Source of the DNA: Candidatus Thorarchaeota archaeon
GTDB lineage: Archaea > Asgardarchaeota > Thorarchaeia > Thorarchaeales > Thorarchaeaceae
Direction of reading: 5' to 3'
Assembly (NCBI GenBank): GCA_029858305.1
Contig: JAOUFI010000005.1
Coordinates: 1 to 64,000, forward strand
Length of the DNA stretch: 64,000 bases
Position 1 is the first letter of the stretch; each line of letters opens with the position of its first letter. The position numbers and the translations under genes were made by a program. The notes below the pieces were generated by a model. That model was not told the DNA's origin. It saw only the letters and a list, made by a program, of their open reading frames with translations, and made no database searches. Of this stretch, positions 1 through 64,000 are shown one piece after another.

Positions 1-2
1 CA

Positions 3-719
3 CCCTATATCATCGGTGGGTATAGTGAGTATGTCTATCTCTCACCAGGTACACACATCATCAAGATTCCGGATCATGTCAGCTTTGATGGAGCTAGTGC
101 AGTTGGTTGTGCGATGCCAACTGCTGTTCATACTGTACTTAGGAGCCCGCTTACTTGGGGAATGAATGTTGCAATTCAGGGCTCTGGTCCAGTAGGTCTA
201 ATGATAGCTGTTATAGCTCTCATCAGTGGTGCCTCCTCAGTCACCATGATTGATCAGGCCAAGAACCGTCTTGAGCTAGCAAAGAAATTCGGAGTCACGC
301 ATACTCTCAATATTGGAGAGACTACCTTGGATGAACGGAAACAGAAGCTGATAGAGATAGCCGGTGGACATGGACCAGACATTGTCTATGAAGCAACAGG
401 TAATGCACGAGCCATACCTGAGGGTATTGAGTTGGTCCGAGAAGGAGGCGCGTACACTATATGCGGACAATACACGGACAGTGGTACCGTCGAAATCAAT
501 CCTCATTTGATGAACAAGAAACATCTTGACATTAAGACAGTCTGGGGCTCTGAAACCCTACATGTCTACAAGGGTGTCAAGACGATTGCTGACAATTATG
601 ATAGGTTTCCGTTTGATGCTCTTGTCACACACAAGTTTAGTCTTGACGACGCTCAGAAAGCTCTAGAGGCGCAAGAGAGTCATGTATCACTAAAAGCGGT
701 TATCCAGCCGCATAGTTAG
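3..719 (+). CDS. Zn-dependent alcohol dehydrogenase (MDR family), 5'-truncated by window edge
   Basis: Frame is open upstream of 114 (PYIIGGYSEYVYL...GCAM); GSGPVG Rossmann motif, DIVYEATG, LVTHKFSL..A typical of MDR. Confidence 0.9.
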   Translation, partial: PYIIGGYSEYVYLSPGTHIIKIPDHVSFDGASAVGCAMPTAVHTVLRSPLTWGMNVAIQGSGPVGLMIAVIALISGASSVTMIDQAKNRLELAKKFGVTHTLNIGETTLDERKQKLIEIAGGHGPDIVYEATGNARAIPEGIELVREGGAYTICGQYTDSGTVEINPHLMNKKHLDIKTVWGSETLHVYKGVKTIADNYDRFPFDALVTHKFSLDDAQKALEAQESHVSLKAVIQPHS

Positions 720-738
720 AGATGAAGGAGATCGACCT

Positions 739-1923
739 ATGGCATCGACAATTGAGAAAGCAAAGTGTAAGCAAGCTCTTGAGCTTCTGAAGGAGTTGGA
801 TCTTGACTCATGGCTAGTGTGGGTTCGAGAAACCTCACAGATGGCAGATCCTGTCTTGGAGCTCATATTGGGTGGGGACCTTGTCTGGGAATCTGCATTA
901 CTCTTTACAAAAGCTGGTGAGAAAGTTGCCATAGTCGGTAACTTCGATGCAGGCGGTCTTGAATCGAGCGGTATCTACGATAAAGTGATTCCATATACCA
1001 AGGGAATTAGCGAGGTTTTGGTGACTGAACTTGCCCGAATCAATCCTCAAAAGATCGGTATAAACTACAGTAAAGATGATGTCGCAGCTGATGGACTAAC
1101 TGTAGGCATGTATGAGATTTTGAAGAACTATCTAAAGAAAACCCCCTACATTGACCGGTTGGTTTCAGCTGAGAGTCTGATTCAGCGTTTGCGTGGACGA
1201 AAGACAGCTGAAGAAGTAGAGTCTATCCGTAAAGCAATCGCTATAACTGAAGAGATATTCCACAATGCGGAAAGCCATGTAAGAGCAGGTCAGTCAGAGT
1301 GTGAGATCTATGACTTCTTTCATTCAGAGATGAGGAAGTATGGAGTCACCAGTGCCTGGAATGATGCTGATAATCCTGCGGTTGATGCAGGTCCAAACAA
1401 GCAATTTGGCCATGCTGGTCCTACAGATAATATGACCAAAGCTGGACATCTGCTACATTTTGACTTTGGAGTTCGCTACAAGGGATACTGCTCTGATATC
1501 CAAAGGATGTTCTTCTTTGGAGAAGAGAAGGACATTCCTAGTGAAGTACAAGAAGCCTTTGTTGCTGTTCGTGATGCGATATTCACAGCCTCCAAGTTCA
1601 TCAGACCTGGTCGTCTTGGTTATGAGGTTGATGCGATTGCACGAGATAGTGTTAGATCAGCAGGCTATGAGGAGTATCAACACGCCCTGGGACATCAACT
1701 TGGAAGAAATGCACATGATGGTGGAGTTCTTCTCGGACCGCAATGGGAGCGCTACGGCACATCTGTTATGGGTCCAGTCGAAATCGGTAATATCTTCACT
1801 CTAGAACTCTATGTTACAACAAAGGATTATGGTCAATTGAGTCTTGAGGAGGATATCGTAGTCACGAAAACAGGATGCCAGTTCCTCACTCGTCGGCAAC
1901 AGAAGCTCATTTGCATCAAGTAG
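739..1923 (+). CDS. Xaa-Pro aminopeptidase/dipeptidase (M24)
   Basis: DFGVRYKGYCSDIQR, HALGHQLG..HD, TLE, EEDIVVT metal-binding motifs; GGAG upstream. Confidence 0.92.
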   Translation: MASTIEKAKCKQALELLKELDLDSWLVWVRETSQMADPVLELILGGDLVWESALLFTKAGEKVAIVGNFDAGGLESSGIYDKVIPYTKGISEVLVTELARINPQKIGINYSKDDVAADGLTVGMYEILKNYLKKTPYIDRLVSAESLIQRLRGRKTAEEVESIRKAIAITEEIFHNAESHVRAGQSECEIYDFFHSEMRKYGVTSAWNDADNPAVDAGPNKQFGHAGPTDNMTKAGHLLHFDFGVRYKGYCSDIQRMFFFGEEKDIPSEVQEAFVAVRDAIFTASKFIRPGRLGYEVDAIARDSVRSAGYEEYQHALGHQLGRNAHDGGVLLGPQWERYGTSVMGPVEIGNIFTLELYVTTKDYGQLSLEEDIVVTKTGCQFLTRRQQKLICIK

Positions 1924-1957
1924 GTTTTTGGAGAACTGATGCCTTCAGAAAGCACAT

Positions 1958-3799
1958 CTAATCTGACATATACGGATCTTCGTCTACATCAATGTCCGCA
2001 TATCCTGCATCTCTAAGAAGATCTTCAATGGACTCTGCTCCTGTAATCCAGGAGATTCCCCAAGTATTATCCTCTTCCAGCCGTAGCTCAACATCTGGTA
2101 GATCACCAAGCAGGTTGTGGTCCATCTCTATGGCATCTTGGTATGCTCCAACTAAAGGAATTACAAAATACGATCCTGGAACATTCTCGAGCACTCCAAC
2201 AGGAATTCCAATACCCATTTTTCCTCTAGGCATTGTCAGAGGCCTGTTGTCTTTCGTGAACCAAACATTCTCGGTATGCTGTCTATAGAAATTAGCTATC
2301 TCGCCATCTGAATCGCATGTGATGTCCACCAGTCTGACAGTACTCTGTGGAAGTTTGTGCAAATCTCGAATTGGTATGACTGGGAAATGTTGTTGAACAA
2401 GAACGTGGTCCGCAATGCTATTGAATACACTGAAGTTTCCTATTACGATATGTTCAGGATACCAGAAATTTCTCTCTAATTTATCAGATACAAATGATGT
2501 AAGTTCCATCTGTCTTAGTTTTGCCCTCACTGCTGCTTCCAGATGCCCAACGACCATTTCTCTCTCAAAGATGAATCCAAGTCCTGCTAGTGTCAATCCA
2601 CCGAAATGCTCATGAAATTCGTTCCAGATTTCAACAATCGCGTCCAACGTTTTGGCATTGTGTATTTTATCTAGATAGGCTTCTTCCTCTACCTGAGTGG
2701 TTTCTGATTCGTATCTACCGCCGGGTGCAGGAAAGACAGACCGAAGTTCGAGTGCATATACAATTATGAGTGATGCAAGTGCTGTAATACCACGTCCAGA
2801 TTCTATCATTATATTTGGTTCTGGATGCTTTATGGATTCACACGCAATCTGTTCCTTGACTCCTGTTATGATATTGCGAGCGTATTGATACATCAGATCT
2901 GGGGGATGCGAGCTGGTATAATCGATAGCCAAGCCTCCTCCAAAATCGATATTCTCTAGGTTTGAGAGTCCCATATCACGAAGTTCAGCATAGAGCTTGG
3001 TCAGAAACTTGCCAAAGCTCGTAAATGCCTCGAGACTTGTTATTTGTGAACCTGCATGTCCGAGAATTGTTTTGACCGAATCTTCAAATCCTGTTTGTTT
3101 CAACAAATCTACTACATTGTAGAGGTCATGTATACTAAGACCAAACTTGGAATCACGTCCTGTTGAGTGTGACCAATGCCCTTCAACACTAAGATAGGGC
3201 TTGATGCGGAGTATCAAGTTGGTACTCTCAGGTTTGAAATACTGTACGACTAAACGAGCTTCATGTAGTGACTCAATTGAGATACCAATATTCCATCCAT
3301 CGTTCACACTCTCTTGGATTAGTTTGAGGTATTCTGGATCTTTCGCACCATTACAAACAATATGACGATGCTTTTCATTCTCTGTCACTGCTTTAATCAA
3401 GAGCAGTTCTGTTTTTGTTCCAGCTTCTAAGCCATACTCCGAATCTGAACGAATCACAGCTGATACAAAATCGCTTCGCTGATTGACTTTGACAGGGTAA
3501 ATTCCAATGAATTTTCCAGCATATTCTAACTCACTAAATACTCTTTCAAACAAAGCTCTTAGTTTCTTGATTTGATAGGTAATCAGTTGGGGGATGCGAA
3601 GAGTAAACGATGATGTATATCCAGCTAAATGTCCGTTTATGCTCTTGACTCTCTGAATCAATTCCTGTAACTCAATTCTTTGGTTAGCTAGTCTAATGCA
3701 GAGATTACCATCCTCAGTGATATCTAGGAAATGAAGGTCATTACGACCTACTCCAAAGACAATCTTTGATTTGTCAACTGACCAAGCCTCTTCTGTCAT
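1958..3799 (-). CDS. speA: Biosynthetic PLP-dependent arginine decarboxylase (SpeA type)
   Basis: YPVKVNQ PLP-lysine, GLEAGTKTE, CNGAKD, SKFGL, HAGSQI, DFGGGL, ESGR, DITCDSDG, GAYQ; start moved to ATG 3799 (GGAG upstream, removes overlap with upstream gene). Confidence 0.88.
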   Translation of the reverse strand: MTEEAWSVDKSKIVFGVGRNDLHFLDITEDGNLCIRLANQRIELQELIQRVKSINGHLAGYTSSFTLRIPQLITYQIKKLRALFERVFSELEYAGKFIGIYPVKVNQRSDFVSAVIRSDSEYGLEAGTKTELLLIKAVTENEKHRHIVCNGAKDPEYLKLIQESVNDGWNIGISIESLHEARLVVQYFKPESTNLILRIKPYLSVEGHWSHSTGRDSKFGLSIHDLYNVVDLLKQTGFEDSVKTILGHAGSQITSLEAFTSFGKFLTKLYAELRDMGLSNLENIDFGGGLAIDYTSSHPPDLMYQYARNIITGVKEQIACESIKHPEPNIMIESGRGITALASLIIVYALELRSVFPAPGGRYESETTQVEEEAYLDKIHNAKTLDAIVEIWNEFHEHFGGLTLAGLGFIFEREMVVGHLEAAVRAKLRQMELTSFVSDKLERNFWYPEHIVIGNFSVFNSIADHVLVQQHFPVIPIRDLHKLPQSTVRLVDITCDSDGEIANFYRQHTENVWFTKDNRPLTMPRGKMGIGIPVGVLENVPGSYFVIPLVGAYQDAIEMDHNLLGDLPDVELRLEEDNTWGISWITGAESIEDLLRDAGYADIDVDEDPYMSD

Positions 3800-3830
3800 T
3801 TTTTGGCTCCTATGTAGCGATGAGAGGATG

Positions 3831-5294
3831 CTATAATTCTTCATCCTCTTTAATTGAATCCAGCATTCCTTGGAACGCACGTGCCAACTCACCAATCTCA
3901 TCATCTTTTGAGATATATGATTGGTCCACCTGCAGATCTTGGGTATCGAGTGGTTGTTCCCTAATTCTTGCCGCCGCATTTCTAGTTGCTAAATCCATTA
4001 GGTATTGCAGTGGTCGGGTTATTGTATTTGAAACAGATACTGCCACAATCCCTGCAATTATGATGCCTCCCACAGTCACAAAGAGGATGAAAGCTGCAGC
4101 CTCCGCGTTTGCATTGAGTATTCTCTGCTGAAGTGGAGGGATTGCTTCTAGAATTTCATCGAGTGGAACTGCGATAGCACAGATGTAGTTTCCCTTTTCT
4201 ACAGGAGTATAAACTAAGATACGTTCTGCACCATCCCGAGTATACTTTAAGGCACCAGACGCACTTGTCGCTGTCATGGTATTGATCTGTGATTGGAGAA
4301 GAGCTGGACTATCATCCTCATTCGCTTCTACATCTATTAGATCAGGAAGTCCTGTAATATATGCAGTATCTGGGACTTCAGGATGAGCAATTACACTTCC
4401 ATCGGAGTTCATCAGAAACGCATAGCCTGTTTCAAGAACTTTGACGTCAATCACTTTTGATCGAATGTCTTCGATTGTGATATCTCCAGAGATAACTGCC
4501 TGGAATTGACTATCCCAGTAGACAGCTCTGCCAATAGATATCAAGAGGACATTATCAAACTCATCATAATACGGTTCGACAAACACAGTTTCTCCTGCTC
4601 CACTCCATATATCGATATACCAGTCCTCGCCACGTGGATCGTAGGGATCAGATGCTCTATCAGCATCAGTCCCTGCGAGAATGCTACCCGGATAGTTAAT
4701 GAATAGACCATCGTCTGCAAAAGCAATGTAGAGCCATCTGAAGGCAAGTTGATCATGAATTGCTTTGAATATATAGTCGATATTCGACACTCGTCCAAGC
4801 TTGTCTGCATTTTCTGATATGTCTGCATAGCTTGAATTATAGTTTGTAGAATCGGTTCCTGCAATATACCAACTACTATAATCCCACGAAACATTGAGAC
4901 CATAATTGGGATCGTAGTGATTGTCCGCTGGGTCAGGTGCTACTGTATCATTCTCAAACAGCAAGTCATAATAGACAGGTCTGTAGGCATAAGTTGAATC
5001 ACTATCAAATAACGCCTCTAGTTCCTTTGCTGCTGCTTCGATCATCCCTTGAGCGCTTGTTAATTTCTGATTGATGACTAAGGCTGTCTTCTGAGCTGTC
5101 TGCTCCATATTCGATTGTATCTGTGTTTCCAGTGCCAAGGAGCTCTGCTCCAACGTGAATCCTCCAATAATATCCACGAAGGTCAAAGATACGAATCCGG
5201 TCACTGAAAGTGAGACCAAAGAGATCACTAAAAAGGTGAGAATGACGTTTGTACGGAATTTTCCTTTCTTCTTTGTTTGAGTTGATTGTGACAT
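3831..5294 (-). CDS. Membrane sensor TM-dCache-TM-HAMP with no cytoplasmic output domain
   Basis: N-terminal TM; YDPRGEDWY, EPYYD, GYAFLMNSDGSVIAHP Cache motifs; second TM; ITRPL...DEIGELARAF HAMP, then stop. Confidence 0.85.
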   Translation of the reverse strand: MSQSTQTKKKGKFRTNVILTFLVISLVSLSVTGFVSLTFVDIIGGFTLEQSSLALETQIQSNMEQTAQKTALVINQKLTSAQGMIEAAAKELEALFDSDSTYAYRPVYYDLLFENDTVAPDPADNHYDPNYGLNVSWDYSSWYIAGTDSTNYNSSYADISENADKLGRVSNIDYIFKAIHDQLAFRWLYIAFADDGLFINYPGSILAGTDADRASDPYDPRGEDWYIDIWSGAGETVFVEPYYDEFDNVLLISIGRAVYWDSQFQAVISGDITIEDIRSKVIDVKVLETGYAFLMNSDGSVIAHPEVPDTAYITGLPDLIDVEANEDDSPALLQSQINTMTATSASGALKYTRDGAERILVYTPVEKGNYICAIAVPLDEILEAIPPLQQRILNANAEAAAFILFVTVGGIIIAGIVAVSVSNTITRPLQYLMDLATRNAAARIREQPLDTQDLQVDQSYISKDDEIGELARAFQGMLDSIKEDEEL

Positions 5295-5310
5295 TTTTTC
5301 ATTTTCCTCC

Positions 5311-8196
5311 TTAGTAATCTACAGTCGTTCCTCCCACTTCCAGTTGTGCCATCAGAACTCCAATTTTATCAAAGGCTTTTTCGATATCCATGCGGACATC
5401 AACACTATCAACAACTGACAAGTATTGCCCCTGAGGAATGTTATCACAAATGGACTCAAGCAGTTCCTCAGTTGTCATCTGGCGCCCTGTTGTCGGTGAA
5501 CGTACTTTCTTCTTGTCAACCGGCAGTTTCAATTCCTGACCGACACCTATCACGATTAAATTCACATCGAGATGATTATCCCGAATGAATCCCTCGATTG
5601 TCAAAGGTTTCTTTCTCCTCAGACGGTCATTTTGTGTGATGATTCCTTCTAACGCGTCCAGGGAGTAGGTGTCGGAGCTATTATCCTGACCATCTGTTAG
5701 GGCAATCACCCATCTATGTTCACTCGACTCGATTTTATTCAACTCCTCAAGAGCTCTTCCAAGCGCATCATAGAATGCGGTCGAATAATTCGGATACTTT
5801 AAGGCATCAAGAGCTTTGAAAATGGGGCTGTTTTCTTCATCGTATTCTCCTTTTATTGTGAGAGGGAGAATCTCACGATATGTGGAGTTGAATATGATTA
5901 TTGAAACTGCATCCTGCGGATTCACCTGGCTATGTAGAATTTCCTTTGCTCCAGTTACAGCCGCCTTGATTCGTTGCTGCGCCTGCATACTACCTGAATA
6001 ATCGATTACAAAAGTGACGCTCTTCTTGTAAAGAATGGACCTTCTGAGCTTCTCTGCCCGCCTTCGGACGTCATGACTCGGTTTGTTCAACTGGTCTAGA
6101 ACATCGGCAAGTCTCTGCATAGCAAAGACAACGAGCCATAGCTCATCAGTGCTTTCACCGAACTTGATTGCATCACTATAGGATTTTTCCGCCTTCTTCC
6201 AGTTCCCTTGAACTTGAAAGAGTTCGCCCTGATGGTAATTGATATACGCCAAACTTCGCTCGTAACCAATAGATTTAGCTGTTCCTTCTGCTTCACTGAA
6301 ACGAGATTGAGCCTGACTATAACGACCATCCTTCATCAGAACCAGTCCCATTGCATCATAACGCCTTGCTAGCCCATAGGAGTTCTTTGTGGTTTCATCT
6401 ATAGCACGAGCATCTTCAAGCAATTTCAAGGCAATATCTGCATGGCCGAGGTCCATTTCAACAAGAGCCATATTATGATGGATGGATGCAATTCGTATCA
6501 TTGCAGCTTTCTCTTCAGTTGTATCATCCTTTGTTTGTTCAAGGATCTTGTTAGAAATGGCTAAAGATTGCTTATAGTAGTCCATAGCATTGGTAGTATC
6601 TCCTCGCTGTCGAAACACATTGCCAATATTCAGAAGCATGGTCTGTTCGCCTGTTTCAATTCTTAATCTCCGACTTATCTCCAACAAATTCTGATAATTG
6701 GCGAGTGCTCTCCTAAGATCGCCTCGAATGAATGCCTGGTTTCCAAATCTCATTGCCTCCTGGAAACTAAGCAGAGCATCTACGGTGGTTCCCACTTCCT
6801 CATACATCGCACCTGCTGTAGTCACTCCTCTTGTAAAGTCCTGTCGTGCCATTTTCTCAACAAGGCGAGTCATTTCGGTTATTGGTTCCACCACTGCTCT
6901 GCCTCTTCTAGAAGAAACAGTTGACACAACTGCCGCTACAACGGCTAACACACCTCCAAGAACTGCGGTGAGGATGAGTGTTCGAGTTGCAACAAGATCA
7001 AGGATACTTGTTGCTGGTGCAATGATATCTGAGTCTGGCACAACAACAGCTAGAATGTAGTCGGTACCCTCAATCTGTTCGAATGCCATGTGCCATGTCT
7101 TTGAGTTCTTTTGATACTCTATTTGTCCGAAATCCTCTACTAAGACCTGGCTCGTCAAGAGACTTCTAAAAGCAACTGCTTCAGGGCTTGTTGTACTACC
7201 AAATTCCAGGATTTCTATTGGTGCAACCTCTTCATCCAAGGATTGCTCTTTGTGAGCTACAACATTAGAGGCAGAATCTAGAATGAACGCATAGCCATTT
7301 GTTGAAACATTTAGACTCAATACCTTGTCTAGCACTGTTGCCATAGTAACATCTGCTGATACTACACCTATGAGTGAACCATTATCGAATCTGACAGGTC
7401 TCCCCATTGAAATTACAAGCCCAACTGGATCCACATAGGGAGCTGTTAAAATTACGCGATCGTCACTCGGAGAAATCGTTGCGACATTTGTATACCAATC
7501 CTGTGCATTCGCATCATAATCAAGGTTTGGCCCATCATAATCAAGAAAATAACTCAAGTCATCAAATGGGTAGTTCTTGAAAAGATGCTGATCAGAAACT
7601 GCAAGGTCATATCCCATGTAGAGCCATTTGTAGTCTTCATTCATCTCATGTAGTGCTTTGAATATATTAATCATATTCGAAGAATAGTCAAGAGCAACCT
7701 GAGTGTTTGGTGAAAAATCATGAGGATCATTATTATTCCATTCAGATCGAGGTATGAAGTAGCAATCTGCAGCAAAGGAGATGAACTCGGAATCGTATGC
7801 ATTAATGATGTCTTCGTCAGTTTCAAACGTACCAAGAAGATCTGACCATTGAGGTTCGTCATTAAAGTCCCAATAGTAGCTATACTGTGGGGTTGCAGAA
7901 ATCCTGTCGTTAAACAAATCCTCACAGTAGGCTTCTAGCATATATACACCATCAATGTAGCTTTGCCATCGCTCTCCGATGAAGAGAGCTGTATCGTTTG
8001 AGAGTCTCTGGAGGTTTGCTAATTCCTCCGCCTTCAAAGCTTCTGCAGCATCACCAGCATTGGCATTGGATACAGTAAATATCTCTCCAACAGATAACGC
8101 TGAAATAACTAGCATTGGTACTAGCGCTACCACTACAAAAGTGACTACGATTCTTTTTGAGATGTCCATTTTCCTTTTCTCACCCGTGACTTTCAA
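5311..8196 (-). CDS. Membrane sensor TM-dCache-TM-HAMP-TPR-vWA
   Basis: DWY/APYVD/GYAFILDS..VVAH Cache motifs; VVEPI...EEVG HAMP; TPRs (NIGNVFRQRGD..AMDYYKQSL); vWA MIDAS DYSGSM, TAFYDAL, LTDGQD; true start may be ATG 8169. Confidence 0.85.
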   Translation of the reverse strand: MKVTGEKRKMDISKRIVVTFVVVALVPMLVISALSVGEIFTVSNANAGDAAEALKAEELANLQRLSNDTALFIGERWQSYIDGVYMLEAYCEDLFNDRISATPQYSYYWDFNDEPQWSDLLGTFETDEDIINAYDSEFISFAADCYFIPRSEWNNNDPHDFSPNTQVALDYSSNMINIFKALHEMNEDYKWLYMGYDLAVSDQHLFKNYPFDDLSYFLDYDGPNLDYDANAQDWYTNVATISPSDDRVILTAPYVDPVGLVISMGRPVRFDNGSLIGVVSADVTMATVLDKVLSLNVSTNGYAFILDSASNVVAHKEQSLDEEVAPIEILEFGSTTSPEAVAFRSLLTSQVLVEDFGQIEYQKNSKTWHMAFEQIEGTDYILAVVVPDSDIIAPATSILDLVATRTLILTAVLGGVLAVVAAVVSTVSSRRGRAVVEPITEMTRLVEKMARQDFTRGVTTAGAMYEEVGTTVDALLSFQEAMRFGNQAFIRGDLRRALANYQNLLEISRRLRIETGEQTMLLNIGNVFRQRGDTTNAMDYYKQSLAISNKILEQTKDDTTEEKAAMIRIASIHHNMALVEMDLGHADIALKLLEDARAIDETTKNSYGLARRYDAMGLVLMKDGRYSQAQSRFSEAEGTAKSIGYERSLAYINYHQGELFQVQGNWKKAEKSYSDAIKFGESTDELWLVVFAMQRLADVLDQLNKPSHDVRRRAEKLRRSILYKKSVTFVIDYSGSMQAQQRIKAAVTGAKEILHSQVNPQDAVSIIIFNSTYREILPLTIKGEYDEENSPIFKALDALKYPNYSTAFYDALGRALEELNKIESSEHRWVIALTDGQDNSSDTYSLDALEGIITQNDRLRRKKPLTIEGFIRDNHLDVNLIVIGVGQELKLPVDKKKVRSPTTGRQMTTEELLESICDNIPQGQYLSVVDSVDVRMDIEKAFDKIGVLMAQLEVGGTTVDY

Positions 8197-8232
8197 TTGT
8201 CATTGTAATCATCAACATTTGATCCCTCATAC

Positions 8233-9678
8233 CTATCCAGTCTGAGCTTTCAGCTCATTGATTAATTTATCAGCAAAATACTTGGCATCCATCTTCTCAC
8301 CTAGTATGAATAGATCACCTTCAAGGGTTCCTTGAACAGTTTCTTCACCAAGTAGAATAATTAGAGTTCTACGAAGAATCGAGCGATCTACACCTGTTTC
8401 CTTCTCCAAACGTGCTACATCGACACTATCTGTTCCTCTAAGGAGGTTTAGTACTGTTGCTTGAACATTCCTGATATCTTTCTCTTCCAGCTTTACAAGT
8501 TTTTTCCGTTTTTTAGGCTCTGTCCGGACAAATATATTGCCATCTAGATGCCCATCAATATCTTCACTCTGAATCATCGCTTGCAAGCTTCGTTTCAAGT
8601 TGTACGCAGCAGGTCTAGGAAGAGTTTTTCGAAGTATCCGATCCAAATCCTTCAGTTTGATTTGGTTATGCTTCGAAGTGATTGAATCAATACTCTCTTG
8701 GATATACTCCTCAATGACATATTCTTCTATCATCTGGAGCGGTGCTCCGCATGATGCACACTTTGGCGCTTCTGGAGATGTTGGCGCCCCGCAGTTACCA
8801 CATTTGACAGCTCTGCGATAGAGAATCTCTTTCGTCGAACCAATTTGCTGTAGAATCACTCTTTCGCTCCTTGATGCTTTTCCTGATTCTTCTACTTCCC
8901 AGAAACTGAGTTTGTTGTCTTTCGTGCTCACTACAAGATATGCAATGTTTGAAATTTCATCAGGTATGCCTGTCGCCATTGCCCTCGGGACGTCACTTTC
9001 ATCAATTCTGGCAATTTCATTCCCGTCAATATCCCAGATTCGAAGAGTCATTGATAAATCTCCCGTGACAAAGAGCTTGCGATCTTCGAAGGAAAGAACT
9101 GCAAAGACAGTGATTTTGTTTCCCAATTGAAGTTCACGGAGGAAGTATCCTGCAGCTGTCAGGATAGTGACTTTCCCTGTCTTTTCCGCGATGACTATTT
9201 CAAGTTCAGTATCATTAGTGATGTCTTCAAGCCACACATCTGAAATTGGTTCGTTGACATTTCTAGTGAAGATTGCATCCTTGTCATCATTATAGAGAAT
9301 CACTCGATTGTTTTGTAGAGCAACCACGACTTCAGCTGCGTCATCACCATCAATATCACGAGCATCGCATGCTATTACATCACTCTCAAGAGTTATGTTC
9401 CAAACAGTACTACCTCTATGGTCTACGACTAAGACCTTCTTGCCTACACCACCGACAAGTGAATCCTGACCTTCGCCTTCGAAATCTGCGACTGCTATGC
9501 ATCTGACCTTGCTGCTCCATTTTCGGGTACTCGTAAGAGTACCCTTTGCATCAAACACTCGAAGTCTATCACCATAATCCAACGAGAAGACTTGCGCGCT
9601 TGCATCCCTTCTCTGACGTACATAAACTGAGTAAATATTTGATGCAGTGGGGACACTTGCAACCTCGCGAATCTTCAA
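8233..9678 (-). CDS. FG-GAP-like beta-propeller + Zn ribbon + two winged-helix (PCI-like) domains
   Basis: DFEGEG, DIDGDD..E, DITNDT..E repeats; CGNCG..CASCG; C-terminal I.GHLDG and V.GTLEG wing motifs. Confidence 0.65.
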   Translation of the reverse strand: MKIREVASVPTASNIYSVYVRQRRDASAQVFSLDYGDRLRVFDAKGTLTSTRKWSSKVRCIAVADFEGEGQDSLVGGVGKKVLVVDHRGSTVWNITLESDVIACDARDIDGDDAAEVVVALQNNRVILYNDDKDAIFTRNVNEPISDVWLEDITNDTELEIVIAEKTGKVTILTAAGYFLRELQLGNKITVFAVLSFEDRKLFVTGDLSMTLRIWDIDGNEIARIDESDVPRAMATGIPDEISNIAYLVVSTKDNKLSFWEVEESGKASRSERVILQQIGSTKEILYRRAVKCGNCGAPTSPEAPKCASCGAPLQMIEEYVIEEYIQESIDSITSKHNQIKLKDLDRILRKTLPRPAAYNLKRSLQAMIQSEDIDGHLDGNIFVRTEPKKRKKLVKLEEKDIRNVQATVLNLLRGTDSVDVARLEKETGVDRSILRRTLIILLGEETVQGTLEGDLFILGEKMDAKYFADKLINELKAQTG

Positions 9679-9744
9679 ATCGTTGATAGCACCTTGTGCA
9701 AACTTGTTGCATAGCCATATAAGTTTGCTAGGGTTTCGAAGAAA

Positions 9745-10824
9745 ATGATGAGGACCCCAGCTGATTGCAGGATTGGCTTTCTATGGAGTCCACTCCTTGA
9801 AACATTTGACTTCGGACGGAAACATCCTATTAGAGTTGGGCGTTTCAAGATGATATACGACTTCGTGGAAAAACAGGGATTTCTCAATCTTCCCAATGTC
9901 CAGGTTATCAATCCTGAACTTTTGCCCGAGGATCTCTTGAGGACTATTCACGCTCAAGACTACATTACAGAGGTACAGAGGATTTCGGAAACTGGTGTTG
10001 GGGACATTGATATTGATACACCTGGATTCAAGGACATCTACTTCAATTCAAGAATCGTTTCTGGAGCATCCGTGACAGGTACTAAGGCTGTTTTATCCGG
10101 TTCAATTGATCATTTCATCTCTCCCACGGGGGGATTTCATCATGCAAAGTATGAGTGGGGCGGTGGTTTTTGCATCTTTAATGATGTAGCAGCATGCATC
10201 TATGAATTAAAACATCAAAGTATTGAGAGAGTCCTCATTGCCGACTTTGATGTACACCATGGCAATGGCACTCAGAAGTACTTCTACAGCGATTCTGGAG
10301 TTATGCAAATTTCTTTTCACGAAGACCCAGAATGGATGTATCCTCACGATGGTAATATTGAAGATATCGGAGAAGGTACAGGACTTGGATACAATATCAA
10401 TATGCACTTTCCAATGGATTCCGGAGATGCAGTCTATAAGTATGCTTTTGATGAGCTGGTCCCACCATTAATTGACCATTACAAGCCTCAGTTTATCATC
10501 TTCATTCCTGGTTTTGATGCTCATTACTTGGACCGACTTGCTCACCTCAAGCTTACTACTGACATGATTAGATATGTCACATCAGAGATTCACAGCGCCT
10601 CTCATACTTACAGTAACGGGAAGATGGGCGTTGTTACAGGAGGTGGATATCATCCAGACTCACTGTTATGGGGTATTGGTACAGTGATGTCAGAACTTGC
10701 AGGAGTTCCCTATGAACCGCCTCCTCAAAAGCCACCTTTCGAGGATAATCAAGAAACTTGGGAAGAAGTGAAATCCAATGTTGCACGAGTTAAGCAATTA
10801 GTCTTTTCTGCTCTGGGTATCTAG
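9745..10824 (+). CDS. Histone deacetylase family (AcuC/class I-like) deacetylase
   Basis: HPIRVGR, GGFHHA, GFCIFND, DFDVHHGNGTQ, GFDAH.D, GGGY. Confidence 0.93.
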   Translation: MMRTPADCRIGFLWSPLLETFDFGRKHPIRVGRFKMIYDFVEKQGFLNLPNVQVINPELLPEDLLRTIHAQDYITEVQRISETGVGDIDIDTPGFKDIYFNSRIVSGASVTGTKAVLSGSIDHFISPTGGFHHAKYEWGGGFCIFNDVAACIYELKHQSIERVLIADFDVHHGNGTQKYFYSDSGVMQISFHEDPEWMYPHDGNIEDIGEGTGLGYNINMHFPMDSGDAVYKYAFDELVPPLIDHYKPQFIIFIPGFDAHYLDRLAHLKLTTDMIRYVTSEIHSASHTYSNGKMGVVTGGGYHPDSLLWGIGTVMSELAGVPYEPPPQKPPFEDNQETWEEVKSNVARVKQLVFSALGI

Positions 10825-10920
10825 GATTCATCCAATTTCAGCCATCAAAAAATGTCATATAATGCACGGAAGAATGAAAAGGAGTATTATTGCTCGCTGA
10901 CTCATCACGGAGAATAGGCA

Positions 10921-12294
10921 ATGCTTGTACAAAAAGATGTATGCAATCCCACAGCATGCAATTTGGAGTGTTTAAATGCCTGCATTCGGATACATGGTCA
11001 GAACACTCCTCTTCAGATATTGAAAAATGCAACACCACCGACAATCAATGAGGATAGATGTACTGGTTGCCTAGCCTGTATACGTGCCTGCCCAGTTGAT
11101 GCAATAGTAGTAAATGATAAACAAAAGACATTAAAAATACCGCAGAAGGAATTGTCGTCAACTAAGATCAACAGTTATCATTCAAATCCATCCTACAGAG
11201 TAGGAGATAATTATACTCGTATGTCTGAGGCAGATACGATTTTTGCCCGTGTTCAATTCGATACTGATTTTCAATACTATCATCAGACTGAGTTTTCAGG
11301 CGCTGAACACATGATTTCAAAAAACATCCCTGGCTACGAACGTTTTGAACTTGAATTGAGTATCGCTGCTTGGAACCTCTATGACTCTAGACATTCTATT
11401 CGACGCCCAGGGATTGGTCTTGACCCTGAAGCAGAGGAATCCGGTGGAAGAACCGATTTGACTCCAGAAGAGTACACAACTATGGTCAAGAAAGCGGCTC
11501 GTTTCTTTGGTGCAGATTTAGTTGGCATTGCAGAATTAGACCAGAAGTGGCTGTATACGCATAATCGACGCGGCGAACCCTACAAAGTACCCAAAGAATT
11601 CAACCGGACTATAGTGATGGGTATTGAGATGGATTATGATGCTATTGCTACATCTCCAACTTTCACAAGTTCTGCAGCAACAGGACTTGGATATTCAATG
11701 ATGGCTTTCGTAGAAACCGAGTTGGTTTCATTCATCCAAAGACTTGGTTATAATGCCATGCCATGTGGGAACGATGTAGGTATGAGTGTTCCAATGGCGA
11801 TTGATGCTGGCCTTGGGCAATACGGTCGCCACGGTCTCGTCATAACAAAATCCTTTGGTCCCCGCATACGAATTGCAAAAATCTTGACCGATTTACCTCT
11901 CCTAATAGATTCACCTGATCAAAATTTTTGCAGAGCTGTAATCAGGTTCTGTGAAACTTGTGAAAAGTGTGCGGACAACTGTCCGTCGAATTCAATTCCC
12001 TTTGGCAAAGAACAGACTTGGAATGGCAAGACCAAATCCAACAATTCTGGAATTGAGAAATGGTATGTCAATGTTGAAACCTGCTACGGATTCTGGATTG
12101 AAAACGGCTCCGAGTGTTCAAACTGCATCCGTTCTTGCCCATACAATAAGAAGAATGGAATTCTTCATAGAACTATCTTATGGGTAATTCAATATCTTCC
12201 TTGGTTCAATCGTTTCATCGTTAAATTGGATGATATTGTAGGATATGGGAAGCAACGAGATAAGAATAGATTTTGGAGAAAGTATATGACATAG
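10921..12294 (+). CDS. Reductive dehalogenase (RdhA-like) with N-terminal RLI-like Fe-S domain
   Basis: KKAARFFGADLVGIA, AIDAGLGQYGRHG..ITKSFGPRIR, FCETCEKCADNCP, CSNCIRSCPY; N-terminal CNPTACNLECLNAC and CTGCLACIRACP. Confidence 0.85.
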   Translation: MLVQKDVCNPTACNLECLNACIRIHGQNTPLQILKNATPPTINEDRCTGCLACIRACPVDAIVVNDKQKTLKIPQKELSSTKINSYHSNPSYRVGDNYTRMSEADTIFARVQFDTDFQYYHQTEFSGAEHMISKNIPGYERFELELSIAAWNLYDSRHSIRRPGIGLDPEAEESGGRTDLTPEEYTTMVKKAARFFGADLVGIAELDQKWLYTHNRRGEPYKVPKEFNRTIVMGIEMDYDAIATSPTFTSSAATGLGYSMMAFVETELVSFIQRLGYNAMPCGNDVGMSVPMAIDAGLGQYGRHGLVITKSFGPRIRIAKILTDLPLLIDSPDQNFCRAVIRFCETCEKCADNCPSNSIPFGKEQTWNGKTKSNNSGIEKWYVNVETCYGFWIENGSECSNCIRSCPYNKKNGILHRTILWVIQYLPWFNRFIVKLDDIVGYGKQRDKNRFWRKYMT

Positions 12295-12387
12295 AAAGGG
12301 AATTATTCCCGAAATAATAGCAAGTACCACAATAAACTTTATCGAACGCGAAGATAATGAAAAGAGAGCAATGGAGTATGATGTATT

Positions 12388-13848
12388 ATGCGTAAAACTG
12401 CAGGTAAACGCACAAGCAAGAAACCTGCAGATGAAACAAAGATTATGCTAAATGATGGATATGTACTAAGTCGTGGTTTAATCGACGCAATTCTTCGCCT
12501 ATCGCCTAGCGGAATTGCGATTATTGGTTCTGATTTCATTATCGAGTACATAAGTGATCGCGGTTGTACTATATTTGGGGCGACTCGCGAAGAACTAGTC
12601 GGACATGATTTTAGAGATTTCCTACAGAAAGATTCTCTGCGAATGGTTGCAGAGCGATATCAACTTAGAAGAGAAGGTAAAGACGTACCGTCTGTATATC
12701 CTTTCCATCTGATTCGTAGCGATGGTGAGGAATTGACCGTGGAGGGTCGAGCTGATATTGTCATTGATCCTGATGGAGTTCAACGGACAATCGCCCACTT
12801 CTTGGACATAACGCAGATAGAAAGAGGTCAAGAGCTTCTTGAAGAATCAGAGACCCGATATCAAATTCTAATTGAAACTATGAATGACGGTCTCGTCATC
12901 GATGATGGCAATGGTGTTCTCACTTATGCCAATGATGCTTTCTGCAGGATGATTAATAATTCTCAAGAGAATATCATTGGAAAACCCTGGATATCGTTAG
13001 TAAAAGATTTGAGTACAGACAGCATAATGGAGAAAATCGCAGATCGCAAAAAAGGCATATCTGAAAGGTATGAGCTAACATGGAGAAGTTCAACTGGAGA
13101 TTTGGTCCCAACAATCGTTTCTGCGACTCCTCTGTTTGATCGATTTGACAACTTCATTGGCACTTTTGCAATCGTTACAGAGATTAAGGCTCAAAAAGAT
13201 GCAGAGGAAACTATTCAATTCTATCTGGATCTCTTATCCCATGATGTAGCTAACCAATTACAGGTCATTATGACAAGCACTGGTCTTCTTGATGAGGAAG
13301 TGCCACAGTCCTATGTTACGGATGCAAGAAGAGATATTCTGGAAGCTGTAGAACGCTGCAATCGTCTTATAACCAAAGTAAAGAGAGCTGCTCAGATTCG
13401 TGAAGTGCCACTATCAAGTATAGATCTAAAGCAGGTTCTCTCCGAGAAGATAAAAGTCCTAGAGAAGGTATATGGTGCTGAAGTACACCTTGAGGGTGTG
13501 AAAAAGACAATAATGGTGGAAGCGGACATTCTCCTTGGAGAATTTCTCTGGAATCTATTAGAGAATGCAGCCCGTCATAATCCCACAGATCATAAAGAAG
13601 TATGGATTGCTGTGAAGTCAAAAGGCAATTTTATTGAACTTTCCGTAGCTGATAATGGCCCAGGGCTTAGCGATGCCAGAAAGCCAGTGCTCTTCACTGA
13701 GCGAAAGTATGGTGGTGGTGTAGGTCTTCGACTAATCCGCCAGATGATACGCAAATATGGTGGCTCAATTGAGGTAAAAGACCGAGTGGATGGTACGCCT
13801 AGTGAAGGTTCCAAATTCATTGTTACTTTAAGAAAATCAAAGAAATGA
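12388..13848 (+). CDS. Cytoplasmic PAS-PAS sensor histidine kinase
   Basis: Two PAS domains; SHDVANQL H-box, NLLENAARH N-box, DNGPG, GVGL. Confidence 0.9.
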   Translation: MRKTAGKRTSKKPADETKIMLNDGYVLSRGLIDAILRLSPSGIAIIGSDFIIEYISDRGCTIFGATREELVGHDFRDFLQKDSLRMVAERYQLRREGKDVPSVYPFHLIRSDGEELTVEGRADIVIDPDGVQRTIAHFLDITQIERGQELLEESETRYQILIETMNDGLVIDDGNGVLTYANDAFCRMINNSQENIIGKPWISLVKDLSTDSIMEKIADRKKGISERYELTWRSSTGDLVPTIVSATPLFDRFDNFIGTFAIVTEIKAQKDAEETIQFYLDLLSHDVANQLQVIMTSTGLLDEEVPQSYVTDARRDILEAVERCNRLITKVKRAAQIREVPLSSIDLKQVLSEKIKVLEKVYGAEVHLEGVKKTIMVEADILLGEFLWNLLENAARHNPTDHKEVWIAVKSKGNFIELSVADNGPGLSDARKPVLFTERKYGGGVGLRLIRQMIRKYGGSIEVKDRVDGTPSEGSKFIVTLRKSKK

Positions 13849-13855
13849 TTCATTA

Positions 13856-14125
13856 TCAGATTTTATTCTGTATTCTCTGGTAGAGTCCTTCAAAGAAATC
13901 CTTCTTCTTTGTCTTCCCTTCATTTATCTTGAAGAAGTTAGTTCTAATTCCATAAAGTCTACGTTTAACCTGTTGGTAGTCTTTTATGCTTCTCTTTCCA
14001 ACAGCAGTTTCCAAGACTGTTGTGACTGCCTCTGGAAAGTTATCAATATATTGACACTGCTTCACTTGGATATGAAAAAGTGTGTTCCTTAGTATTTCTG
14101 TTCTAGAGATACATCTCTTTTCCAT
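13856..14125 (-). CDS. Small hypothetical protein
   Basis: 89-aa ORF filling the gap, convergent with the kinase; no motif recognised. Confidence 0.35.
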   Translation of the reverse strand: MEKRCISRTEILRNTLFHIQVKQCQYIDNFPEAVTTVLETAVGKRSIKDYQQVKRRLYGIRTNFFKINEGKTKKKDFFEGLYQRIQNKI

Positions 14126-14281
14126 CGCGCACGGTCCCCAGATATGAATCTATGTTATTATTCTAATAAAAGTTCTAATAATACCAACACAGCATCTAGT
14201 AATACCGCCCGCACGTTTGGGAATCAGTAGGGTTGAAGTTTTAATAGATGATGTGTACTTATGCGCGAGTCTGGATGAACA

Positions 14282-14977
14282 ATGAGAGTCGCTTCTGTTA
14301 TTGATGTAAGTCTTGTAGATGTTCCAAAGATACCAGTCACAGTGATATTCACCGCTGGATGCAACATGAACTGCCCTTATTGTCAAAATGCTGAGATTAT
14401 CCCTCAGACATCAGGTACCCAGATGACCATATCTGATATTGTGAATCGTGTTCGTGGAAATTTTAGCGACGGCTACTGTATCACTGGAGGCGAGCCGACT
14501 ATTCATAAGGACCTCCCAGATTTATTGAAAGCACTTCGAGATGATGGTGCCAAATATATCAATCTAAACACTCAGGGCTCTGTTCCCGATGTGCTTGAGC
14601 GATGCTTGCCCTATCTCGATTCTATTTGGTTTGATATGAAAACTACTCCCGAGCGATACCTTGAAGTTACCCGCGCAAAGACTGATCCTTGGTCTCGTGT
14701 TTTGAGAAGTATTAGACTGGTTCTTCAATCAAATGTCGTGTTTTGGCCTCGAACAACATATGTTGGTCGATGGATGCATCCTGATGAGATTGTTAGGATT
14801 GCACAATTGCTTGCCAAGCTTGGCTTTGAAGGCGAATATATAATTCAAAACTTCATCAAATCCTCAGGTGTACGAGAACTAGAAATTGTTGAGATTGAAG
14901 AACCATCTCGTGAAGAGGTAGAAAAGATAGTTGATGAAATCCCACCTCAGATTTCACTAAGACTAGAATGGCGATAG
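14282..14977 (+). CDS. nrdG: Radical SAM activase, anaerobic ribonucleotide reductase activating (NrdG-like)
   Basis: SLVDVP..IFTAGCNMNCPYCQN, ITGGEPTIH. Confidence 0.8.
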   Translation: MRVASVIDVSLVDVPKIPVTVIFTAGCNMNCPYCQNAEIIPQTSGTQMTISDIVNRVRGNFSDGYCITGGEPTIHKDLPDLLKALRDDGAKYINLNTQGSVPDVLERCLPYLDSIWFDMKTTPERYLEVTRAKTDPWSRVLRSIRLVLQSNVVFWPRTTYVGRWMHPDEIVRIAQLLAKLGFEGEYIIQNFIKSSGVRELEIVEIEEPSREEVEKIVDEIPPQISLRLEWR

Positions 14978-15080
14978 TTCAAACAGCTAACACACAGACA
15001 ACCTTTTAAATGAGGCAGAGGTCACCTTGTTTTGACCACGCCAGATTCTAGGTGTTAATCTCCTGGAGTGTTGTCTTATC

Positions 15081-15812
15081 ATGTTTCCAACACAAAGTAT
15101 GGGCTACGACCGAGCTATCACAGTCTTCAGTCCTGAAGGACGATTATATCAAGTAGAGTATGCTACCGAAGCAGTCCGCCATGGACCCCTTGCAGTTGGA
15201 GTCAAAGCTGCGGATGGGGTTGTATTGGCAGGCGAAAAGAGATCTCCTCATGCTTTAGCAGACCTTGACACACTAAAGAAACTCTTGTTGATTGATGATC
15301 ATGTGGGGTGTGCAATAGCTGGTCTTCATGCAGATGCTAGGAAACTCATTGATCAAGCAAGGATTCAGTCTCAGATAAACCGTCTGAGCTATGACGAACC
15401 AATCTCAATACAGTCACTTGTTGTAAATATCTGCGATACTAAACAGCTTCACACACAATATGGCGGCGCTCGTCCATTCGGGGTTTCTTTACTAGTCGCA
15501 GGTGTTGATGATAATGGTCCCCAGCTTTACACAACTGATCCATCTGGCTCATTTTGGGGCTGGAAAGCAGCAGCTATTGGGAAAGAATCTGATGTTGTCC
15601 GTGATTTCTTCAGCGAGAATTATAAAGAGAACCTAAAACTCGATGCTGCACTAAATCTCGCTCTTAAAGGTCTCTTGCGATCAGAGGACCTCGCATCATT
15701 GGATGCGAAGGAGAAATCAAAGACAATTGAAATTGGACAGATTAGTACCACCGACAAACTCTTTCGTATTTTGCCGCAAGATGAAGTTGAAACAATTCTT
15801 GCAGCATTATAA
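15081..15812 (+). CDS. psmA: Proteasome alpha subunit
   Basis: GYDRAITVFSPEGRLYQVEYA, TQYGGARPFGVSLL, TDPSG; TATA-like TTTTAAA near 15004; GGAG upstream. Confidence 0.97.
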   Translation: MFPTQSMGYDRAITVFSPEGRLYQVEYATEAVRHGPLAVGVKAADGVVLAGEKRSPHALADLDTLKKLLLIDDHVGCAIAGLHADARKLIDQARIQSQINRLSYDEPISIQSLVVNICDTKQLHTQYGGARPFGVSLLVAGVDDNGPQLYTTDPSGSFWGWKAAAIGKESDVVRDFFSENYKENLKLDAALNLALKGLLRSEDLASLDAKEKSKTIEIGQISTTDKLFRILPQDEVETILAAL

Positions 15813-15846
15813 TCCTCGATTAAGAGAACTCTTGTTGATAACTAGA

Positions 15847-16743
15847 CTATTGGCTGGATTGTTCAACAAGTCTATTGACAATTAGTCCTGCTACATCAAT
15901 CCCTGTAACTCTCGATAGTGCACTCCATGAAGGAGCCGCATTTGCCTCGATTACGCACGGTCCCTCTTGGGTCTCAATGATATCCACACCTGTGTAATCA
16001 AGATTCAAGATCTCTGCTGTTTTTATTGCACATTCCTCATAATCTGGACTTAGCTTCATTACTTCAGCTTCTCCTCCTCCATGAACATTGGTTCGCCATT
16101 CTCCATCAATGCCGCTTGGAACATAGCGATACATCGCACCGATTACTTTTCCTCCAATGACAAATGCTCTAATGTCTCTATTCGGCTTCTCTATCATTTC
16201 TTGAACATAGAGAACTTGACCAAGTTGATGTATGAATTTCATCGCACGGTATGTCAATTCTCTATGTTCTGCGCGAATTGAGCCCATTCCTCTAGCCCCA
16301 ATTAGAGGTTTGATAACAACATCACCCACTTCATCTACAAAATTGATTGCAGCCTCAAGGTTCTCTCCGATGAAAGTTCTTGGCACTCTAATTCCAGCTT
16401 TATGCAAGGCCGTCAGGGTGGCATACTTGTCCTTTGCTCGTCGAAACGAATACGCAGGATTCATCACATAAATTCCAGCATCTTCAAAATGCTCTAACAA
16501 ACTTATTCTGAATGTGATTTGGTCGCCAGTTCCGAAACCAATTGTTCGTACTAAGACACCATCCATATGTGTTAAATTCTCTTCATCTAAGTATGTGAAC
16601 TTGCTGGGGATTTGGGCTGATATATCAGGCAATCGAAATGGCTTTGGCTCATGCCCCCTTGACTTAATAGCTTCAATAAGGCTTGCAGTTGCCCAGTTGT
16701 TGATATTTTCGTGATAGACCACTCCAAAGAGACGACCTGACAT
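15847..16743 (-). CDS. RimK/LysX-family ATP-grasp glutamate ligase (MptN/CofF-like)
   Basis: DKY..L, VIKPLIG.RG.G, QEMI, DIRAFVIG, WRTNVHGG, GVDI, EAN..P; ATG 16743 follows GGAGTGA. Confidence 0.88.
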   Translation of the reverse strand: MSGRLFGVVYHENINNWATASLIEAIKSRGHEPKPFRLPDISAQIPSKFTYLDEENLTHMDGVLVRTIGFGTGDQITFRISLLEHFEDAGIYVMNPAYSFRRAKDKYATLTALHKAGIRVPRTFIGENLEAAINFVDEVGDVVIKPLIGARGMGSIRAEHRELTYRAMKFIHQLGQVLYVQEMIEKPNRDIRAFVIGGKVIGAMYRYVPSGIDGEWRTNVHGGGEAEVMKLSPDYEECAIKTAEILNLDYTGVDIIETQEGPCVIEANAAPSWSALSRVTGIDVAGLIVNRLVEQSSQ

Positions 16744-16860
16744 ATGATTCACTCCTTTACTTCAGTTCTAAAAGGAATACCACTTAGTTAAAAGAGCTAT
16801 CCAGCAGACAAGGTAATTAGGTCACAAACCAAATGATTCATTGGATGCGTGCATCGTTTC

Positions 16861-17868
16861 ATGATCAACCAAATCGTCGAGCTTGCCAAGGAGCTTTCGA
16901 ATGAAAGACGAAAGGACCCTGAGCTTGTTTCTCGTATGGAACTTGCGGCACATGGGCAATTTCCACGCTTCTTATTGATTTCTCCAATTGATAGAAGTTC
17001 ACAAGACTTGCAGCTATTTGACATGGTAATGGGAGATGCTTTTCATGGTACACGTGTTCCAAGAATGCCACTCTATCCACCTGATAAGGCTCCATTCCTT
17101 TTTGGAGGTCCCGCCGCCTATAATAGAGGATTTTCTAATGAGCGTGGAGTTATTCTGACATTCGAGCTGGATGAACCTGAGGCCATAATAAAAGATACAC
17201 TAGACAATCTTGTGCTTCATCCTGATGTGAAAGGTATCCCGATTCTCGTATTTCGAGTTGATTATGAACTTGGACGAGCACGAATCATTCCACATGGCAA
17301 AGGGCGTAATTATGAGGCTGAGAACTATTTGCTTGGTCACCTGCGCAAGCCTGACAAAGTAGATACAGATACTCTTGTATTAATCTGCTCAGATTCACGA
17401 GTGCATCCACCTGAAACTCCAAGTGGACTTCCAATGGCAATCCTGACTCTTGCAGGATATATCCCAAGATATACTGGTTCTGATGATGAAACGCACCAAC
17501 TTAACGAATTCTTCAGTGAGTGGCTATCAACAAGTTCTTCGTCAAAACACATTCTAATTGTTGCTCACGGTAACTTTGAGGGTGAGGGTCATTCTTGCGG
17601 TGCTGCGCAGGAATCTCTTGACCCGACAAATGTCAAGAACTCTTTTCTTCGTTATGTCGTTTCAGAACTCCAATTGGTTGCTACGCAGTATGAAAACCAC
17701 ATATTAAAGAGTGCAGAAGAGCGAGCCAAAACAATCTCTCTATCAATCAGGGAGCATCTAATTTCCTATCCAGCTGTGAAAGAATTCGCAGATACAAATC
17801 CAAGCGATTTCATTGACATCTTACTAATGGATACCATATCGAATACTCTTACGAATGCAGATATCTGA
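16861..17868 (+). CDS. Divergent beta-carbonic anhydrase-like protein
   Basis: LICSDSRV and IVAH(GNFEGEGHS)CGAA motifs in C-terminal half. Confidence 0.55.
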   Translation: MINQIVELAKELSNERRKDPELVSRMELAAHGQFPRFLLISPIDRSSQDLQLFDMVMGDAFHGTRVPRMPLYPPDKAPFLFGGPAAYNRGFSNERGVILTFELDEPEAIIKDTLDNLVLHPDVKGIPILVFRVDYELGRARIIPHGKGRNYEAENYLLGHLRKPDKVDTDTLVLICSDSRVHPPETPSGLPMAILTLAGYIPRYTGSDDETHQLNEFFSEWLSTSSSSKHILIVAHGNFEGEGHSCGAAQESLDPTNVKNSFLRYVVSELQLVATQYENHILKSAEERAKTISLSIREHLISYPAVKEFADTNPSDFIDILLMDTISNTLTNADI

Positions 17869-17869
17869 C

Positions 17870-18538
17870 CTATGTGATTAGTTCCGTATAGGAAACTATC
17901 AGATCTCTATACGATTCAAAATCTAAAACGAACGAGTTGAATTTGAACACAGGGACAACGGGCACACCCTCGTGTAATTCGACTTCTTCTACCAACCATG
18001 TCACTATTATGGGGACAAATTCGTATTGTCCTTGAATTTCTGCTTTCATCTTCCTAGATAGATGATCGCTTTGGTTCACAAGTTTCTTTGTTCTTACCTT
18101 CTGTTTCTCGACGGCTGTCCGCAATGAGGACGATTTTCCACCTCGAACCCCCCACATCTTTGCATCTATTGCAAAAACAAGTCTTCCTCGGACTCCAATT
18201 ACATCTATCTCCATGCCTCTTTCAAAGGAATTTCCCTTTCTGCGGTAGCTTTCGATACAGCGGAATCCATTCTCAACTAAAATACCAGCTATTAAACCCT
18301 CGAAATCTTTCCATGTTAGAAAACTAATCACTTCTGATATTTCCATGCCTTTTTCTACTGCAGCCATTGCCAGATCGATTCTCTTTTCACGATCAACAAC
18401 AATCACACCATCCTTGTCACCATAAACACCCAAATGCTCCAAGATATCTCTCTTGAATCCATTCTGTCCGGTAATAATTCCATTCTCTTTTGCTTCTCTA
18501 AGTATCTCTATTATGGTGTTGTTGAAATCCCGCTTCAT
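17870..18538 (-). CDS. PD-(D/E)xK Mrr-like endonuclease family protein
   Basis: WKDFE..IA..L, EIDVI, IDAK.W. Confidence 0.75.
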   Translation of the reverse strand: MKRDFNNTIIEILREAKENGIITGQNGFKRDILEHLGVYGDKDGVIVVDREKRIDLAMAAVEKGMEISEVISFLTWKDFEGLIAGILVENGFRCIESYRRKGNSFERGMEIDVIGVRGRLVFAIDAKMWGVRGGKSSSLRTAVEKQKVRTKKLVNQSDHLSRKMKAEIQGQYEFVPIIVTWLVEEVELHEGVPVVPVFKFNSFVLDFESYRDLIVSYTELIT

Positions 18539-18601
18539 CTCACTCCTTCTCTATCGAGTTAGTTTATAACCCCAGTTGGTGACAGTATTTTAGGTGGGTT
18601 C

Positions 18602-19096
18602 ATGTCAGAGGCTGAAGAAGGTTGGCAGAGAGTTCTGAAAGCATTTGATGAGTGGATATACTACGAGTCATCAGAATTTGGACCCTATACTGGTTACTTC
18701 TCACTTGAGAATCTTCGAGACCTGACTCATGGTGAGCGGATAGGCTGGATGCATTCCATGTACGATGAGCTCATCCCTGGTCGTGTAGAGAAATGTAGAG
18801 ATGCTGCAATTGCATTTGAAGACTTTATGCCTTTCATGCCGGATCCTGACACCCGTGATGTTGTACAATCAATGATAGACCTGACTCAGGTCATCGAAGA
18901 AGCAATGCTGTCCATGAGTGATACAATTCAAACCTTAAGAGAGGAGTATGAATCAGGAGGCTTTGATGAGTTAGTCCCGTACTTGTCAGATTTAGCGGAT
19001 ATTGAAGAAAACATCCGCCACCACATGAGTCTGTTCAGTCAAGGTTTTACAAAGCTTCGAGGTATGGGCTTAGAAATGCCTGATATGGAATCTTGA
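18602..19096 (+). CDS. Hypothetical helical protein
   Basis: 164-aa ORF with AGGTGG upstream and TTTATAA TATA box; no motif recognised. Confidence 0.7.
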   Translation: MSEAEEGWQRVLKAFDEWIYYESSEFGPYTGYFSLENLRDLTHGERIGWMHSMYDELIPGRVEKCRDAAIAFEDFMPFMPDPDTRDVVQSMIDLTQVIEEAMLSMSDTIQTLREEYESGGFDELVPYLSDLADIEENIRHHMSLFSQGFTKLRGMGLEMPDMES

Positions 19097-19265
19097 ATTT
19101 ATATCAAAGAGGGTGTAGCAAAACTTAAGACGATACACTAGTCATGCTTTTTGACCCAAAAATAAACTGAGGTGAAAATCGCAATGGGTACTGAAACATC
19201 ACACTCTGCCCATCAATATCGGGTCTCAAACACGAAAGGTGACTGCCAAATTAAGGCAGGTGAAC

Positions 19266-19598
19266 GTGTTCTCGAGTGACCGTAAGGTCTCCTCAACTAA
19301 TTATAGCAGTCTTGTAGCAACTCTCTTGCAATTAGCAAATGCCAGACTGAGTGATACTCAGAAGGCTGTTCTGATGATGGCTCACAGACTTCTAAAACAC
19401 GAAAACCTGACTGTCACAGCACTAGCAGATCAAGTTTCTCGAAGGTCTGCTGTCCCTTATAGTACCGTGAAGTGGAATCTAAGGTCTCTAAAAGAGATGG
19501 GTTTACTGAAGGGTGGCGACATGTGCTGCAAAGGAGAAAAAGCTCGCTTGACGTATGAGGCTCAGATGATAGCAGACTATTTTGAGAGAAATCACTAG
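19266..19598 (+). CDS. Winged-helix transcription regulator
   Basis: LSDTQKAVL..., VPYSTVKWNLRSLKEMGLL, ARLT HTH/wing; start GTG 19266 (after AGGTGA) or 19239. Confidence 0.75.
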   Translation: MFSSDRKVSSTNYSSLVATLLQLANARLSDTQKAVLMMAHRLLKHENLTVTALADQVSRRSAVPYSTVKWNLRSLKEMGLLKGGDMCCKGEKARLTYEAQMIADYFERNH

Positions 19599-19603
19599 AC
19601 CTG

Positions 19604-19637
19604 AGGGGGCTTTGTTTGCCCCCTATTCTTTATTTTT
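19604..19637 (+). terminator. Hairpin plus T-tract terminator
   Basis: AGGGGGC-TTTGTTT-GCCCCCT followed by ATTCTTTATTTTT, between convergent genes. Confidence 0.65.
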
Positions 19638-19645
19638 GGGGTTCG

Positions 19646-19725
19646 CAAGAAGAAACAAGGTGCATCCCTGCTCTCAATCGATACTGCTAGGCTTTACATA
19701 CCGACATCATCGAATCTTCTTCTTG
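19646..19725 (-). promoter_or_regulatory. Eukaryote-like SECIS element (selenocysteine insertion sequence)
   Basis: Minus-strand RNA AUGA-U-GUCGGUA-UGU-AAAGCCUA-GCA-G-UAUCGAU-UGAG: tandem GA/AG core, 10-bp helix II, unpaired AAA 11 nt after AUGA; possible lower helix CAAGAAGAA/UUCUUCUUG. Confidence 0.8.
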
Positions 19726-20510
19726 AACAGTTCCCAAGCGGATGGCAAGAGTAGCTTTGCGCCATTGAGGCTGTTGCTGGCACTAAGGACAACATCCACT
19801 ACACGCCCTTGACCTGAATCAAGGGTTCCCAGATTCCATTGCAGCGCAGTGGCGATGTCTTTAGGTCCATATCTGAGGTTCTTGCTGAGGTCGGTTGATT
19901 CTTCATCAATCCTGATTTGGGTTGGAGAACTGATCTCCCAAGCATCAGGTTCTGGTCTGGATGTCATAGCCACACACAGCGGGTTATTATCACATGCATA
20001 CATGATGCCGGATTCTGGATCATAGGTTCCAACATCATCCTTGTAGCTCGCAGGACCACCAACATCGAGATCCATGATATAATAGAGTTTCAGGTTCTCA
20101 ATGGGCATCTTGCCAAGGTTTGTTGCAGAGTAACGAACCAGCAGGATCGGAGTGTTATGGCTCCACGCCTTAATATCTGATTGGACCTTGGGAGAATCAC
20201 TCTCAGATGGAGAATGACTAAGAACTAGATGCAATCCTCCTTTCCCCGACTCAACTCTAACGAGAGAGATAGTTGAACTCTCGGTAGAGCTCGCCTTGTA
20301 GACAATATTGTCTGCAACATAGGTGAGCCAAAACCCACCTTTATAGTCCGCAGGATTTCGGAGTAGTAACTGTTCTTTACCCGAGGTATCGATCAGACTG
20401 AGGCGTTTGATGTAGAAACCAAGGCGACCTTTTCCTCAGGATGAACACTCTACAGCGTATGAGATATCCAGCCTTGGGCTACGATTGCCGGTTTCAAGGA
20501 TTTCAGACAT
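19707..20510 (-). CDS. Putative novel selenoprotein (267 aa, C22-S-S-U25, Sec TGA at 20438-20436)
   Basis: ATG 20510 preceded by GTGATC SD-like sequence and TTTATAT TATA (20555-20561); single in-frame TGA; continuous with the 175-aa ORF; SECIS at 3' end. Confidence 0.8.
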
Positions 20511-20669
20511 GACCGATCACTGTACCAATGCAGAGTGAACAGTAACCTCCTGCGATATAAATCTCAGTATACGTTTAAGACATAGAGAATTCTTGGACAT
20601 CTTCTCTCCTTTCATAAAGTTGATAAACTCGTTGCAGGAATCAGCCAGTTATCTGGGTAGGTCATACCA

Positions 20670-21902
20670 ATGACAAATCTTACAGTAGACCAGCTCCAAA
20701 AATGGTACAGAAAACAGCTCACGAAAAAATCGGGTGAGTTTGTCAAACAAGCCGAGAGAAGCTATAAAGTTGTTGAACGTGCTCTGAAAGATGTACAAGA
20801 AATGGTGAAGGCTTTCGAAAGTGACGGGGAGGATGATCCAGAATCTTCTGGGATTGCTGCTAGGTTTGGTTTAAAGCTCAAAGAGATCGTGTCTGATTTC
20901 TATGTAGAGAAAGAAATCACGTACGAGAGTACAGAAGCTATGCAGGGTGAAATCCAGAGATTCATCCAGGAACTTTGGGGAGCCGGCGCCAGATGGATCA
21001 AAAGAATGGACAAGCGTCATAAAACAACCATAAAGGCTCTTGATGAAGCCATGAAGGAACTGGCAAAAGAGATGAAGCGTATTGGCAAGCTTCTCTATGA
21101 TTATGCTTGGGTTAAAGATTTAGAACGTATAGGTGGTCGCATTACTACACTCCATGACCTCACCTTTAGCAAGGATGTTTTTGAAGAACAAATCAAAACC
21201 GTGCTTTTGAAGATACAGACTGCTGAGAATGACTATCAGAATGCAAAACGTGCCAATGATGAGTTTGTTGAAATGTCTAATGTTGCAGATTTGCTTAATT
21301 TGGATGAGCAAGCTGAACGTATATCGAGTCTACTTAGAATGAAATTGAATCCACTAAAGAAACAAGTGAAGAAATTCCTGCAAGTTGATACTGGAGTTCG
21401 TATTGGACCTGCTGGTCAAATTGCCCTAAACGAATATTTCGATGATCCATATGCTGCAATAGCCAAGGAGGCTGATGGATATCCAGGACTGCTTGAAGGT
21501 CTCAGAGGCGTTCAAGAAGCAATTGAAAGAAACAAATTGGATCTGAAAGACAGACTCGGGAGACGTGCAATTGAAGAAATCGAGGCAATTAGCAAGGGTG
21601 GGCTACAAGATTTTCAAACCCAAGCAAAGAGCATTGAAGAGAAACGTCGCACATATGCTGGTTCTGATGTATACAAGAAGAGTGAGGAGCTGCAGACCGC
21701 ACTCAATGAAGCTTACAAAAATTTGGAGTATCATAGGAATGATTTACTTCGAATCCGAGATGATTTAGAACGCCAGATTACAAAAGTAAACGAGTTCAAA
21801 ACGCGAATTGAAACAGAGATACTAGCGGCTTTTAGTGAAAAAGTCACGATAGACCTTGAGGTTTCCCTTGAACCGCTTCTCAAAATGTGTACTTTAGAGT
21901 AA
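20670..21902 (+). CDS. Coiled-coil/helical hypothetical protein
   Basis: 410 aa, heptad-rich, E/K-rich. Confidence 0.75.
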   Translation: MTNLTVDQLQKWYRKQLTKKSGEFVKQAERSYKVVERALKDVQEMVKAFESDGEDDPESSGIAARFGLKLKEIVSDFYVEKEITYESTEAMQGEIQRFIQELWGAGARWIKRMDKRHKTTIKALDEAMKELAKEMKRIGKLLYDYAWVKDLERIGGRITTLHDLTFSKDVFEEQIKTVLLKIQTAENDYQNAKRANDEFVEMSNVADLLNLDEQAERISSLLRMKLNPLKKQVKKFLQVDTGVRIGPAGQIALNEYFDDPYAAIAKEADGYPGLLEGLRGVQEAIERNKLDLKDRLGRRAIEEIEAISKGGLQDFQTQAKSIEEKRRTYAGSDVYKKSEELQTALNEAYKNLEYHRNDLLRIRDDLERQITKVNEFKTRIETEILAAFSEKVTIDLEVSLEPLLKMCTLE

Positions 21903-21918
21903 GTGAAGGTCGAACACT

Positions 21919-22743
21919 TTGCGCGTATTAGTTACATCCGAGAAAGATATTGCCAGTCAAACAATCAAGAGCGTTCTAGAAAAGGAATATGGCTTTTCTT
22001 TAACCGGTGAAACCTTTGAAAACAATCCAATCCTTTCATTTGATGATGCTACAATTCTCATCACAACCAATCGCGATATGATATTCTGCGACCATCTTGA
22101 GGAGCATTTCGATGCTGAGGCATTCATTTTCTGTTCGCGCCATCGGGCTGAGTCTGCAAGACCATCACTGCTTGTCCATAGTACAGGAAATCTTGGGTCT
22201 GAAGCACTCTTTGGTGGCAATCCCTATGAGGTTTCGATTTCAGCTCCTTCATTAGTAGCTGCAGCTTTGAAACGGCTTACAATTGAACGGAGTGAAAGGA
22301 ATCTAAATGACTTCGATGTTTCGCTTGAAGTCACTCATCACGGACCCACTTCGATGACAGTTCCTCTAGTGTTTGTTGAGCTAGGCAGTACTGAGGAATA
22401 CTGGATTCATAAGGAAGGTGCACAAGCTGTAGCTGCTGCTATTATGGATTGTACCAGGGAACCACTCCCTGCAGAATCAGCTATAGGTTTTGGCGGCATG
22501 CATTATGCTAGTAAGTTCAACAAACTAGTGCTCGAAAAGGAGTATAAGATAGGTCATATTGCTCCAAAATATTCCATTAACGAATTGACATTGGAAATCG
22601 TAGAGCAGATGATGACCCGAACAACAGGAAAAGTGACAAAGGCAATTGTTGATTGGAAAGGAATGAATGCTGAAAACAAAGAGCATGTATTTCCACTTCT
22701 TGATGAGTTAAATCTTGAAATTGTACGTGATAAGGATACATAA
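21919..22743 (+). CDS. dtdA: D-aminoacyl-tRNA deacylase, archaeal DTD2
   Basis: SRH.A, LVHSTGN, EVTHHGPT, FVELGS, GFGGMHY, GHIAPKY, VDWKG. Confidence 0.93.
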   Translation: MRVLVTSEKDIASQTIKSVLEKEYGFSLTGETFENNPILSFDDATILITTNRDMIFCDHLEEHFDAEAFIFCSRHRAESARPSLLVHSTGNLGSEALFGGNPYEVSISAPSLVAAALKRLTIERSERNLNDFDVSLEVTHHGPTSMTVPLVFVELGSTEEYWIHKEGAQAVAAAIMDCTREPLPAESAIGFGGMHYASKFNKLVLEKEYKIGHIAPKYSINELTLEIVEQMMTRTTGKVTKAIVDWKGMNAENKEHVFPLLDELNLEIVRDKDT

Positions 22744-22865
22744 TTCATGTTGGTATTCGCCTGAAATGCTATTATAGTGTTTTTTACAGGTTTCATTACA
22801 TTCCCGAAAGGCTAATTACGCTCCTTTGATAAATCGCAAATCAACTTCATCTAGTTGGGGATATT

Positions 22866-23864
22866 ATGGGCTCTGAAGACAACGCAGACATCGGAGAAAT
22901 CCTAGAGAAAGTTGGCGAGCTAACTGAAGAACTCGCTAGCCTACGTAAGGACTTAGATGCATTAAACTCGGTGCCAGATATCGCTGAGAAGATTGAAACA
23001 ATTAGCTCAGAGATTGAGGGATTAAAATCATCTATAGAACCTTTGGAGAAAATTGACAATCTTGAATCATCTCTGGATGAAATCAAGACGGTTATTGAAG
23101 AAGTGAAGGAATCCAAGAGTTCTGAAGAGCTGACTGAGAAGATTGACGGGCTCACAAGTTCATTGAATGAGGTAAGTGAATCAGTTCGTGAAATCAATGA
23201 GTCAAAAGAAACAGAAGTCATAATCAAGAAAATTGATGATATTCTACTTGGAATGTCTGAAGTTGAGGTCATCTCCAAGAAATTAGACGATCTCCAAGGA
23301 TACATCGCTGGTCTGTCAGGTATTGAAGAGAAATTCGAAGAACTGTCAACCGCTTTTCAAGAGACCCAAGAGATTGTAGGAATTATTGTTCGACAGCTTG
23401 ATGATATTGAGCGTAAGTACAACCTCTCCGTTGAAAGAATAAATGAAACAGCTGATTTAGTATCTAAAATCGCTGAAGGTGCCATATCAACTCAAATAAA
23501 ATCTACTGAAAAGAAAACATCAAAGAACACAGAGGATGAATTAATCCCAGAGCCTCAGAAGAAGTCTCCGATATCCAAAGCTAGTCTTCCATCAACAATT
23601 GACTCATTAATGGATCGTTTACTTGGTCTCGTTAATCCGCAAACCGAGGCTAGCGACATGGCTGAGGCGTTAGAAGAGGTTCGGGATCAATTGACATCAA
23701 TGATTCAAGGCCACACGCCTGTTCTGTTTCAATTTGGTAAAAAAGCAAGAGAGCTCAAATCATACCCCCCCACAGCTACTCTCAATGAGAATGATATTGC
23801 GGGTTTGAACAAAGACATCAAATCTTGGACAAGCAAGCTAAAGGAGATTGCAAAGAACTCCTAG
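22866..23864 (+). CDS. Coiled-coil protein with C-terminal helical domain
   Basis: About 200 aa acidic heptads, linker, about 90-aa helical domain. Confidence 0.75.
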   Translation: MGSEDNADIGEILEKVGELTEELASLRKDLDALNSVPDIAEKIETISSEIEGLKSSIEPLEKIDNLESSLDEIKTVIEEVKESKSSEELTEKIDGLTSSLNEVSESVREINESKETEVIIKKIDDILLGMSEVEVISKKLDDLQGYIAGLSGIEEKFEELSTAFQETQEIVGIIVRQLDDIERKYNLSVERINETADLVSKIAEGAISTQIKSTEKKTSKNTEDELIPEPQKKSPISKASLPSTIDSLMDRLLGLVNPQTEASDMAEALEEVRDQLTSMIQGHTPVLFQFGKKARELKSYPPTATLNENDIAGLNKDIKSWTSKLKEIAKNS

Positions 23865-24057
23865 GAACATCTTCTATTTCATGCGTACTTGTCCAAACAT
23901 GCCAACACGACTCAACTCTGCCTATTTCTGAGCCATAGGTTTATCTCTAAAATTCACAATTGCGCAATTAGACATGCCTACGGTGAAAATCAATCACCTA
24001 TGCAGTCGTAGCTCCTAGGTTCAGAATCTTTCACCATCTAGATGGACGGTAGCAGTA

Positions 24058-24858
24058 ATGGAATTAACAAAGCATAATGATGAACTTCAACAGAGAATGC
24101 AGCTTCTTGATAAGCCAGCTGACCAACAACTGGCAAAAGAGCTTATGGATCTACATCAAAAGAAATGTACCGAATGTCAAGAGGACAGGCTTAGATGCGC
24201 GACTCGTCCTGCATGTATGAACCGCAACTTTCTCAATGCTCTTATTGAAATTGGCGTTGAAGTTAATGATTTGCCCAACTTTTGTTACAGCCAAAATCTT
24301 GAGCAGATACGGAGATATGTATTAGAGAAGAAAGGGCGAAAGATGGTGGATAGGCGGCTTCCAATAAAGGACCTTCTACAGACACTTGGTATTAGCTCTA
24401 TCAGACATTTTACTACCAAGTATAAGAAAGAATGGACTAATTTCTCTTCAGTTCATGAAGGCAACATAATGCTCGTAGCAGGAGATAGCCTACTATTTCG
24501 CTTCGATTTTGCTCGTGGTATAGCAACAGTAAATCCTACAAAGGATAGAATCAAGACATTCAATGTCTTTAAGCTGTATTGCGAACTGTTCTCAGAGAGA
24601 TACCAAGTCAAGTCAACAGTAAAAGATTTGACTCCAAATTGGTGGATTCTCTCAGTTATTGCAGATGAACCCGACTCTACAGCCTTTAGGGCTCTTCAGA
24701 AGAGTGAGATTGCAAGTGCCTTCGAAGCGATATATATCAAAGAAACTGAAGGGACAGTTCAGCTGCAGATTGAAGTCATTCTTGATTCTGATGATAAGTA
24801 TCTAGAGGCTGAATTCCTAAATGAGTTGTTTGTGAAAGTATCTAAGATCTGCAATTGA
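24058..24858 (+). CDS. Hypothetical protein with N-terminal Cys cluster
   Basis: CTEC-x6-C-x5-C...FCY. Confidence 0.7.
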   Translation: MELTKHNDELQQRMQLLDKPADQQLAKELMDLHQKKCTECQEDRLRCATRPACMNRNFLNALIEIGVEVNDLPNFCYSQNLEQIRRYVLEKKGRKMVDRRLPIKDLLQTLGISSIRHFTTKYKKEWTNFSSVHEGNIMLVAGDSLLFRFDFARGIATVNPTKDRIKTFNVFKLYCELFSERYQVKSTVKDLTPNWWILSVIADEPDSTAFRALQKSEIASAFEAIYIKETEGTVQLQIEVILDSDDKYLEAEFLNELFVKVSKICN

Positions 24859-24914
24859 AAGTGCGATTTCACCAAAACAGCTCGAATATACATATACTGC
24901 GGCGGGATGCGCAA

Positions 24915-27900
24915 ATGAGTGATGATACAGTAAGTAAATCGGTGCCTATCCTCAGGGATAACCTTGGATTAACCGAGGCTGAGGTCAAGGCAATCGTGCC
25001 AATCTATCTGGGTGGCAACATGACCGCTGGAGGAGTGGCTCTTCTTTCAGGAGAAAAACTCGCAACGGTTCAGAGAACTCTTGGTCGTCTTGTTAGCAAA
25101 GGACTGATCAAGCAAATTGATGGAATTGTACCAGTGTACAGAGCTCTTTCACCAAGTATGGCTCTATCTGGTACTCTCGCAGATTCTCTTAGTGGTGTGA
25201 CAGGACTTACAGATGAATCTGAGAAGTTATTCTCCTCCAGAATAACTGAAATCGAATCTGTGGTCGATGGCATTATCACTTCACAAACCAAGTCTCTTGA
25301 GGAACTAAAATCAGCTCTCACATCATATGAGAATCAAGTTCTTGATTTAGTAACAAAGCAGATTGAGAATGTTGCGACAACTGCGACACAAACCATGACT
25401 GGATTTTCAGATGAGATTGAGCTCGCGATGAATGGTATGGATACATTTCTTGATGAGAGCCTAGGCTCAAAATTACTTGAGCTACAAGCGGAAATAGATA
25501 AGGCTCAGATTGCAATGGCGAAGGATCTGAAAGCGCAGGTTCGTGAATTTGATAAATGGATAAAGAACGAGCGCAAAGGAACATTAGGTTCTGTTGGAGA
25601 GTTTGAAGCGAAATCTTCAGCACTTGTCGAATCTGCAAAAAATGCTGTCTCGTCCGCGCTCACAAAGTCATCAGAGCTAATCCAGAGTCTTGTACGCGAG
25701 ATTTCAGGAATTTTAACATCTCTGGCATCTGCCGCTTCCGATAATGGACTTGCTGTAATTAATGAGGTATCCACTGAGATATCACAAATGCTCAACCATC
25801 TCGATAGCGAGTTGGGGCAAGCATATCTCACAGGTCAAGAATCACTCAAGGAGGTCATTGCTCAGGCACGTATCATCTCAAAAGAATATAGCGAGTTTGC
25901 GAAAAGCAGGATTGATGCAGCAATAGAGATTGCAGACTCTGCTAGTGACGTTGTTGATGACTGGAAGAACGAGGTTTCTGGATTCATGGACGTTGCATCC
26001 CAATCTGTGACATCCCAGCTAGACCAAGTTGCTTCCACTGATGCATCATACCTCGAACAAATGAAAAACTCATTAACATCACACATCGAGAGAGTCAATA
26101 CGTCATTGATGGATGAATACAAGGCAATCTCTTCACTAGCTACAGTCCTTGGTGGTGATTCTGAAACAATATTGACTGAGACTCGTTCGATGATGCTTGA
26201 TCTTCTTCAGTCACAGAATGTTGTTGAACAGAATGATTGCGATGCTGTTGTAGAGAAACTCCATGCGGAACTCGAAAAATGGGTCGGTGATACAGTCACA
26301 TCTATAGAGAAGAAATTGAAAGACACGGCTAAAGATGTAACAACAATTCTAGACACAGAAACGACAGAGCTGAACTCTATCTCTGAAGCGATGAATAGTC
26401 GGTTGAAATCAGCTTTCAATTCAGTCATTAAGAGTACAAATACAAAGAATGAAACTTTGTTAACATCTGTAAAGAAGACGACACATGACTTTGAAAATGG
26501 CATTGGTCAAAGTCTTGATGAGTTAATTACTAGTTTCACATCAGCAACAGAAAAGCAAGTACGTGAGTCAAAAGAGTTGTATGAGGGATTGCGAGAACGC
26601 CTGGATAATCGGATGTCCCAATCTATAGCAACCATTAGCTCACAGGCTGATAGAGTTCAGAAGGATATCACTAATACAATACTCGAGCAAACAACTAGGA
26701 TTGACCAACACACTCTCGGAATAAAGGAAGAATTTCATAATAGGTTAGAAGATATTACAACTCAGTTCATCTCCCTCACGCAGGGTTTAGAGGCTACATT
26801 CAATGGGCTTCTCTCTTCTCAGACCATGGAAGCACGAGATATTATTGCATCTACGCATTCAGAGTTCCGAACTACATTAAAGAATGAGGTAACAACTCTC
26901 AAGGATGATTCACTGAAGATTCAGAAAGAGTACTCGACTGAGATTGCGCTTAAAATTGATGACGTTGCCTCCACAGTCGCTGCTGTTAAGAAGGCTCTAA
27001 ATGAACTTTCGGTGCAGAAACGCTTTGAGATTTCTGAAAATATGGCAAAAACACTCACAAATCTTGAGTCTTCTATCAGAAGTACAGAAGAGAGTCTAAG
27101 AGATATAGAATCGGGCACTGTTGATCAGTTTATTGAAAATATGGAACAAGTATCTCAAGAATTCAAGGTCAGTGTTAATGGAGCGCGTGACAATATCTCA
27201 GGGCGGCTAGATAATGTGAAAGATATTGTCGCAGCATCTCTTGAGAAGAGCTCAGCTGGGGGAAAGATTGTTGTTGATGGATTTGTAGCCCAACAAAAGG
27301 ACCGCAAACAACGGTTCCTTGCTGATACGAGCAAGAAAATGAACCGACTTGCTACGAAAAGGGCAAAGGACTCAGCAGCCTCCATTGAAGCATTTCAGAC
27401 ACAGCTCTCCGAGAATCAAACAGGTGGAGTCAAAGATCGAAATATTGCGAAGGAAGAAGTACTGGCAACAGTGGAAACAAGGCGATCAGAAGTGGCTAAT
27501 GCCTTTGATGCAGCAGCTGTATGGGTTGATTCTTCTGTATCCAATGTGGCAACATCTCTAGAAGCATTCGGCAGTAAATTGAAGAACGAGCTCATCATTA
27601 TGCAGAAAGGTCTACAGAAGGCAGCTAATGAAGTTGCGTTGGCGATTCAGGAACGTGGCGAAACTGATATGGATAGTTTCCAGGAAATTGCTACATCTTT
27701 GATACAAAATGCTGAATCGATTGTAACTGCGCGCCTAAATGAATTTGGCGACAGCTGTTCAGATGCTCTAACGAAGAGCAATGACTCCTTCACCACTATG
27801 CCGACAAGAATGAGTGAAGAACTTGAGAACATGGAAACAGAGATAGCTCAGAGAAACTTACAGGATTATGGAACAATCACTACAGATCTATCTACATCTT

Positions 27901-28808
27901 TTACAGAATGCATACGAACTGCAGAATCAATATCTGAAGGATTCAAGAACCTTATTGAGAATGCTTCAATAGCTCTAACAAATCATCGTGATGAGGTATT
28001 TGACCAAGTTCAGAAAAGTGCAGAGTTGTCAAACCAGTATGCCTCCCGCAAGTTCGAAACGACTGGTCTGGATCTCAAGACTCATTTAAGCAGTGATACA
28101 TCGAATTTTCTAGAGAAAACGAGGCTAGCGCTTGCAGCAAAGAACAAGGAAATCACGGATTCTGTAACTGAAACAATCAATACAATCAATAAAGAGACCT
28201 CCGGTTTGAAACAGAACCGAAATCGGGCGCTCTCTTCGCATGGAGAATTTGGCGAGAAGACACTCAGAAGATGGTCGGTGGAACAGAAAGACAATATGTC
28301 TTCATTGAACGATAGGATACATAGTGCAATTGTGGGAATAACCGACAATACCAAGGCAACTATAGAGGTACTCAATGCTATCCATAGTATTGGAGATGAG
28401 ATGATTAAAGACCCATCAAAAAGAACTTGGTACATATCTGGGAAAGAGGAAGCATGCGCTCATATTATAGATATGGCAGATAGAGCTACAGACTCTATTG
28501 TAATCTCCATCATCGATCCCAATTGCCTAGACTATAAGAAGTTGGCTAAGGTCAAACAACCAAAACGTAAGGTGCTCATTGTTCCTGAAACCGAAGAACT
28601 TGATCCGAATCTATCATCCCTAGAAGGCTGGCGGGTATGGGAAACTAGGACCCCAATGTTCCTATCAATAATAGACGATAGTGAGCTATTGGTCGGTGGT
28701 GCAACAGCAACAGATGACCTTATCGCTTTGATATCGAAAGATGAAACATATCTTAGACTGTATCACGATATTCTTGGCCCGCGGTTAGTGAGAGGAAGAG
28801 TGACCTAG
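24915..28808 (+). CDS. TrmB-like protein with about 1100-aa coiled-coil insertion
   Basis: N-terminal LGLTEAEVK..MTAGGVA..TLGRLVSKGLI..YRALSP wHTH; C-terminal TWYISGKE..DMADRATDSI PLD-like effector domain; ATG 24915. Confidence 0.75.
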   Translation: MSDDTVSKSVPILRDNLGLTEAEVKAIVPIYLGGNMTAGGVALLSGEKLATVQRTLGRLVSKGLIKQIDGIVPVYRALSPSMALSGTLADSLSGVTGLTDESEKLFSSRITEIESVVDGIITSQTKSLEELKSALTSYENQVLDLVTKQIENVATTATQTMTGFSDEIELAMNGMDTFLDESLGSKLLELQAEIDKAQIAMAKDLKAQVREFDKWIKNERKGTLGSVGEFEAKSSALVESAKNAVSSALTKSSELIQSLVREISGILTSLASAASDNGLAVINEVSTEISQMLNHLDSELGQAYLTGQESLKEVIAQARIISKEYSEFAKSRIDAAIEIADSASDVVDDWKNEVSGFMDVASQSVTSQLDQVASTDASYLEQMKNSLTSHIERVNTSLMDEYKAISSLATVLGGDSETILTETRSMMLDLLQSQNVVEQNDCDAVVEKLHAELEKWVGDTVTSIEKKLKDTAKDVTTILDTETTELNSISEAMNSRLKSAFNSVIKSTNTKNETLLTSVKKTTHDFENGIGQSLDELITSFTSATEKQVRESKELYEGLRERLDNRMSQSIATISSQADRVQKDITNTILEQTTRIDQHTLGIKEEFHNRLEDITTQFISLTQGLEATFNGLLSSQTMEARDIIASTHSEFRTTLKNEVTTLKDDSLKIQKEYSTEIALKIDDVASTVAAVKKALNELSVQKRFEISENMAKTLTNLESSIRSTEESLRDIESGTVDQFIENMEQVSQEFKVSVNGARDNISGRLDNVKDIVAASLEKSSAGGKIVVDGFVAQQKDRKQRFLADTSKKMNRLATKRAKDSAASIEAFQTQLSENQTGGVKDRNIAKEEVLATVETRRSEVANAFDAAAVWVDSSVSNVATSLEAFGSKLKNELIIMQKGLQKAANEVALAIQERGETDMDSFQEIATSLIQNAESIVTARLNEFGDSCSDALTKSNDSFTTMPTRMSEELENMETEIAQRNLQDYGTITTDLSTSFTECIRTAESISEGFKNLIENASIALTNHRDEVFDQVQKSAELSNQYASRKFETTGLDLKTHLSSDTSNFLEKTRLALAAKNKEITDSVTETINTINKETSGLKQNRNRALSSHGEFGEKTLRRWSVEQKDNMSSLNDRIHSAIVGITDNTKATIEVLNAIHSIGDEMIKDPSKRTWYISGKEEACAHIIDMADRATDSIVISIIDPNCLDYKKLAKVKQPKRKVLIVPETEELDPNLSSLEGWRVWETRTPMFLSIIDDSELLVGGATATDDLIALISKDETYLRLYHDILGPRLVRGRVT

Positions 28809-29275
28809 AATTCAATGGCATAGATGATGGCGTCTTCAACATCATAGTATCCCTTCACTCTATCGACAGCCACCATCCCTGCCCTACTATAGAGACTTCT
28901 AGCTTCTTGATTACTCTCACGAACCTCTAGCTCACATGTCCTCATCCCTGCGTCCCGCATTCTGTTGAGCGCATGGTTAAGTATCAAACTTCCATTTCCT
29001 CTACAGCGTTCATCCTCACGGATTGCTAAGTTGAGTATATGCCCATGCTCTTCATATACCGATTCTTCCCAAATGACATACCCAATAACATAGCTCTGAC
29101 GCGCTAATACCTTCATTATAATAAAGACGTCGTCATCTACTTGAAATCTCCCCTTGGTAATTGTAATCCGAAGGAATATCTCTTGACTCCACGGAATTGG
29201 AAAGCAATTCTTTTCTATTTCAATAATCTGAACCAGGTCATCAATAACGGGTTGCCGTATGTCAAGATCTGTCAT
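28805..29275 (-). CDS. rimI: RimI-like N-acetyltransferase
   Basis: IEKNCFPIPWS, GHILNLAI, LEVRESN..A..LY, YYDVEDA; start ATG 29275. Confidence 0.85.
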   Translation of the reverse strand: MTDLDIRQPVIDDLVQIIEIEKNCFPIPWSQEIFLRITITKGRFQVDDDVFIIMKVLARQSYVIGYVIWEESVYEEHGHILNLAIREDERCRGNGSLILNHALNRMRDAGMRTCELEVRESNQEARSLYSRAGMVAVDRVKGYYDVEDAIIYAIEF

Positions 29276-29312
29276 GAATATGTTCCTTCGTGATATATCA
29301 AATTCTCTCAGT

Positions 29313-29672
29313 TTATCCATCATTCTGTTCAACCGGATTACCACAGAATGGACAGAATGTTGAATTGATTGGTATTGGTTTTGAGCAATATGCACAACAT
29401 GAGCCTACTAGAATAAAGGAGTTCTGTTCATTCAAATCAGACTGAGAATCTGTCTGTAGAACAGCTATTGATAGGAACCGTAGAATTATGATAGTAAAGA
29501 CTAGGACAAATGTAATTGTGATTGCAAAACCGAGAACACCTGAACCTCCAAAGAAGAAAGGAAAAACGAAGAACACTCCACTCTCAACTGATTTACTAGT
29601 AGACCAAAGCAGAAAGATTCCAAGTATAATAAATAGGAATCCCAATGGAAGTAGATTTTGTCGCCATTGCAA
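29313..29672 (-). CDS. Small membrane protein with C-terminal zinc ribbon
   Basis: Two TMs around GVFFVFPFFFG; CAYC..FCPFCG. Confidence 0.7.
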   Translation of the reverse strand: MQWRQNLLPLGFLFIILGIFLLWSTSKSVESGVFFVFPFFFGGSGVLGFAITITFVLVFTIIILRFLSIAVLQTDSQSDLNEQNSFILVGSCCAYCSKPIPINSTFCPFCGNPVEQNDG

Positions 29673-29697
29673 AGGCGTTCGAATCCTCCAATAGCTG

Positions 29698-30045
29698 TTA
29701 GATCATTCCGCGGTCCTTCATCTGCTCAATAATCTGGTTGTACTTTTGATCATTACTGATCATTTCATTAACCTGTGCTTCTAGCGAATGTGAACCTGGT
29801 AAGACTAACACGTTGATTTTGCTACTAGGATATACGGACTCCAATCGATGTCTTATCAAGATACCAATTAATCCTCCCATAGGACAATATGGAACTGTAG
29901 GTTTAAACCTGACACTGATTGAGTCTTCATCAACCTCAATATACTCTTGTTTTACAATTGACATTTGTGGGTCTGTAATTGATATAGGATGTTCTGGATC
30001 CATGACAGGTTCTAATGATTTGAAGACTTCATCGACTGTTGCCAA
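29698..30045 (-). CDS. MIP18/CIA2 (FAM96/DUF59) Fe-S cluster assembly protein
   Basis: DPEHP, FKPTVPYCPMGGLIG, GSHSLE..VN. Confidence 0.85.
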   Translation of the reverse strand: MATVDEVFKSLEPVMDPEHPISITDPQMSIVKQEYIEVDEDSISVRFKPTVPYCPMGGLIGILIRHRLESVYPSSKINVLVLPGSHSLEAQVNEMISNDQKYNQIIEQMKDRGMI

Positions 30046-30233
30046 TTTATTTTCCCATTTTATGGCCCTCTAGCAACCGCTTAATAATCTATGGCTTCAA
30101 CTATCCATTTTCATCCATTAGACTCATTAATATTTGTGGGCACAAGGTATATCTGAATAATGCAGTTTCTTTATCTATTATCATACTAATTTCATATCGA
30201 GAAACTGATTTGCCAATGGGAGTACCGGGAGCA

Positions 30234-30692
30234 ATGACGCCTGCAAAAAAGAAAGATGGTAAAAAAATAAGGAAGTATCTATTCAAGATAACAGTAATCG
30301 GTCCTGATGACAAGCTTCTCATGGATGTACTCTCAATATTTGACGATCCTGTTGTTGCAGTAGATGGGATTCGAATAGGATCCACCGAAGTTGATTTTGA
30401 CACCTCTGAAGTGCATGCAGTTTTTATGTCTCCCCGGCACTCTGCTCTTGACATACTTCTCACCTTGACGTACAAAGGAGCAAGTGGTGCCATTATTGTA
30501 CTTAGAGAACCTGATCCGGAATTAGAAACTCTCTATCGTAATGAAATTCGGGAGAATCTCGGTGCTGAAATACCAACCCGTATCGTGACTGTGAGCTCTA
30601 CGATGGATAAATTCAAGCAGACTGAAATTGAACATATCTTTGATGAAGTCGTAGCTGAGATCTTGGAACGAAAGACCAAGAAAGAGAAGTAG
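30234..30692 (+). CDS. Degenerate small GTPase-like protein (P-loop lost)
   Basis: YLFKITVIG strand and TYKGASGAIIV match Rab/Ras beta1 and beta4; no GxxxxGK or DxxG; start 30234 or 30216. Confidence 0.55.
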   Translation: MTPAKKKDGKKIRKYLFKITVIGPDDKLLMDVLSIFDDPVVAVDGIRIGSTEVDFDTSEVHAVFMSPRHSALDILLTLTYKGASGAIIVLREPDPELETLYRNEIRENLGAEIPTRIVTVSSTMDKFKQTEIEHIFDEVVAEILERKTKKEK

Positions 30693-30728
30693 TACAAACC
30701 TTTTTTTCAATTCTATCATCCTCTCAGC

Positions 30729-31796
30729 TTGGTGTCTTTAGTGAGCTCAGATAATAAACGAACAGACGAATATTGGATGGGCGTGCGTGATGCACTGAGA
30801 ATGGTAGATAGCTTCAACAAATGGGCTGCAAGAAATCCCGGACGTGCGAAGAGTCTTGAAGACTTCATTCATGATGGACTTATTGCTGCCGCAAAACGGT
30901 GTGAGTCCTGTTTACGTGAAAAACTAGGTCTCTCTTTCGTCAGAGATGATGAAGAAGATGAGATTCCAGATTCTCTTGAGTCCACGGAACCTGAAGTCGA
31001 ACCACCCTCTGGTTATGAGTCTACAATGACGGATGACAATGAAGAGCCAATTGACTCTGTCCCTGATAAAACATATGAGATTGCTATAGAGTCTAAAGAC
31101 TATGATTCATCTCAAGAAATAACCATTGAAACAGATGAATCCCCTATTTCAATTGATGCAGTTGAAAGACTAGGAGACGAGCCCATAGAGGATTTTGTCA
31201 TGGATGGACCACAACGTGATTTCACAACTGATTTTGTTCTTGTAGAGCCACCACCTCTCGTGATTGACACCGATGAACAACAATCAGTAGATGAAGAACA
31301 ATTTGAAGGATCAGACCTTGAAGAACTCGAAGATCTAGAAGAAATAACTTCAGAACCAGAAGTTGCTGAGAAGCGCTCCGGATTTACTTGGTCTGAATAC
31401 GAGGCTGCGGTAACTCCTACCTCTGAGCCCGAACCTCCAGATACAGAACTTGATGAATATATGACAGCTGATGATGATAACTTTAAAGAACCGTTAGATG
31501 AGGATAATGATTCATTTACCGAGGAATCACTTGATGCGCCCCCGGAGCCGTCTGAATCACCTGAAGTTTGGAGCACCTCTAAAGAGTCATCTATGGGTGG
31601 GGAAGAGAATCTAGAAGAATTCACTGAGGACGAGGATGAAGGCTTGTTCCCTGAGATGGATGACACTATAGCTGAAGAATCAGAAGAGGTACAACACTCA
31701 ATCACTAAGCCTCCAGCTCCACCACCGCCTCCTGAGAGCGAGGAAGATGAAGAAGAGCGAAAACGCAGAGCCCGAAGGTTGTTCTTTGGAGCTTAA
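30729..31796 (+). CDS. Acidic disordered protein with polyproline and C-terminal basic/hydrophobic helix
   Basis: About 70-aa N-domain (YWMGVRDALR, CESC), long D/E linker, KPPAPPPPPE, RKRRARRLFFGA. Confidence 0.7.
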   Translation: MVSLVSSDNKRTDEYWMGVRDALRMVDSFNKWAARNPGRAKSLEDFIHDGLIAAAKRCESCLREKLGLSFVRDDEEDEIPDSLESTEPEVEPPSGYESTMTDDNEEPIDSVPDKTYEIAIESKDYDSSQEITIETDESPISIDAVERLGDEPIEDFVMDGPQRDFTTDFVLVEPPPLVIDTDEQQSVDEEQFEGSDLEELEDLEEITSEPEVAEKRSGFTWSEYEAAVTPTSEPEPPDTELDEYMTADDDNFKEPLDEDNDSFTEESLDAPPEPSESPEVWSTSKESSMGGEENLEEFTEDEDEGLFPEMDDTIAEESEEVQHSITKPPAPPPPPESEEDEEERKRRARRLFFGA

Positions 31797-32824
31797 TGTA
31801 TGCCTTTGAGAACTCCTTCGTAAAGGTGTACTGCATCATCTGCAGTATTGACTCCTTTAATAATGGCTGAACCTGAAGTCATAAGTGTGATTCTGGATCC
31901 CGATGGTTTCTGTATAACAAGAAATTTCTTGCCAATTGTCAATTTGTCCTGAGAATCCTGATTTCTTGCAATATTCTCCAGATTCAAATTCATAATGGTA
32001 GGTGGAGAGATATTGAAGCTCTGAGAACATAGGGTGTGTACTGTGATGCCATCTCCTTCTTTCTTCATAACAATTCTTGATTGTGAACACTGTGGACAAT
32101 TAGCAACACGACCTATGTCAAAGAAATCAAAACTGAGTGAGGCGGAATCAATTGTCATGAGACGATTGGCAAGAATAGGTGGAATTCCTGTTGCCAGGCG
32201 GATAGCTTCATTTACCTCCACAGATGCAGCAAGAGAAAGGAGGGTCGGCGAAACTCCAACTTGCGCACATGTGTTATCCGGATTATCTTCTGCATCTCCC
32301 ATGAGGCAATGCAAGCAACCTGTTTTACTCGGAATAAAGGTTGAGAGGTTTGCATAGTATTCTACTGCTCCTGCAAAGATATATGGTATTTTCAGTTCTA
32401 GACTTGCTTTATTGACAGATCGACGAGTCTTGAATGAATCAAGCCCATCTATAATAATGTCAGTTCCTTTCAATAGCTCGATTGCATTTTCCTCTTTGAT
32501 TGAAACCGCTAAAGGCTCAAATTCCACTTCCGGGTTCATCAACGCTAGATTGGCAGCCGCAACAAGAGCTTTAGGTTCTCCTATATCTTCCGTGTTGTAG
32601 ATAGTCTGTCTCTGAATATTAGAAAGCTCAACAATATCCCTGTCGATTATCCTAATAGTTCCAAAACCAATTGCTGTTAGTAGCCGAAGTGCCGGACTTC
32701 CTAGTCCCCCTGCTCCTACAACTGTGACATTAGTTTTCATGATTTTTTGCATGTCCTTCTCAGTGAAGTCCCTCAGAGCGAGCATACGAGAATATCTCTC
32801 TCTTTGATTATCTGATAGTTTCAT
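31793..32824 (-). CDS. MoeB/ThiF (E1-like) adenylyltransferase
   Basis: RYSR, VVGAGGLG, DRDIVELSNIQRQ, CLHC, CPQC; ATG 32824. Confidence 0.9.
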   Translation of the reverse strand: MKLSDNQRERYSRMLALRDFTEKDMQKIMKTNVTVVGAGGLGSPALRLLTAIGFGTIRIIDRDIVELSNIQRQTIYNTEDIGEPKALVAAANLALMNPEVEFEPLAVSIKEENAIELLKGTDIIIDGLDSFKTRRSVNKASLELKIPYIFAGAVEYYANLSTFIPSKTGCLHCLMGDAEDNPDNTCAQVGVSPTLLSLAASVEVNEAIRLATGIPPILANRLMTIDSASLSFDFFDIGRVANCPQCSQSRIVMKKEGDGITVHTLCSQSFNISPPTIMNLNLENIARNQDSQDKLTIGKKFLVIQKPSGSRITLMTSGSAIIKGVNTADDAVHLYEGVLKGIH

Positions 32825-32883
32825 TTCACTGGCTTTAGATACAAAGCACTCACTTAAAGCCTTGGACAACTACATCAATCAAC

Positions 32884-33708
32884 ATGAAGTACACATCTGA
32901 GGTTTCAATTGGTTTACGCAGAAATCCTATGGAGGCGTTAGAAGTCGCCCTCTCAAAACTTACATCTCCTTTGGATATCCCCAAGAGATTAGCACGTGTG
33001 CTGATTAAACCATCGATATACGATCCCAAGCTAGTTGGAAACACAAGTGTTAGTGTTGTGAGAGCTGTTCTCGGAGCATTCAAGAATCTCGGTTCTGCTT
33101 CAATAGTTGAGAGTGATAATCCTCTAAGAAGAACTACTGATGCTTTTCATCATATGGGATATACTGCACTTTCAAATTCAGATGTTACGCTAGTCAATCT
33201 CTCTGAACTTCCCACATCCATTGTAAAGATGCCAGGATACTTTTTTCAAAGGCACAGCATGCCATCCATTCTTACAGAACCTAACTTCTTCATCAATATA
33301 CCAACAGTAAAAATTGACCCTGAAATCCGTGCAATTGGGGCTGGCATAAAGAATCTTCTTGGTTTGATTCCAGAGATTGATAAAAGTATATACCACGAAA
33401 GAATGGATGATGTTCTATTGGACCTCCTATCAGTCTATCCACCACAACTTACTGTTGTCGACCTTACATCATTGGTAATAGGTAAACGGGAAGATAAAAT
33501 CACAAAAAAGATTGGTGCAATTATTGTTGGCCTGAATCCAGTTGCAGTAGATTCATTCTGTGCTGGTTTGTTTGGTATTGATCCTATACAAATAGGGTAT
33601 TTGAGAAGAGCATATGATTTAGGTCTTGGTGAGATACTTCTAGATCGTATTCGCGTAGGCGGTACTAATGACCAAAAACAGAGGCTGTTCGAGCTTTGTA
33701 GATTTTGA
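32884..33708 (+). CDS. DUF362 family protein
   Basis: VLIKP, INIPTVK, AGIKNLLG, NPVAVD, YLRRA...GLG. Confidence 0.8.
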   Translation: MKYTSEVSIGLRRNPMEALEVALSKLTSPLDIPKRLARVLIKPSIYDPKLVGNTSVSVVRAVLGAFKNLGSASIVESDNPLRRTTDAFHHMGYTALSNSDVTLVNLSELPTSIVKMPGYFFQRHSMPSILTEPNFFINIPTVKIDPEIRAIGAGIKNLLGLIPEIDKSIYHERMDDVLLDLLSVYPPQLTVVDLTSLVIGKREDKITKKIGAIIVGLNPVAVDSFCAGLFGIDPIQIGYLRRAYDLGLGEILLDRIRVGGTNDQKQRLFELCRF

Positions 33709-33806
33709 CAAAACGGAATGCATTTATTTAGTGTTGGGTTGCCGACCGAATCATTGTATATTTCTGTGATTTTCTGACAGATATGCATGATATGGTGGTA
33801 CCATAA

Positions 33807-34973
33807 ATGGATTGGACTTCTCATACGATGGAACGAATCCCTGAGTCAGGTACATTGAAGATGTTTGACTTGGCCAAGAGTCTTGAAAGTCAGGGTAAAA
33901 AAGTATATCATTTCGAGGTTGGACAACCAGATTTTCCCACACCTGACAATATTGTCAAAGCTGGCATTGAGGCATTGAAAAAAGGTCTGACAAGATATAC
34001 ACCTGCTCGTGGTATACCTCAAATTCTAGATGCTATTCAGGGATACTATATGTCCCGTGGTATAAAGATTAATGGCAGAAATAATGTCATTGTCACGCCC
34101 GGCGCCAAGATGGCATTATTCCAAGGGTTTCTAAGTACAATCGATGCTGGAGATGATGTTTTACTTTTGGCACCTGCGTGGCCTACTTACCGAGTCATGA
34201 TAAGAACTGTCAATGCAAAACCTGTTGACGTATGTACCTCTCCCAACTATGGTCTCGATGAGGAAGCACTGAAACATGCCGTTTCTAGAACTGTGTCTGC
34301 GCTCGTCATAAACAGTCCGAATAATCCAACTGGGGGCGTTCTAAGCAAGGAAGATATGAAGCTCATCTATGATCTTGCGATGGACCATGATTTCGTTGTG
34401 TTCTCTGATGAAATCTACGAAACGCTCGTCTATGATGGTTTCAAACAGACATCAATGCTCGAAGTAGATCCGACCCTGGAGCGTACCCTTGTGATCAATG
34501 GAATGAGTAAATCCTACAGTATGACTGGTTGGCGATTAGGCTATGCCATTGGTAATGAAGAAACCATTTCAAACATGGCTAGAATCCAGCAAAACACAAC
34601 TTCTTGCGCCACATCATTTGTTCAATATGCTGGTGTAGAAGCATTAACAGGTAATCAGAATTCCATCAATGTGATGGTCAAGGAATATCAGGCTCGCCGA
34701 GATGAGATTACTCGTCTCTTCAACGAAATCGAAGGAGTACCATGTCTGAATCCTATGGGTGCTTTCTACGTCTTTCCTGACTTCACAAGATTCGGTTTAA
34801 GCAGTAACACTCTAGCTGAACTTCTCCTTAAGAAGACCGGAGTATGTTGTACACCTGGTATTGCATTCGGAGCAAAATATGACAATTACCTCAGGTTCTC
34901 TTACCCCATCTCTGTTTCTGAGATACAAGAGGGAATGGCTAGACTTGCAGAGTTCTTGCCAACCCTTATGTGA
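33807..34973 (+). CDS. PLP aminotransferase class I/II (aspartate aminotransferase-like)
   Basis: GQPDF, NSPNNPTG, SDEIY, GMSKSYSMTGWRLG. Confidence 0.93.
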   Translation: MDWTSHTMERIPESGTLKMFDLAKSLESQGKKVYHFEVGQPDFPTPDNIVKAGIEALKKGLTRYTPARGIPQILDAIQGYYMSRGIKINGRNNVIVTPGAKMALFQGFLSTIDAGDDVLLLAPAWPTYRVMIRTVNAKPVDVCTSPNYGLDEEALKHAVSRTVSALVINSPNNPTGGVLSKEDMKLIYDLAMDHDFVVFSDEIYETLVYDGFKQTSMLEVDPTLERTLVINGMSKSYSMTGWRLGYAIGNEETISNMARIQQNTTSCATSFVQYAGVEALTGNQNSINVMVKEYQARRDEITRLFNEIEGVPCLNPMGAFYVFPDFTRFGLSSNTLAELLLKKTGVCCTPGIAFGAKYDNYLRFSYPISVSEIQEGMARLAEFLPTLM

Positions 34974-35022
34974 CAATAGGGATAGTAAATGTTCAGCCAA
35001 TCGTTAAACAGGATGAGTCTGA

Positions 35023-35610
35023 ATGTCACCTAGAGAAGTTGAGGATAGGCTGCCGCAATTTGAGTGTACTAAATGTGGAGCATGTTGTCGTGAAGACTCA
35101 ATGCTAATTACTGTAACAGGTCGCGATATTGCCAGAATCTCAACAGCTTTAGGCTTGAGTCCAGAGGAAACAATGAGAGCTCTTGATTTCTACATTGTTG
35201 ATGATCCCAATACAATTCCAATTGGGCTTCAAGGGATCCCATCCCCAAGTACTGAGAGAGGTTCGGCTTTCATCGCTCTGAGGAAAATGGAAAATGGGGA
35301 GTGCATTTTTCTAAAAGATAACCTTTGCATGATTCACACATTACGACCCATTGTGTGTAGATCATTTCCTTTTGTATTCCAGGAGAAAGGAAGTCAACGC
35401 AAGTGGGGGCTTAGTGCTGTGAAGCAAATCTGTCCTGGACTTGGTACTGGTTCAAAAGTATCAGAGAAGGATATTGAAGATCTTTCTGCGCTTGTTCTAG
35501 AGAGCATAAAGACATATCATGAGTTTGTTGATGAGTGGAATAGTCTACCGACCACGACTGCGCGAGAATTAATCAGAACCATCCTATCTGACCCTAGATT
35601 CTTTGCCTAG
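35023..35610 (+). CDS. YkgJ/CxxCxxCC Fe-S/Zn cluster protein
   Basis: FECTKCGACC, CIFL..NLC.IH..RP.VCRSFPF, CPGLG. Confidence 0.88.
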   Translation: MSPREVEDRLPQFECTKCGACCREDSMLITVTGRDIARISTALGLSPEETMRALDFYIVDDPNTIPIGLQGIPSPSTERGSAFIALRKMENGECIFLKDNLCMIHTLRPIVCRSFPFVFQEKGSQRKWGLSAVKQICPGLGTGSKVSEKDIEDLSALVLESIKTYHEFVDEWNSLPTTTARELIRTILSDPRFFA

Positions 35611-35724
35611 CATGCTTTAAAGAAATAGCCCATGTGATAGTTTATGGGTAATTTTCTTCCTGGAGCAATGTATTGTGTATGGTTTGGCTTGCTGGATAAT
35701 GTTGCCTGATAAAACGAATCCAAA

Positions 35725-36699
35725 TTATAATTTCGTGAGTATCTGAAGAATATTTCCAAAGTTGTGCTCTACGGTTCTACTCTTTTCAGCATATCCCGAA
35801 AGGATACCAAGTCTTTCATCCTTCCCCGCGAATTCTCTGAATCTATCTGAACGAATCTCTCTATGGATGATTTCGTTAACTACCAAAATCTCATCTGAAG
35901 TCCTCAATATGTATTGAAGCATTTTAATGAGGAGAATGAAATCATTGATGTCTCTGAGCTGCAAAGTCTGACTATAAAACTGAAACTCAAGCCTTGCGAG
36001 TCGTTCTCGCATTCCTATGAGGCTAATAACCCATTTTGGAGCCCTCTCTTCCAAGTACTTGTTGCCTAGTTCAGACCAGTAATGTTGTTGATCGAGTAAT
36101 TGTACAAGGTAGCCACGAAGGAATCCGAAATGATCAACTCCGGCCTCAATCTCTTCTTCAGTCCCAATGGGTTGCATCATGCTATCCATTTGGCTATGTT
36201 TTACCGCGATTTTTAATGAGAATTTATCCACGTAAAGCTTGATTTCATCAGTCTTCTCTTTCTTTGACATGAGATCAGCGAATGTATCACCAAGAGTCAG
36301 GATGAATTTGTACAAACACTCAGAGCAAATCTCGGCATTAGCTGTAGCTTCTTTTGTAGACAGGAACTGCAATGCATCTTCAAGATCATTGCCTGGAACA
36401 TCTTTACCATGAATTCTAAGAGCCCAGCCTTGTGAGATACAATATACCTTGTTGTCAGGATAGTTGACGAAGATTGATGCATAGCATATATTGTTCTCAG
36501 TTGCTTGTTCCTCCTTCATACTCTCTTTGTCCAAGCGGAATCCAAAGATAGATGGGTCAATCTCGATGGCCTCAATCTCCAAGACACTATCATCATTGAC
36601 GCAGAGTTTCTCGTCTCCGAATACTTTGTAGCATGGACACCCGCGGACCATCTTTATCGAAGACATTTCTTGCTCTTCAAACACTTTGCTCTGCACCAA
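35725..36699 (-). CDS. Cys-rich hypothetical protein, paralogue A
   Basis: VRGCPCYK...CVNDD...YCISQG...CSECLYK shared with next gene. Confidence 0.75.
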   Translation of the reverse strand: MVQSKVFEEQEMSSIKMVRGCPCYKVFGDEKLCVNDDSVLEIEAIEIDPSIFGFRLDKESMKEEQATENNICYASIFVNYPDNKVYCISQGWALRIHGKDVPGNDLEDALQFLSTKEATANAEICSECLYKFILTLGDTFADLMSKKEKTDEIKLYVDKFSLKIAVKHSQMDSMMQPIGTEEEIEAGVDHFGFLRGYLVQLLDQQHYWSELGNKYLEERAPKWVISLIGMRERLARLEFQFYSQTLQLRDINDFILLIKMLQYILRTSDEILVVNEIIHREIRSDRFREFAGKDERLGILSGYAEKSRTVEHNFGNILQILTKL

Positions 36700-36767
36700 C
36701 TCAATCTGAAATCAAAGAAAATCTCATTCTTTGCAGCATTTTACTTTGTCTTGTAGACATATAGTAA

Positions 36768-37769
36768 TTATTGTGTGGTGTGTGCATTAATCTCACTTAG
36801 GACCTTCACAAGATTACTGAATCTATACTCGGTATTCTTCCGCTTCTCTGAATGTTTCTTGAGCCTCTCTTGAAGTTCGTTACTCATGATATTTCGCTCT
36901 ATGAGATCATTTGTTTTCTCACGGATCATATCACTAAGTTGTATTACTTTCTCAGATATATTGACCATAAACTTCAATGCGCCTAATGCATCCATCTCAC
37001 TTGACGTGGTTTTCAAATCGAGGACCTGAGAAAGGAATATGGACTCCAACCGATAGATTGAGCTGTAATGCTCAACAAGCTCAAGTAATGTCTTGTCTGC
37101 ATTTGTTTGTTTCAACTTGGATGTCAAAGCAGCCCACTGTGATCGAGAGCCATTGATTCTTTTAACGTATTTCTTCACATGCTCCTCGATTGCTTCATCG
37201 GACGTGCTTTCCACTACATAATTACTCAATTCCGCAGCCATTCTCATAGAAACTTCTCTAACGTATGATATTATGATTTTCTCTCTCTCTGAATCTGTGA
37301 GAAAACCGGATGAAGCTTCTCCGAGAGTCTTCAGGTACTTGTAGAGACAGTCTGAACAGACAACTCCATCTCTACTCTTCTCTGTGGATGTAATGAACTG
37401 AAGCGCAGCATCAATTTCTGATGTTCTAACATCTTTCTCATTGATGTTGATTCTTTGTCCTCGACTAACACAATAACAGAATCCCTCTTTTCTATCGAGG
37501 TATATCAAAAGATAGCACATGCTCTCATTGTCGCTCTTGTATTCGTTAAGGTCGCTTACAGATTTAATTTGCTCAAAGAAAGAAGGATCAACGGAAATTG
37601 CATTGATAGGTAAAACATCATCGTTGTTTAAACAAATTTTTTCCTTTTCCAATCCAGTAAACTCTTTGTAACAGGGACACCCTTTCACTAATCTTCTTTC
37701 GCCCTTTTTGCCTCTCACTTGGGCTGTATCCAAATTTAATTCTGAGGCTTCTGGTCCTATCAATTGCAC
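36768..37769 (-). CDS. Cys-rich hypothetical protein, paralogue B
   Basis: VKGCPCYK...CLNND...YCVSRG...CSDCLYK. Confidence 0.75.
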   Translation of the reverse strand: MQLIGPEASELNLDTAQVRGKKGERRLVKGCPCYKEFTGLEKEKICLNNDDVLPINAISVDPSFFEQIKSVSDLNEYKSDNESMCYLLIYLDRKEGFCYCVSRGQRININEKDVRTSEIDAALQFITSTEKSRDGVVCSDCLYKYLKTLGEASSGFLTDSEREKIIISYVREVSMRMAAELSNYVVESTSDEAIEEHVKKYVKRINGSRSQWAALTSKLKQTNADKTLLELVEHYSSIYRLESIFLSQVLDLKTTSSEMDALGALKFMVNISEKVIQLSDMIREKTNDLIERNIMSNELQERLKKHSEKRKNTEYRFSNLVKVLSEINAHTTQ

Positions 37770-37950
37770 GCTCCTAGGGAAGGGCGGAGTTCTCGCACGC
37801 TTAATATGTCATATTAGGTTTGGATATCAAGGTTTCTTTGATACCTACTATCCATTCTCATAGGCCACTGCTTGACCAGATTCTCCTCATGCTTTTCAAT
37901 CAATCTCGCATGTCGAACGACTTGCTCAGAATGAGAAAATTGGATTCTTT

Positions 37951-38091
37951 TTAGCCCCAGAGTTCTCTCTTCAATAGATCGCGAATTGCTATTCTAATTG
38001 CCTCTGACCTATTAGGATAGAGATTATTCTCAACTAGACGTTCTAGTCCTTCAACATATTGCTCCGGGATATGCAATGTTACCAGCTTCAT
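37951..38091 (-). CDS. cdrS: Ribbon-helix-helix protein, CdrS-like (46 aa; absent from ORF track)
   Basis: MKLVTLHIPEQYVEGLERLVENNLYPNRSEAIRIAIRDLLKRELWG; AGGTGA SD. Confidence 0.8.
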   Translation of the reverse strand: MKLVTLHIPEQYVEGLERLVENNLYPNRSEAIRIAIRDLLKRELWG

Positions 38092-38306
38092 ATTGGGTAA
38101 TCACCTAGAACATCTCTGTGTCATACTTGAATATGGTTGTGAGTAATACTCAGTCGGTATTGAAAAGTAAAATCCTGAGTTCTATTTTCTCTCGAACTAA
38201 CAACTTGCTCTAATACCTGTCCCTTTTCGAATTGGCCACCAAGATAGGAGTTATATTCCTGAGCCATTGTCTACCGATTCGCACTCGCATAAAGGTCGTG
38301 TACAAA

Positions 38307-40424
38307 GTGGATAAGCAAAAAGGCATTGATAGTCTGTTTAATCCCCGTTCAATAGCAGTAATTGGTGCTTCAGAAACTCGTGGTAAACTTGGTAACGATG
38401 TCATGCGAAACCTTATCGAGAGCGGTTACGAAGGACGAATTTATCCAATCAATCCTAAGGCTGGGGAGATTCTTAGCCACAAAGTATTCAGATCAGTGAG
38501 AGATATTCCAGGTGATGTCGATGTTGCTGTGATTGTCATTCCTGCAAAATTCGTTCTCAAAGCTGTCGAAGAATGCGGAGTCAAAGGTGTGAAAGCTCTA
38601 GTCATTATAACAGCCGGCTTCAAGGAAATCGGACATGAAGGTCAAGAAGCAGAAAAAATGCTCGCTTCTCTTGCAGAGGATTATGAGATGGTTATTCAAG
38701 GTCCAAATTGCCTTGGAATTATCAACACCTCAGCTCCCTATAATGCATCATTTTCCTCTGGAACACCAAAAAAAGGTAGCATCGCATTTGCCTCGCAATC
38801 AGGCGCATTAATGACAGGGATTTTAGATTGGAGTCTTATGGAGAAAATTGGCTTCTCAAAATTTGTTAGTCTTGGGAATAAAGCGCACCTGAATGAATCT
38901 GATTTCATTGAAGCTTTCGGAAGAGACTCCGATTCAACCTTCATTCTTCTTTATATCGAATCAGTAGTTGATGGTCGAAAGTTCATGGATGCATGCCGAA
39001 AGGTCATACCCCACAAACCGATTTTCGTTGTCAAATCCGGTGTGAGCGCTGCAGGTGCAAGAGCTGCATCATCTCATACTGGTTCTTTGGCTGGAAGTGA
39101 CACTGCCTATGATGTCGCCTTCAAACAATGTGGAGTTCGTCGCGCAAGTGATATGGCTGCTCTGTTTGATGTAGCTTCTGTCTTTGATGATATGCACCTG
39201 CCGTCAGGTAACCGAGTTGCAATAATCACAAATGCTGGTGGACCTGGTATACTTACAACAGACGCATGCGAAGCCAGCGGATTGCAAATTGCGCAATTGA
39301 CATCACAGACCGTGGAATTCCTGAAGGAAAACCTACCTCCAGCAGCAGCAGTGTACAACCCCATCGATGCTCTTGGAACTGCTCAGCCTGAGGACTATGC
39401 TCTCTGTATCGAAGCGGCTCTAAGTGATGAGAATGTTGATTCAGTGCTCGTTTTACTGACTCCGCAGGCTATGACCAAACAAGCCGAAACTGCTCAGGTA
39501 GTCGTTGATGCTCACACAAAGTATCCCGGAAAGCCCCTAATTGCTGTCTTCATGGGAGGCAATTCAATGGTCTATCCACGTATAATATTGACAGAGGGCC
39601 ACATACCAGTATTTGACTTCCCAGAGAGAGCTGTGCATGCACTTGCAGAACTATACAAGTATACTGTAAGTCGAGATAGTCTGAAGGACGAATCAATTCC
39701 AAAATTTAAGGCTGACACAAAGAAGGTAGAGAAAATAATTAGTGATGTTCGAGCAGACAAGCGAAGAGTTCTCCTTGGTAGCGAAGCACATGCAATTGCG
39801 GAAGCATACGGTATTCCCGTCGCAAGAATTCGTTTGGCGACAAGCTCAGAAGAAGCAAAGTCTCTTGCTGAAGAATTAGGTTATCCTGTGGTTCTCAAGA
39901 TTGCTAGTCCAGATATTGTACACAAGAGCGATATTGGCGGGATAAAGGTAGGTCTAAAGACTCCTGAAGAGGTTGAAGTAGCATTTCTACAAATATTGGA
40001 TAATGCGAGATCACAGCTGCCAAAAGCTATCATTTACGGTGTTGATGTTCAAGAGATGGCTGAAAAGGGGAAGGAGTTGATAATTGGTTGTTCACGAGAT
40101 GTTCAATTCGGACCTCTAATAATGTTTGGTGCTGGAGGTATTTTTGTTAACTACCTAAAGGATATAGCATTTCGACTTGCACCCATGAATAGGTCTGATG
40201 CGAACGAGTTGATTATGGATACTAAGATAGGAACGCTTCTAAGAGGTGTTCGAGGAGAATCTCCGAGTGATGTTGTAGCCATTGAAGATGCAGTTCTTAG
40301 AATCAGTCAACTCGTGACAGATTTTCCAGATATAGTTGAACTAGATATTAATCCTGCATTTGCTTACGAGAAAGGAAAAGGTGTATCAGCAGTAGATGTA
40401 AAGATTACAATAGGAGGTCCATAA
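38307..40424 (+). CDS. acdAB: ADP-forming acetyl/acyl-CoA synthetase, fused alpha-beta
   Basis: PRSIAVIGAS, GPNCLG, SQSGA, SHTGSLAG, HKSDIGG, ELDINP; start likely GTG 38307. Confidence 0.92.
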   Translation: MDKQKGIDSLFNPRSIAVIGASETRGKLGNDVMRNLIESGYEGRIYPINPKAGEILSHKVFRSVRDIPGDVDVAVIVIPAKFVLKAVEECGVKGVKALVIITAGFKEIGHEGQEAEKMLASLAEDYEMVIQGPNCLGIINTSAPYNASFSSGTPKKGSIAFASQSGALMTGILDWSLMEKIGFSKFVSLGNKAHLNESDFIEAFGRDSDSTFILLYIESVVDGRKFMDACRKVIPHKPIFVVKSGVSAAGARAASSHTGSLAGSDTAYDVAFKQCGVRRASDMAALFDVASVFDDMHLPSGNRVAIITNAGGPGILTTDACEASGLQIAQLTSQTVEFLKENLPPAAAVYNPIDALGTAQPEDYALCIEAALSDENVDSVLVLLTPQAMTKQAETAQVVVDAHTKYPGKPLIAVFMGGNSMVYPRIILTEGHIPVFDFPERAVHALAELYKYTVSRDSLKDESIPKFKADTKKVEKIISDVRADKRRVLLGSEAHAIAEAYGIPVARIRLATSSEEAKSLAEELGYPVVLKIASPDIVHKSDIGGIKVGLKTPEEVEVAFLQILDNARSQLPKAIIYGVDVQEMAEKGKELIIGCSRDVQFGPLIMFGAGGIFVNYLKDIAFRLAPMNRSDANELIMDTKIGTLLRGVRGESPSDVVAIEDAVLRISQLVTDFPDIVELDINPAFAYEKGKGVSAVDVKITIGGP

Positions 40425-40426
40425 GC

Positions 40427-41491
40427 TTGGCAAAGAATATCGTTATCACAGGAGATACTGTGACAGGAAAGACAATGGTAGCAATCGCTCTGGCAAATAA
40501 GCTTCGAGCGAGAGGATCAACTGTAGGTTACTTCAAACCTTCGGGAATTAAGAGTTTCGCCCATAGCACACAAGAGATGGATGTGGATGAAGATGCTGCA
40601 GTCATGAAAGACATTCTTGGAATGGAGGAACAATTGAACTGTATCTGTCCGATAGTTCGTCACATGTCAAGCTACGATGAACTCCTTAGAATTAGTAAAG
40701 ATGAGTTAAAGGAAAGAATCCAATCCTGTCATGCAAATATATCAAAGAATCGAGATTATGTTATAATAGAGGGCGAGCAGTCTCCATGGAGGCTCATGCA
40801 TGTTGGTTTATCAACACTTGATATTACGAAGGAGCTAGGAGCAACGGTCATTTGTCTTGTTAATTTCCCAGATTTTTCTGCTATTGACGACATTCTCCTT
40901 CAAAAAGAACTATTCAAAAATTACGGCACCGAAAGAATTGGTGTCATCTTGAATTTAGTTCCGCCAATGTTGAAGAAAGTTGTGAATGAGAGCATTCGCC
41001 CTTTCCTGGAAGAGCGCGGCATAATATTTTGCGGGGTTCTTTATAATAATCGTGAGTTATTCAGCCCTACTATAGGTGATATTATGAGAGCACTAGATGG
41101 AGAAATGGTCATTGGCTCTGAGAAATTGGATCTCCTGATTGACCAATTCATTGTTGGTAGTATGGCTCCCGAGAACGCTTTGAAGTGGTTCCGTCGCTCA
41201 AAAGACAAAGCAGTCATTACGAGCGGTGATAGAACAGATATTTGTCTTGCCGCATTAGAAACCGATACCAACTTAATTATTTTAACTGGTGGAGTAGGAC
41301 CAGAAATTGGAACATTAACTAGGGCGCGTGAGCTTGGAGTGCCCATTATGATGACAGCTCTGGATACCTATGGTACAAGTCAAGTCGTTGATGATTTGAT
41401 TGGTACTATCACAGTCGATAATAAGGAAAAAATCGCAGCTGTTGAGAGAATAGTTGGCGAAGCCTTGCAACTCGATGAACTTGGTCTCTGA
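40427..41491 (+). CDS. Phosphotransacetylase N-terminal-like protein (BioD-like + DRTGG)
   Basis: TGKT, VGYFKP, VITSGDRTDI, ILTGG. Confidence 0.85.
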   Translation: MAKNIVITGDTVTGKTMVAIALANKLRARGSTVGYFKPSGIKSFAHSTQEMDVDEDAAVMKDILGMEEQLNCICPIVRHMSSYDELLRISKDELKERIQSCHANISKNRDYVIIEGEQSPWRLMHVGLSTLDITKELGATVICLVNFPDFSAIDDILLQKELFKNYGTERIGVILNLVPPMLKKVVNESIRPFLEERGIIFCGVLYNNRELFSPTIGDIMRALDGEMVIGSEKLDLLIDQFIVGSMAPENALKWFRRSKDKAVITSGDRTDICLAALETDTNLIILTGGVGPEIGTLTRARELGVPIMMTALDTYGTSQVVDDLIGTITVDNKEKIAAVERIVGEALQLDELGL

Positions 41492-41822
41492 ATTATGCTC
41501 ATCGGAGATGTGGGGAAGGGAGCAATAGGTGCTCCCGACTTAGAACAAAGTGAACGTACAATCGCCGGGAGGAGCCTTTGTACGTTCAAGAATATAGCTT
41601 CTCTGTGCTCCATAAGTTCTCTTGTATAGTTGAGCTAATACAGGGTTATTATATAGGCTGTGTCCTACACATCATACAGACCTTCTCCGTGTATCGCACC
41701 CATACTCAAGGAAAAAAAAGTTACAGTTTCAAACCCCTTTGCCCTTTTCTTAGTTTCTCGCAATACATTTATGCAGGCAAAAGGTTACCGAGGGTTCGTA
41801 TTACAAGATTTGAGGTGAACAA

Positions 41823-42587
41823 ATGGCTTCAGATGCTGAAAAATCGGAGGCTGCCGGTGAAGCTTTAGACACAGTAAAGAGTGAAAGAGAACTCGAGTCT
41901 CTAAAGTGGATTCGTGAGCGGCGCTCCATCAGAGAGTTCACTGGTGAACGAATACCAGATGAACATATCGAGTTAATCCTCGAAGCGGCACGGCACGCAC
42001 CAAGTCCTGAGAACATGCTTATGATTCGTTTCATTGTAATTCGAGATGATCATGACATGAAGGTATTTCTAGCGGATATTGCGCAGGAGATGGCTCAGAC
42101 GGCTTTTGGTGGAGCCCCCTTTGAGCTAACAAGTGGTCGGAACTGGTTCATTAACGATCCGTACAGAGCTGCAGTTTATGCACGACTTAGGGATGGTGAA
42201 TTATTCAGGTATCCTGAGAAGAGTGATGCAGTGATTATTGTCTGTGCAAGTGAATCATGGCATGATGCAGGGTATCTTTATCCAAATGAGCTCTTTGGAT
42301 CTGTTGTATCAGGTATGGCTATTCAGAACATGTGGCTAACAGCAACAGAACTTGGGTATGGTTGCGGATATGAGGCACTAGTCTGCTCAGATCCTCGCCA
42401 TGCTGAACTGATTCGTGATAAACTTGGAATTCCACCAATCTGGACGCCTCTCACTGCCTTTTGTATTGGAAAACGAATTTCACCAAGAGCCCTTGGTCCG
42501 AGTAGACCTCCTCTTGAGGGTCTAATGTACCAAGAGCGTTGGGGATTCCCATACAAACGTCTAGCATTCAGGAAGGAGGATGAATAA
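41823..42587 (+). CDS. Nitroreductase family protein
   Basis: RRSIREF, AARHAPS..N, AIQNMWLTATELGYG. Confidence 0.88.
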   Translation: MASDAEKSEAAGEALDTVKSERELESLKWIRERRSIREFTGERIPDEHIELILEAARHAPSPENMLMIRFIVIRDDHDMKVFLADIAQEMAQTAFGGAPFELTSGRNWFINDPYRAAVYARLRDGELFRYPEKSDAVIIVCASESWHDAGYLYPNELFGSVVSGMAIQNMWLTATELGYGCGYEALVCSDPRHAELIRDKLGIPPIWTPLTAFCIGKRISPRALGPSRPPLEGLMYQERWGFPYKRLAFRKEDE

Positions 42588-43116
42588 AGTGGACGTTGAA
42601 TTCAAAGGAAAAACCCTCGAAAACATGAAGAAGCTTGCTGATGAAGCTGGCCTTACTCCTGAGGGTCTCATCGAGGTTGTTATGCAGCAATTCGTAGACA
42701 ATAAAGGTGCTAGGGTTTATACAGGCCGATGGTCACAGGGCGAGGTCGATGGAGTCAAAGGCTTCAGATACGTTCCTCAATGGCCATTCAGACCTGGCTT
42801 CAAAGAGGCTGACGGGACTGAAGTTAAGAGATGGAAATCTGACTCGAAAGCTTTCCGTAAACATCCAACAGGAGCATGGCCTTTCTATCCCCATCTGAAA
42901 GAAGGTGACATCGAACATGAGTATTGGAACTCGAAGAAGATGTACCATCGAGCACTTATGAATGATAGAAAAGGTCGCATTGTAACCCTCATAGATGGCG
43001 ACAAATATGAGTTATTTCTTGATACCATCAAGAAGCGAAAGGGTAACTTCTGGAACACTACCATCGAAAACGTCATCATGGAAGCCATCGATGACTGGAT
43101 GGCTAAGGAGGAATGA
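42580..43116 (+). CDS. Hypothetical protein with RHH-like segments at both ends
   Basis: Overlaps both neighbours; repeated WPF.P..KE.D motif. Confidence 0.65.
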   Translation: MNKVDVEFKGKTLENMKKLADEAGLTPEGLIEVVMQQFVDNKGARVYTGRWSQGEVDGVKGFRYVPQWPFRPGFKEADGTEVKRWKSDSKAFRKHPTGAWPFYPHLKEGDIEHEYWNSKKMYHRALMNDRKGRIVTLIDGDKYELFLDTIKKRKGNFWNTTIENVIMEAIDDWMAKEE

Positions 43117-43490
43117 AGATGACATCACAACTACAACAATTCTTTGAGTTCCTCATCAGCAAGGTAAAAGAGAAGGAGGAACTTCAGAATAATGTTCTCA
43201 AGTGGATAGGTCCTTATCATGGAAAGGTGCTTCAAGTTGTCACACCTGACCATGGCGCTCAATACATCGTTGTCTATAAACACGCTCCTTGGATGAAACT
43301 CTTCGATGGGGTATACCCAAGCCCGGATGTAATCTACAAGGCAAATTCAGAAACCCTACTTGGAATATTTACAGGTGAGGTGAATTTCAAAGACACGATG
43401 AAGGACGGCCGTCTAATTGTAATTGGGAATGCAAATGAGAGCGATCCTCTAGCAAACCTGATTCTACTTGCAATGACTGGTGCTATCTAG
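43113..43490 (+). CDS. SCP2 sterol/lipid carrier domain protein
   Basis: PDV.Y.A..ETL.GIFTGE....MKDGRL.VIGN. Confidence 0.8.
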   Translation: MKMTSQLQQFFEFLISKVKEKEELQNNVLKWIGPYHGKVLQVVTPDHGAQYIVVYKHAPWMKLFDGVYPSPDVIYKANSETLLGIFTGEVNFKDTMKDGRLIVIGNANESDPLANLILLAMTGAI

Positions 43491-43501
43491 GAGGAATCGC
43501 A

Positions 43502-44626
43502 ATGGAAGTCAGAAAGATAGCAGTGATTGGTGCAGGACTCATGGGTTCAGGTATTGCTTACATTTCTGCATGGAATGGATTCGATGTCTTCATGATTGAC
43601 GTCAATGACGCGGCAGTCGAGGCAGGGATGGATAGAATTCGAAACGATGTAATGACTGGAATCAATAAAAACAAGATATCAATGTCTGACGCAGAGGCAC
43701 TGATGGGGCGACTCAAATACGGTACCAATGTGGAAGGGGGTGTAAAAGATGCGGACCTCATTGTTGAGGCAATCTTTGAGAATATGGAAGTAAAGAAGAA
43801 AGTCTTTGCAACGGTCGATGCAGCTGCTCCCAAACACGCTATTCTTGCAACGAATACATCGTCACTTAGTATTGATGAACTCGCTAGTTCGATCAAGCGA
43901 CCGTCTCAATTTATTGGCATGCACTATTTCTCACCCGTTGCTGCAATGAAACTTCTTGAGCTAGTCATAGGTGAAAAGACTAGCAAAGAAACGATAGACA
44001 CAGCGATGGCAGTCGGAAAGAAGCAAGGAAAAACCTGTGTACAGGCAAAGAACAGTCCGGGTTTCATTGTAAATCGAATCCTTATGCCTGTTCTCAGAGA
44101 GGCAATTGTACTCTACGAAAAAGGTGTGGCTACGAAAGAAGAAATTGACACAGCAATGACTATTCATGGTGGTATGCCTGCGGGACCTTTCGCTCTGGGG
44201 GACTTTGTAGGTCTTGACATAGCATATAATGCTATGAGCACCCTCTATCGAGAAATTGGCGATTGTTTTAAGCCTCCTGAAACTCTCAAGAATCTAGTCG
44301 ATTCTGGAGCAATTGGTACAAAGGCGAAGAAAGGATTCTATGATTATACGGGAGCTAGCGGAGTTGCTGAAACAGCAAAAGGAGCTGATCTTCAATGGCT
44401 CTCTGTGCGAATTGCTGTTATGGCTATCCGCGAAGCAATGATACTAGTCGATGATGGGATTGCAACCAAAGAGGATATAGATCCTGCAATGGTTCTTGGT
44501 GCCAGTTTTCCAAAAGGTCCATTTGCTATGGCTAATCAGATTGGCATGAACAAGGTCCATGAAGAGTTGAAAAAACTCAATGATGAATTCGGTGATTGCT
44601 ATAGCATTCCCAAAATGCTGCAGTAG
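43502..44626 (+). CDS. 3-hydroxyacyl-CoA dehydrogenase with duplicated C-terminal domain
   Basis: GAGLMGSGIA, EAIFEN, TNTSSL, GMHYFSP, PGFIVNR; two ID.AM..G..GPF motifs. Confidence 0.93.
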   Translation: MEVRKIAVIGAGLMGSGIAYISAWNGFDVFMIDVNDAAVEAGMDRIRNDVMTGINKNKISMSDAEALMGRLKYGTNVEGGVKDADLIVEAIFENMEVKKKVFATVDAAAPKHAILATNTSSLSIDELASSIKRPSQFIGMHYFSPVAAMKLLELVIGEKTSKETIDTAMAVGKKQGKTCVQAKNSPGFIVNRILMPVLREAIVLYEKGVATKEEIDTAMTIHGGMPAGPFALGDFVGLDIAYNAMSTLYREIGDCFKPPETLKNLVDSGAIGTKAKKGFYDYTGASGVAETAKGADLQWLSVRIAVMAIREAMILVDDGIATKEDIDPAMVLGASFPKGPFAMANQIGMNKVHEELKKLNDEFGDCYSIPKMLQ

Positions 44627-44637
44627 TTAGAATGATT

Positions 44638-44670
44638 TGGCAGCACAATCGCTGCCATTTCTATCTTTTT
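44638..44670 (+). terminator. Hairpin plus T-tract terminator
   Basis: TGGCAGC-ACAATC-GCTGCCA then TTTCTATCTTTTT. Confidence 0.6.
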
Positions 44671-44762
44671 CTTAATACTATATTCACTCTAAGTTGAGAA
44701 AGCGCAGTTTTTAAGAGGGGCGAAGTCTTTCAAACTCTTGGTATTATCCAAAGGTGTACAAA

Positions 44763-45575
44763 ATGGGCGAATATGCAACTATGCTGTATAGCAAAGAGGG
44801 TACGTTTCTCACTCCTGTTAAGAATATTGCAGTTATCAAGTTCAATAGGCCAGATGCATTAAACGCAATCAACGATCAATTCATTCTTGATCTGAATAAT
44901 GCTCTTGACGAGGCTGAGAATGATCCAGACATTCGATCTGTGATAATTGGTACAGCTCATCCCAAAGTCTACTGTACTGGTGCGGATCTGAAAATGGCTC
45001 AAGGCTTCCTTAAGGATGTTGATTCAGTGGCTGATGTCATTAAACAGGGACAAGATGTCATTGATAAGATTGCTAAGATGAGCAAGCCAGTCATTGCGGC
45101 AATTCACGGATTATGTCTGGGTGGCGGAACTGAGATTGCACTTGCTTGTGACATTCGAATTTGTGATACTGATAGCAAGATAGGAACTCCCGAAGTTGGC
45201 CTAGGTCTTATTCCAGCTTGGGGTGGTTGTGTACGAATCGCTAGAGTAGTCGGACTTGGAAAAGCACTAGAGCTGGTTTTGACTGGAGCTCAATTGACAG
45301 CAAACGAAGCACTAGCAGCTGGACTAGTTAGCAAGGTTGTCAGTCCTGATGACTTACAAAGTGAAGCGGTTAAATTTGCAATGAAGTTCGGACAAAATGC
45401 ACCAATTGCGCTAAAGCTAGCTAAGAAGGCGACTCATATGGCCTTCGAGTCTAACTACGAAGACAATCTTGCGTATCAGGTTGATGCTGCAGTTGAATGC
45501 TTCAAGACAGCTGATCTTGGAGAAGGAATTGCGGCAATTCTTGAGAAGCGTCAACCCAAATTCAAAGGTAAATAG
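44763..45575 (+). CDS. Enoyl-CoA hydratase/crotonase
   Basis: NRPDALNA, GADL, GGGTEIALACDIR, PEVGLGLIPAWGG. Confidence 0.92.
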   Translation: MGEYATMLYSKEGTFLTPVKNIAVIKFNRPDALNAINDQFILDLNNALDEAENDPDIRSVIIGTAHPKVYCTGADLKMAQGFLKDVDSVADVIKQGQDVIDKIAKMSKPVIAAIHGLCLGGGTEIALACDIRICDTDSKIGTPEVGLGLIPAWGGCVRIARVVGLGKALELVLTGAQLTANEALAAGLVSKVVSPDDLQSEAVKFAMKFGQNAPIALKLAKKATHMAFESNYEDNLAYQVDAAVECFKTADLGEGIAAILEKRQPKFKGK

Positions 45576-45588
45576 ATCTAATCTATGT

Positions 45589-45632
45589 AATGACCCACAG
45601 CCACAAGGGTTGTGGGTTATTTCTTTATTTTT
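45589..45632 (+). terminator. Hairpin plus T-tract terminator
   Basis: AATGACCCACAGCC/GGTTGTGGGTTATT 14-bp stem (2 G-U) then TCTTTATTTTT. Confidence 0.7.
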
Positions 45633-45806
45633 CCAGAAGGAATGTGACAGATTACCATTTTTTGAGAGTTTTCAATAATGAATCCATGTAACAATTGAAA
45701 GCGTCAACCTTAAGACCCCGTGAGAAAAGGTTCCATGACCGATTCTAGAGCATGATTGAGTATCGCGCTAAAATCAAACTCATGCTCTAACAACGGAGGA
45801 TATGAA

Positions 45807-46973
45807 ATGGTAAGAAGAGTTGCTGTCGTCGCCGGTGGCCACAGCAAATTTGGTAAAAGGTACGATGCAACCATGCGGGAGCTATGCGCTGAGGCCTACA
45901 AACCAATCTATGATGAAGGCATTACACAAGATAGGATCGACGCTAGTGTCCTTTCGTATGCTGCATCGCAGTTTACAGGCCAAGGTGCTGGTTCAGCTTT
46001 GATGGCGGACTACATAGGCCTGCAAGAAAAACCCCATTTGAGAGTCGAATCTGCATGTACTACAGGTACAGCTAGTCTGAGAGCAGCTTGGGGGATGGTC
46101 GCTGCTGGTCTGTATGATGTCATGCTTGTAATGGGTGTTGAACAGATGAATCGCGTGTCATCAGCTACTGCGACTGAGTATATGAGTCGAGCTGGAGACA
46201 TGCGTTGGGAATATCCATATGGTATCAGTTTTCCAGCATTCTACGCCTTGATGGCATCACGATACATGAGTGAATATAATATGCCTCATGATATTCTGGC
46301 AAAAATTGCGGTGAAATCTCACTTCTATGGTGCTCAGAATCCAAAGGCACATCTCCCAAAGGAAATCCCCTTTGAAGAGGCGAATAATGCGATACCTATC
46401 TGTAGACCTCTGAATCTATATGACTGTAGTCTAATCACTGACGGTGCTGCGGCTGTTGTCATCGCTGCAGAAGATCGAGTAAAGGAATTCACAGACCGCC
46501 CAATGTGGATCAAGGGAATTGGAGCTGGAGCATCAGAGAATATGATTCAAGATCGTCCTAGTCTTACAACAATACCAGGTGCAAAACGCGCTGCAAAAGC
46601 CGCTTACAAGATGGCAGGTATTGAGCCAAAGGATATCAATATGGCTCAGGTGCACGATTGCTTCACAATTGCAGAATTGATTGCCTATGAGGACTGTGGT
46701 TTTGCAGAACCCGGAAAGGGTCCTGAAATCGTTGAGAATAAGGAAAACTACATTGATGGCAGAATACCGGTGAACTGTGATGGTGGTCTCAAGAGTAAAG
46801 GACACCCACTAGGTGCCACAGGCGTTTCCATGACCTATGAGATTATGAAACAGATGCGAGGCGAGGCTGAGAAATCATCACGGCAGATTAAAGATGTAAA
46901 ATACGGGCTTGCTCATAATGTAGGACAATCTGGGCAGTTTGTCAACGTGTTCATCTTTGAGAGAGGTTGGTAA
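45807..46973 (+). CDS. Archaeal thiolase (acetyl-CoA acetyltransferase)
   Basis: ESACTTG, DGAAA, VHDCFT, KGHPLGATG, HNVG; GGAGGA before ATG 45807. Confidence 0.93.
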   Translation: MVRRVAVVAGGHSKFGKRYDATMRELCAEAYKPIYDEGITQDRIDASVLSYAASQFTGQGAGSALMADYIGLQEKPHLRVESACTTGTASLRAAWGMVAAGLYDVMLVMGVEQMNRVSSATATEYMSRAGDMRWEYPYGISFPAFYALMASRYMSEYNMPHDILAKIAVKSHFYGAQNPKAHLPKEIPFEEANNAIPICRPLNLYDCSLITDGAAAVVIAAEDRVKEFTDRPMWIKGIGAGASENMIQDRPSLTTIPGAKRAAKAAYKMAGIEPKDINMAQVHDCFTIAELIAYEDCGFAEPGKGPEIVENKENYIDGRIPVNCDGGLKSKGHPLGATGVSMTYEIMKQMRGEAEKSSRQIKDVKYGLAHNVGQSGQFVNVFIFERGW

Positions 46974-46974
46974 A

Positions 46975-47394
46975 ATGGCAGAGAAAAAAGAACTATATCT
47001 CGGGTATTCAACAGATAAGGCAATCACTCCGTTCTTCCAGAACTGGTTAGAGTTTCTAGATCAAGAGAAGTTGATGAAGAGCAAGTGCGGCAAATGTGGA
47101 GCTGAATACCTCCCTCCAAGACAGCATTGTCAGAAAGATATGAGCGAATGCACATTGGCCGAGGTATCAGAAAGGGAAGCCAAGCTTTATTCCTATGTGA
47201 TTGTTGACTTTGCTCCAGAAAGCCTCTCTTCAAAACAACCGTATGTTGTTGCGATTGGGGAATTTCCCTCGGGGCTTCGGTTAACGGCTCATATTACAAA
47301 TCTAACTAGTATGCCTGAGGTAGGCATGAAGTTAAAACTGGGCTTTGATAAGTCTCCAGATGGCAAGATGGTTACATACAGGTGGTTGGTATAA
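46975..47394 (+). CDS. DUF35 Zn-ribbon/OB-fold thiolase partner
   Basis: KCGKCG..YLPPRQHC, LYSYV, PYVVA. Confidence 0.88.
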   Translation: MAEKKELYLGYSTDKAITPFFQNWLEFLDQEKLMKSKCGKCGAEYLPPRQHCQKDMSECTLAEVSEREAKLYSYVIVDFAPESLSSKQPYVVAIGEFPSGLRLTAHITNLTSMPEVGMKLKLGFDKSPDGKMVTYRWLV

Positions 47395-47396
47395 CT

Positions 47397-47433
47397 GAAT
47401 TTGGGGGTATCTACCCCCATTCACTTCTTTTTT
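47397..47433 (+). terminator. Hairpin plus T-tract terminator
   Basis: TGGGGGT-ATCT-ACCCCCA then TTCACTTCTTTTTT. Confidence 0.65.
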
Positions 47434-47465
47434 GATTGAACTTCAAGAACTCTAGTCAACCGTTT

Positions 47466-47804
47466 TTAATAATCAGAATATGTTTCAAGAATCCTTGCCC
47501 ATCGTGTTTGGAGTAATACTGCTTTCAATGTTTCCAAATAAATGCTCGAAGCTTTTGCCGAATCACAACATTGCATATCTCTTACTGCTTGGTTAATCAA
47601 ATCGGTAATATCTCTAAATCGTCTTCTCCCCTCATTTCGCAGATAACCTGTAAACTTGACATAGTCCCTTTTCCTTTCACCAATTCCCTCGAGAAGCAGT
47701 GTTTCGTCTTGAACGGCTGCTTTTAATTCATATGAGCTCTCTAGGGACTTTCTCATAGCACTTAAACTCTCAATGTAAACATGGTTCGGATCTGTAGTCA
47801 CCAC
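47466..47804 (-). CDS. Hypothetical protein
   Basis: 112-aa helical ORF in gap. Confidence 0.55.
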   Translation of the reverse strand: MVTTDPNHVYIESLSAMRKSLESSYELKAAVQDETLLLEGIGERKRDYVKFTGYLRNEGRRRFRDITDLINQAVRDMQCCDSAKASSIYLETLKAVLLQTRWARILETYSDY

Positions 47805-48006
47805 GCATTCAGTCCCCTGATTTTATGCGTGCGTATATGTTCATAACAAGTAATTAAACATTAAGCCTCTCTTGAATTATTAGCGCCATATTCCTGGCCT
47901 TTCTTCTTTCCATACGCATGGCTCCTAAATTGTTCTTCTTGCTCTTCCGAAGGATATTATAACAAGAGAACAAGCCAACAAATTCATTATTCAGGAGGAA
48001 ATAGTA

Positions 48007-48792
48007 GTGTCTGAGCAAGAAGTACTCTATGAGGTAGTCGATGGTGTAGCAACCATCACCATAAACAGACCTGCGAAATATAACGCATTGAACTCCTCGG
48101 TAGTAACCACTCTAAGGGAGTTCTTCAAGAAGGCTGAGGAAAACCAGACTGTGAGGGTGATTATCTTGACAGGAGCTGGTGAGAAAGCCTTCGCGGCTGG
48201 AGCTGATATTACAGAGTTTCAGAGCAAAAACTCAAAGACTGTCCGTCCACTTGCAGAGAATGGTCAGATGCTATGTAAATATATAGAATCAATGACTAAA
48301 CCTGTCATTGCTGCTGTGAATGGCATAGCTCTTGGCGGTGGCTGTGAGATTGCAATGGCCTGTGATATTCGCTATGCATCATCTAATGCGATACTTGGTC
48401 AACCAGAAATTAACCTTGGAATCATTCCCGGTTTCGGAGGTACCGTGAGACTTCCTCGACTCGTTAGACTTGGTATGGCTAAGGAGTTAGTATACAGCGG
48501 TGATCATATCAAAGCTGATGAAGCTTTTAGAATTGGTCTTGTTAACAGAGTGTTTCAGTCTGTAGAAGAATTAAAACATGGTGCATTGGATCTCGCCATG
48601 AAATTAGCTACTAAACCTGGGATAGCGTTAGGGCTCGCAAAACAATCCCTCAACAATGCTTGGGAGATGCCCCTTAAGACGAACTTGGAGTTTGAGGTGG
48701 ATGTCTTCTGCAAGACTTTTGACACAGAGGATAAAGATGAAGGCGTTGATGCATTCTTAAACAAACGAAAAGCCAATTTTAAGCATAAATAG
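48007..48792 (+). CDS. Enoyl-CoA hydratase/crotonase
   Basis: AFAAGADI, GGGCEIAMACD, QPEINLGIIPGFGGT; GGAGG upstream. Confidence 0.93.
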   Translation: MSEQEVLYEVVDGVATITINRPAKYNALNSSVVTTLREFFKKAEENQTVRVIILTGAGEKAFAAGADITEFQSKNSKTVRPLAENGQMLCKYIESMTKPVIAAVNGIALGGGCEIAMACDIRYASSNAILGQPEINLGIIPGFGGTVRLPRLVRLGMAKELVYSGDHIKADEAFRIGLVNRVFQSVEELKHGALDLAMKLATKPGIALGLAKQSLNNAWEMPLKTNLEFEVDVFCKTFDTEDKDEGVDAFLNKRKANFKHK

Positions 48793-48813
48793 GTTTACGG
48801 GATTCTTATCCCG

Positions 48814-49749
48814 TTACCTCTTTTCTATCATCAAGTGCCCACTCTCTTCAACTACCTTACCGTTACTCTCTAGAATGTGAATATGTTTCTCAAGCATGAA
48901 CATCTCAAAGACAAAATAGACGTCCTTCGGAATTCGTGGATATATGGTCGGCTTCTGGGATAGCTTTTCAATCGTATCATACCCCTTTGAGATATTATCC
49001 AGAATTCGTTTTTCCCTCTCATCAAAGACTCTTCTGAATTTTCTTAATCTCTCATCAATGTCATCAAGAACTGGATCTATCAGATGACTGCTTATTCCCA
49101 TGCTGGGTCGCAGGTCAATGACTCGCTCCACGGATTTTTTAAAATCTTCAATGTCGCTCACCTTATTTCCATACCATGGCCCGAAATTCGTTAAATCGAT
49201 GTCAGTTAGAAAAATTGTATCATACCCGTTGATGCCAAAGCAAGTATGGTCAATCGTATGCCCTGGCAGATGAATAGGAATTAGATCATTTTCACCACAA
49301 CTAATTGGTTTTCCATCGGTGAAAGTGCTCGTGACATTGTAGTTTCCCATTACATGTCCAAATCTCTGAGATATATAGGATTGCCAAGTAGTATAATACT
49401 TGTGTCCCTCGATGCCATATAGCTCAATGAGACCTTGGAATGTTCGAACACCGATTTCAGCTAGAGAGTGGCAGATTAGTTCACAATTTGCAATCTTTTG
49501 AATGTCTGCAGCATATCCTTTATGATCAATATGGAAATGCGTTAATACAATCCTCTGGATATCCGAGATTTCATGATTGAGGTCTTTCAATGTACTTGAA
49601 ATATTTTGCAAACTAGAACCAGCATCGACAAGTGTCAATATCTCATCATCTATGAGCAACGTGTTTGCTTCTGGAAACCTAGCTGCATTTTCTCCTCGAA
49701 CGAGATGTACATTTGGGAGGATCTCGATGTGCTTTGAATAATCAGACAT
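48814..49749 (-). CDS. Metallo-beta-lactamase fold hydrolase
   Basis: LTHFHIDH, PGHTIDH, TDID, SSH. Confidence 0.85.
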   Translation of the reverse strand: MSDYSKHIEILPNVHLVRGENAARFPEANTLLIDDEILTLVDAGSSLQNISSTLKDLNHEISDIQRIVLTHFHIDHKGYAADIQKIANCELICHSLAEIGVRTFQGLIELYGIEGHKYYTTWQSYISQRFGHVMGNYNVTSTFTDGKPISCGENDLIPIHLPGHTIDHTCFGINGYDTIFLTDIDLTNFGPWYGNKVSDIEDFKKSVERVIDLRPSMGISSHLIDPVLDDIDERLRKFRRVFDEREKRILDNISKGYDTIEKLSQKPTIYPRIPKDVYFVFEMFMLEKHIHILESNGKVVEESGHLMIEKR

Positions 49750-49850
49750 TGCAATCTGGATTGGTGTTATACCAAATAACTCTCTCTGTCGCACAATCTA
49801 TATTGCCCAGTTTTTCTCATTATTCCTTGTGAAAATAAAAGGTGAGATTG

Positions 49851-51308
49851 ATGAGTCAGCGTTTGTTTGCAGTGTTTGATATTGGTACAACGGGAACACG
49901 TTCAGTTATAATCGATGAGGAGGGTCGGGAAATCAGCAAAGCATACGAGGAATATCCTAGTAAGCCAACTGATTTGAAGACACACGAGCAACTTGCTGAT
50001 ACTTTCTGGCGCACTTCTGCTAATACTATGCAACGAACCTTAGCGAGTTGTAAGCACGGAGCTGAGGCGATAGTAGGAGTTATTGTCACTACAACAAGGG
50101 GGAGCCTTACTCCACTTGATTCTGTTGGAAATGCACTTGCGCCTACCATGACTTGGGTCGATAATCGCTCAAGTGCAAAAAGCAAGGAAATGGCTGACAT
50201 TATCGGACCTCGTTTGAGTGTCAATAAAATGATGTGGTTCATTGAGAATAGACCAGACTTTTTCAAGAAGGTGCATAAATGGGCGTTATTGGATGCTTTC
50301 ATCAATAACAGGTTGTGTGGCGTACTGGCAAGTTCTCCTGCTGATGCAAGATATGGACCAATTGATCATGAAACACTCCAATGGTCTGAGGAACTTTGCG
50401 AAACAACTGGAATTCCCATTGATACAATGGTACCTATAGTAAACGCAGGCACGATGCTAGGTGAGATAACCTCTGATGCTTCAAAGGCTACAGGTCTCAG
50501 AAAAGGTACTCCAGTCATCATGGGCAGTGGGGATCAGCAATGTTCTGCTTTAGGTATGGGTGTTATTGAATCCGGTCTGGTGAAAGCCACTACTGGTACA
50601 GGAACATTCGTAATCACACATCTCGAAGAGTTCATGGAGGAAGCATTTGGCATGTACTGTAATCCCTCTGCAATACCGGACAAATGGATTTTAGAAGGTG
50701 TTATTCCTGGAACTGGACTCACATACAAGTGGTACCGAGATCAGTATTGTGAACCAGAAATGGCACTGGCTGCTAGAACCGAAAAAGATGCATACCAAAT
50801 CATTGAAGCTTCAGCTGCATCAATCCCTGCAGGAAGTGATGGTCTTGTAGTGTTTCCATTTATGGCTTACAATCTTGGTATGTTTTATCATCTTGGTTTT
50901 CAACATACTAAAGCTCATGTTGCGAGAGCAATTCTAGAAGCAAATGGTTATGGTATTAATTTTTACATCGAGATGATGGAGGGAATACTTGACGTAAAGT
51001 TTAGTGAGCTGCGAATAGATGGCGGCGGAGCCAACTCACCATTGTGGCGGCAAATTCAAGCAGATTGTACAGAAAAACCCGTTTTACTTCCACGGATTAG
51101 AGACTCCACAGTGATTGGTGCTGCGATGCTTGGAACTGTCGGGACTGGTATCTATGATAGTTACAAAGAAGCAGTTGACAATATGTACCATGCTGAAGAA
51201 AGAAGAGAACCGATTCCTGAAAATGTAGCTATATACCGGAAACAATACAAAATCTTCAATCGACTATTGAATTCTGAATTGGGTAATATTTTGGAAGCAA
51301 TCACCTAG
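49851..51308 (+). CDS. FGGY family carbohydrate kinase (glycerol/xylulose kinase-like)
   Basis: DIGTTG.R, W.DNR, GDQQC, TGTGTF, DGGGANS..W.QIQAD. Confidence 0.9.
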   Translation: MSQRLFAVFDIGTTGTRSVIIDEEGREISKAYEEYPSKPTDLKTHEQLADTFWRTSANTMQRTLASCKHGAEAIVGVIVTTTRGSLTPLDSVGNALAPTMTWVDNRSSAKSKEMADIIGPRLSVNKMMWFIENRPDFFKKVHKWALLDAFINNRLCGVLASSPADARYGPIDHETLQWSEELCETTGIPIDTMVPIVNAGTMLGEITSDASKATGLRKGTPVIMGSGDQQCSALGMGVIESGLVKATTGTGTFVITHLEEFMEEAFGMYCNPSAIPDKWILEGVIPGTGLTYKWYRDQYCEPEMALAARTEKDAYQIIEASAASIPAGSDGLVVFPFMAYNLGMFYHLGFQHTKAHVARAILEANGYGINFYIEMMEGILDVKFSELRIDGGGANSPLWRQIQADCTEKPVLLPRIRDSTVIGAAMLGTVGTGIYDSYKEAVDNMYHAEERREPIPENVAIYRKQYKIFNRLLNSELGNILEAIT

Positions 51309-51370
51309 AGTCGCAAGTATTCAAATGTAACATATAATCAAGTTTCAAAAAATGAAGACGACTTAGACGA

Positions 51371-51622
51371 TTATTCGTCCTCTTCATCTTGGTTGTCTTC
51401 CCAAATTCTCCCAAAGAATACCAGTGTTAGAACAAGTTCAGAGCCCTCTGCGTTTTGAGCCAGAAACTCAATAGACTCGCTTATGGTATCCTCATATTCC
51501 CATGCTCGGCGAGCTAGGTTAACGAGGTCATCGAACCGTTCATCAGAAATATCAAGTGCTTGAGTTAATTTTTCAACGTCATGACCTACCACTTTGAGAG
51601 TTCCAAGATTATAGTCTGGCAT
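51371..51622 (-). CDS. Small acidic hypothetical protein
   Basis: 83-aa ORF, GGTG upstream. Confidence 0.6.
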   Translation of the reverse strand: MPDYNLGTLKVVGHDVEKLTQALDISDERFDDLVNLARRAWEYEDTISESIEFLAQNAEGSELVLTLVFFGRIWEDNQDEEDE

Positions 51623-51806
51623 CTATTTGCACCGTGACAAAGGCATCATGTGATTCCTTTTAATCTATCTACGCTTGCGTCGTCTCAAATTTTGCATTAA
51701 GACTACAATCGAAACCCTTCTATTGCACGTAGAATTCACATCCATAGCGACAAGAATTCTGTCTGCATTAAATCCACTCCCTAAAATGTGTGGGGGGCTC
51801 TGAGCT

Positions 51807-53471
51807 ATGACTGATTCCGAATTTGATGTTGTTGTGATTGGCGGCGGAAGTACGGGAACGGCTGTTGCCCGTGATTGTGCGATACGAGGCCTAAAGACTC
51901 TGCTACTTGAACGAGATGACATTGCCTCAGCCACTGTTGGTACCTGTGCTGGAATGATTTCTTCAGGTCTAAAGTATAGTGACGAGCCTGATATCATGGC
52001 TATGTGTTCTAAAGAAGTAATGCACTTCAATCATATTGCACGTCATATCATCATGAAGAATCCTATTCTAGCACCACTCTTGGATTTGAGTGATGCTGCA
52101 AGCGACAGCTCCTATGTGGACTCTTATTCGGCCCATGCTGAGGAGCGAGAAGTTCCCTCAATGTTGTTTTTAACACCTGAAGCTTCGCGCGAGATTGAAC
52201 CAATGCTCAATCCCGATATCATCGCCAGTGTTTACTATGAGGAGTTCTTCATTGATCCGTTCCGATTATGTATGCTTCAGACTCTTGATGCAATCAAACA
52301 CGGAGCAACGGTCAGGACCTATTGTGAGGTGATTGGTTTTGATATCAGTAATAATAACGATATACAGGGAGTTGTGTTCTACAATAGAGTTACTGGCACT
52401 ACTGAGAAGATCAATACAAAATTAGTCATCAATGCCACCGGACCATGGGCACATAAAGTGGCAAAACTCTCTGGTGAAAATCTTGACATCCGCTTGAATA
52501 AAGGAGCCCATGTTATCCTTGATAGAAGAGTAGTTAATGTTGGAATAACAGTGAAAGCCATTGATGGACGATGGATCTACCTCTTTCCCCATGAGAATAC
52601 TACGCTACTCGGGACAACTGCATTGGACACATGGGAGGATCCAGACTCTCTTGTTGCATCTTTTGATGAAATTGAGTATCTTCTTCAAAGCATACAAACC
52701 GTTCTTCCTTCTATTCGGGAGGCCCGAATTATTAGAACAATGGCTGGCATAAGACCTCTTGTACCCGAGTGGAAAAGACCTGAAGGAAAGGTCACTCGTG
52801 GCTATAGAATCATTGACCACAGTGAGAATGGAGGTGTGAAAGGATTGATCAGCTTTACCGGTGGTAAGTTGGTAATGTGCAGACACATGGCTGAGGCTGC
52901 TACAGATCTTGTCTGTAAAAAGCTTGGAAACACTGCAGCATGCATGACCCACAAGCAAGCTTTACCTGGGAACGATGCAGATGTTGACGTATCTGCCCTT
53001 TCAAAGGAATATGGCATTGCACTTCATGCTTTAGAACGAATGCGTGCACGACGGGGAACTGAAATGCTGAAAGTCTTGGAGCTGACAAAAGAGTATCCTG
53101 AGTGGAAGACTACTATATGTACATGCGAACCTGTCATCGAAGCAGAAATTCGTTATGCAATCCGTGAAGAGTTTCCACAGACCTTGAACGATTTAAGACG
53201 TAGGCTTCGTCTAGGAACGGGACCATGTCAGGGAACTTTTTGTACATTTAAAGCAGCAGCAATTCTCTCCGATGAGCTCGATCTTGGTGGTGATGACTTT
53301 CTTGTTGATATTCTAGATTTTCGTGCTGAGCGATGGAAAGGAATCCGACAGTCTATGCGAGGTGAACAACTCGCTCAGGAGGAACTGACACTGGGAATGT
53401 ATACGTGTGTGGCGAATCTTGACCAGTCTGATGTTGATTATGACATAAAACCATGGGAGGAGGGTTCCTAA
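51807..53471 (+). CDS. glpA: Anaerobic glycerol-3-phosphate dehydrogenase subunit A
   Basis: IGGGSTG..VARD, INATGPWA, GIRPL, GGKL, ICTCE.V...EI, RLGTGPCQGTFC. Confidence 0.9.
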   Translation: MTDSEFDVVVIGGGSTGTAVARDCAIRGLKTLLLERDDIASATVGTCAGMISSGLKYSDEPDIMAMCSKEVMHFNHIARHIIMKNPILAPLLDLSDAASDSSYVDSYSAHAEEREVPSMLFLTPEASREIEPMLNPDIIASVYYEEFFIDPFRLCMLQTLDAIKHGATVRTYCEVIGFDISNNNDIQGVVFYNRVTGTTEKINTKLVINATGPWAHKVAKLSGENLDIRLNKGAHVILDRRVVNVGITVKAIDGRWIYLFPHENTTLLGTTALDTWEDPDSLVASFDEIEYLLQSIQTVLPSIREARIIRTMAGIRPLVPEWKRPEGKVTRGYRIIDHSENGGVKGLISFTGGKLVMCRHMAEAATDLVCKKLGNTAACMTHKQALPGNDADVDVSALSKEYGIALHALERMRARRGTEMLKVLELTKEYPEWKTTICTCEPVIEAEIRYAIREEFPQTLNDLRRRLRLGTGPCQGTFCTFKAAAILSDELDLGGDDFLVDILDFRAERWKGIRQSMRGEQLAQEELTLGMYTCVANLDQSDVDYDIKPWEEGS

Positions 53472-54851
53472 ATGATTCTGGAATCTGACCTTCTTGTGAT
53501 TGGGGGAGGACTGGCAGGGCTCGTAGCTGGCACTATTGCCACCGAATCTGGAGCATCTACAATTCTTCTTAGAAAAGGACAGAGCGCAACGGCATTCTCT
53601 TCGGGAGCCATAGATATCATTGGATACCTTCCTGATGCGGCTGAATCTATCTCAGACCCCTTAGAGGGCTTGACTGCGATAGCAGGACTATACCCGCTTC
53701 ATCCCTATGGTGTTGTGGGTTATGGAGATGATGTAGCCCCTGAAGAGGTTGTAGATGCGATTATCGGAAGAGTACGTGATACTGTTGTTTGGCTCAAGAA
53801 CCACCTTCAAGGAACTATCGCTTCTGTTATGGGTGATTTCAATACGAATATCTATCCAATAACTATTCTTGGAACGACAAAACCGACTTGCCTGGTACAG
53901 GAAACAATGAATCCCGGTGATGTTAATAAGCATGAAGAGAGTGTTCTTCTTTTTGCAGGTATTACTGGCTATCCGGATTTTAATCCCTCTGCTGCTGCAA
54001 AGACATATCTTGAGGATAGAATGGCCTTGGGTCAACCACCCCATAAAATCGGTCATTGTATGACTCAGCTTATGCCATTTAGAAAATGCTTCAACATATC
54101 ATCAATCGAGATTGCTCGACATTTAGACCACGCAGGTTCAATAGAAACGCTTGCTAAACAACTAGAACCGCATGTGAAACAAATCGGGGCAACTCATGTT
54201 GCCATTCCACCGGTTCTAGGTTTCCGTCATGCTCTGAAGAACAAACGTGAGTTAGAGAAATCAATCGGTGCTGAGGTTTTTGAACTACTAGGATTCCCGC
54301 CCTCAATACCTGGCCTTCGACTTCAACGAGCACTTGAGGAAGTCTATACAAAAGCTGGTGGAAAAATGTTGGTTGGGCATGAAGCAACATCATATACCAA
54401 AACAGGGCAAAAAATCAAGACGGTGGTAGCAAGAAGTCCACGGCGTGAAATTTCCATAGACACTAAAGCAGTCGTCCTAGCAACTGGCAAGTATATTGGC
54501 GGTGGGATTGCTGGGGATGAGAAGGGACTCCGCGAAACAGTTTTTGACATTATGACCGTAACAGCAGACTATCACTCTGCAAAAGATATTCTTCCCTCAA
54601 AAGCGACCAATCGATTAGAAATCAGTCCTATGGGGCAGCAACTCCAATGGTGTGGATTGAGTATTGACCCTCAATTCAGACCAATTCGTGAAGACGGTCT
54701 TGAATGGGCTGATAATGTCTTTGCAGCTGGAGCGGTATTGGCTGGATACAATTATTCGGTTGAAAAGAGTGGCTTGGGTGTAGCTTTGACAAGCGGATAT
54801 AGCGCAGCAAAAAGTGCGATTAAGTGCATTAAGGGAGGTGGCGAGAATTGA
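53472..54851 (+). CDS. glpB: Anaerobic glycerol-3-phosphate dehydrogenase subunit B
   Basis: GQSATAFSSGAID, PPSIPGLRL, LATG.YIGGG, SGLGVA. Confidence 0.9.
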   Translation: MILESDLLVIGGGLAGLVAGTIATESGASTILLRKGQSATAFSSGAIDIIGYLPDAAESISDPLEGLTAIAGLYPLHPYGVVGYGDDVAPEEVVDAIIGRVRDTVVWLKNHLQGTIASVMGDFNTNIYPITILGTTKPTCLVQETMNPGDVNKHEESVLLFAGITGYPDFNPSAAAKTYLEDRMALGQPPHKIGHCMTQLMPFRKCFNISSIEIARHLDHAGSIETLAKQLEPHVKQIGATHVAIPPVLGFRHALKNKRELEKSIGAEVFELLGFPPSIPGLRLQRALEEVYTKAGGKMLVGHEATSYTKTGQKIKTVVARSPRREISIDTKAVVLATGKYIGGGIAGDEKGLRETVFDIMTVTADYHSAKDILPSKATNRLEISPMGQQLQWCGLSIDPQFRPIREDGLEWADNVFAAGAVLAGYNYSVEKSGLGVALTSGYSAAKSAIKCIKGGGEN

Positions 54852-56083
54852 ACGAGGATGAAGCCTATGAATACGTAAAAAACACATTGAAGAAAGAGTT
54901 GATCACACCCTATCACGCTGATGAACTAGAGATTGTGAAATCAGTAAGTTGTTGCATTAATTGTGGACTATGCATTAACCACTGCCCAGTTGTTGCAGCA
55001 ATTGGACTCGATCGTTTCAACGGTCCTAGAAGTATTGCAGTGGAACTATCGCGTTCACCTCCCGAATATTGGTCCACTGCAGATAAGATCTACTTATGCA
55101 CAGGATGTGGTACATGCAGGGAGGTATGTCCAAAGAATGTAGACATTCCTGAAATCGTGAATCTAATCCGCGCGAGAATTTTCGAGCACCGACCCGACCT
55201 CGTTCCCAAGGGATTCATGCTGGTTAAGGAAATAATCGCAGAACATAATCTCGCCTTCGAACCCTGGGTTGACAGGGAAGAGAAAGCGGAGAGTCGTGAT
55301 ATGCGGCTTGAACGTTTGGGTCTCCCTCATATTCCTGATGTTGTAAAGAAAAATGCAGAGGTGCTTTTCTATCCTGGCTGCCAAGCTGAAGAACGCACTC
55401 AAGAGGTGCGTGAGGCCGCAAAGGTGATTCTTGACTTGTTTGCTGTAGATTTTACAGTCTTGGATGAATTTTCTTGTTGCAGTCTTCCATCACATCTAAT
55501 GGGTGATGAAGATTCTGCAAGGAATCTTGCAAAGCAACTGAAGAAGAAGGTCAAGAAGCTTGGAGTGAAGAAAGTCGTAACAACATGTGCAGGGTGCACC
55601 TCCAATCTTGCTGATCTTGCTGAACGTGATAATTGGGGTACTCCTACTTATCATCTGCTTGAGTTTCTCGCCGAGGAAATTGGTTTTGATAGGATAAAAC
55701 AAGCATTGAAAGAGCAAACTCCCTCGCAGTCTGTTCATGTTTCAGTACATGATCCTTGCCACCTTATTCGTCACACCTCACGACGGATAATGGATTATGC
55801 GATGGATATTCTTTCCCTCATGCCTGGAGTGAAGGTCACTGAATCTATAACTCATGATTCATGTTGTGGCGGAGGCGGGATGGTTTCCTATCATTCCAGA
55901 GATGTTGCTGATGCAGTCGTAAAGGAGAACCTCATTTCCTTGGAAGAAACTGGGGCAGAACGACTTGTTACGCCCTGTCCTCTCTGTACAGCACAGATAG
56001 AAAGCAATCTTTTCAAGAGTGGTAGCTCAATAGAGGTTGACGATCTTACTGTGTTCCTTGCACAGAGATTCTCCAAGGAGTGA
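54848..56083 (+). CDS. glpC: GlpC/HdrD-like Fe-S oxidoreductase (2x4Fe-4S + CCG domains)
   Basis: CINCGLCINHCP, CTGCGTCREVCP, YPGC, HDPCH, CCGGGG. Confidence 0.8.
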   Translation: MNEDEAYEYVKNTLKKELITPYHADELEIVKSVSCCINCGLCINHCPVVAAIGLDRFNGPRSIAVELSRSPPEYWSTADKIYLCTGCGTCREVCPKNVDIPEIVNLIRARIFEHRPDLVPKGFMLVKEIIAEHNLAFEPWVDREEKAESRDMRLERLGLPHIPDVVKKNAEVLFYPGCQAEERTQEVREAAKVILDLFAVDFTVLDEFSCCSLPSHLMGDEDSARNLAKQLKKKVKKLGVKKVVTTCAGCTSNLADLAERDNWGTPTYHLLEFLAEEIGFDRIKQALKEQTPSQSVHVSVHDPCHLIRHTSRRIMDYAMDILSLMPGVKVTESITHDSCCGGGGMVSYHSRDVADAVVKENLISLEETGAERLVTPCPLCTAQIESNLFKSGSSIEVDDLTVFLAQRFSKE

Positions 56084-57519
56084 GCGTAGCTATGCTCGAC
56101 TCGAAGATAATGAAGAAGCTCTACAAGCGTATGGTTTCAATAGTTGGAACGGACTATGTTCACCAGCAAGAAACTGATAGAGTCCTCAATGCTCATGATG
56201 CCTGGCCTCTCAGCGAAGCCAAGTTGCGTTCAGGAGAAATGCTTCCTCTTGCTGATATGGTGGTTTTTCCATCATCAAGAGAGGAAGTATCTGCAATTCT
56301 GATAGCTGCCAATGAGATGGAGATTCCCATTACTCCAGTTGGTGGGGGAGCTGGAACTTGTGGAGGTACATTGCCCATTTACGGTGGTATTCAGCTTGAT
56401 CTAAAGCGTATGTCCAAGATTTATGACATTGATGATCAGTCTATGACCATTAGAGCTCAAGCTGGAGTAGTAGGGATTGACCTTGAAGAAACTGCGAACA
56501 GACATGGCTATACATTGGGTCACACACCAACTTCGCTAAGAGCATCTAATCTCGGTGGATTCATCGCTACCCGTTCCGGAGGTTCCATGTCGTCGTTGTA
56601 CGGAAAAATAGAGGACCTAACACTAGGGCTTGAAGTTGTTTTGCCCAATGGTTCAATCATAGAATGTAAGTCGGTCCCAAGACATTCTGTCGGACCAGAT
56701 CTTCGCCAGCTATTCATAGGATCCGAAGGTACACTAGGTGTCATCACTGAGGCAACGCTGCGGCTTTTCCTACTTCCTGAGGAGCGTCGTTTCAGAAGCT
56801 TTAGTTTTCCTGATGTGCACAGCGGTCTTGAAGCAATCCGAAATATCTTCAGGGTTGGTATCCATCCATCTATCGCAAGACTCTATGACCCTGAAGATGC
56901 CGCTATGAGCTTTTCAATGCATTTTGAGTTTGAAGAAGGCTACTGTATCCTACTCCTGGGATTCGATGGCGATTTAACTCATGTCGACCTTGATGACGGC
57001 AAATCTGCTGAGATCTGCATGACTCTTGGTGGTGTAGATTTAGGTGAAGGTCCATCCAAGAGATGGTGGGAGCACAGGTATGATATGTACTATCCCACTC
57101 GCCTAACAACATCCGGTTATGCTATCGGTGACACTATTGATATTGTTGCAACATATGACAAGCTTGAGAATGTCTATCACTCCATGAAGAAGGCTATGGA
57201 AGCAACAGGTGCCATCGTCATGTCTCACTTCTCGCATATGTATCAAAACGGGGGTAGTATCTATATGATCTTCTTCACATCCCAACCTGATGCTGAAACT
57301 GCTTGGGCGATGTACAAGAAGATTTGGGATGAAGGTGTGGCAGCCTGTCTTAAAGAGGGTGGAACAATGAGCCATCAACATGGAGTGGGTCTGTCGAGAA
57401 GCACTTATACCGAAGATGAGTTGGGTTCAGCTTTTCAAGTACTCAAGAAGGTAAAAGAAATCCTTGATCCAAAGGGAATAATGAATCCCGGAAAGCTTGG
57501 TTTGGGGGTACGTGAATGA
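56080..57519 (+). CDS. FAD-linked oxidase, alkyl-DHAP synthase (AGPS)-like
   Basis: GYTLGH.P.S...LGGFIATRS.G..S.YGKIEDL, PRHSVGPD, GSEGTLGVITE, SHMY.NG..IY, SHQHGVG, DPKGIMNPGK. Confidence 0.8.
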   Translation: MSVAMLDSKIMKKLYKRMVSIVGTDYVHQQETDRVLNAHDAWPLSEAKLRSGEMLPLADMVVFPSSREEVSAILIAANEMEIPITPVGGGAGTCGGTLPIYGGIQLDLKRMSKIYDIDDQSMTIRAQAGVVGIDLEETANRHGYTLGHTPTSLRASNLGGFIATRSGGSMSSLYGKIEDLTLGLEVVLPNGSIIECKSVPRHSVGPDLRQLFIGSEGTLGVITEATLRLFLLPEERRFRSFSFPDVHSGLEAIRNIFRVGIHPSIARLYDPEDAAMSFSMHFEFEEGYCILLLGFDGDLTHVDLDDGKSAEICMTLGGVDLGEGPSKRWWEHRYDMYYPTRLTTSGYAIGDTIDIVATYDKLENVYHSMKKAMEATGAIVMSHFSHMYQNGGSIYMIFFTSQPDAETAWAMYKKIWDEGVAACLKEGGTMSHQHGVGLSRSTYTEDELGSAFQVLKKVKEILDPKGIMNPGKLGLGVRE

Positions 57520-58652
57520 TATTTGATGAAACTCATACTGAGCAAATCCGGATGTGCGCAGCTTGTCCCAAGATGTGCCGTCATGTATGCCCAACTTTCT
57601 TTGCTTGGCGATCAGACTCTCCTACACCACACGGTCGAGCACTCCTTATTCACCAGGCAATCATTGGCACACGTGAGATAGATGAACGTGGTGTTGAAGT
57701 CCTTTTTCAGTGTTTAGAATGCAGTCACTGTCTTACATGGTGCAAACCTGAGATTGATATTGCTACCATTGTTGAAGAACAACGGAAAGCGCTAGTGGCT
57801 GAAGAACGACGCCCAAAGGGCTTAGTTGAGATGGCTCAAGCCATTAGACAATTTCATAATCCCTATTCGGAACCTCATATGTCACGAAATAATTGGTTGC
57901 CTATCAAGAAGAAGAAAGGAGGGAAATCATTGTTCTACTTCATCGGATGCACTGCGGCATACAGAGAGCAGGAGATTGCCTCCAGCACAGTAGACCTTCT
58001 TGAATCTTTAGGCTATCGGATTTCTATAGGAAATGGGTCATCGGATGAATGGTGCTGTGGGTCTCCCCTCTTTCGAACTGGAGATGTGGAACTTGGTCTT
58101 GAACAGGCGCGTCACAACGCTCAGATGCTCAATGAGATGAATGTTGATGAGATAATCGTGACTTGTCCTGGATGTTTCCGAGCTTTGTCGAAAGACTATC
58201 CAGAACATGGCTTAATTCTGAATAAACCAGTTCGTCATATCAGCCAACTGCTTAATGATATTAAAGACAATCTACCAGCCATCGATTTTATGGGAAAAAT
58301 AACATATCATGATCCCTGTCATCTTGGCCGACACTCCAAGATCTATGATGAACCTAGAAATGTAATCAAGCAAGTCTCGAATTCCAATCTGAACGAGATG
58401 GAACGAACAAGGGACAATGCAATGTGCTGTGGTAATGGTGCAGGATTAAGAACTCTCTTTCCTGAGCATGCCAAGAAGATTGGAATGGAACGAGTTCAAC
58501 AAGCCAAACAATCCGGTGCAAGTATTCTTGTCACAGCATGTCCCTTTTGCAAGAATATGCTCCAATCGCAGTCAGGAAACGATTTGATTGTCCTAGATTT
58601 GCCTGAGTTAGTCCTCCAAGCAAAAAGAGGCCGCAAGGTTAAGACACATTAA
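57516..58652 (+). CDS. CCG-domain Fe-S oxidoreductase (GlcF/HdrD-like)
   Basis: CAACPKMCRHVCP, CLECSHC..WC, WCCG, YHDPCHLGR, CCG.G.G, ACPFC. Confidence 0.85.
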   Translation: MIFDETHTEQIRMCAACPKMCRHVCPTFFAWRSDSPTPHGRALLIHQAIIGTREIDERGVEVLFQCLECSHCLTWCKPEIDIATIVEEQRKALVAEERRPKGLVEMAQAIRQFHNPYSEPHMSRNNWLPIKKKKGGKSLFYFIGCTAAYREQEIASSTVDLLESLGYRISIGNGSSDEWCCGSPLFRTGDVELGLEQARHNAQMLNEMNVDEIIVTCPGCFRALSKDYPEHGLILNKPVRHISQLLNDIKDNLPAIDFMGKITYHDPCHLGRHSKIYDEPRNVIKQVSNSNLNEMERTRDNAMCCGNGAGLRTLFPEHAKKIGMERVQQAKQSGASILVTACPFCKNMLQSQSGNDLIVLDLPELVLQAKRGRKVKTH

Positions 58653-58681
58653 GCTTAATCTTCCAAAGAATTTGGACGACA

Positions 58682-59800
58682 ATGAACACCGAAGAAATAC
58701 TCCAACTCAAGGTTCGACTACTTACAGAGGGTGCTCGAATACCAGAAGGAGAGTGGAAGGGACGACGGGGTGGTGCTGGACCAGTAGGAGGACGCTATTT
58801 CTTCCTCCCGAATGGTCGCATTTGTGGTGTCCCTATTCGAACCGGGAAACAAGCTGATCTTTTTCGTTCAGCCAGTCTTGAGCCTACGAATAATCCAAAG
58901 GTATGGCTTTATGATGGATCAACTGAATTATCTGAGGTTCCACGACCAAAATTCTATGATATGAAGACTGCAAATGGAATACCATACAGTAGTATTGCTC
59001 TTCTCCACGGAGAAAGAACTCTTGCTACAACAGTCTACCAAGCTTGTCGATACTGGACTCAAGGAAGTCAATGCAAATTCTGTACAATTCCTCTATCACA
59101 TCGAGTAGGAGACACAGTATTAGAAAAGACTCCTGAAGATGTTGCAGAAGTTGTCCTTGCAGCACTAAATGATGACTACATCGATGATGTTCTTCTCACA
59201 ACCGGGACTCCGGATTCTCCGGACATGGGTATTGAGAAACTTATCAATACAATTACTGCTATACGGAAAGTGAGCAATATCCCTATTGCGGTGCAGTTTG
59301 AGCCTCCTGTTGCTACAAGTGTAATTAAACAAGTAGCAGAAGCTGGAGCTAATGCGGTGGGGATACATATCGAAAGCGCTGATGAACCAATTCGTGAGGA
59401 AATGTGCCCCGGAAAATATGAATATGGCTCTCTTGATTTGTATAAGCAAAGCTGGAAATTTGCTCTGAAGTATTTTGAAAAAGGCCACGTTAGCACTTTT
59501 ATTCTGCATGGTCTTGGTGAAGATGTGCAGAAGACTCTGAATCTAGCTGAAGAGTTATCGCGCATCGGTGTTATGCCTATTGTGGCTCCAGTTCGCCCTT
59601 CACAAGGGAGCCAATTAGCAGATTACATTCCTACATATGTCGGAAACTTGTCTTCCTCAGTTGCTTTCTACAAGAGTCTAGGGACTATACTCTTCAAGCA
59701 CGGATTGAATCCGAAGGAAACTAAGGGTGGCTGTCACAAATGTGGCGGCTGCACACCCATTCAAGAAGCATATGACTGGGCTGCAGCACAGAAGTTATAG
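58682..59800 (+). CDS. Radical SAM protein, MSMEG_0568-like
   Basis: GRRGGAGP, LATTVYQAC-x8-CKFC, C-terminal GCHKCGGC. Confidence 0.75.
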   Translation: MNTEEILQLKVRLLTEGARIPEGEWKGRRGGAGPVGGRYFFLPNGRICGVPIRTGKQADLFRSASLEPTNNPKVWLYDGSTELSEVPRPKFYDMKTANGIPYSSIALLHGERTLATTVYQACRYWTQGSQCKFCTIPLSHRVGDTVLEKTPEDVAEVVLAALNDDYIDDVLLTTGTPDSPDMGIEKLINTITAIRKVSNIPIAVQFEPPVATSVIKQVAEAGANAVGIHIESADEPIREEMCPGKYEYGSLDLYKQSWKFALKYFEKGHVSTFILHGLGEDVQKTLNLAEELSRIGVMPIVAPVRPSQGSQLADYIPTYVGNLSSSVAFYKSLGTILFKHGLNPKETKGGCHKCGGCTPIQEAYDWAAAQKL

Positions 59801-59829
59801 CAGTGCTAAACCTCCTCTGGTTGATTAAC

Positions 59830-60321
59830 ATGTCTGATATACCTGCTGAAGAAATTCGTATCGTTGAATTCACCGAAGAAGACGCAGAAGAGATCTCAGA
59901 GTTGCTTCGTCAGGTTTGGCCTCTTGCAACTGATTATCCTGAGCATTGGAGAAAGAAACGCATGTACACTCCTGAGCAGATTATACAGGACATGAGATCT
60001 GGTTATCATTACTTTGGGAGTCGATTGCAGGGAAAAATTGTGGGATTGTACAAGGCTATTATTACTGAAAAGGGACTCTATGGCGAACATCAAACTGTGC
60101 GTCCTGAATGTAGAAGTTCGGGCTTGGCATCTGCGATGTATATCCAATTTGCTGAGTATGGCAGAGAGCACAAGTGCACACGAAACTACTGCAATGTACT
60201 TGTTGGTCAAGAGATTGGGGAGCGGCTAATGAAAAAATTTGGATTTACTGCATGGGGAGATCCATATGAACAAGCTGAAGGGATGTTGGTACAAATGTAT
60301 GAACGTTCGCTGATAGATTGA
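59830..60321 (+). CDS. GNAT family acetyltransferase
   Basis: VRPECRSSGLA acetyl-CoA motif, KKFGF. Confidence 0.75.
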   Translation: MSDIPAEEIRIVEFTEEDAEEISELLRQVWPLATDYPEHWRKKRMYTPEQIIQDMRSGYHYFGSRLQGKIVGLYKAIITEKGLYGEHQTVRPECRSSGLASAMYIQFAEYGREHKCTRNYCNVLVGQEIGERLMKKFGFTAWGDPYEQAEGMLVQMYERSLID

Positions 60322-60394
60322 ATTTTGCGATTCCGAAAGACCTTTAGACTCCTCATTAAGTCCACTCGTCGCTCAATCAACATGAGGTGTCATT

Positions 60395-62062
60395 ATGGAA
60401 GTTTTCCCAATTCTCGTTGATGGCGAAGAAGTTGACACTGGAAAGTACAGCATCTTTCCTGATATGGAGAAGGTGACTCAAGATCCAGGCCTTGCTATAG
60501 CACTTCAGATGCAGAGTGCATCCTCATTCTCGCGTTTTGTTTTTTCAAAGATACCAAGCATGATACCAACAAGCACTCCAGAGTTGAGATTTCTGAGAGA
60601 ATACCGAAAATATCATGGAGTGCCAAAGTACTCGAAGGATGAACTTGATGAAGTTGCATTTGCGAAAGTTTCTATCGCGCGCGAAGAAGACATTGAACGA
60701 GCTATAAGCGCAGGCACTAGAGACCACCAGAAATTGTTCAACCCATTCAAGATAAAGGACATGGGTGCAACCTTGGATGAACGAGCAGATGCAACATATG
60801 AAGCTGGTTTGGCACTGAAGAAAAGCTGGGAGGCTGTTCGGGACATCTCAATCAAAGAAGGAGTTCCACTTGGAACATTGAAGTGGACTTGGGAACTCTT
60901 CGAACCTTCTGCATACCGAAAGTCTGTTGATGAATGGGGACATCTACTTGATGTAATTGAGGATCCTGGTCTTGACGGGGGCAAGAATTATCGATTTAGA
61001 GAGCCTTTTGGAATTTCTTGCCTGTTTACACCCTACAATTCTCCAATTGCTTTGGGAATTCTATCTATTACATCATCGATTTTAGCTGGAAATTCGACCA
61101 TACTAAAACCTCCAAATAAAGTACCCTTGAGTACTATCCTTTTGGGCCGCATATATCTGAAAACGTTTCTTGAACGAGGATTGCCAACATCTATACTGCA
61201 ACTACTAACAGGAGCTGGAACGCACATGATGAAGCGTTTCATGGCTGATTCACGTGTTGGAGCTATTGTTTGGTATGGCGATAGTGATACTGGAATTAAC
61301 CTGTGGTCCGAAGCAGTTTCCAAAAGAATCCAGATGGCTCCTGAATTAGCAGGCAGTGATGCCTGTCTTGTTTGGGGGAGTGATGTTGATTTAGAAAGAG
61401 CAGCAGATATCATTGTTAGAGGTCGATACCTAGGTAGTGGTCAAGCTTGCATGGCAGTGAAGCGGTTACTCGTTGCAGAATCCCTTCATGACGAATTGGT
61501 TCGATTGATTGTTGAGGAATCTGAAAAACTCAAAGTTGGTCTACCCTCAAATCCAAATGTAACCCTTCCCCCACTCGGTTTCAATTCGCTCTACCTTCTT
61601 ATCGATCAAATTGAAGAAGCTCGAGCAAAAGGTGCGAAGATTGAAACTGGCGGATATCGGGTTAATTACCTTGATGAACCTGATCCTGTCGGGATCTTCT
61701 ACAAACCCACTGTCTTGACAAACATAAAATTGGATATGCGACTTATGCAAGAAGAAGTGTTTGCACCAGCATTGCCTGTATATCCTGTCAAAAGTATTGA
61801 CCAAGCTTTAGAGATTGCCAACAGTTCGCGGTACGGTCTCAGATCTTCAGTGATTACTGATGACATTAAGATACGTCAAAAATGGATTAAGGAAATTCAA
61901 TCTGCTGGAGTAGGCATGGGTGATGATCATGTATATTTTGATCCTTACATGCCACATCTGGGGGGATACAAGGATTCTGGAATTATTGGTGGAAAATACT
62001 TTACAGAAATGCTTACTCGAATGAAGTATGTTCATGCTGGACCTGGCTCAGACTTCTTATAA
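60395..62062 (+). CDS. Aldehyde dehydrogenase (divergent, N-terminal insertion)
   Basis: PYNSP, GN..ILKP, ELAGSD, GQAC, EEVFAP, AN.SRYGL, GGYKDSG. Confidence 0.88.
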   Translation: MEVFPILVDGEEVDTGKYSIFPDMEKVTQDPGLAIALQMQSASSFSRFVFSKIPSMIPTSTPELRFLREYRKYHGVPKYSKDELDEVAFAKVSIAREEDIERAISAGTRDHQKLFNPFKIKDMGATLDERADATYEAGLALKKSWEAVRDISIKEGVPLGTLKWTWELFEPSAYRKSVDEWGHLLDVIEDPGLDGGKNYRFREPFGISCLFTPYNSPIALGILSITSSILAGNSTILKPPNKVPLSTILLGRIYLKTFLERGLPTSILQLLTGAGTHMMKRFMADSRVGAIVWYGDSDTGINLWSEAVSKRIQMAPELAGSDACLVWGSDVDLERAADIIVRGRYLGSGQACMAVKRLLVAESLHDELVRLIVEESEKLKVGLPSNPNVTLPPLGFNSLYLLIDQIEEARAKGAKIETGGYRVNYLDEPDPVGIFYKPTVLTNIKLDMRLMQEEVFAPALPVYPVKSIDQALEIANSSRYGLRSSVITDDIKIRQKWIKEIQSAGVGMGDDHVYFDPYMPHLGGYKDSGIIGGKYFTEMLTRMKYVHAGPGSDFL

Positions 62063-62117
62063 CATGTATAACACCAATAAGAAGATTGAACAGCAATGGG
62101 TTTCTCAAAAGCATGGA

Positions 62118-63431
62118 ATGAATCGAAGTATATCAGCTATAGATGATGCCGTTAATGCGCTCATTCAATTTGAAAAATCTACTACATCAATGAAGACACT
62201 ACTAAGAGAATTACAGGCAACTTCCGTTGATACTTTCGTTTCTAAGATTCCCGCGCAATCTCTATCGCTAGGAGTCATTAGATTCAGGAATACAATCGAT
62301 TATCTCCTCCAAAAGTCACTTGGAAAAAAGAAACTAATGGATTTGAATGTACGTGATAGAAACATCCTCCGTCTCATCCTATACGAAGCAAAATGGCTTG
62401 ACGCAGGTATCGATGAAATTCTTTCTCGCCTTCCCGAAATCGAAGAAACATATGGCAATATAATAATGAGAGCTGTTGAAACAGATTTAGACGCAATTGT
62501 GAAAAAGCTAGCCACTGCCAATAGATTGAGCTTAAGATACTCTCATCCTACATTTCTGGTAAGAACTCTGTTAGATAATCTTTCATTCGAAGAAACAATT
62601 AAGCTATTGAACGCAAATAACAAGAAACGAACATATTACCTCCGACTTAACAGACTTCTCGGAGGTGACGATTCAATCCTCAACTCTCTTGCCGGAGTAA
62701 AATTGGTTATAGATCCTGATATTCCTGGACTCTATAGAGTTTTAGATGGTATTGAAAGAGTTATCGCATCTCCATTTTTCCAAGATGGCTACATTCTAAT
62801 TCAGGATAAAGCTAGTGTTTTATCAGTCGAGGCTTTGGATACACATCCTGGTCAAACTGTATGGGATTCTTGTGCTGCTCCAGGTATGAAGACGCAATTG
62901 ATTGCTGAGAAGCTTATGGGCAAAGGAAAGCTGATTGCGAGTGATGTGTATAAAGAGCGAGTAAAGGGAGCGCACAACCGATCTGCATATCTAAATGCAC
63001 ATCACATTGAATGGTTGCATGCCGATTCCACAAGCCCTGTTGTCACTTCCGCGGACAAAATCCTAATCGATGCTCCATGCACCTCTACAGGAATCCTTCA
63101 AGCTTATCCATCATTCAAGTGGCGTCTAAATAAGCAAGTCCTATTTTCATTAATGACGATTCAGAATAAACTTCTAGACGGAATTTTATCCTTATATCAA
63201 AATAAACCTGGGACTGAAATTGTCTTCTCCACCTGCTCAATTCTCCCACATGAGGGCGAATCACAGATTGATTCAGCGCTCTCTCGGCATAACATCGAAC
63301 TTCTCGAACCAATGAATATAGGCGCACGTGGTTATCCTGGTTTCAACTGCTCCCAAAAGGTAACCAGAATGTTCCCACATATACATAATACAAGTGGTTT
63401 CTTCATTGCTAGGATGCGAATTAAGTCATGA
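62118..63431 (+). CDS. RsmB/NOP2 (NSUN) m5C RNA methyltransferase
   Basis: IQDKAS, DSCAAPGMKT, IDAPCTSTG, FSTCS, PH...GFFIA; start uncertain (62061-62118). Confidence 0.88.
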   Translation: MNRSISAIDDAVNALIQFEKSTTSMKTLLRELQATSVDTFVSKIPAQSLSLGVIRFRNTIDYLLQKSLGKKKLMDLNVRDRNILRLILYEAKWLDAGIDEILSRLPEIEETYGNIIMRAVETDLDAIVKKLATANRLSLRYSHPTFLVRTLLDNLSFEETIKLLNANNKKRTYYLRLNRLLGGDDSILNSLAGVKLVIDPDIPGLYRVLDGIERVIASPFFQDGYILIQDKASVLSVEALDTHPGQTVWDSCAAPGMKTQLIAEKLMGKGKLIASDVYKERVKGAHNRSAYLNAHHIEWLHADSTSPVVTSADKILIDAPCTSTGILQAYPSFKWRLNKQVLFSLMTIQNKLLDGILSLYQNKPGTEIVFSTCSILPHEGESQIDSALSRHNIELLEPMNIGARGYPGFNCSQKVTRMFPHIHNTSGFFIARMRIKS

Positions 63432-63999
63432 TTCGCCTCTCAATAGATTCCATGACTCTTCTGGCGAACTCTCTATCATCTTTGAATGACCATGGAATCT
63501 CGAGGAACATTTTGTTAGCACTAATCATGAGATTCTCATCACGGCTGACAAGGATCCTGAAGAGCATCTTTGTCCATATGAAACATGGATGTTCATTGAA
63601 AACTTGACTTTTCTTTGACGTGGCTGCGATTTCAGTGAGGTACGCTATTCCCTCTTTTGGTTTTCCCAACATCAAATCTGCAAGAGCTCCCATACAGGCT
63701 AAGATTACAGCATTCTTAACCATGCCTGATTCGATGTATGATTTTGCTCCTGTCTTGTATTCCTCAGCTTTCTTTTCATATAGTGCCCGTCCATGACTAA
63801 TGATGAGGTCTCTGGTTTCATCTTTATCCGCTTTCTTGAGTGAAACCCCTCCAAGAACCGCGGCTTTAAGCTCGACCTGCACATCTGTCATTGGAGCAGA
63901 GTTGTTTAATTTTCGCATCTTCTCAACAATGTCGTTGCCAGCTACTACTAATGCTTGTTTAATGACTGGATTATTTAATGAGATGTCTTTCTTCAATAT
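63421..63999 (-). CDS. Helical hypothetical protein, probably 5'-truncated by window edge
   Basis: Frame open to the window end; no motif recognised. Confidence 0.6.
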   Translation of the reverse strand: MLKKDISLNNPVIKQALVVAGNDIVEKMRKLNNSAPMTDVQVELKAAVLGGVSLKKADKDETRDLIISHGRALYEKKAEEYKTGAKSYIESGMVKNAVILACMGALADLMLGKPKEGIAYLTEIAATSKKSQVFNEHPCFIWTKMLFRILVSRDENLMISANKMFLEIPWSFKDDREFARRVMESIERRIMT

Positions 64000-64000
64000 A

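Follow-up and report, generated by a model that had tools for sequence, protein, structure and literature searches.

An in-frame UGA codon and a eukaryote-like SECIS element point to a new selenoprotein family in Thorarchaeota

A gene interrupted by a single in-frame TGA

The reverse strand of the 64,000-nucleotide stretch of Candidatus Thorarchaeota DNA analyzed here (the window) carries a gene of 267 codons plus a stop codon (19707..20510; ATG 20510-20508, stop TGA 19709-19707) that reads MSEILETGNRSPRLDISYAVE-C-S-S-[TGA 20438-20436]-GKGRLGF... and has one internal stop among its 267 codons. The internal TGA (20436..20438), which stands in the motif E-C-S-S-U-G and in the same column as the TGA of orthologous loci, is the codon of residue 25, the putative selenocysteine (Sec), and Cys22 (20445..20447, located with alignment A2) is its probable resolving partner in a CxxU motif. 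The ORF called under translation table 11 is truncated to 175 aa (19707..20234, same strand) by use of a TTG start at 20234, ahead of which codons 26-92 (67 codons) are open. The initial annotation had taken this ORF to be the C-terminal part of a 267-aa frame beginning at ATG 20510, with the TGA as its sole internal stop; re-reading of the frame bore this out, translation confirmed the single stop and the 67 open codons behind it, and 60 TGA-containing orthologues and one orthologue with cysteine (Cys) match the 267-codon gene collinearly over the full length. The truncation that it had foreseen extends to the databases, in which 91 of 91 homologues are called short (148-239 aa).

Both of the upstream elements that had been named are present: TTTATAT (20561-20555), approximately 45-50 nt 5' of the ATG, and GTGATC (20520-20515), 4 nt 5' of the ATG. 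From a reading of the sequence, the former may act as a TATA box and the latter, which fits the 3' portion of an extended Shine-Dalgarno sequence (GGAGGUGAUC), may serve as a Shine-Dalgarno-like site. The bases TGA TCG GTC ATG are conserved in most orthologues, with upstream 'sv' codons after a TGA in 19 of 25 loci. Sigma-70 promoter-like matches were dismissed as not meaningful for an archaeon.

Conservation of the TGA and of the codons on either side

Codon-by-codon reading of 25 orthologous loci found TGA in the same column in 24; the exception (locus L019 of genome G025) has CSSCG, with Cys (TGC/TGT class) at the Sec column. Of the full-length matches in the source's archaeal family, 60/61 have exactly one in-frame TGA and 1/61, the Cys form, has none; for the 36 genomes beyond the 25 codon-read loci, these figures are stop counts irrespective of column. 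All partial matches that cover residue 25 have TGA, as do the metagenome loci in the Sec column (10/10). In all, the column was read in 25 close and 26 distant genome loci and 10 metagenome loci. A contig from an independent DNA run that spans 20062-20576 keeps the TGA unchanged at 20436-20438, which answers the concern of an assembly error at this codon. Contigs from RNA libraries cover the gene patchily and are possibly DNA-derived, and none of them extends across the TGA with 31 nt to either side.

The initial annotation had proposed checking whether position 25 of homologues is TGA or Cys and whether the sequence to either side of it is conserved, which is what was found. It had also asked about Trp, Arg or Gly at the TGA, for which the outcome was divided: close orthologues have only TGA or Cys, but W occupies the Sec column in P0102, a database protein, and Arg occupies it in the three distant homologues L075-L077, which appear to start just ahead of it or of the conserved NxxGY motif. 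Because 10/10 related DNA loci carry TGA, the W of P0102 is read as a probable table-4-type gene call. The f29 loci and six database proteins (P0112, P0117, P0147, P0114, P0131, P0113) have CxxC, with Cys in the Sec column.

Purifying selection is equal in the codons that precede and follow the TGA. In a set of 21 sequences (210 pairs), from which L018, L019, L026 and L029 were dropped because of differing starts or indels, codons 2-24 have a pN/pS of 0.27 and codons 26-59 one of 0.30, and third-position periodicity is present. The first 24 residues rank with the best conserved of the protein. Alignment A2 has invariant residues on both sides of the Sec column, among them P12, R13, L14, D15, Y18 and E21, and the U25 column is itself invariant. 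Cys22 comes close to invariance (at least 90%) and is absent only in L029 (EILSU), which also lacks a C-terminal Cys. Conserved motifs elsewhere in the protein are DFDxGG, YKDD and GPxD...LQW.

A eukaryote-like SECIS element that includes the stop codon

A SECIS element had been claimed for the 3' end of the gene, and a covarying, eukaryote-like element of the Asgard type is present there at approximately 19721-19647, on the same strand as the gene (evidence from alignment A1 of 24 Sec-form orthologues, RNAalifold, covariation and a covariance model). As located with alignment A1, it consists of helix I (19721-19714 with 19654-19647), an AUGA core (19710-19707) of which the UGA is the gene's stop codon, an 8-bp helix II (19705-19698 with 19684-19677), the apex UGUAAAGCCUAGCA (19697-19685), which contains GUAAAG, a 3' core GAG (19675-19673), and an extra hairpin, helix III (19671-19655). 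Helices II and III were recovered unguided by RNAalifold. Helix II has compensatory changes at 8/8 pairs, with 95% of cells paired; the covariation score of the element was reached by 0/500 shuffles; and 86% of all cells pair, versus 46-49% when the pairing is slid. The gene ends with TGA preceded by A or G, forming the A/GUGA core, in 24/25 orthologues. Among the kink-turn core columns of the alignment, T23, G24, A25, A59 and G60 are invariant and G58 is nearly so, and the AAA of the apex YGUAAAGC is invariant. An apical mini-stem (type II) is conceivable, as GC..GC is pairable across a 3-nt loop; RNAalifold pairs columns 35-47 and 36-46 instead, and covariation favors neither pairing. In the f9 subfamily, helix II of the SECIS is 100% paired, but 6/7 pairs are invariant and yield little covariation evidence. 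In the f29 Cys-form genes, no SECIS-like 3' element was found.

The covariance model made from this family's own SECIS (R1) scored 87.8 bits at the gene's element and had one further genome match (E 2); it is too family-specific to detect other SECIS elements. A strict SECIS descriptor matched nine sites in the whole genome, and the core UGA is the stop of a TGA-containing ORF at two of them, the present gene and SelD, the latter with the same layout (GUGA(stop)-helix-AAAA-helix-GAG-hairpin). The remaining seven sites have no selenoprotein-like ORF; the nine include no HdrA, VhuD, VhuU or PrxL SECIS, which says nothing on the presence of these genes. The Rfam SECIS models had no match in the window at gathering score, nor on 19560-19800 at E<=10; they likewise miss the SECIS elements of Loki as described in the text of Mariotti 2016 (PMC4989117). 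Matches in the Rfam scans were chance-level ones to sR35 and the L20 leader only. A hairpin at 19604-19624 belongs to the convergent gene.

The layout agrees with that of known Asgard selenoprotein genes, in which a UGA codon is served by a 3' SECIS whose core is A/GUGA...GA and whose apex has unpaired A's. The doubling of the core UGA as stop codon is shared with SelD of the same genome and, in the text of the Mariotti survey, with Loki VhuU.1, of which the SECIS overlaps the coding end (PMC4989117). The apex GUAAA fits the G[U/G]AAA given for the Thorarchaeia frhA SECIS in the text of Huang 2024 (PMC11227280). It differs from the published Asgard SECIS elements in its extra conserved helix III between the 3' GA and helix I, which goes unmentioned in the text of those two papers.

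Selenocysteine machinery of the genome

The machinery for Sec that the initial annotation had said to look for is encoded in the genome: tRNA-Sec (58.6 bits; anticodon tca by ARAGORN), SepSecS at two contig ends (333.9 and 228 bits), SelB (286.8 bits) and a Sec-containing SelD with an in-frame TGA (211.8 bits). PSTK is represented by a sub-threshold match, a PSTK-like gene that adjoins tRNA-Sec (E 4.6e-44; 151 bits, below the NCBIfam curated cut-off of 290.5). The genes of SelB, SepSecS and the PSTK-like protein have no internal stops under table 11.

Predicted fold

The AF2 model of the whole chain (pLDDT 88.7, pTM 0.89, only residues 24-26 below 50) is nearly all beta, and it joins strands 13-22 and 29-40 into one hairpin integrated in a sandwich, with the C22/U25 motif in the loop between them, at the flexible hairpin tip. 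The whole chain is predicted to be a beta-supersandwich of the galactose-mutarotase-like kind. VIA matched it best to the N-domain of glucodextranase (1ulv), at Z 23.3 and an rmsd of 2.5 A for 226 residues; GH94, Cgs and GH116 matched at Z 19-21, and supersandwich matches overall had Z 19-23 and rmsd 2.5-3.1 A over 226-245 residues. Foldseek matched supersandwich domains as well, at E 2e-9 and across the range 1e-9 to 1e-7. The model and both searches agree with the initial description of a beta-rich protein that is not a thioredoxin. The thioredoxin fold is ruled out by the nearly all-beta model, by the position of the motif, which is not at a helix N-terminus, and by the supersandwich best matches. 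A zinc-ribbon or rubredoxin knuckle with four Cys ligands was likewise rejected, as only C22 and U25 are conserved in the lineage, and two or three such residues in other subfamilies.

The whole 267-residue chain superposes on the N-domains of the bacterial GH15 glucoamylase and glucodextranase (1lf6, 1ulv; Z 23.3 and 22.8, 2.5 A over 226 residues), and the N-domains of GH94 phosphorylase and cyclic beta-1,2-glucan synthase are also supersandwiches (Z 19-21). However, identity to the GH15/GH94 N-domains is 9-14%, there is no Pfam match to the GH15_N or GH94 supersandwich models, and, unlike the GH15/GH94 enzymes, the protein stands alone, the gene ending after the sandwich without a catalytic (alpha/alpha)6 domain. 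We know of no Sec/Cys hairpin in GH15/GH94 N-domains, nor, to our knowledge, is any selenoprotein of a GH15/GH94-type supersandwich fold on record.

One class of thiol-selenol oxidoreductases with CxxU and UxxC motifs has the thioredoxin fold. Its members share with the present protein a vicinal Cys-x-x-Sec and the exchange of Sec and Cys among homologues, but the motif lies here on a beta-hairpin tip instead of a helix N-terminus, no thioredoxin fold is present, and distant members have a C-terminal partner Cys. Many CxxU/UxxC entries are found in the table of PMC13188914.

Family, distribution and gene neighborhood

The initial impression that the protein resembles no known selenoprotein family held: Pfam and NCBIfam have no match to it at E<=1, and it is not among the Asgard selenoproteins named in the text of dedicated surveys (PMC4989117, PMC11227280). 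The selenoproteins with eukaryote-like SECIS elements given in the text of these surveys are SelD/SPS, VhuU/FrhA, VhuD/FrhD, HdrA and PrxL, plus AhpF-N-like and DsbA-like proteins, amounting to five families (Mariotti 2016, PMC4989117) to seven (Huang 2024, PMC11227280), all shared with other organisms; a 2026 review has the same list. In contrast to these seven, which have thioredoxin-like, hydrogenase, HdrA and PurM-like folds, the present protein is an unrelated supersandwich. A profile search found only hypothetical proteins and surface-protein domains, and in a protein-cluster search with the natural Cys orthologue every cluster found was a 'hypothetical protein' one from Thorarchaeota or Promethearchaeota. 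The surface proteins (transglutaminase, PKD, CARDB; P0115, P0116, P0120, P0162 and others) have an N-terminal region that matches residues ~108-260 (E 1e-15 to 1e-6), but these multi-domain proteins, 600-3,700 aa long, have no N-terminal Sec/Cys hairpin region; copies with a length of ~1,460 aa are present in the same genomes.

In the source's archaeal family the gene was found in 68/85 genomes and not found in 17/85, and two genomes carry internally deleted copies; thus it is dispensable. The family reaches well beyond the source's lineage. Distant homologues are present in 113/135 genomes of another Asgard family, the Sec column is U or C in those of four other Asgard families, and 200/400 genomes of a phylum sample, own genome included, are homologue-positive. 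In the superfamily alignment, the U column corresponds to the second Cys of CxxC in the Cys forms. Subfamilies f1 and f16, which have no C-terminal extension, have Cys at -3; most f9 members have no -3 Cys but a conserved C-terminal Cys; and f30 has both. The CxxU motif announced for the protein therefore stands for the source's lineage and not for the many distant members in which U is accompanied by a C-terminal Cys without a -3 Cys. A partner Cys, at -3 or at the C-terminus, is kept in every sampled Sec subfamily, with the exception of one orthologue (L029), so that the rule is not absolute.

Conserved neighbors of the gene in the lineage are genes of a small HTH protein, a 410-aa coiled-coil protein and DtdA; as synteny extends over the entire region, these neighbors carry no information. 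In f9 and f29, of two other Asgard families, the gene lies directly behind a Roadblock/LC7-Ras GTPase gene at 8/8 loci examined. Prediction of a complex between an f29 Cys-form homologue and the neighboring Roadblock-Ras GTPase gave no answer (0.00 and 0.00) and is neutral on binding. By BLASTP there was no significant similarity between the 410-aa coiled-coil neighbor and the 411-aa neighbor in f30, or between the upstream gene in f30 and the Roadblock-Ras GTPase.

Alternative explanations of the TGA

Homologues, SECIS, machinery, fold and independent DNA all favor the initial proposal of a new selenoprotein family read through an in-frame UGA, and it is highly probable that the gene is a genuine selenoprotein of an undescribed family. 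If the TGA were instead a real stop, between a 24-codon upstream leader or regulatory ORF and a separate downstream protein, the start of all 91 database homologues after it, the record of a 46-aa ORF that ends at it (P0197), and the apparent starts of L075-L077 just before the NxxGY motif would be explained. Such a stop is nevertheless very unlikely: the annotated lengths (175, 220, 229, 234 and 238 aa) imply no conserved start codon after the TGA, coding selection is the same in codons 2-24 and 26-59, the natural Cys orthologue reads straight through, the AF2 hairpin unites strands from both sides, and the SECIS would have no purpose. Read-through as Trp, Cys or Arg, by a near-cognate or suppressor tRNA or a lineage-wide code change, could draw on the W of P0102 and the Arg of L075-L077, but is extremely improbable, given that the same gene ends with TGA in 24/25 orthologues and that SelB, SepSecS and the PSTK-like gene are read normally under table 11; moreover, tRNA-Sec and the complete Sec pathway are encoded in the genome (PSTK sub-threshold), a covarying SECIS accompanies the Sec forms and none was found with the f29 Cys forms, and Cys is the only natural replacement among close orthologues. 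The chance of a pseudogene, or of an assembly or sequencing error at 20436-20438, is negligible. Nothing specific to this codon speaks for it, beyond the fact that the window belongs to a metagenome assembly, a genome in 205 contigs, whereas the TGA occurs in 60 genomes, 10 metagenome contigs and the independent run's contig, and purifying selection acts on both sides of it; recurrence of the TGA together with the independent DNA contig refutes such an error for practical purposes.

A different matter is the task of the selenocysteine in a real selenoprotein. U25 and Cys might be ligands of a metal or chalcogen (Zn, Fe, Ni, Cu, Hg), or the protein a carrier of selenium or sulfur. A C-x-x-C/U-G motif at a beta-hairpin tip resembles a rubredoxin or zinc-ribbon knuckle, the Cys-form relatives P0114, P0131 and P0113 have CxxCxxC, f29 and f30 have three Cys/Sec residues, and in f16 the gene is beside GcvH-like and SepSecS genes, all of which would suit such a role. 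Ligation or carriage is nonetheless an unlikely function, considering that the number of Cys/Sec residues is two to three, that the second one shifts between -3 and the C-terminus, as is commoner for resolving cysteines, and that the source's lineage offers only two candidate ligands. The chemistry that is somewhat favored is that of a redox-active selenol with a partner Cys, as the conservation of a partner Cys at -3 or at the C-terminus suggests a redox selenenylsulfide.

Proposed mechanism and significance

According to the selenoprotein model, translation would start at ATG 20510, and the UGA of codon 25 would be decoded as Sec by Sec-tRNA(Sec) and SelB under the direction of the eukaryote-like SECIS. 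The latter would begin within the last codons of the gene and use the stop codon as its AUGA core; the terminal UGA, being buried in the SECIS, could not be recoded and would therefore terminate. The product is predicted to be a cytoplasmic, single-domain beta-supersandwich of 267 aa that carries C22-x-x-U25 on the flexible tip of its first beta-hairpin. A redox-active selenol there would cycle through a selenenylsulfide with the partner Cys, at -3 in this protein and at the C-terminus in distant subfamilies, and the sandwich might hold the ligand that is acted on. A bolder and doubtful extension would make the gene the founding member of an Asgard-wide selenoprotein superfamily, Asgard-restricted as far as searched, in which the selenol, on a supersandwich of the sugar-binding type, is a redox sensor or switch coupled to eukaryote-like small-GTPase signalling; if that were true, the protein would regulate proto-eukaryotic GTPase modules, or act as their effector, in a selenium-dependent manner.

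The gene would add a selenoprotein family that, within the reach of the searches, is confined to Asgard archaea and is about as common in the genomes sampled as the commonest known selenoprotein families, and would place Sec in a GH15/GH94-type supersandwich fold. Every public annotation of it is truncated, and homology-only searches for selenoproteins miss such lineage-specific families. With the orthologues come dozens of natural SECIS elements that are new for Asgard archaea, marked by clear covariation and an additional hairpin, which should be useful for work on the origin of eukaryotic SECIS elements, and the gene itself, compact and of reporter size with UGA at codon 25 and the SECIS on the stop codon, would lend itself to testing Sec decoding in Asgard archaea.

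Gene structure and conservation of the TGA codon

The gene on the minus strand at 19707..20510 very probably encodes a selenoprotein of a previously undescribed family, with selenocysteine (Sec, U) predicted at residue 25. It reads from ATG (20510) as MSEILETGNRSPRLDISYAVE-C-S-S-TGA(20438-20436)-GKGRLGFYIKRLSLID and ends ...WELFKKKIR-TGA (19709-19707), with 267 sense codons and a single internal stop. The initial annotation described open codons after the TGA and upstream signals on the same strand; codons 26-92 are indeed free of stops, and both TTTATAT (20561-20555) and GTGATC (20520-20515) can be read upstream of the ATG. ORF calling with table 11 returns only a 175-aa ORF starting at TTG 20234, and the suspected truncation by annotation pipelines is general: all 91 database homologues, whose source names place the lineage within Thorarchaeota, are called as proteins of 148-239 aa that start after the TGA.

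When 61 related genomes were searched in six frames, the full-length matches contained one in-frame TGA apiece. Read codon by codon, the TGA occupies the same column in 24 of 25 loci within the motif E-C-x-S/T-TGA-G-x-G-R/S (EILS-TGA in locus L029), and one genome (G025, locus L019) has Cys instead (CSSCG), which is the pattern of TGA or Cys with conservation on both sides that had been anticipated for homologues. A profile run against 400 genomes from the phylum hit the gene in 68 of the 85 genomes of f1, the family that includes the window lineage; one TGA is present in 60 of the 61 full-length matches and none in the other, the result for 36 genomes beyond the codon-by-codon set being a count of stops and not a reading of the column. 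Partial matches that cover residue 25 (genomes G006, G008, G009, G014, G394, G397 and G399) all have TGA, as do, at the Sec column, all ten metagenome contigs that were retrieved with a relative. An assembly error had been raised as a concern, and the TGA is unchanged in a contig of an independent DNA run that covers 20062-20576. One database protein (P0102), known from its protein record alone, has W in the Sec column. Contigs from RNA libraries, in which DNA carry-over is possible, cover 19667-19936, 19966-20423 and 20142-20456, and none reaches 31 nt beyond the TGA in both directions.

The patterns of substitution indicate that the stretches before and after the TGA are both coding. The N-terminal 24 residues rank among the most conserved of the protein in the orthologue alignment: no variation is seen at P12, R13, L14, D15, Y18, E21 or the U column, and conservation of C22 is 90% or more. 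In 21 sequences (210 pairs; L018, L019, L026 and L029, whose starts are incomplete or differ, were omitted), codons 2-24 have a pN/pS of 0.27 and codons 26-59 one of 0.30, and variability is greatest at the third codon position in both stretches. The profile search did not find the gene in 17 of the 85 f1 genomes, and it is degraded in two: L032 (G014) has an internal deletion that leaves residues 1-83 plus 218-265, and L033 (G020) is a C-terminal remnant of residues 196-267. Both copies are flanked by the same conserved neighbours as the other orthologues, so the gene is decaying in some species.

SECIS element and selenocysteine machinery

The last codons and 3' flank form a conserved element (19647..19721, minus strand) that was aligned across 24 Sec-form orthologues, with L029 shifted by 13 nt and the Cys form L019 excluded. 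On the minus strand, helix I pairs 19721-19714, which encodes K-K-I/M, with 19654-19647; the UGA of the AUGA core (19710-19707) is the stop codon; helix II pairs 19705-19698 with 19684-19677 and is closed by the apex YGUAAAGC-NNN-GCAG, in which AAA is invariant; and the 3' core GAG (19675-19673) is followed by an extra hairpin, helix III (19671-19655). Unguided RNAalifold on the 24 orthologues yields a helix of 8 bp plus another hairpin. In the full structure 86% of cells are paired, versus 46-49% with the partner strand slid; helix II is 95% paired with compensatory changes at all eight of its pairs, and none of 500 shuffles reached the covariation score. The stop is TGA preceded by A or G in 24 of 25 orthologues. 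A strict descriptor finds nine sites on both strands of the 3.04-Mb genome, and only in this gene and in SelD is the core UGA the stop of a TGA-containing ORF. The SelD element follows the same plan with a GUGA core: the 3' flank of the SelD gene (G000 C180:7289-8098, minus strand) has the core, a helix, an AAAACC apex, GAGG and a further hairpin.

The Rfam SECIS models do not match the 3' element, and according to the available text of Mariotti et al. 2016 (PMC4989117) they likewise fail on Loki SECIS elements. The element agrees with the Asgard features that Huang et al. 2024 (PMC11227280) present, namely an AUGA_GA core (GUGA_GA in selD of Thorarchaeia) and G[U/G]AAA apices, and with a Loki VhuU gene, noted by Mariotti et al., in which AUGA doubles as the stop; Mariotti et al. 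argue that a UGA so near the SECIS cannot be recoded. A GC-rich hairpin (AGGGGGC...GCCCCCT, then T's; 19604-19624, plus strand), terminator-like for the plus-strand gene, lies between the SECIS and a convergent HTH gene (19239-19598).

The genome has the Sec machinery that the initial annotation listed for checking: tRNA-Sec (58.6 bits; anticodon tca by ARAGORN), SepSecS split over two contig ends (333.9 and 228 bits), SelB (286.8 bits), a SelD that itself carries Sec at an in-frame TGA, and, adjoining tRNA-Sec, a PSTK-like gene (E 4.6e-44, 151 bits, under the curated cut-off). The contig-broken cluster (C133:4830-9172 and C120:4-2266) is ordered PSTK-like gene, tRNA-Sec, SepSecS (C-terminal part on C133, N-terminal part on C120) and SelB. 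With this gene structure, SECIS, machinery and fold in place, Sec would be inserted at codon 25 and translation would terminate at the UGA embedded in the SECIS.

Protein fold and proposed function

The AlphaFold2 model (25-row alignment; pLDDT 88.7, pTM 0.89) is almost entirely beta, in keeping with the beta-rich, non-thioredoxin fold claimed from the sequence. Over its full length it can be superposed on the N-terminal supersandwich of two GH15 enzymes, glucodextranase (Z 23.3) and glucoamylase (Z 22.8), with an rmsd of 2.5 A over 226 residues; superpositions with GH94 phosphorylases, cyclic glucan synthase and GH116 score Z 19-21 and those with galactose mutarotases Z about 14-16, and Foldseek E-values reach 2e-9. 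As modelled, the protein thus does not have a thioredoxin fold and is unrelated to the known archaeal selenoproteins. From the fold, the ligand may be a carbohydrate or another small molecule. Because pLDDT falls below 50 at residues 24-26 alone, Sec is predicted to lie at the flexible tip that joins strands 13-22 and 29-40.

Pfam and NCBIfam give no match at E up to 1, and the claim of an unrecognised family accords with the published Asgard lists as far as their available texts extend: five families in Mariotti 2016 (PMC4989117), three for two lineages in Sun 2021 (PMC9723677), seven from a homology-only search in Huang 2024 (PMC11227280), and the same families in a 2026 review (PMC13188914). 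No description of this family was found in those texts or by literature searches.

A redox-active selenol forming a selenenylsulfide with a partner Cys is modestly favoured as the function, because the partner is kept in all sampled Sec subfamilies except at L029 and because its place varies, at -3 or at the C-terminus, in the manner of resolving cysteines. The main rival would use the same pair, U25 and its partner, as a metal or chalcogen ligand, and is considered unlikely.

Distant homologues and gene neighbourhoods

Searching 1.84 billion representatives with a profile gave 118 proteins, among them small relatives (250-320 aa) with CxxC or CxxCxxC at the motif and large surface proteins in which the similarity is confined to residues ~108-260. 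In proteins of at least ~1,460 aa with transglutaminase, PKD and CARDB domains (P0116, P0120, P0162; for example on G026:C45 and G017:C6), it is the unannotated N-terminal domain that matches this region.

Within the phylum, distant homologues occur in five other Asgard families: f9 (113 of 135 genomes), f29 (9 of 14), f30 (3 of 4), f16 (5 of 5) and f28 (1 of 1). Twenty-six loci were read through the upstream stop, and MAFFT aligns every U with the second Cys of CxxC. The 17 f9 loci (14 TGA, 3 Arg) read ...FNEILAT-U-NxxGY, with the -3 Cys mostly absent and a C-terminal Cys conserved; the three f30 loci (all TGA) have C-x-x-U and a C-terminal Cys; the three f16 loci (all TGA) have L-C-S-K-U; and the three f29 loci (all Cys) have CxNC and a C-terminal WCK. 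The f9 3' flanks share the three-helix plan of the window gene (AUGA-helix-AAAAA-helix-GA-hairpin, closed by AAAUCC/GGAUUU); no comparable element was found in the flanks of the f29 Cys forms, and no canonical AUGA...GA SECIS was recognisable 3' of the f16 homologues L101 and L102. The Arg loci (L075, L076 and L077, from three species in a single f9 genus) retain an intact SECIS with the N-terminal piece stopped or out of frame, and may have lost Sec recently or be misassembled. Ten of the 14 Sec-form loci of f9 (L069-L074, L078, L080-L082) have no ATG, GTG or TTG at the expected start; a perfect GGAGGT or AGGAGG 7-9 nt 5' of a conserved ATA (ATC in L081) suggests AUA initiation of these ten selenoprotein genes.

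The conserved neighbours in the window lineage (the HTH protein, a 410-aa coiled-coil protein and DtdA) say little, because the whole region is syntenic. The 410-aa coiled-coil-looking protein (20670-21902, plus strand), divergent from the selenoprotein gene and with no Pfam match, is kept in all 28 other loci searched at 57-93% identity. A Roadblock/LC7-Ras GTPase fusion (~320 aa; Ras E 1e-37 to 1e-41), absent from the nine ORFs scanned in the window, lies directly upstream on the same strand in eight of eight f9/f29 loci (L097-L100, L105-L108), with a ~700-aa GH2 glycosidase 5' of it in the two f29 loci. At L101 and L102, a radical-SAM gene lies upstream of the LCSKU homologue; a GcvH-like gene begins 7 nt beyond the homologue, and a SepSecS gene in convergent orientation comes next.
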